A stretch of 62,161 nucleotides of DNA, counting the filler, from Rhabdomonas costata (taxonomy: Eukaryota), in assembly GCA_019059605.1 (NCBI GenBank). It is 24 parts of 24 records of this genome, joined end to end, with 100 filler letters (N's around TTAATTAATTAA, not from the genome) between each part and the next. Parts side by side here need not be neighbours in the genome. Positions count along the whole stretch, not along the records: positions 54,482 to 56,974 come from JAHMHO010003162.1; 23 more parts are not named here. One strand, given 5' to 3'. Both the position numbers and the translations under genes were made by a program. Positions 1 to 62,161 of the stretch are shown here, one piece after another. Under the pieces are notes generated by a model. It did not search any database and was not told where the DNA came from. It saw only the letters and a list, made by a program, of their open reading frames with translations. Numbering within the stretch: position 1 is the first letter of the stretch; every line of letters starts with the position of its first letter.

Positions 1-1784
1 CGGTGCTACACACAGTACTACAGGTTCTGACCTTGAACTCAATTCTTCGGCAGACCTGTGCCTATTTGGGGCGCTGCTCTAATCTCTGATTTCTGCCTCC
101 AAGTCCACCGTCCAATGGTCCACGACACAGACACACAGAAGCACGAAACAACGCCACGAAATCTCTGAGCTCATCTGGATGGTTAACTTGGCCCGTGTCG
201 CCTCAAAAGTAAGACGTGACAGGAAAAGGTCAGAAATCAGATTCAAGACCGATATGAACTGAAACCCAGTTTTCACCGCCGAGCTTCAGAAGTCCGATAA
301 CGCCTGATTTTCCGCACACTTTTGTAAGGTATGTCTTTTTGAGGTGACGTGGACAACGCAAAAGACAGCTGATGCTGAACGGGCTTTCAAAATTATGGGA
401 AAGAGACAAAGAACAAAGAGGTGCGCTGCACTCCCCCCTCTCCTCTCAGCTGCTTCAATCGTCATCTTCAGAGAACTTTGAACCAATACAGTGTTTCCCT
501 GCAAAAACTGCCGCAACAAACGTCAAACCAAATGGGGCTACAAAGAGTCAATCTGCGCAGAAACGCTCATGCGGTCCCACACCAACCTGCCTACTCCTGC
601 ATTCTCACAATCCAGGAGTAAGCTTGATGCAGAAGCGGACAACAGGAACCAGCACAGACAACCATAGCTTCTGAAGTAGGAAGGGACCGACCCGACGGGG
701 GAGGGGAGGAAGCTTCGTGCGAAAAGAATCAAATGCAAAGAAAAGCTTGCGGAGCAGCACAGCTGGTCCACACAGTCCCTGCTCTCCAGGTGTTCCACAA
801 GGGGTTGGCTACACCAAAAATCACAGCCACCCCCATAACAAGAAATATGCCACCTACCATTGGCTCGGCCGAGGCAGGTTTGCGTAGAGAGGGTCCAAAA
901 ACTCAACCTCATCCCAGAATGGAAGGCGGGATTAGAATGGCTTTGACACACAGTCTAAGCGGCAGTAAGGCTGCTCGACAGAACTATATTTCTCCGTCAC
1001 ACGTTCAGGGCTGTCAAAGGGAGGCGAAAACAAATAACCTAGACACACAGGGAGCGGCAGGATAGCTACAGCAACAGGAGAGGCTGCCACATCGGACCAC
1101 TCGGGCGGAGTGCGTTTATCCCCATGCAACATAATATCCGTGTCTGGTCAAATATAATAGCTCTTACTAAGTCCAAAACAAGCAAGAGGCAAGGGTAAGG
1201 GCAATGGCAAGGGCAAGGAAGTCATAAGTCATAAGTCATATTGAAACCATTGAGCTCGATACGCTGCTTTATGTGCCGCTGTCTTAACACAGGTCTTTTC
1301 TTCACCTGATGCACACTCATACGCGTACGTTCGCTCGGGTCTATGCAGAGAAGCCAATTTGAAACCGTACAAGCTAACGACTTACTTGCGCTGTCTACAA
1401 TACCAATCCCGTTCCGAAAGATCACTCAGCCCCAATCATAAAACCCGCCAAATTCTGTAAGGACGTAAATTACCCGAGTGCTGGAGAAAAACGATGGTCC
1501 TGTGCAAACCGCCGGTCATTACGGCTTCAATCAGTTCCCTACCTTCACACCGCCCGACATCTCCCACTTTCGTTTATTACAGCTGCCAGGAACCACCCAA
1601 CTGCCCCGAGGTGAAAGTCATTCCATTTGGAATCAATTAGGTCCGCAGAACGTCGGCTAAAAGACCACATCGCACCCCGCCCTTCCAAACAAGTCCGGGC
1701 GAACGGCAAACAGAGTGCTCCAACATGGCTTGGATTTCCCCCACGCACAGAAAAACGGAGGAAGTCGTCCCGAAGACAGGGTGC

Positions 1785-2460
1785 TTAATAACTGCTCGTG
1801 GGGAGCAGCACTCCCGAGGAGGAGCCCGACATCTGCGCGCTGGCAGAAAGAGCGAAGGAGTTCATTCGGCTGCGGCGCTTCTTGCGGAAGGCGTTGAGGA
1901 CGGCATCCACAGAGATCGACCGGTCGCTTCCTTCGTCATCATCGTCTGCGCACCGCACTACCATCTCGATCAAGGAGAACTCGTCCTTGCTGACGCTGTA
2001 CCCGATTTTCCGCATGGCTACCTGCGCACGCCCACTCGCTACCGAACAGCACAGGCATGCACAGGAGGTCCAAACAATTATGTAGCACAACAAAAAGAAA
2101 CGGCGCTGGTGAAACCACTAGTGAGAGGAAAATCGGAAATCGTTACCCTGGGTTCCCCAAAAAGTTTCAACCCGCTCCCACCGGCACTGCCGTGATGCTG
2201 GCGGCTACACAACTGTGTTATTTCGGTCATCAACTACGTGCAATGCATGCTGCCTGGTTTCTCCGACCCCCTGCAAAGCACCGTTTTGCCCCCCGTCATG
2301 GGGATGCTCATAAGGACTGCCTTGGATTGTCGTGAAGATCAAGCACGTGAGCAAAAAAAAGGCCGCAATCATGTCCTTATTTCCGAACCAGAGCAACCAC
2401 ACAACCTGAAGATCGGCCGCAGTGATTACGCCGTCCCCGTCCGCGTCCAGAAGCGAGGGG
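1785..2460 (-). CDS. EF-hand calcium-binding protein, partial (3' exons)
   Basis: Exon ending at 2406 encodes LDADGDGVITAADLQ (canonical EF loop). GT-AG intron 2405..2022, phase 0. Next exon from 2021 reads VAMRKIGYSVSKDEFSLIEMVVRCADDDDEGSDRSISVDAVL (degenerate second EF-hand). Confidence 0.75.
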
Positions 2461-2496
2461 TCAGCATGGCCGTGGCGATCACACAGCCACCCAACC

Positions 2497-2595
2497 NNNN
2501 NNNNNNNNNNNNNNNNNNNNNNNNNNNNNNNNNNNNNNNNTTAATTAATTAANNNNNNNNNNNNNNNNNNNNNNNNNNNNNNNNNNNNNNNNNNN
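2497..2595. other. Artificial contig spacer (N-run, TTAATTAATTAA, N-run); recurs 23 times, about every 2.6 kb
   Basis: Identical linker with stops in all frames between contigs of near-equal length; genes are cut at the linkers. Confidence 0.98.
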
Positions 2596-2649
2596 NGTTG
2601 TGTATGCTAAAAATTGGCCGAAATTAGGTAAAGTTAGCACCAAATAGGC

Positions 2650-2830
2650 GAAACAAAATTGCTCATAAAATAGCATCTACGTCCAATTTGTCCCCCATCC
2701 CCCGAAAGTCAATGTTGAGATAGGTCAACGGTATGTGCGCTGTTTTGGCCCAACATTGACCCACAAGCACAAGGGAAAGAGGGGACAAAGATGCAGAAAT
2801 ATTTGCCCTTTTAGGATCCTTTCTATGTTT
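2650..2830 (+). repeat. Dispersed repeat, copy 1 (homologous to 32340-32525)
   Basis: Colinear shared blocks: TTGCTCATAAAA.AGCAT, CCCCCGAAA(A)GTCAATG.TGAGATA, GTATGTGCGC, CATTGACCCAC, AGAGGG.ACAA. Confidence 0.75.
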
Positions 2831-4388
2831 TTTTTGCGTTCTGTCAGACACTTTTGCAGCTGGGTGTGGGGGCAATTCGTAAAGAGGATCTGAGGTGTTT
2901 TCCGCCTGCGCACTTATTAACAGCTGTCACGGGCACCACCAGTGACGGGCACAATTGTTGCTGTTTCGATGCATTTGCTTTGGACGGGCAACACTCATAA
3001 CGCGTACCCGCTCCAGACCCGGTCCAAATTATGGGGTAGCGGGGTCCACCAGTAAAAAATTGCCAATCGGTGACCAACGATAAAGAGTGCGCCCCTCCAA
3101 TGGAATGAGGGAGCACCATGGTTGCAATGGGTTTGCGGAAGGTTGCATTTAGCTGCCAGGGCGATTCGCCGTACCTTGACCAGGAATTAGTTTTATATGT
3201 TATATACGGGGGTTAAAGCTATGGAAGCGCCCAAAGGTAATTGCGCACGGTCATGCGCTTTTCCTTTAAGGCTGTTCGCTGTCCGTCCGGAAAACTCCCA
3301 CCTTGAGAGAGATGAAACCCGCCTCATACTGAGACTGGGTGTAACGTCTTTTGATTCCATTTCCATCCTACTTACAAAAGACGCCAATGAAAGCTCGCAA
3401 AAGGAGCTGAAGAGTGGCGAACAGTGCGTTGGTGAACAGCACGTAACCAAGGGGGAATCGTAACTCACACAGTTACACGGACGAATGAAAAACAAACATC
3501 CGAAATGTTGGAAACTTTGTGACAGCGAAAAAAGGGGCGGATGAGTACGCCACAAGTTGCCCAACAAACAAAAACGAGAAAGCTCGATTTAAAAAAGGGT
3601 CCCATCATCATTAATTCTAATCTTCTCTTGATCTAAAAACAGGGGCCGACTTTTACCGAATGTTTTACCGACGACATTGGTCCATCCGAAAAGCGGCCTA
3701 TGAATAGAGAATATGAGGAGAAACAAGGCAACACTGGCAATTTTCCATCTTAACCCATCCTCCTTTCTCGGAGCCAATCCACCCTCGCCCATACAGGATA
3801 TTATTGTTTGACATGACACAGTTCAACCAGAAACACTAAACGTTGAACGTTGGTGGAAGTCTATAAATAGCGAATTAATTGCTTGGGAACCTTGGCCATC
3901 GGGCTTTGTCCAAATGCAAAAACAATGTGCAGTGGAAAAAGGGAAGAAAGCCTTCCTCCGAAGGGAAGGCCGGTGAGTTGCGCAAGTCGATGCGCACTCC
4001 AGAACCCGAGAACCGCGATTGACACCCACACACACAAGCTGAAGAGTCACGTCATGCTCAGGATACGATTAGCCCTCACTCTGGGTGGTGGTGGTGGCCA
4101 CTTGGGCGAGTTACGAGATCAAGCACCTCTCCTGGTGGGGTTCCAGGTTCTCCAAGGAGCGCAAAGTGGCGGCAATGGCTTCAACATGGAAGGCTACCTG
4201 ATCATAGAACAAGCAGCCGCGCTCATGCTTTTCTGAGAACGCGCCAATCATAAAGTTGGATCAATTAAAGAAAAAGGCGACAAACACCTGACGACGACAT
4301 TTGATGACAGAGTGGCCACCAAGTATGCTTAATAAGACCATATATTTCGAAGTAGCAAAGAGGAACTAACCACGGCGCCTTGTGCCAA

Positions 4389-5093
4389 TCAGAATGCTCC
4401 ATCGAACGTGAGACTGAAGTTATAAGGATGAAAGTGCTTTACAGAATCCGACGCACAGCCTACCTCTTGGGCCCCACATTCGTCCACATGGGCGGAGATC
4501 TCACCCACCGTGCCGATTTTTCCGCAGCCCATTGGACACGCCACAAGCCTGCACGTCTCTTGGATCTCCTTCCCGTGGTCGTCACGTTTCCCTGGAGGCA
4601 CATCCACCTGACGGCTGCTTTTCGTTTTGCCTTTCCCGGAGTCCTCTTTCTTTCCGGAATCCTCGGATAAGCTCATGGCGATCGCCAGGGCAAGCTCCTC
4701 CTGCTCTTTTTCGTCCTCATCCTCGCTCTCGTCTTTATCCGAGGAAGAGCCGTCCATGAATGGGGAATGGGCCACGTCACCCTGCTGCTGTCTGAGAATC
4801 CTCCAGGCCTCCTCAAATTGTGAAACTGCTGCGACGCGCCTGCCTTGTTTCAGGCGTGACATCATCAGACTCCGCTGACAATCCGCGACCTCCGGGTGGT
4901 TTTCCCCAAGCTGCTGTCTGAAAATCCTCAAAGCCTCTGAATACAGCGGTACTGCTGCGGCGTGCTTGCCCTGATCCTGGTAAAGTCCCGCGAGATTAAG
5001 AAGGCTAGTTGCTACGTCAAGATGATCATTACCAAAATGCATGCGTCGAATCCGCAAGGACTCCTCATAAAGCGGCTCCGCGCCAGCGTACTT
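4389..5093 (-). CDS. TPR (kinesin-light-chain-like repeat) protein with C-terminal UIM and UBZ-like zinc finger, 5'-partial
   Basis: YAGAEPLYEESLRIRRMHFGNDHLDVATSLLNLAGLYQDQGKHAAAVPLYSEALRI repeats; EQEELALAIAMSLSE (UIM); VACPMGCG...ISAHVDEC (CxxxC..HxxxC). The 3' end may be spliced at about 4464. Confidence 0.85.
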   Translation of the reverse strand, partial: KYAGAEPLYEESLRIRRMHFGNDHLDVATSLLNLAGLYQDQGKHAAAVPLYSEALRIFRQQLGENHPEVADCQRSLMMSRLKQGRRVAAVSQFEEAWRILRQQQGDVAHSPFMDGSSSDKDESEDEDEKEQEELALAIAMSLSEDSGKKEDSGKGKTKSSRQVDVPPGKRDDHGKEIQETCRLVACPMGCGKIGTVGEISAHVDECGAQEVGCASDSVKHFHPYNFSLTFDGAF

Positions 5094-5240
5094 NNNNNNN
5101 NNNNNNNNNNNNNNNNNNNNNNNNNNNNNNNNNNNNNTTAATTAATTAANNNNNNNNNNNNNNNNNNNNNNNNNNNNNNNNNNNNNNNNNNNNGTGTTTT
5201 GTGACAATAAGGTACATACAAAGCAAAGGACACCTTCCGA

Positions 5241-7349
5241 TCAAGACACGAAGACGAAGGACGCAGGCATGCCTACGAAGGGGTGCTGTTGGAGCATTTG
5301 ACATGTTGGACGGCGCTTGGGGTCCCGGTCTAGACACAGCTTGATCAGGTCCCGCAGGGCCTCCGAGGGGCAGGCCTCGGCGGTGGGCAGCAGCTCCTCG
5401 GTGCTCACCGTGGCGATGCGCATGAACAGCGCCATCAGGTTGTCCTCGCACTCGGCGTAGGGCACCGGGGGCTTCCCCGTCAGCATCACCACCAGCATAA
5501 TCCCCAGGCTCCTGTCCGCCCACGCACCCCCACCCAAAAATGAGAGGTGAGTCGGAAATCTCTCGTCTCGTTAGGTGACCTAAACTTGTGCGCAGGAGCC
5601 AAGTGGGTGGACCACAACGGTGGACTAGAGGTCCCCCAATATGCTGGAAAGTCTGAGGCAAAAGCTCATAATCCTTCAAACTTTACCCACAGCTTTCCCA
5701 ACCAGCGGCGAAAAGTGCATATTCACTTGCGTGTGGTATGCGGTTCGGCAGATCGCCCGGACTTGTCTTCATTCACCATGCATTCCTCCATCCGGCCTCT
5801 CCTCAGCCCGGGAGCTACCAGATGTCCCAGCTGTAGTGACTGCGCTTCCCCTTGAAGGCCGTCTCGGGTGGGATGAAGAAAGGAGTCCCGTTCGCCCCTC
5901 CCGTAGTGCGGGTCGTGGTGGTGGCCTGCGCTGGCCGAGAGAGCCCAAAGTCGCACAGCTTAACCTCCTTCTGAGCGCTCAGCATGACATTGGCAGGTTT
6001 GAGGTCCCGGTGCACGATCTCCACTGCAAACGGGAAGCCATTTACATTCGATACACAAACAATGTGTGGTAACATGAGCAGCCGTTGAGCACTATACCCG
6101 GGATGAATGTGCATAAGAGGTAATGCAAACCCAAGAGTATGGAAAGGGAAACGGAAGCAGTCTGAAAAAGGAAAGAGAAAAGTCTGGCTCTGTTTGGATT
6201 CATGAAATTTGAAAACTCACAAGTTGTGTTCAACAACCTTCCTGCAGAGTGGATCATGAACCAACAAAGAATGGCACAGTGTTGCAGCATCTTGATCGCG
6301 GGTTACGGTATAACAGCCCAGAAACCTATGTCCTTAAATCATGCGCCCTTGACTGCAGGGGAGGGCAACCGGTTACCACAGGCGGTACCGGTTTTCAAAG
6401 TTATAATGTTTGAAACAATTCAGTACAGGCCCCCTACGCCACGTTCCATTTCTCAACTCCCGCCATGAACTCTCATACCAGCCATGAAAGTGGACACTGG
6501 CCCACGTATGCCCATATGGGCAAACAGCAGCATTTATGTATGCTGAAGTATGGGGTGCGAATCGGCCTGCGCCACCACAACAAAGGCTACCCTCCTGCCC
6601 CTCAACTCCAGCTGGGTCCCAACCACAACGGTAGGGAAGAACGTATGTGCGTATGTGTGCAGTAGGGGTTGGCGTAACATCGTCCACGTCCAAAAATCCA
6701 TGCACAGACTTTCGCAGTGGAGGAAATCCAGCCCCCCAGTGCGAAATCACACCAAAGAGAAGCACAAAAAAATAAGCAGCGAAGGAACCAATGGTGAGTT
6801 GTGGGCTTCCGCAAAATATAAATCGAGACAGCTCCCTGAATAAAGTAAGGTGTTTGCAGACCTTCGGAGTGGAGGTAGTCCAGCCCGCAAAGGATCTGGC
6901 TGAGGTACTTCCGGCAGGGCCCGGGCTGGATCTTCCCGGCAAACCGGATGACGTCGTCCAGGGAATGGCTCAACCTCTCCATCACGAGGAGCAGCCTGCG
7001 CTTGTACTCGATGACCTCAAACAGCTTCACGATGTTGCGGTGCCCATTCTCCAACTTGCGCAGGGTGCTCACCTGTGGGAATTCAGCCCCATCTTGCAAT
7101 TCACAAAGGTCGTCCCAAACGCAGAAACTCAAATGGAAGAGTCACACGTTCAAAAATGAATCCGAGAATCTGCCCAAGAAGCTTCCCGCCCCAATTGAGA
7201 AAGGCACCACGACCTCCCTGAGCTGCACATGGGTGTCTCTTTCCATTAGGACCTCCTTCACCGCTACTTGCGCGCCCGTCGCCTCGTCCACGGCGGGGTA
7301 CACGTACCCGAAGCCACCCTTGCCCAGAAGCTCGTTGCCCAGAACATAC
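5241..7349 (-). CDS. Ser/Thr protein kinase; exons 7349-7214, 7072-6862, 6023-5819, 5511-5241
   Basis: LGKGGFG, VAVKEV, HRDLKPAN, DFG, GTPFFIPPE, DIWSLG, DPKRRPT. All junctions are GT-AG and phase-compatible. First exon not located. Confidence 0.93.
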
Positions 7350-8516
7350 CTGCGAGGCGTGTTGGGCAAATGAACTTTACCTCAGGAGGCTTCTTCTCTA
7401 ACATTTCTTCCCTTCTTGCTTTTTTCCCACGCGTCCCGGATTCCCCAGAACATACCTGAAGCATCACGGGAACGCGCGGCTAGGACGGTGGAGTAGATGA
7501 GACTTTCTTTAATGGAAGCGTCGTGCTGCTATGTATTCCCTGCAAACACGGAAAGAGGACCACTCTCTCGCCAACTGTTGCTTTCGGATAAAAACACAGG
7601 TATTCGTTCCATGTACGCGACGCAAGCTAAGCTCCTGAACCCCGCCATTGTAGCATGTAGTGCGGCCATCGTGTTCCTTTATTACCAGGANNNNNNNNNN
7701 NNNNNNNNNNNNNNNNNNNNNNNNNNNNNNNNNNTTAATTAATTAANNNNNNNNNNNNNNNNNNNNNNNNNNNNNNNNNNNNNNNNNNNNATCCGTGAAT
7801 CGAAGTCACCGGAATCGTAAAGTAGTGTGGCGTTGTGGGGTGTGGAGGTGAAGTGCCGAGTGAATATCTCATGTGCCGTCCACGAGGGCGCACGGGGAGA
7901 CTTCTTCCAGCTCTCCCTTGGGCCGCACTGGCCGTTGGTTGCGGGCAGAGGGCTAGAAACCGGGCCAATTTGCTTTCTCGGACTCTCTCAATTTCTTTGA
8001 AGATGGTAATATCCGTCCTTTTGTAGTAGTAGCTATAGTTGCGTGCAGATATATACAACCACAAGCGCACAACGTGCGCGCAAGTCTGCCGCTCTTGGCG
8101 CTCTGGTGCATGGGCGCAACCATATCCATTCAGACCTGCTGAATCTCGTTACGTGCATAGGTACTCACAGAACTAAAAACAACACTGTCCAGAAGTCGCG
8201 GGGGGAAAAAGAGGAAGGAGGAAGGCGGTAGAGGACTAAGGGAAGGAGGGAGGGACAGCTGAAGGAGAGGCATAAACGAAAAATTAAATGAGGTGGTGGG
8301 TAATTTTTCTGTGTGCAAGAGAGGTAATCTCTGGAGTATGCGCAGCAAAAGTGTACCACGTGGAAGGCCAGGACGAACAAGAATGAACAAGGAAAGGGCG
8401 AGCACATGACGAGACCATATCTCTCATCACAAGGACCACGACTTAACATAACTTTCCAGCTCTGCGCGTTCCCAAGGAGAGCTCTGCGCAAACCAAGCAC
8501 GCACACATCCACAAAC

Positions 8517-10011
8517 CAGAGTCGAGGGTATCGCGGTGGCCTTAAACGCCTGAATGATCTCACGTAAAGCGGAGTATATCACGGCCACGCCCACAACTTT
8601 GCCCCGGAAGTTGAAGAGGTCAGACCCGCGCAGAGCACGCTGTGACACCTGCACGTTTTTCATTTTTTGAATGCCCCCCCACCCAAGCTTCCTTCTCCGC
8701 AGCCAAGCGAATGAATGGCCACGGGGTGGGTGGGTGGAAGGGAGACTGGGACTGGTTTCTACCGCGCGAAAGACCGTGGCCCCAGGCAGCTCGTGGGCCG
8801 CCTCAGCCAGCCCATGTAGCACCTCCACCGTCACCCGAACACTGCCCTCCATCCGCGGCCACAGCCCCCCGCCCCCGCGGCCTTCCTCGGTTTGGCCTGG
8901 ACTCGGCCGCGAGGGTGGGGTTCCTGCCGAAGCATAGGGGTCACCCTCGCGGTCTCCACCGTCCATCGCCATTTGCTGGGAGGTCACCCATAGGTTGAGT
9001 TCGTGGCTTCGGGAGTCCAGCACGTTCCTCAGTCCAAGCAGGGCCATCTCCAGCGCATCTGCGAAAGAGTGGGAACTTGGAAGGGATACAGAAGTGGGTG
9101 TGCATCTGTGAGTGGGCTGGGTTGAGCATACGAGTGCGGGCGGACGTGCACTGGTCTTCCAAGGAAGGTTTTGATTGGAGCGCATCTATATAGGGGCGGG
9201 TTGACGACCGTCCACCTTAAGCAAAAACACCAGTAGGCAGGGGTAGGCAGGGGTCCTGGGCACAGCTTTCCTTATTTCAGAAAATTTCCCATGAAGTGAC
9301 AGAAGCATCAACAATTATTTTTCTACCGCCTCGTAACTTTCAGCGCTTAGCTCCGTTAAACTCCGGAAGCAAACGCTTGGGATGTGCCCCTTCTCCGACG
9401 TCCCCGGCTCATCCGCCCGCCTGCTGCGAAGGACTCTGCCAAGGACTGGTCTCAGAGGCGCAGGCGTTTTCCCCAGTGCTTTGGGTTTGCCCTCAGGGTG
9501 TTTGTTGTTCCGAAAAAAGAATTGGAAAAGCCGAAACGGCCTGGGGTTCTGTTATACAGCAGGTCTCCCCAAAAGAGGTCGAACCAGGTCCCAGGTCCCG
9601 GAATCCCCATTTCCCGGTGAACGCGGGTGTGTGAGTGTGCATTACATCAACCATACCGTTCACATAACAGCTCACAGACAAGTCTTGTCTGCATGTGTGA
9701 CGGTGTGTGTGTGGGGGGGGGGCAGTTCCCTTCCTAAACAACCATTTTAATCACCGGTCACGATATTGGTGAGGAATCGTTGGGCTTGGAGAGCCGGAGT
9801 TGCGCACCACCCACAGCCTCCGCCATCGTTGTCATGCAAGAAAAGAAGCAAACGGAAGGGAGGGAGTGCATACCCTTGGCCAGATCGTAACTCAGGGTGG
9901 CAAACCCTGCCACGCGCTCCTCTGTCTCGGCAGTGACGTTTCGGCGGAGGGCCTCCATCGCGGCCTGCACCAACTTCACGAGGTCCCCCTCTCTGTACCG
10001 CGCCGCAAGCT
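8517..10011 (-). CDS. Hypothetical protein, internal exons 10011-9874, 9058-8763, 8648-8517
   Basis: GC-rich, coding-like blocks with phase-compatible GT-AG junctions; no family recognised. Confidence 0.6.
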
Positions 10012-10883
10012 CTGAGGTGCGCGGGTGTGAATGCGCACGAGTGAATGCAGGGCTCCGTATGAGCTAGGGGAAACTGTTTCAAATAACAGACAAGAAGAGC
10101 GAAGGAGCGCGCAGGTATGCTTGGCCGGTGCTTGGTCTGATGGCGAAGGTCACAGCAGGCGACCGCTGCGGTGGAGTTCAGCCCGAAAGCTGTGCGGCGA
10201 CATTATGGGCTCATAGCTGAATATCGCAGTGGTGGAGTGATGGATGACGTAGCCCAGGAAGCGATACGGCATCACAACAAAACCACNNNNNNNNNNNNNN
10301 NNNNNNNNNNNNNNNNNNNNNNNNNNNNNNTTAATTAATTAANNNNNNNNNNNNNNNNNNNNNNNNNNNNNNNNNNNNNNNNNNNNGGTGTGGGTTAGTG
10401 TTACAGCTTTATATTGCCTGTGCCACCGTAAAAGTGAGAGATTTTTGAGATGGAATCTTAAGGAGGCGTTTTCATTTTACAAGCGATATTTCCTTGGAAA
10501 AAAGTGCGCTGTGGAATGTCTGTTAAAAGGTTGCATTCGAACAGCCTGGTTAGCCTGGTTGTTGGGAGCATGTGGTTTCCTTCCCCCCGTCCGTCGTATT
10601 CATTGTGTTCCAGTGTGCACTCTAATGTGCATAAGTTTGTTGTTTGCCTGCCCCGTGAGCAGTGAGGATCACTTTATTAATGTTCGCTGTTGTTCAGGAG
10701 TTTTTCAGCCTTTTTTGGTCATTAAAACGACCTTATGACGGTGATCACATCTCACCTTTGACGATCCATCTTCAGTTTTTGCATCATTATCGCTTGGGCT
10801 GTAAACTCAATTTTGACACGATGCGAGCCATAGTTAACAGTTTTATCGTATCTTAATATTAAAAAAAAGTATTCTTAATAATA

Positions 10884-11418
10884 GGTGCAATGGAATTATG
10901 GGGACCCCCCCGTATCCAGTGTATTATGGGGACCCCCTCCCTATCAAGTGTATTTTGGGGACCCCCCCCCTGTTTTCGGTGTATTTTGCGGACCCACGGT
11001 AGAAATTTCGGTGTATTTTACGGACCCAAGGTTTCCCAGGCAGTTGGGTGTCCCACGTTTTTCGGTGTATTTTACGGACCCAGGCTTTCTTTTACATTCT
11101 GTTGCTTGCTATGACGCGGAGAGGAGTGAGATTTCCTGTGGCGAGGCAAAAGAAAGTGAAGGTGTACCCGTACACCCCTTTCCGATCAAAAAGAAGGAGA
11201 AAATGACCGCGAAAGACTGTTCTCTGGTTTACCTCGCGTCAATGGAAGAAGAAGCTCTAATCAAATACTTGCAAGCAGTAGGAATACTGAAGGAACCGAA
11301 GTCGTGTGAGAAGTGCAAGAAGGAGCTAATCCTGCAGGAAAACGAAGAAAGAATGCGTTACCGATGCCCCCGGTGCAAAAGAGGGCAAAGCCTGCGGGAT
11401 GGCAGCAAGATAGTATAA
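10884..11418 (+). mobile_element. Truncated Merlin (IS1016/IS1595-like) DNA transposon 5' end: tandem subterminal repeats plus transposase zinc-ribbon ORF 11203-11418
   Basis: About six copies of GTGTATT(T/A)T(G/A)(G/C)GGACCC at 10884-11081. ORF EEEALIKYLQAVGILKEPKSCEKCKKELIL...RYRCPRCKRGQSLRDGS matches the Merlin/ISXO2 N-terminal CxxC..CxxC-SLR pattern. No DDE domain present. Confidence 0.72.
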
Positions 11419-11491
11419 GGTAGGAAGGTATGAGTTATGAAGAGGTACAGAGTATGTTGTGCCCCCCCCCGCGCGTGCATCGCCCTCTAAC

Positions 11492-12821
11492 CTTCAGCAG
11501 CTCCGGAGGCCAATCCACCGCTAGCAGCCCCACCTGCACCGCCACGGCCCACTGCAAGGCCTGCTTAGCCGACTGGAAGGCCACCATGAAGCTGTCCCCG
11601 ACAGTCCTCACCTTTGCCGTGTGCATCAAAAGCGGGGACATGATGTCAGTAAAACCCGTCAGCTTGTCTATGTTCAATGTAACCCATGAAGGGTTTCTTC
11701 ACAGTGGGCAGTGGAGAATTTCACAGCCGTCTGAGTATCTCGTTCTGCCTCACATTTTACCACTTCCACGGCTCCTTATGGGGTTAAAATATTGTCCCTG
11801 TTGCCCCAAACCTGTGAAAGCAAGTGCAAAAAATTAATGGTTGACGCATACCCGATTCCGAAAACTCCACGGATAAGGAAACAATACACGGGAAAAGTAC
11901 TTGATGGTGAAGCTTGGTGGTCAACAATAAAGAAATGAGACAGAAGGGAATTAGAAGAGATAATGAACGTGCACTTGCACCTCGTAGCCGTGATGGCGCT
12001 TGATCAAGTCCCGCAGGACTTGGTTGTGGAGTGTCAGCGCGGCGCTCATTGCCGTGGAGCACGCATCCCAAAGGTGAGCAGACCCCTAAGAAGCCCACAG
12101 AAAAGAGATACAGAATACGCCCTGGAACGTCACCGAACGTTTATATACGGGGTGACAATGGAAATCTTTCCCGGCAGGTGGCGCCCATTCCCACTCATTC
12201 ATCTGGCAATGATGGTGACATCAAATCCAGCGATATAGCCCCAACCCTATTTCAGCCCCCTTTCCTCCGTGGATGCACAGAGCAAAGGCTGCATATCCAC
12301 GATCCTGACAAACGCTGAGGCAGGGTGGGATGCGGCACGCGGACCTGGATGTTTGTGAACGCCAGTGCGACCTTTCCTGTGGGCGCCTCCGGCGGTACCT
12401 CTGGGGGAGCAGCGAACAAGGTGCACCGCCGAGGGCTTGGAGGTACCTTACTCAGGTCACCGGAGGCAAAGGTATTGGCACGCGGCCGACGGGCCCGGTT
12501 GGGGGAGACCGAGGGAAGCTCTGCCAAGCGTGGGGGAGCCAACTCCCCTTTGGTGGGGCTGCCGATCGCAGAGAAGGAAGGGGATGACGCCGCCGGCTTG
12601 GCCGAGGCAGAGAACACGCCCGAGCCTACGGCGAAGCCCGGCGCGAAGCCGGGCACGGGGCTGCTCATGACGGAGCTACTGCATGAGCACCCACAGGTGG
12701 GGCAGGGAGGGCCCATGGAACAGCGCCCCACGGAAACCTCTCCTGAGAAAAACAACCCTTTGGAATCGAAGCCACCAACAGCGCAAAGGCTTCCGCTGCG
12801 GGCATGGAGGCCCCTTGCACC
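11492..12821 (-). CDS. Class III adenylate/guanylate cyclase domain protein, partial; exons 12821-12345, 12085-11981, 11611-11492
   Basis: Spliced product PEAPTGKVALAFTNIQ|GSAHLWDACSTAMSAALTLHNQVLRDLIKRHHGYE|VRTVGDSFMVAF...VDWPPELLK, of fungal/euglenozoan/amoebozoan cyclase type. Confidence 0.9.
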
Positions 12822-13167
12822 CTGAAAGGGCTTGTCTGGACATTTCAACATGTGAATGTGATAAACGATGACACACACANNNNNNNNNNNNNNNNNNNNN
12901 NNNNNNNNNNNNNNNNNNNNNNNTTAATTAATTAANNNNNNNNNNNNNNNNNNNNNNNNNNNNNNNNNNNNNNNNNNNNCCTGCTCCTCTCCCTGGCTGA
13001 GTTGTTGGTGTGTTCCCTCAACTGTGCACACCTCTTTTCTGACTAGCACCTTAGCCATTATTTTTGGTCCTGTTTTCGTCTGGTGGAAAAATTCAATTCA
13101 ATTCAATTCAATGCAACCATGACCAACATATGGCAAAAGCAGAAACCAGAGTTTTATAAAAAAACAC

Positions 13168-13550
13168 CTGCGGGTCAAGCCTCAAGTACTCAGGAGCCCG
13201 GCCCCCCGGAATCACCAGGCCGTCGTAGGTGCTATGCGCGTTGGCCGCAACCTCGCTGAACGTGGCGTTGAGAGTGAATCCATGGCCCAGGCGCTCCACG
13301 TACGTCTGGTCCCCCTCAAAGTCGTGAACTGCAGTCTTGACCTTCTCCCCAGCCTTGCGTTTCGGGCACACCGCGTGCACTGTGATCCCTAAAGCCTGCA
13401 AGGCTTGGAAGGGCACCATTGCCTGCAAACAAAGAAAACAAAGCGAGGAAGTTTAGGTATCAGAGCATTTTTGAAAAACGTTGAAAACCCAGCGAAGACC
13501 TCGTAATCCTCAACGAAATCTCCAACCAGCATCAAAACTTTTGGTGCCAT
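13168..13550 (-). CDS. DJ-1/PfpI family protein (PfpI / plant DJ-1D-like), 3'-partial; exons 13550-13500, 13422-13168
   Basis: [25 protein letters not shown]...[18 protein letters not shown]...[16 protein letters not shown]. Confidence 0.93.
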
Positions 13551-14428
13551 CTTTTGTGATTCTGGAAACACTGCCACAGATGATGAAAGACAAACGGCAA
13601 AATGTAGCCAAGTTCTGCCTCAGGATTCACGCGACCACGCACATCGCACAAACAAAAACTCCTGTCCCCTTAATCAATATTCAGCTAAAAATGTGAAATA
13701 TAAAAATATCGGGGAGAGGGCTCCATCATCCGCTGTTTGATATGTTGCCACCCTGGCAGTGGAGGAGGACGCACTCACTCTGAAACCAAATCCAAAACTT
13801 TCAACCAAATGAAATTAATCTTCACTGGGCGCTTTTTGTGGAGTCAATAAACTTCCTATGAAATCCCATGAAAGGACGAAGGTTGGATCGCACTACAGAG
13901 TGCTGTGAAGTGCGACAGCGGTAGGTTTGTAAACAAAATGTACCTCCCCAATTGTTTTCAAAATTGAAAATACTTGGAAAATATGAATCAAGTTTAATAC
14001 AGAGCTTAAAACAAATTTAAGATATTCTGGGCATCGTCTTTTGTTTTTGAATGGTGAAGAAGTATGTCTGAATACTCGCTCTCCTGCCTGCCGTCTGGTT
14101 TTTTGTTGAGGAAGTCAACATAACGAGGAAGAATGCCGTTCTCCAATGATAGTCTTCCCTACATTGATCCACGGGACCTACCATCGAAGCGCAAAGCACA
14201 CGGCAGGAAGCGTGGGGCTCCAATATAGGTGAAAGAGCGGGGAAAGAACGAGGAAACAATCCCGCAAAATCCGATGAATAACAGTCCTGTGTTTCATTTC
14301 GACCCCTTAAAAACTATCTGGAAAAAAGGGCAGGCCGAATACAGTGGCCCGTTGTTCTCTTTTAATAGTGACGTGTGACCTTACCTTCCCCGTGACCCAT
14401 GTCCCCTGTTTCCTTCACTTACTTGCAG

Positions 14429-15429
14429 AAAGAAGAAGCCTGTGAAGGCGGCTGAGTCGGACAGTGAAGAGAGCTCCTCAGGGGACGAGGTTCACAAACG
14501 TTTCACACACACTTTCACACACGCAAAGGCAAAGCGGCAAAGGGAAATTAGCCATGAATATCATCGACAAAAGGTGCACGGCATTTGCTGCGAGCCACTG
14601 ACAACGGCAGCATCTTTGTGTGTTGTTTAGTGGAGCAGCGTGTGAGCGAAAAGGTAAATACTTTTCTATTCTTTCAAAAAAAAGCCAGCTGACGAGAGCG
14701 AACAATGGTAAACGAAGAGGAAAAGAATGAGGAATGGGGAGGGGAGCAAGCAGGAAGTTTTTGGCAGCGACACGATACGAAAGTGCGTTCAAATGAAAAA
14801 AGTCATGTTTCGAAATGCAAAACAGAGTGAACGAAAGCGATAGGTTACGGTTTGTAGGGGCTGCGGTGAAATTGTCTTGTTGTGCACATTCAGGGAGAGC
14901 AGCCCACAGCACCGGAGGCGGCCCCTGCAGCAGAAGCCCCTCCAGCTCCAGACTTGAATTCTGACTCGGATGATGCGACCAGCGCCCCAAGGCGGCCTCC
15001 TATCATTGTCGAATACTGCCCTGGTACCTTGTAATTCCTGCTCTCGCCTTTGGTGAGTGTCTTAATCAGGGTTGCGTTGAGCTTTGAATTGATTGAATGC
15101 AACCTTGAACTGCCTGATTTTTTAAACTGGTCACTTTGAACTGAGGCGGAAGTTTTTAAACATTCCATTCCATTCCATTCCATTCCATTCCATTCCATTC
15201 CATTCCATTCTATTTTTTCTTCACAGTAAATTTGCTGGCCGCATTGAACTCAGAACTGTTTATATTTAACATTGGGCTTTTAGCACTTCCACACTGAACT
15301 GTGAGGTCCGTTCAACCCTGTTCTCTTCACTTTTAGCTTGCTCATTTCCTGCGGAGTACTGTGAGTATTCGGGAATGCTGGAGAAGTGCAAGCCGTGGTT
15401 GGCGGAGTACTACAAGCGAAAAGCTGCTG
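14429..15429 (+). CDS. DENR: Density-regulated protein DENR/TMA22, partial; exons 14429-14489, 14894-15023, 15337-15429
   Basis: IVEYCP|ACSFPAEYCEYSGMLEKCKPWL matches the DENR N-terminal Zn motif; GT-AG junctions in phase. Confidence 0.8.
15161..15210 (+). repeat. (CATTC)n microsatellite in DENR intron
   Basis: Ten tandem CATTC units. Confidence 0.95.
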
Positions 15430-15831
15430 GTTTTCGTTACAAACACACTCACGTCCTTCCTGATCTCAAACCACACNNNNNNNNNNNNNNNNNNNNNNNN
15501 NNNNNNNNNNNNNNNNNNNNTTAATTAATTAANNNNNNNNNNNNNNNNNNNNNNNNNNNNNNNNNNNNNNNNNNNNGTTTTGTGGTCTGGGAAGTAGTGT
15601 GAATCACTTTCCCTTACATTATGTGGTACTGGGCACCAGGGATGTTGTCTGCTAATCTTAGAACACGGGGCAAGAAGATACAACAAAGATGAGTCAACAA
15701 CATCCCTGGTGCCCAGTACCACATAATGTAAGGGAAAGTGATTCACACTACTTCCCAGACCGAAAAACACATACAGCGAGATGATATACAAGCGAATCAA
15801 GGAGACATGTGGGCTGGTGCTTTTCGCATAC

Positions 15832-17130
15832 TTGTTCGTGGCATAGATGCCCACCGCCTTGCCCCCCGCGGCAATGGCGCCAAAGAAGGCGAGAAACCAC
15901 TCTGGGCTGTTGAAGCCAAGGATGGCCACCGACTGGTGAGCCTGGAACCCAGAGGCCAGCAGGCCACGGGCAACCGTAAACGCGTCCTGCCGGTACTGGG
16001 CCCAGGTCCACGTCACCCACTGCCCACCGCGTTCCGCTCGCAGCGCCGGCTGGTCACCTGCGGAAGGGAGTCGACCTCTATCGTTGTATTTCTGGCGTTT
16101 CGTTGAAAACGGCGCAGTGTGAGGCGACTTTTGGGGGGGAGAGGGGGTAAGGATCACAGAAAACCAACATAAGGTAGTCAACACCAGGTGCTCGGAGTTT
16201 GGAAATGCACTTATGCCATATATCACTTGCTTTTTAGGGGGATATGGTTGGGTAGGTACAAATGGTATGATGGCCTGATTCTTTTTTCGCGCCGTTGGTT
16301 TCCATCGGAAGGGGATGGACCAGATCGAATCAACTCTTTTTGTTTATTTTATTACCAACACCAGGATGAGCTTGATGAGTCAGGAGGCTTCGCTCAAAAT
16401 GGTGAGAGACAAGGGCAAGAGAAAAGAAATTTTCTTTTAAAGAAAGACACAAGTTGGAAAAGTCCCATTTTTTTACGGGGGGCTTCTTTTTTGGGCTTCA
16501 CTTGGGTCGTTGCACCCACGGCACTTCATCACTGCGAGCTTGGATCACGATTGCAAGAAAGGAACCCAGCTCCTGAACCACACAAAAGGGGAAACCCGCA
16601 CAAGGCGGTCCCAAACACCTGCTTGAGAGGACGCGCTGTCACGTAAAAAGATGGCTTCAGATGGCTTCTGTGCAAATCCATCGAGTACAGATTTTCATTT
16701 TCTCTCGCCCCTTCAATCAAAAAGATTGATAAAAATACCTTGCCCGTGTTCTTCACTCCACCCAGGACATCAGTAAATCACCGCGACAATGGGATCAAGA
16801 AGCGAATGGAAAAACACTCCATAATACAAAACAAAAGGAGATACATGCGGACACATATGAGACCTACGTCGCGTGTGGTCAAGCAAGTACGACAAGTGGT
16901 CGATGAACGCAGGCGACGTGTGAGCAAAATGCATCCGTAGAGAAATGGATACCCCACCACAACCCAAAACTACCACGAAGATGAGCGGCCTGAAACAAGG
17001 TCTCAACCAGGTTGGGGTAAAGCCTGCTGGCCACCCCAGTCTTCGCCAGCACGGGCTCCAGTACTGCCTCAGCAGACGTCACGAAGGGAGCGCGGCCCCC
17101 TGACCGCTGAGAAACTTCCACAGAAGACAT
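15832..17130 (-). CDS. Long-chain acyl-CoA synthetase (bubblegum/ACSBG-like), N-terminal exons 17130-16974, 16057-15832
   Basis: GDQPALRAERGGQWVTWTWAQY...VAILGFNSPEWFLAFFGAIAAGGKAVGIYATN. Confidence 0.88.
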
Positions 17131-19205
17131 TTCAAAACCCCCGATGCAGTGAAGAGCACTCAAAGAAATCCCGGAAAGACAGCGACTCACCGACAAGGTC
17201 GATCACGCTGCTTACACCCGTGGACAAAAAGAAGGAGGCAAAACGAAAAAAGAAAAGAACTCTTATGTGGGAAGTGATGCGTGACAGCAAAGCTTCCGCC
17301 TGACTTAGGCCTCCGAATACCTCAGCCTTGTGTCATCGCCCACAACTTAATGTCTAACGGTTTGCTCTTTTGGTTACATTCTGCTCAATTTTTGTTTGTT
17401 TTCCGTCCCTCCCCTCAACAACAAGAAACTATTACAGCTTCTGCATTGCTGAATTTATCACTTTCCGTCAGGTGCTTTACACTTTGGTGTGTGTTTCAAC
17501 CAAACAAGCTCGCGGCGAATGACGGCCGGGTGGGGTGACGACCCAAGCGATATAAAAAGATCAGAGAGAAGAGATGAAAAAACTGCGGCGCACACAAAAG
17601 TAAAACAGCGGAGACACCGGTTGGTGCATCGTGGAATGGACTTCATATAGCAGCTCCGGTCGAGAACCCAAAAATTCCAGTGGCCTGGATCACACAGCTT
17701 CATCCACGGCATTGTGTCTTCTCAAATAACCGTGAGTGACTGTCGCTTCTGCACACGCTTCCAAACGTGGCGGTTTCAGACGGCAAGGGGTTCAAGAGGT
17801 TCTGAAAGGCGCCAACTCATTCTCAGCAGAAGGAAAAACACGACCAACCCAACAAGCATCTTCCGCGGAAAAGCTAGGGTCCTGATAATTCAAGTGGAGC
17901 AGCCTCCGGGCAGTGCCCAAAACGGCCAGTGGCCGGAGAGGAGGGCAAAGCTTTCCCGTGCGAAAAGAAACACAACAGGACAGAAAGCAAGAGCGCGAGT
18001 GAGCAAGAAAAAAGAATACCCAAATCCAAGACATGCGCAACGGTGCAGAAAGGGGCATTGAACACCACAANNNNNNNNNNNNNNNNNNNNNNNNNNNNNN
18101 NNNNNNNNNNNNNNTTAATTAATTAANNNNNNNNNNNNNNNNNNNNNNNNNNNNNNNNNNNNNNNNNNNNTGCTATTCGACCCCCTTCAACTTCAACTGT
18201 TTTTGGTCCCTCCTTCGGGTCAAGGAATTTTGGACCCGCTCTCTATTGTTTTTTCAGTGCTACTCCCCGGTGACTCCGAGAAAAGGCTGGCAGGGGGTTA
18301 GAGGGCGATTCAATTGCCCCCTGAGATTCCAATGGAAGCGCTTTTGCAGGGGAGAGGGTTCACGAAGCGTTTCCACTCGGCGTTTGTTCTTGTCACAAGC
18401 TTGGTTGCGGGTGTGGTTCTTTCTTTCCTCCCATTCCTCGTTCATTTCTTCTTTCTGTCTTTTGCACTATAGTGTGGGTTTTGATCTCAGGAGGTCTCTG
18501 CTGTTCTGCTGTGAGTCCTTTCTCGGCTTTTCAACGGAGTTAGTCCGAGTTAGTCCCACCAAACTTTTCGTTTCCTGCAGCTCTGGCTCTGCGAGCACTT
18601 CCGGAGTAGCTCCCATGCAGCAGCTGGTGTTCATCGCTCTGGATCTTCTCACCGTGCGGGTGTACGCCTATGTGTGTGGATTGGTTCGTGTGAAAGTCTA
18701 GGCCGCGCCTTGTCGCTTGGGATTAGAATTTTGTGGGGCAGTGATTTCGTGCTACATAGCGTCGAAGTCGACAGTGTCGGTTCTCATGAGGATTAGCCTC
18801 TAGTTCACTATGTGTTGGGATAGGAGCTGAGATGCGCGCATGAGGAAAATGAGCGATGGGATGAGCGACGGCCAAAAGTTTTGAAAGTATCATATTCCAT
18901 GCACAGCAGAACGATAAGTGTTCGACAATGACAACCATGAGGTCGCCAATGGAAAGGGAAAGGGCATCTTACTGACTGAGACAATATGAGGTAGGACATA
19001 GTTAGTATCGGAGTCCCGGGATAATGTGCTCATGAAGTGCAGAAGTTCGTTCCAGTGACGGGTGTAGGTTTTGCTGTTTTTGTTTGCTTGGGTGCGAAGC
19101 TGACCTCAACCTTTGGATCCGAATATCTACAACATTTGGATACCCCACCCCCGTAACCTAACCCAATCCCCCAGTACGCTTGCCTGTTCATTTGAATACT
19201 TTGCA

Positions 19206-20190
19206 ATGGATGCGTGGGTTGTGCGTCAGCCCTGGCTGGAAGCAGAGCTGGACGCCTGCCTTGCCACCGCAGAGGAATCCATGGCCGTCGCAGCAGGCGC
19301 CACGGAGGACCCGTTCGGGCTCCTCACTAGCAGTATTCGCCTTATTTTTTTTACCTCCCCCGCCCTCAGCTCTCTGGAGAGATTTTGCTGCATATGGGGA
19401 ACCTAATGAGGATAACTTTGCTGCTCCTTGTTGATAGGAGGACATTGAAGATGGAAAGGGGGGTAGGCTTTAAGACTCACACTTCCCAGCAGAGGAAAGA
19501 TCAATGTTCTGGTAAGTAAGAAGACCGAAAGCCTTTCAGTTCTGTTTGCGAAGCTGCTTTCCTTTGCTTTTTTCAGTACGGATATGTTGCTCCGTCCCAT
19601 GAAGGGGCTACTCTGTTCCTAACATTGGGTACTTTACAGCGTTAGGGGGAAGGTTGGTGGAAACTTATTTTCGACGAAGGAACCGGCCGGCAAGTAATTT
19701 TCGAGAGTTCGATTATGTGCGGTATTGGTAAGCGTGTGTATGGAGCTCCCTGGAACGGCGGTGTAATGTGCCATTGAAATTTCCCAAGAACCTTCGCCCA
19801 GCAGCAGAGGGGTGATTCGCACCCCCGAGAAGCGGCCAGGCAGCGGCAGAGCAGATAAGACCTCCACCAAAACAATGTCATGTGGTCGTAGTGTGTGGGT
19901 GTGGGTGGGTGTGGCTGTGGCTGTGGCTGTGGCTGTGGCTGTGGCTGTGTTGCTGGGCAGATGCTGCTGTCTCGTCCACGGCAGTGCCATCCCCAGGCCC
20001 TTCCTCGTTGCACTCGGGGATGCCCCCGGTGTGGTCTGAGGAGCTTGGGGTGAACATTCCTGAGATGGATGCTCAGCACCGGCACATCGCGGAGGTGCTG
20101 GAGAGGCTGCACTCGGCTTGCCAGACGGGCGCCCAGGAGCACTGGGCCCTCTTCGCAGAGCTGCAGGCCTTGCTGGCCGAGCACTTTGCG
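19206..20190 (+). CDS. Hemerythrin-domain protein, 3'-partial; probable exons 19206-19332, 19789-~19884, 19961-20190
   Basis: VWSEELGVNIPEMDAQHRHI...LAEHFA matches the hemerythrin W..(x)..I..MD.QH and HF iron-ligand pattern. The upstream exons are phase-compatible but less certain. Confidence 0.78.
19906..19949 (+). repeat. (GTGGCT)n microsatellite in intron
   Basis: Tandem hexamers. Confidence 0.9.
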
Positions 20191-21664
20191 GTGATGTGAT
20201 TTGTGCAGCGGGAGGGAGGGAGGGAGCAGCGGATGAGTGCGATGATTTCCAAAAGAAAAGTGTTCTCTTTTATTTTCTTCAAAGTGGAAGGGGCAATTCC
20301 AGTGTTGACGTGCCCGGTTCTTTCCTGTGCACAAGTGAGAGAGGGCCCTGGAGACCCAACATTTTCGTTTCTGTTGTTCTATTGTTCATGTGTACGTGTT
20401 TGAATACCATGTGTTTGTGTTTTACTTTGCTTCACGTTCTCTTCTTTTCACACCGGAGTCCTCTCGCACACGTCACCTTCGGTGCGTTAATCCACCTCTT
20501 GTGCATCGTCGTCTCTCTTTTTCCGCCATCTTTGAACCTGAAGCAACTGAACCAACGCTCTCGTGCTGGCACAAGTTTGTTTCATTCTTGAGCCATGAGA
20601 AGTCTATCCCTCCTCACCACAAGGAAGCTGCAGAGAAGCTTATCCTCCTGCCCTTCACCACACACNNNNNNNNNNNNNNNNNNNNNNNNNNNNNNNNNNN
20701 NNNNNNNNNTTAATTAATTAANNNNNNNNNNNNNNNNNNNNNNNNNNNNNNNNNNNNNNNNNNNNCCCGAGCAATCCCCCCCCACCGGGGGGGGGGGCTT
20801 GGCGGTCACCACCCCACCTGCAGCCCCCTTTCGTAGCAACCCCTTCTGTGCGCCCCGTGTGAGTGGTGAGTGGGTTAGTCAGTGAGTGGGTGGGTCAGTG
20901 TCTCTGCACCTGTGCCCCCAACAAGGCTCGCTGCTCCCCCCGGTCGGTGGCTTTTTTCTCTTCCAGCAGTAGCCCGGTGCACTTGTACTTGCACAGATGC
21001 ACAATGCAGTCTTCCTGTTTCCATTTCTGGGAAAGGTAGGCCTCGCTCCCAGGCCGATGCGAAGCGGACGTGCACCTGTGGCTGCCACTGTCCTGGCTCC
21101 AGATGCCAGTCTCAGGGTGCCTCTATTCCGTATCTCCCTGCCCCCTCTCCGTTTCCTCGGGACTTGGAAGGGCGGAAGGGATCCTCGGGTCGCTCTTTGA
21201 ACCGGAGGGCTTATGTTATGTGCCCGCTAGGCCCTCTCCTGAGACGTGGCGTCAAGGGTGCGGCTTGGTGTGCGCAACTCTCTAACTCTCTCTCTGTAGG
21301 TCTCAGCCGCTTCTTTCCTCTTCATCGCTTGGATGGCATGCCCGCAGTTTCCCCCCTTTTTTTCGTGTAAATATCATTTGTCTGTTAGTGTCGAGTTCTG
21401 CTGCGGTGGCGGCTTTTTGCCAAAATGGAAAAGGGTACCGAAGGAGTGTCAGCCTGTGAGCTTTGAGCCCCACCGCACTCCTCTTATTTCCTCTTCTTGA
21501 GCAGCGTGCATATGCATTTTTGCTTCCGGTTTTGGGTGTCAGTTGTTAGGCAGAGGTGTTTATCGGTGTGGAGGATGAATGGATGGAGGGGGGTCAGCGG
21601 CGGTTCCGCTTGAACGAGCAACGAAGGATGCAAAGATATATCCCTTGATAAAATTCCGAGAACG

Positions 21665-21772
21665 AAGGAAGAGACAAAGCAAGAGAAGAGGAAGAGAAGA
21701 GAAGAGAAGAGTAGAGAAGAGAAGAGCAGAGCAGAAAAGAGAAGACGAAAAGAGGAGAAGAGAGAGAGGAGG
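21665..21772 (+). repeat. Purine-rich (GAAGA)n low-complexity tract
   Basis: Direct reading; lies just 3' of a probable minus-strand stop codon. Confidence 0.85.
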
Positions 21773-21784
21773 CCTTGACCTGCT

Positions 21785-22112
21785 TTAGGGCGTCGTAGGG
21801 GCGGTGGTTCCCTGTGAGGGCCTCTGCGCCCCTTCCCACGGTCTTCTGTGAACCACAACATCCGTGCTAATGCCAAACCGAAAGCAAGGCGGCCGCAACG
21901 GGGAGTGGGGGGTGGACAGGCCTTCCCCGACGCAAACACAGGACACGAACAGCGAGCCACGCAGCGCGTATCGGTATTGTGCACTGGCAGCTCAGCGCTA
22001 TTGTGCGGCGAAGACGCGCAGGGGTGGGGAGAAGGAGCGCACAGACCTTGGCCTGCTGAGGATTTGAGGGGCGCCATGCGGGACGAACAGGGGGCTCGTA
22101 CCGTACGCTCAC
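21785..22112 (-). CDS. Probable last two small exons of an unknown gene (22112-22047, 21811-21785)
   Basis: VSVRYEPPVRPAWRPSNPQQAK|GTTAPTTP*, phase-0 GT-AG junction; no homology recognised. Confidence 0.35.
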
Positions 22113-23439
22113 CTACCACGTCCATACGCCAAATCGTTGACCGAAAGGAACCAAACTCACAATGCCTCTTTGGGTGAAAGGGGAACCCTTGGGAGATCCT
22201 CAAACGGCATTTTACTTCCATGGATGGGATGGATGGGGAACGAGCGTAAAAGAAAACTCCCAGCGGTATATGTCCACCTCTCCTACAAAGGACTCTGCAA
22301 ACAGAGCAGAAAGCAACGAGTGCGCATGTAGAGGCCGAATGCTCCAATGCCCAAGCTCTTAAAAAAGTATCTCACATTTGGCAGCCAAAGAGAGGAGTCC
22401 TCCAACACACCTCATCCGACGGAATACTGCGAGAAAAGAGGGCAAAAAAGAAATCAGCCAGGTTTAAAAATCGAATGAATGTGTAAATTGGTTTTTATTT
22501 GCGTGGGTCTTCAATCGTCTGTCTCTGCGACTGTGTGTGGATCGCTCTCTGTTATTACTCTTTCAAGATGAGCTATTCTTGCAACATGGGGATCGCTCCG
22601 GCGGGCTCTAGGAAGGGAACGTGGTTTCAGGTCAAACCCTCAGGACAGGGCAGACAGGTTTTACCCGGCACCAACTACATCGACCGCTTTTCATTCGGAG
22701 CCACAGCAAAGGGGTCTTACCGCCGGTGCCATTGTTGAGCAGGTGTACCTTTAGCCTTCAGCAACGGGACGAGTGGCGCCGCTGTCTTTGATTAGATGGT
22801 TGCTTTGCTGTTGCCCACGGCTCCCCGTTTGTGTTGTGCCAGCCATCGCCGTCGCGAGCGACAATCGCATTTGAAGACACTTTAAAAGTCTTATTGGCGG
22901 GCCATGCATGGGGAAGGGATGGATGGATCCAGGGACACGAATGAATGAACGAGCTGATTGCCGATAGCCGTGCCGGACTGGGGCTGAAGCAGCGAAAGGA
23001 GACCAAACATTTTCAATAGTTTGTCCATTGTTCGCGGGGATGGTTTGCGCGAACAGAGGACGAGGAAGAGAGCAACAGCAAACAACACGATGGAGGAAGA
23101 TGCAGAGCAGAAAAGAAAACCAAAAAAGCACGCAGAAAAATGAAAAACCACCCCCACCTCCGGTCCGCGGGAACAGGCAACTTCTCAGGCTCCTGAAGCT
23201 GTGATCTGAAATAAAGAATGGAAAGAGCAACCGGAAAAGCAACTGAGGATACCAACCACANNNNNNNNNNNNNNNNNNNNNNNNNNNNNNNNNNNNNNNN
23301 NNNNTTAATTAATTAANNNNNNNNNNNNNNNNNNNNNNNNNNNNNNNNNNNNNNNNNNNNGGGTCTCGCATCATTTATCCATCCCAGGCGGTCCGTTAAA
23401 TGGGAAAAAATGGGGGAGGGGGCTGGTTACTTTGGGCAG

Positions 23440-23788
23440 GAGCAGCTCTCGGATCTGACGTTGGCTTATATTATGCCCGGGGTGGACAAAGAGTGCTACC
23501 TTACTGCTGAGACCGCGGAGCCCGATGAGGGCCAAGGCGATGACAATGGCCTGGGCAGTATCTCTTGCGGTATGCCGCAGCAGCAGGAACAGCGCCTTTT
23601 AGGGTATGTGTTGAAGTACAGTCTCTTTAACGCCTACATCTTGGCCGCCGTGCTCGAGCACTATCACGTCTTCGCGGAGCTTCAGAAAACATTGCAGGAA
23701 GGTACTGCGTCCCCTGCCCATCACCCAGCTATTAGGCAATGCCATTGGGTCACTTCAGCTGAGGGACAACAGAGTTCCGCTAATGTGG
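23440..23788 (+). CDS. Internal exon of a hypothetical protein
   Basis: CAG acceptor, open frame EQLSDLTLAYIMPGVDKECYL...SSANV, strong GTGAGT donor. Confidence 0.55.
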
Positions 23789-24544
23789 GTGAGTGATGTT
23801 GGTTGTTTTCCTTGTATCACAATGAACGCATCGACGCATTGACTGCTATGATGACAACAGTGAATCCCACAAGCCACAAATATAGCACTGTGGCCAACTA
23901 CTTGTTTGGGTTACTGGGACAGTGTCTGCCAAAACTCGATTCGAAAAAGCCCCATCACACAGTAAAAAATTCTTAATAATTCGTTTTCTCTTAGCTCCGT
24001 CATAGCCAAGTCTCCCATTGCCCACCCTTATACGAATTTTTACCTCTGAGTTTCTGAATTTTTTTTGGCATCCCCACCCCACTTACGCGCGTAGTACTTG
24101 AGCGCTGCTTCAATTTTTCATCATTTTTGGCCATTTTAAGCCAAAAATCACGTTTTGCCTTGATTTTGGCCCCTTTCGCCCACCAAAAAAAGCCAAATCG
24201 GACCCTTTTGGGGTTGCTCAACAACGCATATACCCTCCCCTTTTTCCCCAAGTGGTCAATGTTGTTCCACAATGGGGCACCTTGTCTCCCATAAAAACCG
24301 ACATTGAGCCAACCGGGGAGAGGGGGGCTCCAGCTGAGGAATTCTTGTCCGAAAAAAGTGCACTGTCAAATTGAGCTTTGCCGTATATTTGTGCGCGAAA
24401 GAAAAAGAGGAGAAGAACTATAGTAGGCTCCGCCGTGAACTGACACTTTTGTCACAGTTGGCCAGGCAAGGGACTGGTTCCGGTCCCAGCAGTATAATGC
24501 AAATTTCCAGTTTCAGGGATACCTTTTTTCAGACAGCGTGTTCT

Positions 24545-24880
24545 GATTGGAGCGACGTTTTTGGGAACCCCTGCCCCCTTTTCAAGTGCATTTTGGGGAC
24601 CCGGACGAACCCGAGGTATTGATGCATTGATATTGATATTGAGGATGTGATTGCGCGATGGGGCTCCGCATTCCACCACACACACATGCATGTGGCGGCA
24701 CGTGCATTGCTCTCTAACCCCCGGCTAGATCATCTATTTCGCCCTTGGGGTTCCAATATCTTCCATCGTGCCGCGGGATAGCTCCCCAAGTCCGTAAAAA
24801 TGCACCGTAAATGATGGGGGGGTTCCCCAAAGTCCACCAGCGCCCCATTTTGTCCCCGACAATACTCTGTAGCAATGCAT
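24545..24880. mobile_element. Putative MITE with inverted ends resembling the Merlin subterminal repeats at 10884-11081
   Basis: Left TCAAGTGCATTTTGGGGACC vs TCAAGTGTATTTTGGGGACC (10944). Right GTCCGTAAAAATGCACCG...GGGGGGGTTCCCCAAA is approximately the reverse complement of TTTGGGGACCCCCCC...CGGTGTATTTT(G/A)CGGAC. Confidence 0.5.
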
Positions 24881-25142
24881 CGGTAGAGGTGTCACTTGCT
24901 GTCTACGGTTGAAAGTGTTCTCCGCACACGAGACCACATCAAGCACCTATATTCTTAGGCCAGGATTATTTTTTTTGCACTCTTTTTAGCTGGTGAAAGA
25001 CTGGAGATTTACCCAAAAATTCCCAACTCTTCGCAAAGCTCACTTACATGCCATGTTTTTCGTGTCACGCAAATTGGGGCTATATATGCGACAATAGACA
25101 ATTTTCAAGACTAGCGCCAAAATAAAATTGGGGTAAATTTAC

Positions 25143-25854
25143 GCACCAACAACCATCAGCCCAACAACCAGTAACATCACACACACGTATACAGTAAGAG
25201 TAAGAGTAACAACTACGGGTACAGAAGGAACAGGTACAGAAACAGCACAAAATGGGTAAGAGGTAACATCCACAGAAGCACACACACTGTCCATAGCACC
25301 AACACCACCCATGATTCCGTACACAACAACAGGAGACGTGAACACAAGCACCCAGAACAGAGACTCGGCATGGTTAACGGAACCTGACACACACAAAGCA
25401 CCACAACCCACGCTACGACAACCCACGCTACAACCCACACTACGACCACAGCCAACACCTCCTGACACAGACCCTGACACAGCAGCAACACCACTACCCA
25501 ACGAACGACTAACGGACCCCACACGCACACTCTCAGCACCACCACAAACAACGCTACTTACGACTCCACAACGCACACCAACAGAGCCTACCATGCACCC
25601 AACGCTACCATCGACAACATGACGCATACCACCAGTGACACCGATACCAACCAACGCAACGACTACCACCACCAACGCTACCACCAACACACCCAACGCA
25701 ACCAACATACCCATAGCACCAACCGTAACACCAAACCCTACGCCACCAACTACACCAACTACACCAACTACTACGCCTAGACCTACTACTACACCTACTA
25801 CACCTACACCTACAAGAAGAAGAAGAACACACGCGCACGTAAGGAATCCGAGGC
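25143..25854 (+). pseudogene. Thr/Pro-rich mucin-like frame interrupted by in-frame TAA and TGA
   Basis: One frame reads APTTISPTT...AQNG*EVTST...PTLPSTT*RIPPVTPIPTNATTTT...PTTPTPT. Confidence 0.4.
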
Positions 25855-25954
25855 ANNNNNNNNNNNNNNNNNNNNNNNNNNNNNNNNNNNNNNNNNNNNT
25901 TAATTAATTAANNNNNNNNNNNNNNNNNNNNNNNNNNNNNNNNNNNNNNNNNNN

Positions 25955-28441
25955 NGGGTTTTGTGGTTCACGAAACTATGCGCTATTTATACTCTACATC
26001 TTGCATCGCATTCCACTCTTTTTTCCAATCTTCACCTGGATCCATCACTCCGTACGTAAATATGAGCTTGAATGCCAAATCGCTTTATATATGTAGATAG
26101 TGGTGGTTGTGGAAACTTTCTTGTGTACACGTTGCTCGCAACTCCTCAAAACACTGTACATGTATGACTTAGACGTGGATTGATTCTTTGTACCTGAAAA
26201 TTTGTTACCGCAGACTGCGGCTGGAGTTTTTTCTCGGTAACGCCTTTATTCATCATTGAATGCTTTTTCAACGCGGTTTAGTTGTCGTGGATTCTCTGGA
26301 AAAACTCGGTGTGGATGTGATTGGTTTCGCCATTGCCACGTCACATGCTGCGGAGTATTTGCCGCTACTATCTCACCCTTTCATTACTTCAGATGTCTCA
26401 TGATATATTCAACTAATGGGATATGTGGATGTGGTTTGGTTACAGAGTGCACGTATTTCACCCATCTTTTTGTGTCGTGAAGATTAAAGCGACAATATAT
26501 GGCAATAATATTTTTAACCAGAACATCATTCAGCAAAGACTATAATTGAACATCCACATCAAAACTTCCATCACATATGTCAACCAGGCAGTATATTTCA
26601 GTATTGTTGGAACTGAACTAATAGCATTAATCTCTGCACTTATGAGGGCACAATGTCTCACTTATTAATCTTCTGTAACGCTGCAAACATCTCAACTCTC
26701 CGCGTTTTTACAATACACACCAATTTTGACTTCATTAATTTCTGTATTTCCTTTGTACTTGGTTGAATTCTTTACCACCTTTTGAAATACAGCATTCAAA
26801 TTTGAATAACTACTTTACAAATTTTTTCACCTCTGTAGCTATATGCACGGATCACTCAATGAACTTTTCATAACCGTTATATCTTTGGGTTCGGACAAAC
26901 TTCAGAGCATGTTACTGTTAATTAAGGTTGTTGCTACACCATCAACTATGGACTTGTCAACACTTATGTACTTTAACACTCACTCAAGTCTATGAAACGG
27001 AACTAGAATACACTCCGTAGCTTGGTCGCGGATCTTCACAAAAACAACGCACGCTGTGGAATCTCACACAACAAACGCTGTTGAGCTTCAACACCACGTG
27101 AATCTAATCTTTTACGGCTTCTCATGGTGATAGGCTCGCTAATGGCTGTGCATTTGGAACAACACGGTGGTATTTCTGTATAAGTTGAAAGAGTAAAAAC
27201 CCATTCTACCCATCTTCTTCTTACTTCTTCACGTTTTTCTTAGCTCAGGAAACTTAAAACAAAGTCAAAAACCACAGGACAAATAAAAAAGTCTCGTCTA
27301 CTTCCAAGCTCACAAAACACTCAACTCCACATATCCACTTCTGAATAACCCACTATAACCTCCTGTGTTAAAATTTACTGACTTCACTTCATCCATATTT
27401 TTTTACAACCACACAGGAAAACACTATATTTACTGTGGATCCGAGACACAATTTCACATTCCATTTTTTAGAGTGGTGGTTACTCTCGAGGTTCCACTCA
27501 AAACAAGAGAGCAAAATGGGACGTCGTCAGTCACAAGAAACCGAAAAACTGATTGCACTCAGTAAAAAACACTACATTTCCTGTGGATCCTAGAAAAACG
27601 TTCCCATTCCATCTCTGGAATATGATTTTCAGCTCTTTCACAAAATGACACAATGGGCTTCAAGTAACTCTGATGTCCCCAAAAGCATTCGATATTTTTC
27701 CACAAATGCCTAAGCCAAAGCATTCGAAATTATTATTCTCTATGGTGTGTTAGCGTAAAGGCGCACATCTTGGCTCCATTTGTAAGCAAGCTCATTGCAG
27801 CCAATTGTCACCCCATCAATATTGTATACTGAAAATTACCTCGGCAGCTAATGGTACAATTCAGAGTGGTACAGTTCAGATTGGTACAGTTCAAAATCGT
27901 AGGTAACGTCACTACATCTACCTTTGGCGCAAAATATTGACGCACATTAGTTCCTGCAATGTTGAGTAACATTGCATCTCCACACATATCATCTGGAGAG
28001 TTCTTCTCATGTAAATAATACTCAAAGTTGACTCAAGGAGTGTCAATAGACCACTCTGATGGCCACTATTAACAAAATGCACTGAAATTATGTCCACATT
28101 ATCCTACAACGGCAGGTGTTCTACCCAAGCTCCGGCTTCGAAAGTAACTTCAACAGCTTGCATCTCCATACAGAACGTACGCCATGTTTAAGTACTTTTT
28201 CTTCCGCAATTTGTTTGTAGTCATGCCATTCTGCTTCTGACACATCCACACTTAATTCCTAATTGCACTAGACTGCTACGTTTATGCATCTACAACCTCT
28301 TTATCTTCTGGAAGCTCTTCGTCATCAAACACTTTTTCTTAAGCTTGAAGGTTGCAGATTGTATTACTCTAGTATGGCAGCAACATCCAACGTTCTGGGA
28401 TCAGATGTCATATTTCACACTGATAACTCTGCACCAACCCC
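25955..28441 (-). other. AT-rich, intron-less, decayed ORF-like region (possible viral or large-TE relic)
   Basis: Composition differs from the host gene contigs. Minus-strand frames read as protein-like text broken by isolated stops. Confidence 0.4.
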
Positions 28442-28541
28442 NNNNNNNNNNNNNNNNNNNNNNNNNNNNNNNNNNNNNNNNNNNNTTAATTAATTAANNN
28501 NNNNNNNNNNNNNNNNNNNNNNNNNNNNNNNNNNNNNNNNN

Positions 28542-28767
28542 GCCGGGCATGCTGCCCACGGCCGGGGGCCCAGCGGAGGCGGGCAAGGCGGGGATTAGAG
28601 ATGATGGGGAAGGTGCGTTGGCTACTCCATTGCCTGTACTGGCGGCGGTGGTGCAGCACCGCCTGGCCCAGCTGCAGAAAGAGCAGGCGGCGTTGACGGA
28701 GCTGCTAAGCCAGATTCTTGCCCACAAGTCTAGCATTGAGGGATCCGGTTCAGAGCCAAAACGCTGA
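28542..28767 (+). CDS. 3' end of a hypothetical coiled-coil protein
   Basis: AAVVQHRLAQLQKEQAALTELLSQIL...PKR*, GC-rich coding-like block at the contig start. Confidence 0.5.
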
Positions 28768-31240
28768 GCTGCAAGCTGCAAGGTTGGTGCAGTGCTCTGT
28801 CAGCTGTCTATCTTTTCATACAGGTCTATGCATGTGTGCAGATGTGTGGGTGGGTTTTTGCGATTTTTTGGCGGGGAGGTTCATAGGGTTACAGTAAACG
28901 CTGCTCGGGTTACGTTTAAAAAGAGGTAGAGGTACGAGCCTGAGGAAGAATGGACCGCCCACACAGCGGTTTTTGCGGCCCACTGTTCATCTGTTGATGG
29001 GAAGGACCCCGCGTCTGCTGCGGCTTTTCCCTCGCAAGTTGATGTCCACTAAGCGCTGCTGTTTAATGGATGGCTTTGGGCCTTTTCTGGGATTGTACCA
29101 GTGTTGACATCCGTGCGTAGAGCTTTGGATGCGGGAATATCCCGGCTGGACTCACCCACGTTTCCACCCCAAAGCTGTGTGCGGCAAACCGGACTTCGAC
29201 TCTTTTTCCCTGCTTGTCCCAAAAACTTTCGATTGTTAAAAAAATAGAATAGCTTCGCTTGTTGTCTTTATGTCGAATGGGGTTGCTCGAAAGTGCCTAT
29301 GCCCCCCCCTCAATGTCCTGCCCTGTTTTGCTCCTTCCCTTATCCTTCAAATCCCCAAATACAGATGGCAGCGGATGCGCGCACTGGGATTTAGGGTCAC
29401 CGTGAGCGACAGGATGAGAAAGAGAATGACCGCGCTCGCGTTTCAAAATCCTCCTCTTCTGGGGGTTTGTCATGTGAATGTGGTGGCTTCGGCTGAACAG
29501 GATCCCACTACAACCACGCTTTGCAGCACCCTTCGGAATCTGCGGGCACGGATTGTCAGACGCTTGCCCGTTCGCTTGCCTTAGGTACAAACCTAATTGG
29601 AATCGCAATGCTGCCGAGGGTGACGTCCCTCCCGCGTCGCTTCTAGGCATTGGAAAGGAGTTTTCCCCGTCGTCCCGGAGCGTGCCTCCTCTCCCGCTCT
29701 AAGTAACAAGCCAACATTTTCAGCCAATGTTGCCCTCCTTGATCACCATCACAGATTCGCACACCGTGTAGCGTGTGGTCTGCCCTGTGCTGGACTCCTT
29801 TACTTCTCGTTGTTTATGATGCGTGCGTCCTGAAGGTCGTGCTTTGAGTTCCTCCTATGCCCTCGTTCTAAGATGTGGAACAGAAATGGAACTCCGCTTT
29901 TCTTCTCTCTCCCCCGTTCCATGTGGTGCTTCTCGCACTCCGAAGCTCTCTCTCTCTCTTGTGCGAGTTGATTTATCTACTTTTCACGTGCTTTCTGACT
30001 TTTTTCTTTCCCCCTTTTTCGTTTCTCACTGGGAGATTTTGGTCATATTTTGCTTAGTGTGCTCTTGTGCCCACTTTGGTGTGCACGCCAAGATGTGATT
30101 GGCCTTTCCTCCAACATGGCATACAGCAGCCTTTTTCTTATTCTCTCTTTGCAACCATCATTCCTCTTCATTCCCGTTGGTCCCCTTTACCATACAGTGC
30201 CCTGCAAACTACTCCCTTTCCATCTTTTGTCTTCATTCCTCCTTCCCCATTTCCGACAGTTCCCTGCCATGTCATGCCTGCCGCGGTGATTCTCTCCTGT
30301 TCTCGTTCTTTGGTGGAAAGTTTGCGGAATTCCCCCCCCTCACACCCACACCACCTCAACGTCCATCCTTTCAATTGCCTGTGATGGACTACCGAATCCA
30401 ATCCATGCGGTAGTCATGTGAGTACACATGCTCAGGGAATCGTGCTCTCTGCCCCATGTGCAGGCAATGCGTTGCGCGTAACAGATTGATGTGTTTCTTT
30501 TAATAAGCTTTGGAACCCAAGAACGCTTGAGCCGGAGCGGAAGACCCTTCTGGTCGGCAGGTCCAGCTCGCGCTGCTTACCCCGTTGATATCTAGTCTTT
30601 TGTGCCTTTTCGCACCACATGGCTTGCATGGAAGAAATGGTTGGAGTTGTGTGTTGGTATTTTCGCAGGGACGAGGCCCCAAGCGCCGTGGCACGCTGTG
30701 GTCCACTCCGAAACTTCCTGGGTGTGTATGTGTGTGTTTTCCCATCTGTTGAGACTGCGCCACCACCGTTCCGAAGTTCCGGCGTCGCGAAATTGTGCCA
30801 AGCAGACCCGATTGTTGACTTTTCGGCTGTAATTTCCGCTGGAATTTTTGGGGCTCTGGATTTCTGTTGTGTTGGCATTTTTGCTGCCTGCCTGTCGTGG
30901 GTAAAGTACAACACCCTCGCACTGACCATTCAGGCATGAGCCAGGCTTGTATTTGTCTCATTCCATTGCACCCCACCCAAAGCACTTGCTCGAAATGAGA
31001 CTTGCATGCACACATCCGTGCATACCCACACACCCANNNNNNNNNNNNNNNNNNNNNNNNNNNNNNNNNNNNNNNNNNNNTTAATTAATTAANNNNNNNN
31101 NNNNNNNNNNNNNNNNNNNNNNNNNNNNNNNNNNNNGTTGATGGGTGTCAGGTTGAGTGCAGCCGTTAAGTTAGGACATTTAGGGGCATCGTCGCCAATG
31201 AAGCCCGCAGCTCAGGTCGAATTTTCCTCCTCCTTTACAG

Positions 31241-33357
31241 GGTTGTTCTGGTACGGGACACAACAGTTGCCGACACAGCGTCGAGTACGGTTGGATGAAC
31301 GTTGTGCTGAACATGCCTCTGCCGCTTTTTATTTTTATTTTTTGCTTTGCATACCTTCTCATCTACACTTTTCCACGTTGCGTCCTGGCGGGCCCAGGGT
31401 TTGCTTTAAACCCTCTTGCCTCATTTTCCATTTGCCTGCGACCAAGGCAAGAAACGGGGAGAAGTTTCCCAGTCATTCCCAAACACACAAGGATTCCGCT
31501 GGTCCACTTGCCATTTGCCAGGGGCGTTTGTCTTCCACCGATGGGAGGAGATCTTCGACCTGCGCCCACTGGAGGCCTTTCTGGGCGCTTCCAGCGGGGG
31601 CGGCGGTGGAGGAGGCTTTGCCCTGCTGGACATCGCAGGGTCCTCGGGGTTTCCCCAGGACTGGGTGGTCTTCGAGAGGTCCGCGCCTGCTGACCGCCAC
31701 AGAGCAGTGCTCTCGGAGGTGCGTGGCTGGCGCGGCGGACGTTGAGGGACCGTTACCAGTCCTACAATGCATTACAGAAGCCGTATAAAGGCCCCCAGAT
31801 CACGTTCCGGCCCCCGCCCCGTCCCTGGCCTTCGCCCCTAAACTATTGCGGGCTTATTCGTCCGCCCAGCCAGGGGCTAAGCCTTTGCCAGCACATTGTT
31901 CATATTCCATATTTCATAAGCAAACCAAGAATATTCATATAGGGGACTCTGGCACTTGCACGTGCTATTGTATTCCGTAGTTTGGGACTTTCGAGGCGTT
32001 TTGAACCCAAAAAAACCAGTGGGTCCCTCTTGGGAGGGTGGGGCCCTGCCACAGCACAGCTATCCCCCTTTGGAATAGAGACAAACTGAACTGGCAAATC
32101 CTCTTTCTTCCAGAACTTTCTGGTACTCCTTGCCCGAGGGCTCTTTTTGACCCGAATGCCAAGTCCTCCCTCTGAAATTCCCTTTGAACCATGCACCATG
32201 CACCATGACCTTCCCCTGCTCGCTTGCGGCTCGCAAGGCTTCGAAAGGCCCCCAGAAAGAGTCTACTTTGATTCAATCCACCAAAATGCTCAAAAGTAGC
32301 CAAAATTAGTTTTAAAAAGTGCCAAAATAGCATGCGGGCTAAATTTGCTCATAAAACAGCATGTGGTGTCAATTTCGTCCCCTATCCCCCTCCCCCGAAA
32401 AGTCAATGCTGAGATATGTCCAAGATAATGTATGTGCGCCGTTTTTTTCCCAGCATTGACCCACGAGGGGAAGAGGGTACAACGAGGCAGAATTTTTTTT
32501 TGCCTTGTTAGAATCCTTTTTTTGTGTTCACAAAGAGAAGTTGTGTGCATTGTTACATTTTACTGGGACACCCTGCACATGTCGCTGGCAGAACTTCTCA
32601 ACCCATTGCCAAGAATGTCACGGAGTTTCTTGTTTGACCCTGGAACGTAATACAGGATCTCCCAACCTCCACCACAGCTGCCCTCTCCGACCCCCTGGCG
32701 CTGCCCGACCATCGAAGCTCAAGTGGACAATGAAAAGAAGGGAGCTGGCTGCTTAAGTCTAGCATAGACCCTGTTCCCTCACACTAGTCTTCCTCCCGAA
32801 TCCCACAGCGCGCACATCCCCAATCCCAACTCTTCAGCTCTTCAGCTCCTGTACTACACCTTACCTCGCCCCCGCCACTGCCAACCTCCTTCACTTCCCA
32901 ATGCTATCTTAGCACGTGCGCATCCCATCCAATTCCCTCCATTTTTTGTCTGCCTGCCTCATCTTTCTGTTGAGCGGCGGTTTCATGTGGAGGACCTTTG
33001 ACGCTGTTTGGGTATACTGTAGCACAGGACTCATGCCAAAAGCTGTCTTTGATAGGCATCTTTGGGATGAGTTTGGGCAGGCTTCCTGGGGGAGTGCCCA
33101 CATGTCCACAGGCGGCCCAACGGCGCTGCCACGTAGTGGAGCACTTCTTCTGCCTGACTCAGCTGAAATTCGTGCGGAAGCGGGGTGGTATGGGCAAGGC
33201 CGCGCAGTGCCAGCTGTCTACGAAGGCCTGCGTGGACTGCGCGTTCGCGGCTTGGCGCCATCACGCCCCCCGCGCTGCAGAGGGCTCCTCCACTCCAGGT
33301 TACACCGTAGCCGACGGGCCGGAGCTTGTGCAGGAGATCCTGCGGTCCACGAGGCAG
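31241..33357 (+). CDS. Hypothetical protein, internal exons 31241-31284, 31522-31718, 33112-33357
   Basis: Phase-compatible GT-AG junctions: VVLVRDTTVADTAS|RAFVFHRWEEIFDLRPLEAFL...VLSE|AAQRRCHVVEHFFCLTQ...STRQ. Confidence 0.55.
32340..32525 (+). repeat. Dispersed repeat, copy 2 (homologous to 2650-2830), intronic
   Basis: Same colinear blocks as copy 1. Confidence 0.75.
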
Positions 33358-34133
33358 GTGGCTTTGCGATGGGTCGTCTCTCGCCCTCTTTTGAACACAC
33401 CCCATACACCAATGGACACTGTTTCGGAAAGAGCTGCTGCTGTTGGGCGCCCGGGATTTCTTATTCAGTTTGTTGTCGGCATTACAAGTGCATTGTGTGT
33501 GGGGTATCTGCTCACGTTTCATTTCCCAGGTCATCTCTTTTTTTACTCCTCCCTATTCCGATCGTTCGCCCACCCAGGAAATGCATGCCAAGGTTTCCAA
33601 CAGCCGTGGCTTCACAGGGGAGCAAAAACCCCNNNNNNNNNNNNNNNNNNNNNNNNNNNNNNNNNNNNNNNNNNNNTTAATTAATTAANNNNNNNNNNNN
33701 NNNNNNNNNNNNNNNNNNNNNNNNNNNNNNNNGGGGTGTGGGGGGCATAAAACATCTCACCATTGGGAATTTTGAGAATCATCGGTTTTTCACGAAACCC
33801 CAGTTAACTCCATACCCAAAGGGACGTTCTGAGATGCGACACTTGCGACACTTGGGCAGCAGTGCTGATCGTTCGAGAGAATTAGCAAGATGTAAGCGCA
33901 GAGGCGGAGTGTGGTGCACCGCGCAAAGAAGTGAACGAAAGAAGGGCTGTGCGAGGACTGGCAACAGGGATTTGAGACGTGGGTAACCCCCAACAGTGGA
34001 ATCGGGGGAGGGGATGGTGACGGTTTGGGTAACGTGGCGTTGGCAGCCCTTCTCCCATCCTTATTTCTGCTCTTCTCCGTCTTCCAGCTCCTCCCTTCCG
34101 TCTTCCCTGTCGTCTTTCCTCTGTTCCCTGGAA

Positions 34134-34385
34134 ATGCCTCGGATGCTGTGGGTGCTTCTTTTGGTGCTTTTGGTAGTCCCGGCGGCCGGGGGCCCCTTGG
34201 CTTACGGGGCGTGCCAGGCTAGCTGCGCCGCGGTGTGGGTGGCATGCTACGCCGCCGCAGGGCTGGTAGCGGGCACGGTCACTGCGGGAGTGGGGGCCCC
34301 TGCCGCGGCGCTGGGGTGCAACGCCGCTCTGGGCGTGTGCACCTCCACCCTGTGCGCGCCGCTGCTGCTCGCCCCAACACTCTAA
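34134..34385 (+). CDS. Small secreted Cys-rich protein, zygote-specific ZYS1-like family (complete, intronless, 83 aa)
   Basis: Signal peptide, then GPLAYGACQASCAAVWVACYAAAGLVAGTVTAGVGAPAAALGCNAALGVC...APT. Confidence 0.85.
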   Translation: MPRMLWVLLLVLLVVPAAGGPLAYGACQASCAAVWVACYAAAGLVAGTVTAGVGAPAAALGCNAALGVCTSTLCAPLLLAPTL

Positions 34386-36874
34386 GGGGGACCCGTGTGA
34401 AAACAAGAAGCGGGGTAGGAAATGGGGATACTTTCCACAACCCTTCACAGCGATCATCATTATTTCGATCAGTGCACTTGTCGTTTTCCGATGATTAATA
34501 GGGCAGCCGTGTGACTTTTTTGGCGGGACCTTATTTTTAGTGCGGGGTGGGCTCTGAAATCGTGGAATATGGACTTGCGTATGCGTCTGTATTGTGGGGG
34601 AGCACGTGGTAATCGGTTAAAGGTTAACGCCTGGCGCTTGCCACAACCCTCCCTCCATTATACACAGGTACGGACGCATACTACTTCGGAAAGTTCCAAA
34701 TATCGGCCGAAAGTGTTATCGGAGCCGGAATATTTCAGTTTACTCTTACCGAGGCACTGATCGAAAGCTTGTGAGCAGGAACAGGAGGGCGAAAATAAGC
34801 AAGGTTAAAACATAGCGACTGTGCGGGTAATTTTTGGACTTTGTCAAGCCGTTTTCATGGAGCCAATGAGTGGGTGGTCCCGGGAGTTCTTTTGTGGGTG
34901 TGCGAAAAGCTCGTTCGCTTCGTTTCACAGCAAGAGGTCGGCGAGGGAGTGGGGCTTGCTTGGCTTCCTTTGGTCTGGCTCTGGTCTGGGGAGTAAGTGG
35001 GTACTTGCCTCGGTTTCACTTTGTGGGGCTTTGAGCGGTGCCTTCTCTTCTTCTCGTTCTCCGAGCTCACTGGTTCGTGCTGGTCTTTTCTTCTGTGCAT
35101 TTCTGCGCACGCCCCTGGGAGGAAAGAACAGGCAAATGCCTTGGCTTTTCCGTGAGGATGGGCAACTGTCATCGCGGATATCTCTTTGGAAAACCCACCA
35201 TTCAGCAATGTTTCCTGTCTTTCGTGGCCATTGAGTCCCATTAAAGAATGCCTAAGGTGAACAGGTCCTAAGTGTATAACGAAGGTCGTTAGCCCTCCCT
35301 TTTTTCTAGTGTACCTGTCTTCGAGGTGAGGAAGGCGTCAGCTTCGTTGAGTCAAACGAGTGCTTTACAACTTGTAGCCGTGCAAACACGAAGCTTAGCT
35401 GATGGCAAAAAAACCTCTGCTTGTGTTGAAACTCCTTATACATGATGAAAACTGCCAGCGTCCTCATAGCAAGTTGTCCCGCCGAAGGCAGGCCTCGCGC
35501 TCTCTTCTCCGTGCACTGCGACTGATGCAGGACGTCTAAAGTGACGACCTGGGATAAGGGGGGAGCGTGTCTGCCCTCAAAGGAACCCAAACCCCTCCAC
35601 GGTCAGTGCGGGTTTTGAATTGCTGCCTCGACCGGGGTGAAGCGAAACTCCTCTGAAAATGATTTCGAAGTCTTGGTAGTCCACATAAGTGTCCTTGTAT
35701 GGGGTCATTATTTGCAGTGAACCTGGAAAGTTTTATGTGTGGTGAACGTAAACAGCAGTTAAAAATGGAGTGCCACGAAGAGGGTAAGTAAAGGTGGGGC
35801 TTCAACCTCAGTCATGTGTTGTGGCGCAGTTTTGAGTTTGTGTGTGTGTGTGTGTGTGTGCCGAAAGTCTTGATCTTTAATGTTGATTCTGAAGAATGCT
35901 GAGGGCGATTTCAATGCAAAGCCACTGGGCCTCAAACATTGGGGAAACCGGAAACAACAGAAAACTTCGGAAAGCCACCAGAAACAGGATGTATCAGTGA
36001 GTGATTGTACGTAGTCACCTCAAGCGGGTCAGTCCTTCCATAGGTAAAAGCAATGTTCTAAGGTTGTATCTGCGTCGCATTTCTTCCGTTCCTTTGCTGT
36101 CCAACCGCACCTTTGCTGTCCAACCGCACAGTGCGGATGATTGGAGGTTTAAAGTTTCTCGTTTTGTGAAGTATTAAATCTAAAAAACATCTGAAGACCT
36201 GCAGCAGGTTCGATCGCACCACCACCACNNNNNNNNNNNNNNNNNNNNNNNNNNNNNNNNNNNNNNNNNNNNTTAATTAATTAANNNNNNNNNNNNNNNN
36301 NNNNNNNNNNNNNNNNNNNNNNNNNNNNGGTGTTCCTTTGCCCCCATTCTGGGCTTCTTGCACTTGAGCTTATTATATTATATATGGTGTCCTGCGCTAA
36401 AAGAAGGTCGTTCGCATTGCCATTGAGGCGAACTGCGACGCTTGGGCCTCAGCATGAACTTTTTTAGCTGACTGTGGCTGTAAATTTCGCAAACCCTGCC
36501 TCGTCCAAATTGTTGGTTTTATGGTCTTCCTTGTCCCAAGTCAAGTCCCTTTTTAGCTGACTGTGTGGTCGAAACACGCGAAACTCCCTTAACGCGACTT
36601 AACGCGTAGCCTGTTTGCAAGGGTCCAGAAATTTCTATGTTAAATGTACGGGGCACTTGCTGGATGGCTGTTTTAGAGAATACCAGGACTGGAAATGAGG
36701 TAAATATAGTTTAGGAATTTAGTATAGTTCGTCTTGCGACGTTGAGTAACTGACTTTTTTCCTGAGGAAAGTTGTGAGAAAGTTATTCCGTGCAGTTCAA
36801 GGCAAGAAACCGAATGGTGGTGTCCCTCTTCCCCGGTCGCAGATTTTATTTTATTTAGTAATTTTTTCCCACTG

Positions 36875-37969
36875 ATGAGGTCTCTGCGTGCGAGCCTGCC
36901 CGACCTCTCCACGCCTCCGCAGCCCTTGCGGCACGTGCTCATCCCCTGTGTCGAAGTGACCTTTACTGCCGCCCCTGTGAAAAAATACCTGAGCCGCCCA
37001 CTTCAGATGGTCCTTTTGTCTGACGGCAGCCCTGCCGTTCACTCGCGGAAGACTCGCGCGAAGATCCGCGGGGGATACGCCAAAGCGAGCTGGGCCGAGG
37101 GTCTGGAGCTGGGGATTCTTCAAACTGAAGGCCCGGAGGCGGTACTGCGGTTGGAGCTGCAGTCCTGGGGACTGTTCCAGAACACCACCCTTTCTTTCAT
37201 GGTTTGGACGAACATAATAACGTTCATTTCGATTCTCTCCCATCCCTGCTATTATTTAGTAGTCTTGACGGAGACCGATGCACCCTTGCTTTTTATGTTG
37301 CAGAGATAGTGGTACAGGATGGTGTGTTCAGTGTGCGTGATCCACTCGGGGTTTCTGGGTTGCTTGAGATTAGCATCCTTACTAGAAATGAGCCCCTGTC
37401 GGGCTAGGGGCACGTCAGCCCCCCCCCCTGCGTCCGCCCAACCGACAATGCTGGTATCAAACCCGTTCTGTCAGCCTTTGGAAACACCACTGACACTATT
37501 ACACTTCACACGTGTATAACGAAAATAGCTGCTGGCTTTTGGTCACCTTGCCAAATTTATTGAGCCCATCTCATGGGCTTGCCTTCACCTCCTAAATGAA
37601 TTCTATTGGTATCGCAAGAGAATAGCTTCCACCGACAAAAATACTAATAAGCACTTCCCAAACCCACTCGGCACTCGGCGAGATCCTGTGATTTCTGATC
37701 CAAGGGTTTCCCTCTCTGGCTGCTGCTTGTACAGTTAGCTATTTCCGCTATTTTCACAGTACATTTCCTTGGCGGAGATCAAGGCCAATGTTGCCGTGCA
37801 GCACAGCGTTGATTTTGGATTTGGCGTGCTCACCGCGCGCTTGCACGTCAAGCAACCGCTCAACCCTCTGCTAAGCCTCAGTGGTGATGTGAGCATACCA
37901 TGTAACCCCGAAGCTCTGATTCCGGTTTGGTCTGATACTTCAGATGCCTTCCTCGTTTGCCCTGTGTAG
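36875..37969 (+). CDS. C2-like domain protein, apparently complete; exons 36875-37201, 37760-37969 (178 aa)
   Basis: KT...ASWAEGLEL...VLRLELQSWGLFQNTTLSFM|YISLAEI...GVLTARLHV fits a C2 beta-sandwich pattern; phase-0 GT-AG intron. Confidence 0.62.
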
Positions 37970-38441
37970 CTTTCCCTGCTCTCAGTCACGTCTTCTCACG
38001 TCTTCGATTTTCTGCTTTTCTGAGCAGCTTTTCAGGTTTCACCTGTCGTCGGTTTATTTGCGCACCTTTAGAACTCTCGCTTTTAACACAATATATTCTG
38101 CATCCACGGTAACAGGATATAGGAATGTGGGAATTCCGATTGTTCGGTACCACACAAGAGACCATCGTGCACTGACAGGTTCCGTTCCCTTTCTGGCAAG
38201 AGCTGCAATAGCAAACTTTATCCTTTCAACGTAGTGCCTTATATGCACACGTTGGTACTAATGTTTGTTGTTTCAAGTGCCTTGAACGCTTCGGTGAAGA
38301 TCCATATAAATCTTTGGTGGGTTTGCTGGAAACAGCAACACACCCACAATAGGGATGAAAAGGAAGAGATGCAGGCCACTCCTCGGTTTTTCACTTCAAC
38401 CATTTTTTTTTTTTCGTAAATAGGCCCTTTTTGTCACCGAC

Positions 38442-38625
38442 CTCGCGGCGCTGCTTGGCGACGTTCATTGCAGTCTTGAAGATCAGGCGGTTGGCCGCGC
38501 TGGCGTGGGCCTGGCTCTCCTGAACGGCGGCGTAGATCTTATTGAAGATCGTCGGCACGGCCAGCAGGATCGTGGGCCTCACCATACGCATCTCCTCCAT
38601 GATCTGCGGCACGCTGGACACAATT
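38442..38625 (-). CDS. Long-chain acyl-CoA synthetase internal exon (AMP-binding family)
   Basis: IVSSVPQIMEEMRMVRPTILLAVPTIFNKIYAAV...RLIFKTAM, bounded by CAG and GT. Confidence 0.82.
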
Positions 38626-40441
38626 CTGTGGGACCCCGCGGGGAAAAGCGGTCGATCAGCCGGATCACTGCTTAGGTTCTGGGCTTGCAGAGGTATTTTT
38701 GGCAAACTCTCAGTACAGAGTAGCCGACACATTTTAGCCTGCTACATAAAGACCCTACTTGTCGTTCGGCCACTGTTAAAACTATTCCCCATCGTTCACG
38801 TCAATACATCATGTCTCTGTAGNNNNNNNNNNNNNNNNNNNNNNNNNNNNNNNNNNNNNNNNNNNNTTAATTAATTAANNNNNNNNNNNNNNNNNNNNNN
38901 NNNNNNNNNNNNNNNNNNNNNNGTTTGTTGTGCAACTTTTGCAATACAAAGAAAACCAGCGCTTGTTCGAATGATTGATTATGTCCGTTTCCTGTGGAAA
39001 CGTTTGTTTTCTCCCAACAGGGGACGTTCACGAAGCACAGGAGGGAAAACGGGAAGGCAGAGGAGAGAACACAGACAGCGCGAGGATGTTCACGACCCGT
39101 ACTCAAACGTGAGTGGAAGGGGAGACGTCCACCGTTTAGGTTAGACGGGGTCTCTTGTGCAGCTGCGGGATATCCGGGGTCAGTGCAGCGCTGCCCACGG
39201 AGAAGCCAGTGAAGCAAGGGCAAAGGCTCAACACAGAGAGGCGGGAGGATGGGGACAAGCACAGCCAATCCAGCCAAAATGAATAGTGTGCTGCAACTAG
39301 ATCTAAAACATCAGTTAATATTAGAGAGATTTGGCGAGTTAATCCTCTCATTTCTGTCACTCGCAGTTTTCTAGCCGCCCGCGGGAGATTTCAGCGTTCC
39401 ACATGTGTCCAACTCCACAAGTGTCAAGCGCTCCGCCACCACCAAAGGACCCCCCCCCTGTTTTTTTTCCTCCTCAGCAGTTCGCCTGGGCACAAGGTTT
39501 CGCGCGTTCGGGCTGCAAACGCATGTCTTTGCTCCGATTTTTGTGAATACCCTGTCTATTTCATGCTCATTTGCCAGAAAGCAGTAGCATCTGTCGCCTT
39601 CTTTGCAGCTTTACACCCACCCAATTTTCCAACTATCCGTACTTTCCATCTTCATCTCATACGACGCTTTTTTGTCACCTCTTGCAACTTGTATTCTTTT
39701 CTTTCTTGTGCCTCACAGCTGGGAGGTAACCCCGCTGTTCGAAATTTTCCCTCTGTACTGAATCTGTTTCGACCAAACAGTCTAACTCAATCCTTTCTCA
39801 ATCATGGTTGTGCAGTGGATTGAAAGAGGAGGTGGAAGCGTTCAGCTTGAATGCTCTTCTGAGAATGGCCTGAGCAGGTGGCAGAGTGTTTCTGGACAAT
39901 CCCTTTTGTTTGGAAATCCCACCCAACTGCCCAAGCAGTAGCATGATATTGGCCTATGTCATCTGGGAATCTTCACCATTAGCATCACAGGTATCGGTGC
40001 GATTGGAAGGGTCGATGTATTGAGCGCAGGGTATGCAGATGTCCCCAGCAGAAGAAGCAGAAGCAAGATCCCATCCCTGTGAAACTCCATGTGTTCGTTC
40101 TTTTCGCTAATTTCATACGGGAGGAAGGTACAGAACTGCTCCAGAAATTGACAGGACCTCCAGGGTGACAATGACTCAGGCAAGTGTCAAAGCAGCAAAG
40201 TTTTCCGTGTGTCCAACTATTCTGTTGGGTGTATGTTTGTGGCGGGGGGGGGGGGTTAAGCGGATTGAGGTTGCATCCACAGCTGTAGTGGGCTGTAGCG
40301 GGATCCCTTACAGCCAGCGTTCTCCTGAATATCAAAGAGCTTTCCTTTTATTCTTGCTTACTGCAGGACATCCTTGGCTTCTCTTGTTCCGCGTGTCTTT
40401 TCCTGTTTTCTCCCTTTCTCTCTTTGCTTTCCCCTTTTCTG

Positions 40442-41416
40442 ATGGGTTGCGCGTGCTCATGTATGCGCGAGGACCTCACCACGGTGGTCAACATCAAGGC
40501 CTTTGTGGGCATTTGCCACCTCCCCTCTCAGAACCACGCCCAGCGCAAGCCTACCCCCGTCAAAGCACGCCTTAGCTTTCTCAAGGACTCGAGCAGCGAC
40601 TCTCAGCCGTTTACCAACCACGTCTTGTACAAAGTTGACCGTGACGGGGCCTTCTCCTCCTTCGAGATCAACGGGGTGCCTGAGGAGGTCCCGAAGAAGC
40701 TGCTGTGGGAAGTCATGTGCCCCGCGCTTCACTCCTTCTACAAGGCTCTGCATCGCAACGTGTGCTCTGGGGCGGTGAAGCACTCGATCAGCTTCCGGTG
40801 GTTGTGCGACACTCCCTCGCTCCGGACGGAGATGGTGATGGTTGTTGAGCGGATCCCCACCGGTGCGAAGTACTACTCCTGCACGCTGGATGCCTCCCCG
40901 CACGACGCCTCCTTCATGCCGCGAATGCACTTCACTGATGACCACACCCTGTCTCCGTGGACGCAGTGCTGTCAGTGCCTTTGCTTCCAGGATGGCAGCC
41001 GCTGGTTGACCCCGGAGGTGTTCTACCAGGCCCACCTGGAGGAGCTGCAGGCTGGGCAAGTCCCCGTATCGCATGTGATCTGCGAGGGATGCACCACGCA
41101 GTACGCCACGCAGAGCGAGCAGATGCGGGTTGTCCTTCGGGAGGCTGAAGTTCCGGTTCCCTCTCCTTCGGTGATGGAGGCCACGGTGAAGTGCCGTGCC
41201 CTTGTAGTGGACGACGACCTGATCTCGGCTCGGGTTGTGGCTGCGCTGCTGTCGACGCTGCACTGCTGTGTGGAGGTTGAGACGTCGTCGGTGGCGGCGA
41301 TGGCGATGCTGACGTCCAGTGGGATCCCTCCGTTTGACCTGGTTGTGGTGGACAACGTGATGCCCGAGGTGACCGGGACGCAGCTGATCCGTGCGTTACG
41401 TTGTCCACCACCACCC
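40442..41416 (+). CDS. Acylated sensor-response regulator: MGCACSC, PAS-like domain, Cys/His zinc-binding motif, receiver (REC) domain; 3'-partial
   Basis: Uninterrupted ORF. REC motifs ALVVDDD and FDLVVVDNVMPEVTG (phosphoacceptor Asp intact). Upstream LYKVDRDG..., FRWLCDTPSLRTEM, CCQC...W...SHVICEGC. Confidence 0.85.
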
Positions 41417-42946
41417 NNNNNNNNNNNNNNNNNNNNNNNNNNNNNNNNNNNNNNNNNNNNTTAATTAATTAANNNNNNNNNNNNNNNNNNNNNNNNNNNN
41501 NNNNNNNNNNNNNNNNTTGTGGGGGTACTTCAACCTATTTTTTTACTCATTCGCCCACTTTTTTGCTTTGGCTCATTTGCCGACTGGATGTTTTCAACTG
41601 GCACAGTAAAAGGGTTCAAATTAACAGGTTGCTGGTCGAACGATTCCTCCTTATTGGCTGTAGGAAAAGGCGACAAGGGCATGTCCCTAAGTAAGTTTTG
41701 AGCTCAAAATGGCGCAACTTACTTTGTTCTCCTTTGTTTACGAACCTTCCAAGATTCCCACTCAAAATTTTGGGAATCAAGGGCAGAATCCTGTAAAGCA
41801 CCTGCTCGCGCATGCAGTGGTGTTTCCCCATGACAGCAGCCATTATGCGATCCACATCATCGCAAAGACTTTTACGGGGAGCAAGTGATTCTGACGATCC
41901 CGAGCTGCGGAAGATTCGACTCCAACTCTCAGGCAGAGAAGGGCAGCCGTCGCATCGGGGGTTGGTAGCGAAGCAGAAATTTTGTTGGCGTACGCACACA
42001 CACATACACACACCATGTCCCCGAATATCTTCGTTATGTTTGAAGCAAAACCATCAGTTAAAAAATCGTTGTTGGCACACCAGGGTGCAGCCAGGCGGAC
42101 GGCGTTCCAGCTTGCGTTTTTTTTTCAAAACCTCTTGTAAAAAGCAACCCTGAAAGTTCATTGTGCAAGCCCACTCCGGTGTCAGGGTGATCTAGAGGAT
42201 CTATCCTCTCTATTCTTGGATATGCTAATGTGCTAAGCTGACCCGGCCGCAAGGTTAGTATGTTTGGTTCAGTATGCAGGCCTGTTGTGGTGAAGTCGAA
42301 AGGCCCTCAAAATGCCAAAAATGAGGAACCTTGAGTAACCTTTAAGGGGTTATGTCTCCACATCGAGGAGTTGGAGGCCCGGAAGCGGCCATCCAACCCA
42401 TCTCAGGAGTGCCACCATTCCTCTAAATATGAGCCCAAACCCGTCACTGTTCTGAGGTTTGGTGTCTGGTCCCGGAGTGTTCGTGGGGTATGTTGCCCAG
42501 CGAACTGGGTGGGTTTGGGGGGGAAAAAAGGGTCCCCCCATGTCCGGTGAGGCTCCCGACGATTGGCGAGGGTCCGGAGGTCGGCTGAAGGGGTTCGATG
42601 TACCTGCAACGACTCCCAGCGTAGCTTTAAGAGAGAAAGAAGTGTGTTTGAAGACAACTGAAATATCTTACTCGGTTTTAAAATGAAGCAGTGTTGTTCA
42701 TTCAATTTCTCTTATTTATTCAAGGTGGTTTTTGTACTATTCTCTTGCTCACGCGGGGGTGGCCAAATCCCCCCCCCTCCAGCACGCGCTCCCTGGCAAT
42801 GTGTTTCACTTCCTGACGCGGCGAGCTCAGTGTCCCGCGCACACACACACCACCCTCTCTGCCTCACCCCTTCTGTACGCCAAAAACCCTTTGCCGTCGT
42901 GTCAGCGGTTTTACGTGGGGCCATCCCTTTTTGAGCGGGAGAAAAA

Positions 42947-43581
42947 ATGATGCAGCCCCACCCTGTGCTGCATTACGCCGCCTTCTTCTACGCGGCGTAC
43001 TACGGAGACGCGGCCCAGGTGCGGACCTCTCTGGCCTCAGTGCTGCCCAATGGGGCTAGCCCCGTGCTGTGGCGCAACCCGCTGTGCGAGGGCCACCACG
43101 CGCTGTTCGTGGTGTGCGAGCGGGGAATGGCGGAGGTTCTGGTGGAGTTCTTGGAGACCCCTGGGGCGGTCCACGACCTCAGCTTAAATGCGCCGGTCTG
43201 TGGGGATCGTTGGAGAGGGGGAGAGAGAGAGCCGCTGATGTCCGTCGAAAGTTTGAGAGGCGTTGGAATTTGTGGAATTCGTATATGTGGGTTTGGTACC
43301 ATCTGTTCTTTGCCTTTGCCTTTGCCTCTTGTGTGCACTTGGAAAAGCAGGAATCGTGAAAACGAGTTTTAAGTCTTCAGTTTTTCTTGAGGAAAGACCT
43401 GACATGAACTTTGGATAGGTGTGAACGAAAACTGAATGAACCTTTGGAAAATCTCGGCATTGAAAGTAATTGCCTGGCATGTGCTGTACTCTCTGCAGGA
43501 GCCTGACGGGCGCACCCCCCTCTTCGCTGCGTGCCAAATGGGCCAGGTGGAAGTTACAAGGCTCCTTCTGGCAGATCCCAG
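42947..43581 (+). CDS. Ankyrin-repeat protein, 3'-partial; exons 42947-43195, 43499-43581
   Basis: GHHALFVVCERGMAEVL; DGRTPLFAACQMGQVEVTRLLL. The second donor appears to be GC (AG|GCAATG). Confidence 0.85.
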
Positions 43582-44176
43582 GCAATGCCGCGCATCCCCC
43601 GTCTCACTCTTTTTCACCACCCTCCCCCTCCATGTTGCGTTTGAGCGATTGGTGTTGATGTGGTAGCAACCAAGCAGCAGTGGCAAATCGCACACGCCGT
43701 CAGCTCATCTTTACCAGCTCACCTTTGCCAGCTCATATTTACCCCAACACTGAACTTAGGTGTGTTGCACTGGAATTCCTGCAGACGGCGTTGGTGGGCC
43801 TTTGCCAGAGACGACCACACTCTCACTAGTGCCATGGGCAAGATAAAGGAGAGACGTTCATATCCATTTCATATTCTCCTGACAAAGTTCAAAAAAAAAC
43901 CGCCATCGAAAACATCTGCGCTTCGGCTTGAGCGTTTGCGCAGCCAGCAGCAAGCAGCCTGAAGCACCAAACTCACGTTATAACCATGTCAGCTTAGCTT
44001 GTAGCTTATGNNNNNNNNNNNNNNNNNNNNNNNNNNNNNNNNNNNNNNNNNNNNTTAATTAATTAANNNNNNNNNNNNNNNNNNNNNNNNNNNNNNNNNN
44101 NNNNNNNNNNGTTTGTGGGTTACCCCCTCACGTTACCCCAAGGTGCGGGCGGGAGCAATGACGGCCTGCAGCGCAC

Positions 44177-45180
44177 CTGAAGGGCCCGGGCCCTCATGCT
44201 CAAGGTGCAGACCCGGACATGGGCAAAGTGTGGACACACGAGCTTCAGGAAGGGCTTCGCGTGCGGCCGTAGCACAGGCGTATCCGCAGCATCCCGGCTG
44301 GCAAAAAAAAGACATACGAAGCCGTTGCAAGTCATTTGTTCGTTACCGGCAAAACCTACGCACTTCCACTCAAGAAGGCAGAAAAGGGTAACGTCAAGGA
44401 TGATGAAACCAGGACAAGACGAATGTGGCGATTGTGTGTATTTTGCGCAAAAATGACGCTTCGTATGCAGTGAACCTGGAAGGTGATGGGTTGATTGAAT
44501 TGGCATGAGACGTGTATGAAAAAAAACAAAGGAGCATAACAATTTTAAATCCACTTCCAAAACTCGACGTTAGAGAGTCTTTGCAGGTTTAAAGAAGCTG
44601 TGCTTTCAAAAGAGAGGTACGTATTTTGAATGGTAAATTACACTGTTTGTAGGTGGATAGATGTCAAGAATAGTGAACATTAGGTAATGTTTATGTGTCA
44701 CGTTTTATGATATGTAAATTCGTTTCATAGCAGAAGCACCAGTAGCACCACCATCTTCGCCAATACCATCGCTGTCCTTTCCTTTTCGACACACCTTATC
44801 GACCTTGTGATGGGCGTTCCTTTGGGACCATGCAAAACTTTCAATTCTTTTGGGTTCCATTTGACTCAAATTCACTGCGTTTGGCTGCATGTCACCCCGC
44901 TTCAAGCACATTTTATAAATTTATAAATTTGGGTTCCAAAACCAGCAAAAACCCTGACGAAAGGAGTAATGCGGGGGTGGGCAGCAGCGGTACCCCAGCA
45001 GGTGCGGAGGGTTGGGGTTGACGTACTCCAGCCCGTTGTGGTGCTGCCGGGCGGAAGGGGAGCGCGCTCGAGTGCCGTTGAAGAACAGGGTCTCGTCCAA
45101 GTCAAACACGATGTTGTACTGAGGCAGAGAAGGGCTCCGCGGGCTGGCCGACGGGTCGGCGACCCACCCCAGGTGAACTC
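44177..45180 (-). CDS. FCP1/SCP (NIF-family) HAD phosphatase, partial; exons 45180-45027, 44297-44177
   Basis: NIVFDLDETL (DxDxT) then VLRPHAKPFL...VRVCTLS; phase-2 GT-AG junction. Coding-like blocks at ~45740-46010 and ~46170-46490 may be upstream exons. Confidence 0.8.
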
Positions 45181-47051
45181 CTTGGGATGCAAACACCACC
45201 AGCCTTCACACCAAACCGTTCACAGGTCTTATTTACAGTGTTCTAGAAACGCTTGAAGACAGTCCTGCACAAACCTGCTGTCTGAACAGCAGACCTCTTC
45301 ATCGTTTCTGTCTCCCCACTGATGTTATTCTCTGGAAAGTCGTCTCTGACAGTCGTTGTCTTCAACAACGACTTTCGGAGTCTCCTGGTTTTTCTGCACA
45401 ACCTTGACGGTTCTCCTGTTGAACTTTAAACACTTCTTTGTTGGAGGAAACTCACATGCACGATACACGAGTCCACTAAAATTCATATGGCATTTCGGCA
45501 TATTAGATACCCATTATATACCCGAAGTCCCAAGACAAGCAAACAACAACGATGCGAGAAATAACGCCCCACACGTTGCCAACTGTGTGCAACACGCATT
45601 AGAACGGGTGGGATCGAACACCAGCCAGCTGGCAATTTCTCCCTCCTCCCTCCTCCTGCATTCTGTCTCCCACCAAGATGCAGGGGAACCTTTGGGGAGT
45701 GGGGAGAGAGAGGGAACCCAGAGGCAGGGACAGCATACTCAGGTCTGTTTGTGAGGCTCTTCCGAGCCAAACAAAACCCAGACCAGTGATGGCAGCCACG
45801 CAGTATAGAGGGATCTTGGTGCCACCACGGAACAGCCGGTTGCCCACTTCATTCACCGGGGTGACCACTGGTACCGCAACGGTTAAGTCAAACCTTGTAA
45901 GGGTGAAAAGGGCACAGCAACTTGAAGTTAACCTGTCAAACTTCTCAGGAACATAAACCAAGGTATCTTTTAACGATTGCAGCAAGGGTTGCACAAAGGG
46001 TTCCACGTTTTTTGACCCTTTTCAAAACAAAGCACCATGTGCATCTTAATAGAAGGAGAGGAACCTCGAAATCTGACAAAATCTCATGAACTACTTGCTT
46101 CGTTCATGTTTGCTGTGAACTGTCCCATTGTTCACGACAAACAGTGATAGCACAGGCACACTTTGGTAGCGGACCCGCGCTCACACAGCTGAAGTGGACC
46201 GTGGCCTGCAGCTGAGGAAGCACTGGCTGCTGTGCCAGAACGTCACCTCGGCCTACCCCTGAAGGGTTCAGACTGCCAGCCGCGGCAGCAGATCCACTCA
46301 GAACGGTCCAGATAGCCTCCCCAGACGGGTCCCCGGCTGCCACGAACTCAATCCTCGCCACCTGCTGGTACAGAAGTACCACCACAATGCGCTTCACTTT
46401 CGAGGCGATTGGGCCCTCCGAAACGGAGGGCTCGATGCAGTACAAGCGCAAACAGATTTTCAGCAATGAGCCAACGTTTACCGCAGGCAAGGCGGCGGGC
46501 TTCCCTTCCTCGACCGTGCAAGGGCCAATCCCATGCAAAGACAAAGAGGCGCACAAAAGCGCACAAGGCAGGATAAGACACGTACTGCAGGAAAAACACC
46601 ACCNNNNNNNNNNNNNNNNNNNNNNNNNNNNNNNNNNNNNNNNNNNNTTAATTAATTAANNNNNNNNNNNNNNNNNNNNNNNNNNNNNNNNNNNNNNNNN
46701 NNNTTTTGGTGGGAGGGGGATGATTTCTTTCAGAGCTTTCTTTGTGAGGTGTTTTCACTCGCCTCGATTTCCTTCTTCCCTTTGCTCTGTGGGCATACCT
46801 TTCACCCACCCCACCGCCCATTTTTCTCTTCCGCCCCGGTACGAAGGTCTCTGCCGGTTGCTGCTGTTGGGGAGGCCGGAACTTGACGGCCTTTCCAAGC
46901 CCCTCAGTGTGACTCCTCTTGCTCTGGGCGAGAGGAGCGGATAGGGAATTGCGCACTGCGCTCCGGAGACGGTTTGTTGGAAGGACCTGCTGCCCCGGCT
47001 GCCAGCCCTTTTTTGGTGGCAGAACGGAGTGTGATCAATAGATAGGTAGAG

Positions 47052-49004
<1,953 letters not shown>

Positions 49005-52000
49005 GTGCGCTCCTACAATTTTCTCCCTTTCAGCCTCCACCTGCTATGCTGAGCGCGGAAAACCGCCGAACCAACTGATTCAGTGAACTGCTCAGATACA
49101 ACAAAGCGCCCATGTTCGGCTCTTCATTGGGTGCCGGGATTCAGCACACAACCCTTCAGCAAATGGGACCCCCGAGGGCGAGCATCCAACACCACCNNNN
49201 NNNNNNNNNNNNNNNNNNNNNNNNNNNNNNNNNNNNNNNNTTAATTAATTAANNNNNNNNNNNNNNNNNNNNNNNNNNNNNNNNNNNNNNNNNNNNATCT
49301 GGAGGCTTTTCAGAAGGTTGTCCGCCGGCATCCCTTCTTGGTGGAACTGAACTCCAGGTCTGTTATGCCCTGAACTCTATTACCCCCCGAAATTGCTCCA
49401 TGTGTGTGGGGTCCTTGAATTCCTTGAGCTTCTTTAATGTACGTCGTGTGCATATATTTTTGACCGCGTACCCTATGGTGAGGACCAGTTGAATCGAATT
49501 ATGAATGTCAGCATGGGAACGCCCCGACACCGCAGCCGTGCGTGAAGTTGTCATCGTCACGGACGCGGTATTGCCTTCCATGCGAGTTTCCGCTTCGAAG
49601 CATGGCTCATGATGATTATTAGAATTACGATCTCTCCCTGGTCATATCGCAAGGTAGTTGCAGTTCATGGATTTTTCTTCTCTGCGTCGGCAGCAGTGGC
49701 GGTGGATCGTACTCCTTTCAAAAAGTTGCTTCCGTCCCTACGGCAGGTCTCTTTGTGCGCAGATTTTTTTCAGTCCGTGTGTTTTTGAAGTGACTAGGAA
49801 TGGTGGGTGGTGCTTTCAGGTTAGTTACGGAGGGCCCGGCTAACTTCCTGACGGGACGCTCCAGGACGTAAAACTTCCCCTTGTTGTGGTAAAAAGTGAC
49901 CTCTGCCCTTCTCTTTCTGCGCGGGTGGGATGATGACGTGCTCGGGGGATGCCCCCCCCTATTTTCCGCGTTGTCATTGCGTTGGCTTTTAGGTTCATCT
50001 TTTTTGTGGCTTTTCTGAAAACGTTTTGCAGGAGCTTCATCCTGCTCTGTTGTAAGCCTTGACATGATGTCTGAGGGTTTGTTTGTGCGGAATGTTTCGG
50101 TAATTGTGATTTAGTCCTCTCCAAGGGGTTGTTCTTGTTGTGCTTTGTTTGCTTCTATGCTTTGCTTTTGTGCTGCCTCCGTGCTGTATTGGAAATTTTC
50201 TCTTCACGTTGTCCAGTTCTCACCCCTTCCCTCCTTCCCTTCCTTGCTTGGACTGTGAGTTCCCCCTCTCGCATTCCAGGACCGGACCCGTTCCCCGAGG
50301 CCAAGCCTCAACAGCCTATGTGACTTGTTTCGTTCTTCTTTTTCGCAGAAATATTTGCAATTGGTTAGGACTCAACGGCGATGGTTTGGGAGATGGCAGA
50401 TGCACTGCTTGAACGACACAAGTCAACCTGCAACGGTAGTGCCTTCTCTGCCCTCGGTTACTCGAGCCCACAACCACAGTGGTCATTTGGCGGTACGCTG
50501 CGATCCCATCTGCGGTGAAACAGAGTCAAGTAAAAATGGAACTGTGGGGACAAGGTCGGGTCGTACGTCTTTGGCTTGCCCTGGGTTCCCTTCCAACCGA
50601 ATGTACTTGGGCTGATCCACACCCTGGGAATTCGGACTTATCCCGTGTGCCCCGGCCGTTTTCTGTGTTTTGTGACGCCCCGCTGGGTGTGATGTGTTTC
50701 AAAGGGTGATTTTCTTTTTTTCGAGATTACTTAGAGATGACGTCATTTCAAATCAAAGGGTCAGCGTTTGAGATTGCCGAGGTGAGAGCTTGTGTGCTTT
50801 GCCTGAGCTTCGTGACGAATGTGCCCCTGAGTTGTTTCCCTGTGTTTTTCCTGTAGCTTTCCGTTTTTTGTGGCCTCAAGTTGCATATGCTCTTGCTTCG
50901 AACAAATAAAAGGCAAGGGGGGCTTCATCGATCTCGCCAAGGGATCCCCTTGGGGTGTGGGCCAGTGTCCTGTAGAGGGAGGGGCTCCTCCTGTGGCACG
51001 GCTTTGCTTTTGGGATGAACCCGCTGCGGCCAAATACGTGCGGTTCCGGCTAACGGTGCTCTTGGAAGACCTCCTCTTTTAGAGTGGGCCTTGCCGCAGA
51101 TGAAGCTTCAACTTTGTCTCTCTCCTGATCTTATCACTTTGTCCGGTCACTGTGAATAACTTTTGAGGATCTGGACCAAGTGAATGGCGGAATGAATGGA
51201 CTTGGGAAACGAGGAAAGTTGTGTTTGAGCAATTTTGTGCAGCAGAAGTCTTTCACTGGTCAAAGAGGTCGCATAGCTTGGATCCAGAATGGGGACAGGA
51301 CCTTCCCTGCTCGTCAATTGTTGCAGAAGCTGGAAGTGACGCATTACATGATATGGTGCCGGGCAGCGTTGCCAAATTCGACCTATTTGTTTTACGTGAC
51401 TGAATGGTGAAATTGTGTCCGTAACACATTCCCATGTCAACTCGGTCATTTTTAGGGTTTTGAATATGCTATATATGCTATCCTCTCTCGATGTTGACAC
51501 GAACGGCAGGACACATGTGGACCGTTGGTTGGAAGTGGCGAGATCAGGGCGATTTGCAGCCTCACCATTATTTCGTTGTTCCTGCTCTTTCGTCTCAGTG
51601 AAGCGCGCGCACGAGGCGGAGAAAAAAGAATAAAAGGGAACGTCATCAGCGAAAGAATAAACAAAATCCACACATGGCAGCAATGTAACGTGCGACCTGC
51701 GTGGTTGCTGTCCCCAGTTTACGCACAAGAACGGCACAAATCGCAGAGGTCACCCCACACAACAGCCTAACAGTGTCCCACCACAACANNNNNNNNNNNN
51801 NNNNNNNNNNNNNNNNNNNNNNNNNNNNNNNNTTAATTAATTAANNNNNNNNNNNNNNNNNNNNNNNNNNNNNNNNNNNNNNNNNNNNGTGGTGGGTGTG
51901 GGTGTTTTTTGTTGGCCTGTGCGGCGCCCTTGTCATGTACTTGTCACTTGGAACGGAAAGTGATGCCCGAGTGCAGCGGTATCCCACTCCCTGACAGGGG

Positions 52001-52123
52001 GGATCGGCAAAGTGTTAAGCCTTCACTGCGGTCGAAGCTGATGACAACACTTTTTAAGGGGACGGACGGTATTGCTCGGTTTTTGGGAGTAAGGAGGAGG
52101 TAGTTGTGTGTGTGTGTCCCTAG

Positions 52124-54381
52124 CTTGCCGCTACAGCCCGGTTGACCTGGGGTGGATGCTGGAGTTCTCTCCCCCAAACGCCTACACCTCTCCGGCCTAC
52201 CCCTGCACCACGGCCCTGGGGACCTACGCGGAGTGCCAGTTCGCGGACCTCTCCACGGCGCAATCATTCTGCAGCAACTTCACCGACTGCCTGGGGGTGG
52301 TCTCGGTGCGCAACTCCAGTTTCTGCGTGGGCCAGGCCGAGCTGTGCTTCGTCGCCCGCCGTGGGGACCTCGTGGAGGTCCCCTCTGGGGTGAAGTACTC
52401 CGCGTTCTACCCCTGGCAACGGGAGCTGGGTGCAGCCTCCCCCGCTCCCCCTCCCCCTGGCCTTTTCGATGCAATATATCCCACCGATCTGCAACTCTTG
52501 TCGCATCAGTCCAAAACGCTCTCATTTTGGATTTTCTCCTGCCTTCGTTTTCGTCCTTTTACATCCTTGACTGGCCACCATTCCATCCTCTCTCTCATTC
52601 TCATTCTCCTTGCTGCTTTGCGTTGCCCTTTCCATCGCATATCTCTCTCTCGGCCATGGCTCCGTGGGATCTCTTTAAACGACTTCCCCAACTTTCTCTG
52701 CCTGGTTTCAGTGGGCTCCTTTTTTTTTTCGCTACAGAGTCTTCGCTGGACCTGTACTCCTCGCCGCTGAATGTTTCCTTCGACCTGTACCACACCTCCA
52801 CGGTTCTGCTGGAGCAGCACGTCACCCTGGGCTCCAGCACTTCCTCTTCCTCCGGGGGCTACCTCGCCTCCATTTCCCTCCCGCTGTGGGTGAAGTTCGG
52901 GCCTCTGAAGGCCGACACCTACCTCCGGATTTACGCCGCGAAGAGCTCTGCCACCGGGGCAGTCTCCTCAGGGCAGGACACCACGCTCTGGGCGCCCTCT
53001 GCGGCTGTACCGGGATCTTCTGTTCCAGGAACAGCCACCCTCGCCCTGGAGGACTGGGTGAAGTTTGACTTTACTCTGACGACCCCCCCGATGGCGGTTC
53101 AGCCTGGGGACTCACTGACCTTCGCGGTGCAGCTGTTCTCCACAATCACCGGCGGGACGTGCAGCCAAGGGGTTTGCACGGCTGGGCTGGTGGGGCAGCA
53201 CTGCTCCGCCAACCAGTACTGCCAGGAATGGATTTTCCGCCATAACTTCACTTCAGATGGCCTCCCTGCCTTTGAGATGTGGATGAAGATGTGGACGCTG
53301 GCCAGCAGTAGGTCGAGTCGGCATTTTCGTCAAAAGCCTTTCCACTCCCCACCGTTGTGAATGAGCTTGCCTGCCTTACTTGCCTGACGCATCTTGCCCA
53401 TCGGTTGGCCGTTCGCGTTTGTTGAGTCGTCTGTGCGACACGCCTCAGGAGACTGTCGCGGTTGCCGCGGGAGACCTGGCTTCCTCCGCGGGCCACTTGC
53501 TGGCAAGCTCCAAACTGGCAGCCTCCTCGCTGGCCTTCTCCCTGTCCGTCACGGAATTCGTGACAGGTGCTGATTGTGCTCATTACAAGAGAAGTGGCTC
53601 CTTCTGTTGGCGCTGTAGCCCCCCTCGTGGAGGTCAAGTGGCTTGTTTCTCTTCGTGGTCGAGCATAGCATAGCATAGGATCCCCGTAGTCCCCCAGAAT
53701 GAGAGTATGGAGCTTCTGCCCCCCTTGTAACCGCTGGCCCTTTGAATCTTTGTTCCAGAAGGAAAGACGAAAGACGGCTTCCAAAAAAGTTATGTTACTG
53801 CGCTGCGGAGATTTTGGGCGCGATCTCTGTTGCGTTCATGTAGTGTGATGTGTTGAGCTATTTGAAACCTACCGTCACGCCCCTCCCCCCTCCCGCCGGT
53901 TTCCCTTTTCTGCTGCCTTTCTCTCTCTTTCTTTCTTTCTCAGAAAGCAGCGACTACGAACAGAACACGCTCACGGGATGCTACAACTGGGCCTCCTTGT
54001 GCCCCGGGCTGTATTCCAGCTCTGCCGAAGTGCAGGCCATCACGGCCCCCCTGCAGGCCCACGGCGAGTACCTGCTGCCCCAGACCTGTCTCACCCCGGC
54101 GTGCGCCTGTTACCCCTACCTCAGCCGCTCGGGGCTGGCCTCCTCCGCACCCTCCGCCGTGGAGTGCCGGCAGATGTGCGACCAGGACCCCCTGTGCCAG
54201 GTCTACACCTGGGACGACAGCACCGGAACTTGCCTGCTCTCCTCCACGGGCGAGGGCTGCATGTACAGCTACGAGCCCGACCAGACGACCTACGTGAAGT
54301 ACTCTGCGCAGAACCCGAGCTCGGATCCTACGGATTACGCCGGTGGGGTGCCCCAGGACTACACCTTCGTGAAGTTCTGCG
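52124..54381 (+). CDS. Large Cys-rich extracellular protein with PAN/apple-like module(s), partial; exons 52124-52429, 52738-53307, 53944-54381
   Basis: SAVECRQMCDQDPLCQVYTWDDSTGTCLL (PAN/apple pattern); phase-1 GT-AG junctions; strong coding bias. Confidence 0.75.
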
Positions 54382-54499
54382 NNNNNNNNNNNNNNNNNNN
54401 NNNNNNNNNNNNNNNNNNNNNNNNNTTAATTAATTAANNNNNNNNNNNNNNNNNNNNNNNNNNNNNNNNNNNNNNNNNNNNTGTTGGTTGGTTGACTCC

Positions 54500-56770
54500 T
54501 ACGAAGACAAAGAAGAGCTGAAATGATTGCCTTATGAAATCATGAAAACAAATGCGGTCCCAAATACTGTATAAATATAGCGTGCCGCTCTCACACGGCG
54601 TTTCTCGTGCATGACGTTCACACGCTCATGCCTCTGATGATCGCCATTCAGAAAGACATAAAAAATGTGATGATGACTTACAACCTGAAGCTGAGGCTGA
54701 CGGGAAAATCTTGTTTGCACACTTTGGCACTTTAATATAGCGCGGATAAGAGCGTCTTAGGCAAATACTTTCAAGCCATCGTTGTTACACAAATTCCATG
54801 CCACTGATAGTCAGCATAAAGAGAATATTTTTTATTCCAATGCCAGGATCTCAATTATTCACAAAATACTTTAACAGCTTTAATTTGCTGCTGGTGGAGG
54901 TGGTGTTTGGAAGAAAATGTTGTGGAAGTTGGTCTCGATTAGCAATTGGCACAGTTCTGCATCCGCCTCTGGAAGTGGGAACTCCGCATGTCCTGCCCTA
55001 GTGTCGGTGGGTTGTGGTGACCACCTGGGCTTCTGTTCTCTCCGCGCTGCTGCTTCTGCTGATGACACTGGACATAAATGGTATTTGGGACGATTCGGAT
55101 ACACAGGAGGTGGAAACAGGTGGTGGATAACTTGCGCTTTTGACTGCTTCTCCAGATGTACAATTCCATCCCCTTGGCATGAAACACTAGTTAAAAAGAA
55201 AGAAAGATGAAATTTTCTCGTAACTGCGGAGCGTTGTGAGTCGCGGAACCATATAATTATCGTGTTGAAATACATCACATACTTTCTTCTGAGTTTTTTG
55301 GTGTAACTGTTCTTATATTAAATCTATGACTGCCATTGTAAATGTAGAATTTAAGCAAAGACATGAAGGCCAGCGACGCCTTCCAGTAAAAGATTTTGGG
55401 CATCATGTGTGCTAAACCCGTGTCCTTGAGGTCTTTTTGTCGAATCCCAGAATGTCCTGTAAGCAAATCGTGTCGAATAAAAGGGCACTCAGTATACTAT
55501 GGGGCTTTGTCATGGAACTGCCTCCCAAATGGTTTGTAACCACTTTTATTGGCACATCTCACGTCATTTTGACTCAAAACTGCCCAGACTGCTGGCAAGA
55601 CGGAAATTGCCGCAAAAGGCCTTGATAACACCACATTGGAAATCAGTGTACCCTTGCACGAAGCAAAATGACCAGTAGTATCGAAATGAAGAGCAAATGA
55701 CACCGCGAAAACAAAATTGATTCAATTAACTGACCGTGTTGGCATATGAGCTGCAAATGCATTACCACAAATGGCGAACGGCGACCACTTGCTGAATCGA
55801 AGTGTGGCACATTACCCATTATGAGACAGTGTCCCGGGTGTAGGCGCCTCAACGTGCCATTGTTCTACACAAAGATTGCTTCCAGTACTTTCAATCTCTG
55901 AAACCAACACTACCCTGCTACTGAAAGCGAGGACTTGTCAAGCACCTTGCCCACAAAGTACCACGGAGGATTTGCAAAATAATTTGGTCCTTTCTCGGTG
56001 GTAGTTGAAAGCGTTGTTATAATCTGTACCCAGGTCTCCAGGATCATCCGAATAGCACCTGCTCAATTGGTAATGTTTTAGTCTCGCAAACATCCCACTT
56101 GATGAAACATGTCAACGCAATTGCAGATTACGAGAAACACAACATCAAATGCTCCTCAATTCCAAAGCTTGGATGCGTCTCATGGCCTTGGAACGGCACT
56201 TCTAAACAAGAATGCGCTCTCCAACTTAAAGTGGACTAAACCGCTGTGCATGCTGCTCAACTTCGCTATAGAGTACCAATCCCATGCATTGTTTTAAAAC
56301 TGGAAGTTGAGTTGCCTCTTGCGGTGGTTATGGTTGTAACTTAAGCACAGTTACCTCCCGATTTAAACGGACCACATTGTGGGTATGTTTCGATTGCTTT
56401 TTTATCCTCTCAGTATTAGATCACTTAAATAAATACACCACAAATGTTTCATCCTCATTAACTGCATTGGTATGGATAATTTATGTGGAGAAAAATGAGT
56501 TGCTAGGAGAAGGCACGACTTTAGCAGATCACATATTGCTGCTGTTCGTGAAACCACGTCCACTAGCGGCCATTCTGCATCAGGTATGTCAATGGCACTG
56601 CAGCACAGGCGTAGTTTGTCACGAACATCTGATAGAACCCACAGAGGCCCAGAAATCTCGTGACTACTGTGACATTTTTTTGTCACTGACCAATGTCTGC
56701 TGACGAGAAGCTTCTGTGGTTTTGTATGATTCCAGCTCTTTCGAGTATAAACCATCAGTATTAGACCTCT
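54500..56770 (-). mobile_element. Decayed Ty3/Gypsy LTR-retrotransposon pol (RT thumb, RNase H, N6-MTase-like domain, integrase remnants)
   Basis: KNVTVVTRFLGLCGFYQMFVTNYACAAVPLTYLM...WTW..EQQ (56670-56540); MFARLKHYQLSRCYS...NAF / YFANPPWYFVGKVLDK...WFQRL (56095-55880); CH...GGH...NCANC and ISGMEFV (55070-54788). Many stops and frameshifts. Confidence 0.78.
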
Positions 56771-57074
56771 GGAGGCGCCCACGTGCACGTCTCGTGTCTA
56801 CTTGTACACCAGTGTCAGCTTGCTGATGTGTCGGTATTACACTACCATCCTCAGCTTCCAGCGGCGCACGTGAGTGTGGGTATGACTTCCTGGTTTCGCT
56901 GATCGTGGTCGGGGTTTGGTTTCGGTGTTCTGTCCTTCCGCTTAGGTTGTGCGAAAGGACAGAAAACCCACACANNNNNNNNNNNNNNNNNNNNNNNNNN
57001 NNNNNNNNNNNNNNNNNNTTAATTAATTAANNNNNNNNNNNNNNNNNNNNNNNNNNNNNNNNNNNNNNNNNNNN

Positions 57075-57260
57075 GGTTAGGAAGCGATGCACGTGCCCCC
57101 TAGATCACGATATTTCATCTCGCATGGGGTTAGGAAGCGATGCACGTGCCCCCTAGATCAGGATATTTCATCTCGCATGGGGTTAGGAAGCGATGCACGT
57201 GCCCCCTAGATCAGGATATTTCGTCTCGCATGGGGTTTGGAGGCGATGCACGTGTCCCCT
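57075..57260 (+). repeat. 53-bp minisatellite, 3.5 copies, running off the contig start
   Basis: Unit GGTTAGGAAGCGATGCACGTGCCCCCTAGATCAGGATATTTCATCTCGCATGG at 57075, 57128, 57181 and partial at 57234. Confidence 0.95.
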
Positions 57261-57558
57261 AAAAAAAGGTACACTGCTGAAGGTATGCTATTATTCAAAC
57301 AGGGTAGAAAAGGGACCTCGCAAATCACTGCAAATTAATTAGCCATGATGGAAATAAGAGAGGCCCTGCTTGGCGGGCAAGTTAACGGTTACTGAGTGTA
57401 ATCATTTTTTCGGTTTGTTGTTTCACTGAGGACGTTTCTTTTTGCGGTTGCTGGAGGGAAAGTGAAAGGCTGGAACCGCAACCACCGAAAGGTAAGACCA
57501 AGTTTATCTGCGCGAGCGCGGCTGTCCCTGCGAGGCGCTTGCTCGGCTGTGCCCACAC

Positions 57559-58825
57559 CTGACCCTCGGAGCACCGCAGCCCAGCCACTCTGCCATTGCC
57601 ATCCAAGCGAATCGTCTGAGCCGACCGCCGGAGGACATACGTCCCTGCAATGCAGCAGAAGCAGGAAGGAAACCTCAAAATGGTTGGGCAAGGGGGCAAA
57701 AAGTTCTGACGTCTCTGAAAAGTGTTCAGAGTGTTTGGGTTGGGTGCAATGGAGCAAATTGCTTCCCACCTCTTATGATTCCGGGAAAAGAAATACAGTA
57801 CACATTTTGCACAGCTTTCTCATCTCCTCGAAGCGGCAGGTGGAAAGCAGAGTCCTCCTGCACAACAGATTCCGTGGGGGATTTCAGCAAGGCCAAATTT
57901 GACCGCGAAACTTCAAATGCAAAGATATATGTACTCAGGCAACGTCGTCGTTTTAATGTTCAAGAATGTTGTTTTGAAATTCTTGCGAAACAACACCTCA
58001 TCTGCTGCCCACCACAACAGCACAAAGCATGAACGATCTCCCTCCCAGATATGCATAGGATACCGCCGTACACTGCCGAGACGCGGCAGAAGACCTGCGG
58101 CACCTCCGCGACGCCGTAGCAATTGTACAGAAAAGCCGTATCCCCGAACCGTCCCACCGATGCAAGGTACATCTGAGGAAGCAAGGCACCAGGAAAATAA
58201 TAACAAAAAAACCTTAACATAATGACCTTATCAGGCTGGGAGGCAAGCACACACAGTTAACTGGGAAGGTGTCAAGAAAGCGGTGCCACATCAAACGTTT
58301 CCGAAAAATGCACCCCATGCCGCTCTCAAGACCTTCGCACATCAAATTCCAAACGAATGAAAAACACAAGAGGACATAAACCTTCAGGTTGTTCACAGCC
58401 TGCCCAGTAGAGAGCCCGTACTGCGCAGGGAGGGGGTGCAGGGCCAAGGCGTGGGCGACAAACTCCACGAGGTCCTCACCCAGCCCTTTTTTTTTGAAGG
58501 GGGGGGGGGACGGAATATGCAGAGATCGTGTGCGCATTCCCGCGCCAACAAAATCACCGAAGGCGGCAACTTCGGATAGCCCACATGATGTGGCGTGTAG
58601 CATAGGCCCCTACTCCCTTAGCCTCTGCCAACAGGGTTAAAACGATGCAGTCGCAAACACAACATCTGATGGCTGACACTGCTTGCAACAAAAAGGCAAA
58701 TATCTCTCCCACCCCATTTCAAGAACCTTTGGATTGCAAAAAGGTCGCGAAGGGCTTCTCTTGCTCTTCTTTAGACAGCGCGAGCTCATCTGACATCACC
58801 TGCTTCATCAGAGCCATCAGCTGAC
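57559..58825 (-). CDS. Rab escort protein (REP/CHM/MRS6; GDI superfamily), internal exons 58825-58727, 58485-58382, 58172-58064, 57644-57559
   Basis: EKPFATFLQSKGLGEDLVEFVAHALAL...MYLASVGRFGDTAFLYNCYGVAEVPQVFCRVSAVYGGTYVLR. FCR rather than FAR favours REP over GDI. Confidence 0.88.
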
Positions 58826-59147
58826 CTACAACCCCACACCTCCATTGTGACCATCACATGCCCTCCATGCGGAACAGAAAACAGAGAAACAAACACCGAA
58901 GCCCAATGTTGAATCGCACACTGTTGCCACCCAGCAGCAGGAAAAATACACAGCGCAATTCAGTCAGCAGCAATCCCTACCTTCATACTGTGCTTGCTCA
59001 CCAGTCAGTCCGGGTTTTCTGGACCAATTGATGACCCTGCGCCCTCTTCTTACTCTGCACTTGTGTGTATGCGCTCTCCGCTGTTAGTGATGCTGGACAG
59101 AGCATGAGACACTGCAGCTTCGAAGTCAATGACTTTAAACTTTCGGG

Positions 59148-59222
59148 GAGCACAGCACAACACAGCACAGCACAGCACAGCACAGCACAGCACAGCACAG
59201 CACAGCACAGCACAGCACAGCA
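59148..59222 (+). repeat. (CAGCA)n microsatellite
   Basis: Tandem pentamers. Confidence 0.95.
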
Positions 59223-59859
59223 CACACAAACACACACTTGGTGCACTTGGCAAGGGTGAATTTCCCCCCTGGGTTCCCACCTTTCGATGGGGCATGGGCC
59301 CATAGAGCCTCACACCCTTGTCGGCCCATGGTACCTTGTCCCGTTGTCTTGTCATGTAGGGTTGTCTTACATATGATCCCTGATCCACAGTGTAGGCGGG
59401 GCCTTAGGAACCCCGATTGGCGCTTCTAGAGATCTCTTTGTGGGTACCCAACCTTCCGCGTTCGTGCGCTTCCCCTTGGCCCGAATGCCCTTGCGGGGTT
59501 TGGGTCCTCAATCCCACTCCCAGCTTGGACCCGCTTTCCTGGTGGACGGGGATCATATGTAAAACAACNNNNNNNNNNNNNNNNNNNNNNNNNNNNNNNN
59601 NNNNNNNNNNNNTTAATTAATTAANNNNNNNNNNNNNNNNNNNNNNNNNNNNNNNNNNNNNNNNNNNNCAGCAGAATGGGAAAGGGTGCTGGGAGGAAAG
59701 CGGATGCGCACACGCATGCACACAGAATAAAGAAGAAAAGAGAATGACGATTATGGAAGTGGAGAAGCGGAATTTTCCGGATCAGAAAGGAGGAGACCAC
59801 AGATCAAAGCTCGAGATCTGGAATACCCATTTTCAATGCTTCTTTTGTCGTTTGCAAAG

Positions 59860-61595
59860 GCCTCCCCGCAGTCCGCTGCCTGCGGCGAGGCCCTAGTCTC
59901 TGCTTTGATTGCCGAGAAGGCTGACCTCCATGCCACGGTGTGTGCATGGTGCTGATTTGGATGGGTGACTGCTATGAATGGGAGGCGGTGGTTGTGCTCA
60001 CTAAGAACGGTCTTTGTTGCGGGTTCCGCTTTGGAGCGATCATAATGACTCTCTGGGTTTGTTGTTCCGCAGACTTCTATATGAACTATGTTTCTCAGCA
60101 TTGGGTTGTTTACGGTATTGTTGCCTGTGATTTGCACTTTGGGATCGCCACACAGATGAAATAGTGCCATTTCATAGCTCCTCATTTTCGACGCCTGAAT
60201 CTATTCTCGCCCATTGGTAGAAAACAACGGTGAGTAGCCAGAACAGATTCTAAAACTCCTGGGCCTGTACGACCCGTCGTCTCTCCTTTCTCAACTCAAA
60301 CCAAGCTCATAGGGGTTGCCGCTTTTTTGTCTCCACGATGCCACCTCGAGGTCACCTCCTTTTGTCATTGAATTTTCCCTCTTGGGTAGGATACCGCTGG
60401 GAAGATGGCCATGCACTACGCCTCGAGTTTGGGTAACTTCCACGCCGTGGCCGCTCTTCTTAAGGCCGGCGCCAAGCCAGACAAACTGGTCTGAGAGCAC
60501 CTTGCTGTGTGGTGAGAGAGGGTAGAGTACCTGCCTGCCTTGTTTTGCTAGTATCGTATGTGCAGTAGTGTGAAGTGATGCAATGGAATAGCCTGCTGTA
60601 CCTTGTTACCTGGTTATATGGTGTTTGCAGCTGGGGTGCAAGTGAAACTGTATGATGTCGTGCATGCAATTCGCTTGTGCAGGACGCACAAGGGAACACG
60701 CCGCTGCGATGCGCCGCAGCCCTGAAGGACGCCCCAGAGATGCTATTCCGAACTCTGCTGGACGGCGGGGCCTCGGCCAACGCGATTCGGGTGCGCTTGC
60801 GCCCTTTTTTTTTTCGCGGGGAGTGGATATCCATTAGATGCACTGGATGTAGACTGTGCTCCGTTCTTCTTCTGCTTCTCAATATTTCACGCATCGTCGA
60901 GATACGTGTTATTTCCGTTTGTTGGCGTTTGGTTGCTGGTGCCTGCAATGCCTGCCCCCATTGATCTGAGCCTTTTGCTCCACAATCCGGTTAGCAGCCT
61001 GCTCTTTGCCCGGGCAGTGAACTCCCATAATGGATTGCACATGTCCCAATCCTGATTTCTCCTCAGCCGAGACCGGGTGATCGCATTTCCCATGGTCCGG
61101 ATTGGAAATGGAGGGACCACGGCCCCAACGGTCGTGTCCTGGTGGTTGGGGGCGACGGCTATTGCAAAGTGAAGTGGGAGGCTGACGGCACCGAGCCGGA
61201 CGTCTACCGCTGCCACTGTACTGTGGATGGCGGCTCCTTTCTCGACCTGCTTGCGGTGGACATTGCAGAGGTTTGCGCATTCGGGTTCGTTTTATCTTCT
61301 CTTTGCGAAAATCTTCGAATGCGATGCAATCTCGCGCCTAACACGGGACCCACTCTTCAACTCTTTCCTGCTCTCGTAGGACTTGGACCGACTGCCCTTC
61401 GCGGCAGCTCTGCGGCTGGGCAACGACAAGGCAGCGGTGCTTCTGCTGGTGCCCAGCCTGGCGACAGGGGTGGTGCGGCCCAGCGCCGTGGTGGATGTGC
61501 AAGCGGGCTCCACGTGGGCCCACCTGGCCGTCGCCATGGCCACTCCGGAGACTCTGGAGATGCTGCTCTCCTCTGGTGCCAATCCCAACGTCCAG
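59860..61595 (+). CDS. Ankyrin-repeat protein with inserted MIB/HERC2 domain, partial; exons 59860-59937, 60390-60488, 60683-60790, 61067-61270, 61380-61595
   Basis: DTAGKMAMHYASSLGN, DAQGNTPLRCAA and GSTWAHLAV ankyrin repeats; PGDRISHGPDWKWRDH...GYCKVKWEADG...YR (MIB/HERC2). All junctions are phase-0 GT-AG. Confidence 0.85.
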
Positions 61596-62161
61596 GTGCC
61601 CGCCGCGAAAACGCCACCACAATACCATATCGCCGCGCGCCTTCCTCTGGTCCCTGTCCCGGGGTCTGTCTGGCTCTTTTTCGTGAGGTTCGACCCAGCA
61701 CCAAGAAAATGAGGAGTGTCTGTGGGTTTTGGCACCCGCTGGTATTTGATCCGAAAAAGTGGCTGTGTGAGTTGTGTGGGGGTAACGGGAGTGGGTATAG
61801 TGAATGTGCTCACCGAACGCACCAATCGGGATGAGTAATGATGAGTAAGGGGGAGGGGTTGAAGGTGGTGTAGCACTCCCACAGCCCTATCTCCTTTCTG
61901 GTTTGCTGGCAGATTTGGTGCTCTGGAGGGCAATGCTATGGATGTGCTCCCCGTTGGTAAAAAAAAATACGAAACTCGAGTTAGCTTGGATTTTACTTCA
62001 GTTTGCCAACAACACGCTGCAGGGTATCGTGGGGATTGGGGGTGATTGGAGATGTGGCAGAGGGTGGGGTTGGTTCTGGGGCCCTTAACTATTGCACAGC
62101 TGCACGACTGCTCCTTATATCAATAAACTTTCATTTGTGAGCGCTGAGAATGTGCTGCACA

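Follow-up and report, generated by a model that had tools for sequence, protein, structure and literature searches.

Ty3/Gypsy retrotransposons that carry a Dam domain derived from DIRS elements have been described as DAM-LTRs by Fernandez-Moreno et al. (May 2026; bioRxiv 10.64898/2026.05.21.726589). The preprint describes five DAM-LTR lineages, one of which has the Dam domain between reverse transcriptase (RT) and integrase, together with a motif made up of an NPP triplet and an aromatic residue, and it reports that eukaryotic Dam domains align to just part of the prokaryotic enzyme. Under the model put forward there, which we extend by analogy to any intact relative of the locus described here, the element's own methylase would deposit 6mA either on the product of reverse transcription or on the freshly inserted element, the host enzyme AMT1 would then maintain this mark, and the chromatin at the insertion would remain permissive for transcription. 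Our literature search for Dam domains in LTR elements other than DIRS found only this preprint, and we found no paper that prints the DIRS methyltransferase (MT) motif in its text.

We analyzed a window of 62,161 nucleotides from Rhabdomonas costata (GenBank assembly GCA_019059605.1), in which 24 contigs are joined end to end. Remnants of a Gypsy-type RT and of a DIRS-type MT lie on the same strand of one 2,493-base contig (positions 54482 to 56974), 433 bases apart and with no open frame surviving (Table 1). We conclude that this locus is probably a dead, incomplete copy of a Gypsy LTR retrotransposon with a DIRS-derived Dam-like MT in its pol gene, that is, a DAM-LTR. The contig carries the whole finding and is unlinked, so the remnants come without flank or LTR context. 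The three minus-strand frames of the contig contain 24, 43 and 28 stop codons, in agreement with the original prediction for this DNA that the copy is dead, and the amino acid strings quoted in that prediction are all present on the minus strand at the places given for them. Comparison of the contig with the other 23 contigs of the window by blastn and tblastx gave no match, repeat scans of the contig found nothing LTR-like (the sole direct repeat is a 16-base pair), and no junction is visible in its composition profile. Searches of the three minus frames, with X at stops, against Pfam, PHROGs and NCBIfam gave nothing relevant at E ≤ 10.

Table 1. Features of the R. costata locus, in window coordinates
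Feature	Position	Strand	Evidence
RT C-terminus and thumb, Ty3/Gypsy-type	56536..56814	-	phmmer, tblastn, Gypsy profiles
RNase H-sized gap, 433 bases (144 codons)	56103..56535	-	no significant homology in any frame
N-terminal part of DIRS-type Dam-like MT	56007..56102	-	frame -3, N-part profiles
MT catalytic-pocket motif, with NPPW at 55961-55972	55934..55990	-	frame -1, pattern and profile
1.45 kb downstream of MT motif, no recognizable coding remnant	54482..55933	-	profile searches, tblastn
Second MT remnant, on another contig of the window	27731-27877		

The reverse transcriptase piece

The RT piece consists of the C-terminal 93 residues of the domain (frame -2, residues 54 to 146), contains 4 in-frame stops, and has homology that begins abruptly at position 56814. 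A phmmer search with this piece against 1.84 billion proteins gave 582 matches at E ≤ 1e-3, the best of which has an E value of 6.4e-14, and a local Gypsy RT profile aligns to it ungapped over profile positions 118 to 210 (76.4 bits, E = 1.8e-23). These results bear out the Gypsy-type RT thumb that had been predicted and extend it beyond position 56700, its limit in the prediction. When the best 150 of the 582 relatives were compared with the contig by tblastn, every strong match fell inside positions 56464 to 56814. Pfam scans of the top matches detected RVT_1 and RT_RNaseH_2 in 5 of 5, and rve as well in 3 of these 5. Among the best 150 of the 582 relatives, 64 have a Gypsy integrase, while none has a tyrosine recombinase (YR) and none has an MT. 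The 10 closest relatives are mostly on short environmental contigs. No other Gypsy RT remnant was found in the 60 kb of the window.

The same piece was compared with 57 MT-bearing open reading frames (ORFs) from metagenome loci, which are mostly DIRS-like. A profile restricted to the C-terminal part of Gypsy RT scores 74.7 bits on the RT piece versus ≤11.0 bits on any of these 57 ORFs, and direct comparison of the RT frame with the ORFs gave negative scores only. Profile scores and relatives together support the assignment of the RT piece as Gypsy-type rather than DIRS-type. They also make it very improbable that the RT merely looks like that of Gypsy while the locus in fact comes from a common DIRS-type element, with RT, RNase H, MT and a tyrosine recombinase. 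Such an element would have the same order of domains, since the pol gene of DIRS elements is described as running RT, RNase H, MT (PMC3266345), and it would account for the absence of integrase from the contig. However, in addition to the RT scores and to the lack of any YR or MT among the 150 best RT relatives, neither of the two other parts expected of it was found on the contig. A DIRS thumb/RNase H profile has no match on the minus frames of the contig, and the possibility that the region downstream of the MT encodes a tyrosine recombinase is contradicted by the finding of none on the contig, where there is no match to Pfam Phage_integrase and a 23-sequence DIRS YR profile reaches at best -0.7 bits.

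The methyltransferase remnant

The MT remnant is split by a frameshift near positions 56005 to 56007, with its N part in frame -3 and its catalytic motif in frame -1. The N part sits in a stop-free frame of 57 codons (positions 55941 to 56111). A degenerate pattern for the catalytic motif has 1 match in the window and none in 100 shuffles. The same pattern found 57 loci in the metagenome, all of which belong to one MT family, and had 0 matches in the viral contigs scanned. The signatures that flank the motif in this family are present upstream in 48 of 50 ORFs and downstream in 50 of 53. Read through the break with an X, the window remnant scores 32.2 bits on a profile built from 26 eukaryotic DIRS-type MT domains, to which it aligns at positions 38 to 89. 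The motif alone scores 14.2 bits, a value that is expected by construction because the members of the profile were selected by the same motif.

In contrast, profiles of the N part used no residues other than those upstream of the scanned motif and are therefore independent of the way in which members were selected. Where the N part was expected, the N-part profile of the integrase-linked subgroup of MTs scores 6.3 bits (E = 0.016), which ranks first among 144 frames, and this score is reached anywhere in 3 of 2,000 simulated contigs. The general N-part profile scores 1.4 bits and ranks second, after the other MT remnant of the window, with 84 of 2,000 simulated contigs reaching this score. The N part is 25 to 33% identical to integrase-linked and recombinase-linked MTs alike, which gives no resolution between the subgroups. 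The homology forms an island of ~170 bases: an MT C-part profile has no match on the contig, a conserved MT block upstream (profile positions 1 to 37) is undetected in the window, and the string WFQRL, which had been read as part of the MT, is not confirmed.

Whether an MT profile recognizes the remnant depends on the profile. Pfam Dam (PF05869) gives nothing at E ≤ 10 in any frame, and a phage Dam profile of 17 sequences detects nothing on single frames and reaches 2.8 to 3.4 bits on the read-through, whereas the DIRS-type MT profile does match. PF05869 was found in 6 of the 6 scanned pol ORFs from MT-bearing loci, with E values from 2.5e-10 to 0.005, yet these intact relatives score only 17.0 to 40.8 bits, and just 1 of the 6 passes the cut-off of 28.1 bits. 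A split and decayed MT of this type is thus expected to fail Pfam. The practical lesson is that intact DIRS-type MT domains lie at or below the Pfam Dam cut-off and that standard domain scans miss decayed copies. Other routes to relatives gave little. Word-based searches with the MT N part and with the RT/RNase H stretch against proteins of 456 to 1,453 residues returned none at E ≤ 10, as did a word-based search with phage T1 Dam for fusions among longer proteins; relatives of T1 Dam were sought in genome contigs and none was confirmed; and the natural 57-residue MT frame had no usable match in the ESM Atlas.

It could be argued from these blanks, namely the lack of a match in Pfam Dam, PHROGs and NCBIfam, the 2.8 to 3.4 bits from phage Dam even on the read-through, and the empty word-based and Atlas searches, that the MT resemblance arose by chance and that the Gypsy RT fragment alone is real. 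We consider this explanation close to refuted, since even intact DIRS-type MTs reach so few bits on Pfam Dam since the N-part test, which is independent, comes out positive where it was predicted to, and since the read-through scores 32.2 bits. The profile evidence supports the conclusion that the NPPW segment is a true remnant of a DIRS-type Dam-like MT, and the frameshifted Dam-like MT of the original prediction stands in this respect.

One element or two

The RT and MT remnants are separated by approximately the length of an RNase H domain. No RNase H was detected between them with Pfam RT_RNaseH or RT_RNaseH_2 or with local Gypsy-type and DIRS-type profiles, and the string MKHLWCIYL, proposed as an RNase H remnant, gains nothing from these searches. 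In one RT relative (P0029), the alignment extends in frame -2 to residue 200, merely as a tail of the thumb match. Downstream of the MT, an "HHCC" string at about 54940 to 55070 and ISGMEFV at about 54790 to 54810 had been taken for an integrase. Neither the H2C2 finger nor the rve core of a DDE integrase was found behind the RT anywhere on the contig: Integrase_H2C2 and rve have no match, a 97-sequence integrase profile places no frame of the contig among its 10 best, all of which are below -3.3 bits, and tblastn of the best 150 Gypsy relatives against positions 54482 to 55933 gave nothing below E = 0.07 on the minus strand. As judged from these searches, the reading of these strings as integrase and RNase H is not supported, and they appear to be eyeball matches without statistical backing. 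The integrase may have been lost, or it may be encoded outside the contig. Either this pol ended with the MT, or truncation or rearrangement has affected the element beyond it.

The original prediction of an integrase-encoding Gypsy lineage with its own methylase is upheld for the Gypsy RT and for the MT and is not supported for the downstream integrase. We infer from strand, order and spacing that RT and MT belong to a single pol in which a decayed RNase H separates them. This single-element reading is favored by the common strand, the order of the domains and the RNase H-sized gap, and by the fact that the sole Gypsy RT remnant adjoins one of the only two MT remnants of the window. It is also favored by two metagenome loci (L053 and L054) in which a Gypsy integrase and a DIRS-type MT share a single open frame, and by the presence of this class of element in print. 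It is weakened by the lack of a significant RNase H between the remnants, by the absence of an integrase from the contig even though the RT piece keeps 76 bits, by the ending of MT homology on both sides of its short island, by the absence of an MT from all 150 closest RT relatives, and by the N-part identity, which is the same for integrase-linked and recombinase-linked MTs. In addition, the reading comes from a single copy, and contigs assembled from short reads of repeats can be chimeric.

A rival explanation is that two unrelated dead elements, a Gypsy fragment and a DIRS-like or other MT-bearing fragment, were joined by nested insertion, by deletion or in a chimeric short-read contig. We regard this as somewhat unlikely. 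What we see is two short islands of homology with 433 unrecognizable bases between them and nothing recognizable beyond them, and this genome seems to be rich in MT-bearing elements, given 2 remnants within 60 kb. A DIRS-type thumb/RNase H stands just ahead of the MT in 47 of the 57 MT-bearing loci and a Gypsy-type RT C-terminus in none, and the two integrase-linked loci have the integrase followed by the MT, which also counts against a single element. The preprint itself warns, for one species, of nested insertions and assembly artefacts (bioRxiv 10.64898/2026.05.21.726589). On the other hand, strand, order and the RNase H-sized gap all match what is expected of one pol. We estimate that, if one Gypsy RT remnant and two MT remnants were placed independently on either strand of ~60 kb, an RT and an MT would come to lie by chance within such a 300-base zone in ~0.5% of cases. 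Furthermore, a tyrosine recombinase follows the MT in 42 of the 57 MT-bearing loci, whereas none is found behind it here.

A further explanation is suggested by L053 and L054. If the window copy had arisen by deletion from a Gypsy element arranged as RT, RNase H, integrase and MT, like those loci, the integrase would be gone along with much the greater part of the RNase H, the MT would be the last pol domain, and LTR and flanking DNA would lie behind it. Integrase_H2C2, rve, SH3_Tf2-1 and Dam do share one open frame in both loci, their subgroup profile outscores the general one on the N part of the window MT (6.3 versus 1.4 bits), and no coding remnant is found downstream of the MT. However, this explanation requires a deletion of ~1.6 kb that happened to leave a gap the size of an RNase H domain, and in the window we detected no counterpart of the DIRS-type RNase H-like stretch found ahead of the MT in L053 and L054 (58 to 73 bits). 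The identity values also leave the window MT unplaced with regard to the L053/L054 subgroup, and pairwise phmmer of the two ORFs against the window frames gave weak motif-level matches only. We consider such a derivative improbable, and a single Gypsy pol in which the MT directly followed the RNase H remains our preferred reading. It is a more tentative proposal, and an unlikely one in our estimation, that the copy stands for one more DAM-LTR lineage, assembled independently of the others, in which the MT would be the last pol domain, directly behind a Gypsy RNase H and with no integrase behind it, in a host that is unusually dense in methylase-bearing retroelements and outside the species of the preprint.

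Comparison with known systems and significance

The closest likeness is to the DAM-LTRs. As in these elements, an RT of the Gypsy type shares its strand with a Dam-like MT of the DIRS type, and an aromatic residue comes after the NPP triplet of the MT. The preprint lineage with Dam between RT and integrase (bioRxiv 10.64898/2026.05.21.726589) has the order that was originally predicted here. The window locus differs in that it is a dead fragment, with none of integrase, LTR, gag and protease found on its 2,493-base contig, and the comparison is with the published description rather than with sequences. DIRS1-like and PAT-like elements have an MT of the same family and the same succession of RT, gap and MT; in contrast, the C-terminus of the window RT is of the Gypsy type and is not followed by the tyrosine recombinase present in most comparison loci. 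L053 and L054 are natural combinations of a Tf2-like Gypsy integrase with a DIRS-type MT, and it is their subgroup that gives the best score on the window N part, but their order is RNase H, integrase, SH3, DIRS-type RNase H-like stretch and MT in a single open frame, and in the window the space that separates RT from MT is too short to hold an integrase. Phage and bacterial Dam enzymes (PF05869, e.g., phage T1 Dam) have the catalytic NPP-aromatic motif in common with the window remnant, which nevertheless misses the Pfam model and scores ≤3.4 bits on the phage Dam profile.

The combination of a Gypsy element with a DIRS-type methylase is already known in other organisms, and the R. costata fragment, if it is one element, would be an added case. 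On that condition, a Gypsy lineage with an adenine methylase taken from DIRS elements was at one time present in this genome, and the locus would be an extra case for the recent proposal that retrotransposons capture methylases in order to exploit permissive chromatin marked with 6mA. The window copy is dead and can perform none of the methylation steps of the model; it is silent on function, and its value is that of a pointer. The assembly probably holds many further copies, some of them perhaps intact, which would establish how the domains are ordered and how the element relates to the lineages already published.

A Gypsy-type reverse transcriptase remnant

The 62,161-base window was built from 24 contigs of 2,486 to 2,497 bases each and does not represent continuous genome; every artificial spacer between them has two N44 runs around a 12-base linker with stops in all frames. 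Because the contigs are unlinked across the spacers, readings that join features over a spacer are unsafe. Physical linkage is limited to the 2,493 bases of contig 54482 to 56974 (GC 0.444), which wholly contains both the reverse transcriptase (RT) remnant and the remnant of a Dam-like N6-adenine methyltransferase (MT). This contig has no long open frame (maximum, 145 codons; 24 to 46 stops per frame in six frames). Its three minus frames were read with X at stops, and frame -2 was used as a phmmer query against 1.84 billion representative proteins. At E ≤ 1e-3 there are 582 matching proteins, 5 of which also pass E ≤ 1e-10 (best, 6.4e-14), and every match involves query residues of about 57 to 185. 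By Pfam, the five top matches all contain RVT_1 and RT_RNaseH_2, three of the five contain rve and Integrase_H2C2, and none contains Dam or Phage_integrase. When the best 150 of the 582 relatives were compared with the contig by tblastn, strong matches were all within 56464 to 56814 on the minus strand, and no match elsewhere on the contig was below E 0.005; matches below 0.01 outside the RT region come only from a plus-strand, low-complexity stretch that holds a short tandem repeat (see the table).

The onset of RT homology is abrupt, and a Gypsy RT profile gives no palm signal in the 160 bases between that point and the end of the contig. A Gypsy-type integrase is present in 64 of the best 150 RT relatives; 62 of these 64 belong to the 82 relatives with a length of 600 residues or more. 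None of the 150 has a DIRS-type tyrosine recombinase or the MT. The RT piece scores 74.7 bits on a Gypsy C-terminal profile, compared with a maximum of 11.0 bits among 57 MT-bearing metagenome open reading frames (ORFs), and direct comparison with these ORFs gives negative scores only. The RT piece is genuine, of Gypsy type, and clearly unlike the RT found together with this MT in DIRS-like elements. A borderline palm-profile match on another contig, which also carries two apparent repeat arrays, could reflect either chance or a further decayed RT.

Positions of features in the window and in two metagenome loci
Feature	Sequence	Position	Strand	Details
RT piece	Contig 54482-56974	56536-56814	-	Frame -2 residues 54-146, ungapped on 82-relative profile; 76.4 bits, E 1.8e-23
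MT catalytic motif NPPW	Contig 54482-56974	55961-55972	-	
Tandem repeat, 13 bases, 1.9 copies	Contig 54482-56974	55103-55127		Within GC-rich purine-skewed stretch
Second MT remnant, decayed, DIRS type	Contig 25956-28441	27731-27877	-	In-frame stops, degraded catalytic triplet; 13.6 bits, E 3.2e-4 over 144 frames; 19.3-24.4 bits as excised segment
Borderline Gypsy RT palm-profile match	Contig 57075-59568	about 57875-58172	+	Frame +1 residues 267-366; 5.5 bits, E 0.09 over 144 frames
Probable tandem repeat, 53-base period	Contig 57075-59568, start	57081-57342	+	Near-identical 42-residue peptide recurs in overlapping frames
Microsatellite-like short-repeat run	Contig 57075-59568	about 59135-59260		Reiterated five-residue peptides in several frames, both strands
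Single open frame	L053	604-3288	-	Integrase_H2C2, rve, SH3_Tf2-1, then Dam PF05869
Single open frame	L054	2-2263	+	RT_RNaseH end, Integrase_H2C2, rve, SH3_Tf2-1, then Dam PF05869

A DIRS-type methyltransferase remnant

Pfam (including Dam PF05869), PHROGs, and NCBIfam detect no MT in any frame at E ≤ 10, and word-based protein searches and an Atlas search give no MT match. With a phage Dam profile made from 17 phage genes, among them that of T1 (which scores 237 bits on PF05869), the minus frames of the contig are absent from the 25 best of 144 frames, and when the frameshift is bridged by an X the score is only 3.3 to 3.4 bits. The original prediction had named the lack of an MTase profile match as a refutation, and by standard and phage Dam profiles alone it would stand refuted. 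The Pfam miss is explained by the fact that even intact DIRS-type MTs score just 17 to 41 bits on PF05869, around the cutoff of 28.1.

From the 15-residue stretch around NPPW, a degenerate DNA pattern (about 40 bits) was derived by back-translation and relaxed at positions permitted by the consensus given in the original prediction. This pattern has one match in the window, none in 100 shuffles, none in 2.9 million viral contigs, and matches in 57 metagenome contigs, versus a rough chance expectation of one or two. All 57 carry the same MT domain; a family signature lies upstream of the pattern in 48 of the 50 ORFs long enough to include it, and another lies downstream in 50 of 53. Pfam analysis of four long pol ORFs detects Dam PF05869 in all four (22.7 to 40.8 bits) and RVT_1 and RT_RNaseH in three each, with Phage_integrase in two of the four overlapping second ORFs. 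Local profiles place a tyrosine recombinase ORF overlapping or behind the pol end at 42 of the 57 loci and a DIRS-type thumb/RNase H directly upstream of the MT at 47. DIRS1-like elements are described as having a pol of RT, RNase H, and MT, with the tyrosine recombinase in an overlapping ORF and the MT function given as unknown (PMC3266345). The 57 loci bear out the earlier assignment of the motif to the Dam-like MT of DIRS-type elements.

The motif match in the window (14.2 bits) holds by construction, since the loci had been picked by that motif. Therefore, the test profiles were restricted to residues that precede the motif (N part), and all 144 frames in the 24 contigs were searched without any HMMER filtering. 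A general profile (26 sequences) ranks residues 294 to 325 of contig frame -3 second, at 1.4 bits, behind the second MT remnant on another contig. A profile of a seven-member subgroup (including L053 and L054, two loci with an integrase fused to the MT) ranks the contig first (6.3 bits, E 0.016, residues 291 to 324), ahead of the second MT remnant (6.0 bits); the frame after that has 1.4 bits. Of 2,000 contigs simulated with matching dinucleotide composition and read in six frames, 6.3 bits is attained by 3 and 1.4 bits by 84. The N-part match sits as required, on the same strand and directly upstream of the motif, in a zone that makes up about 180 of the 4,980 residues. Placement included, chance is roughly 5e-5 for the subgroup profile and 2e-3 for the general profile, and the latter figure is safer because the subgroup was chosen after the sequences had been inspected. 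In a read-through with X at the break, N part and motif are continuous over profile positions 38 to 89 (32.2 bits); conserved MT blocks at positions 1 to 37 and downstream of the motif are undetected in the contig. Judged from these sequence matches, the MT remnant in the window is real.

One element or two

On the contig, the Gypsy RT is followed on the same strand by the DIRS-type MT, in the order of a pol and across a gap of RNase H length. The 60 kb of the window hold a single Gypsy RT remnant and two remnants of the MT. So precise a placement has an estimated chance of ~0.5% if placements are independent, and somewhat higher if dead elements cluster. We consider it probable that this is a single Gypsy-type element with an MT behind RT and RNase H.

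Several observations weigh against a single element: RNase H and integrase are missing, homology is in islands, the MT occurs in none of the 150 nearest RT relatives, and blastn and tblastx find no similar contig and no second copy among the window's other contigs. The 433 bases between RT and MT give no significant RNase H signal of Gypsy or DIRS type (Pfam and local profiles). The alignment of one RT relative extends in frame -2 to residue 200, merely as the tail of the thumb match, and the string originally read as RNase H lies in a different frame of this same DNA and is unsupported. In the 1.45 kb downstream of the MT, neither Pfam nor tblastn detects an integrase, and no frame of the contig is in the top ten of a profile of 97 integrase domains from RT relatives, which scores >200 bits on four control loci; thus, the "HHCC" and "ISGMEFV" strings are not integrase evidence. 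Two juxtaposed fragments or a chimeric contig would be an alternative, which we consider less likely. No tyrosine recombinase is detected on the contig (best profile score, -0.7 bits), and a true DIRS element, or chance, takes the small probability left over. Of the Gypsy pol with a Dam-like MT originally proposed, then, the RT and MT remnants are real, the combination of Gypsy and Dam-like MT is likely and probably one element, and no integrase is on the contig.

Elements of related build exist. The open frames of L053 and L054 place the integrase ahead of the MT, separated by a DIRS-type thumb/RNase H-like stretch, and L054 has an 87-bit match to a DIRS recombinase-ORF profile behind the MT. 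From their domain order, they look like Gypsy elements that have taken over the entire DIRS RNase H-MT module. Such integrase-then-MT fusions occur naturally, but we think it improbable that the contig is a deletion derivative of one. A 2026 preprint counts 10,030 eukaryotic proteins with a Dam domain, for the most part in retrotransposons, and describes one lineage in which this domain lies between RT and integrase (10.64898/2026.05.21.726589). According to its account, Dam-domain elements are richer in 6mA and, in ichthyosporeans, more transcribed, Dam domains expressed in E. coli gave no 6mA, and this is the first report of a Dam domain in non-DIRS LTR elements (10.64898/2026.05.21.726589); our literature search found no other paper on such elements. 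The idea of an MT-bearing Gypsy lineage was therefore right in kind and not new, since the preprint already describes Dam-bearing Gypsy elements.

The contig with the second MT remnant is the most AT-rich of the window (GC 0.393) and has no RT, integrase, or recombinase profile match. The presence of two MT remnants in 60 kb suggests that MT-bearing retroelements are abundant in this genome.
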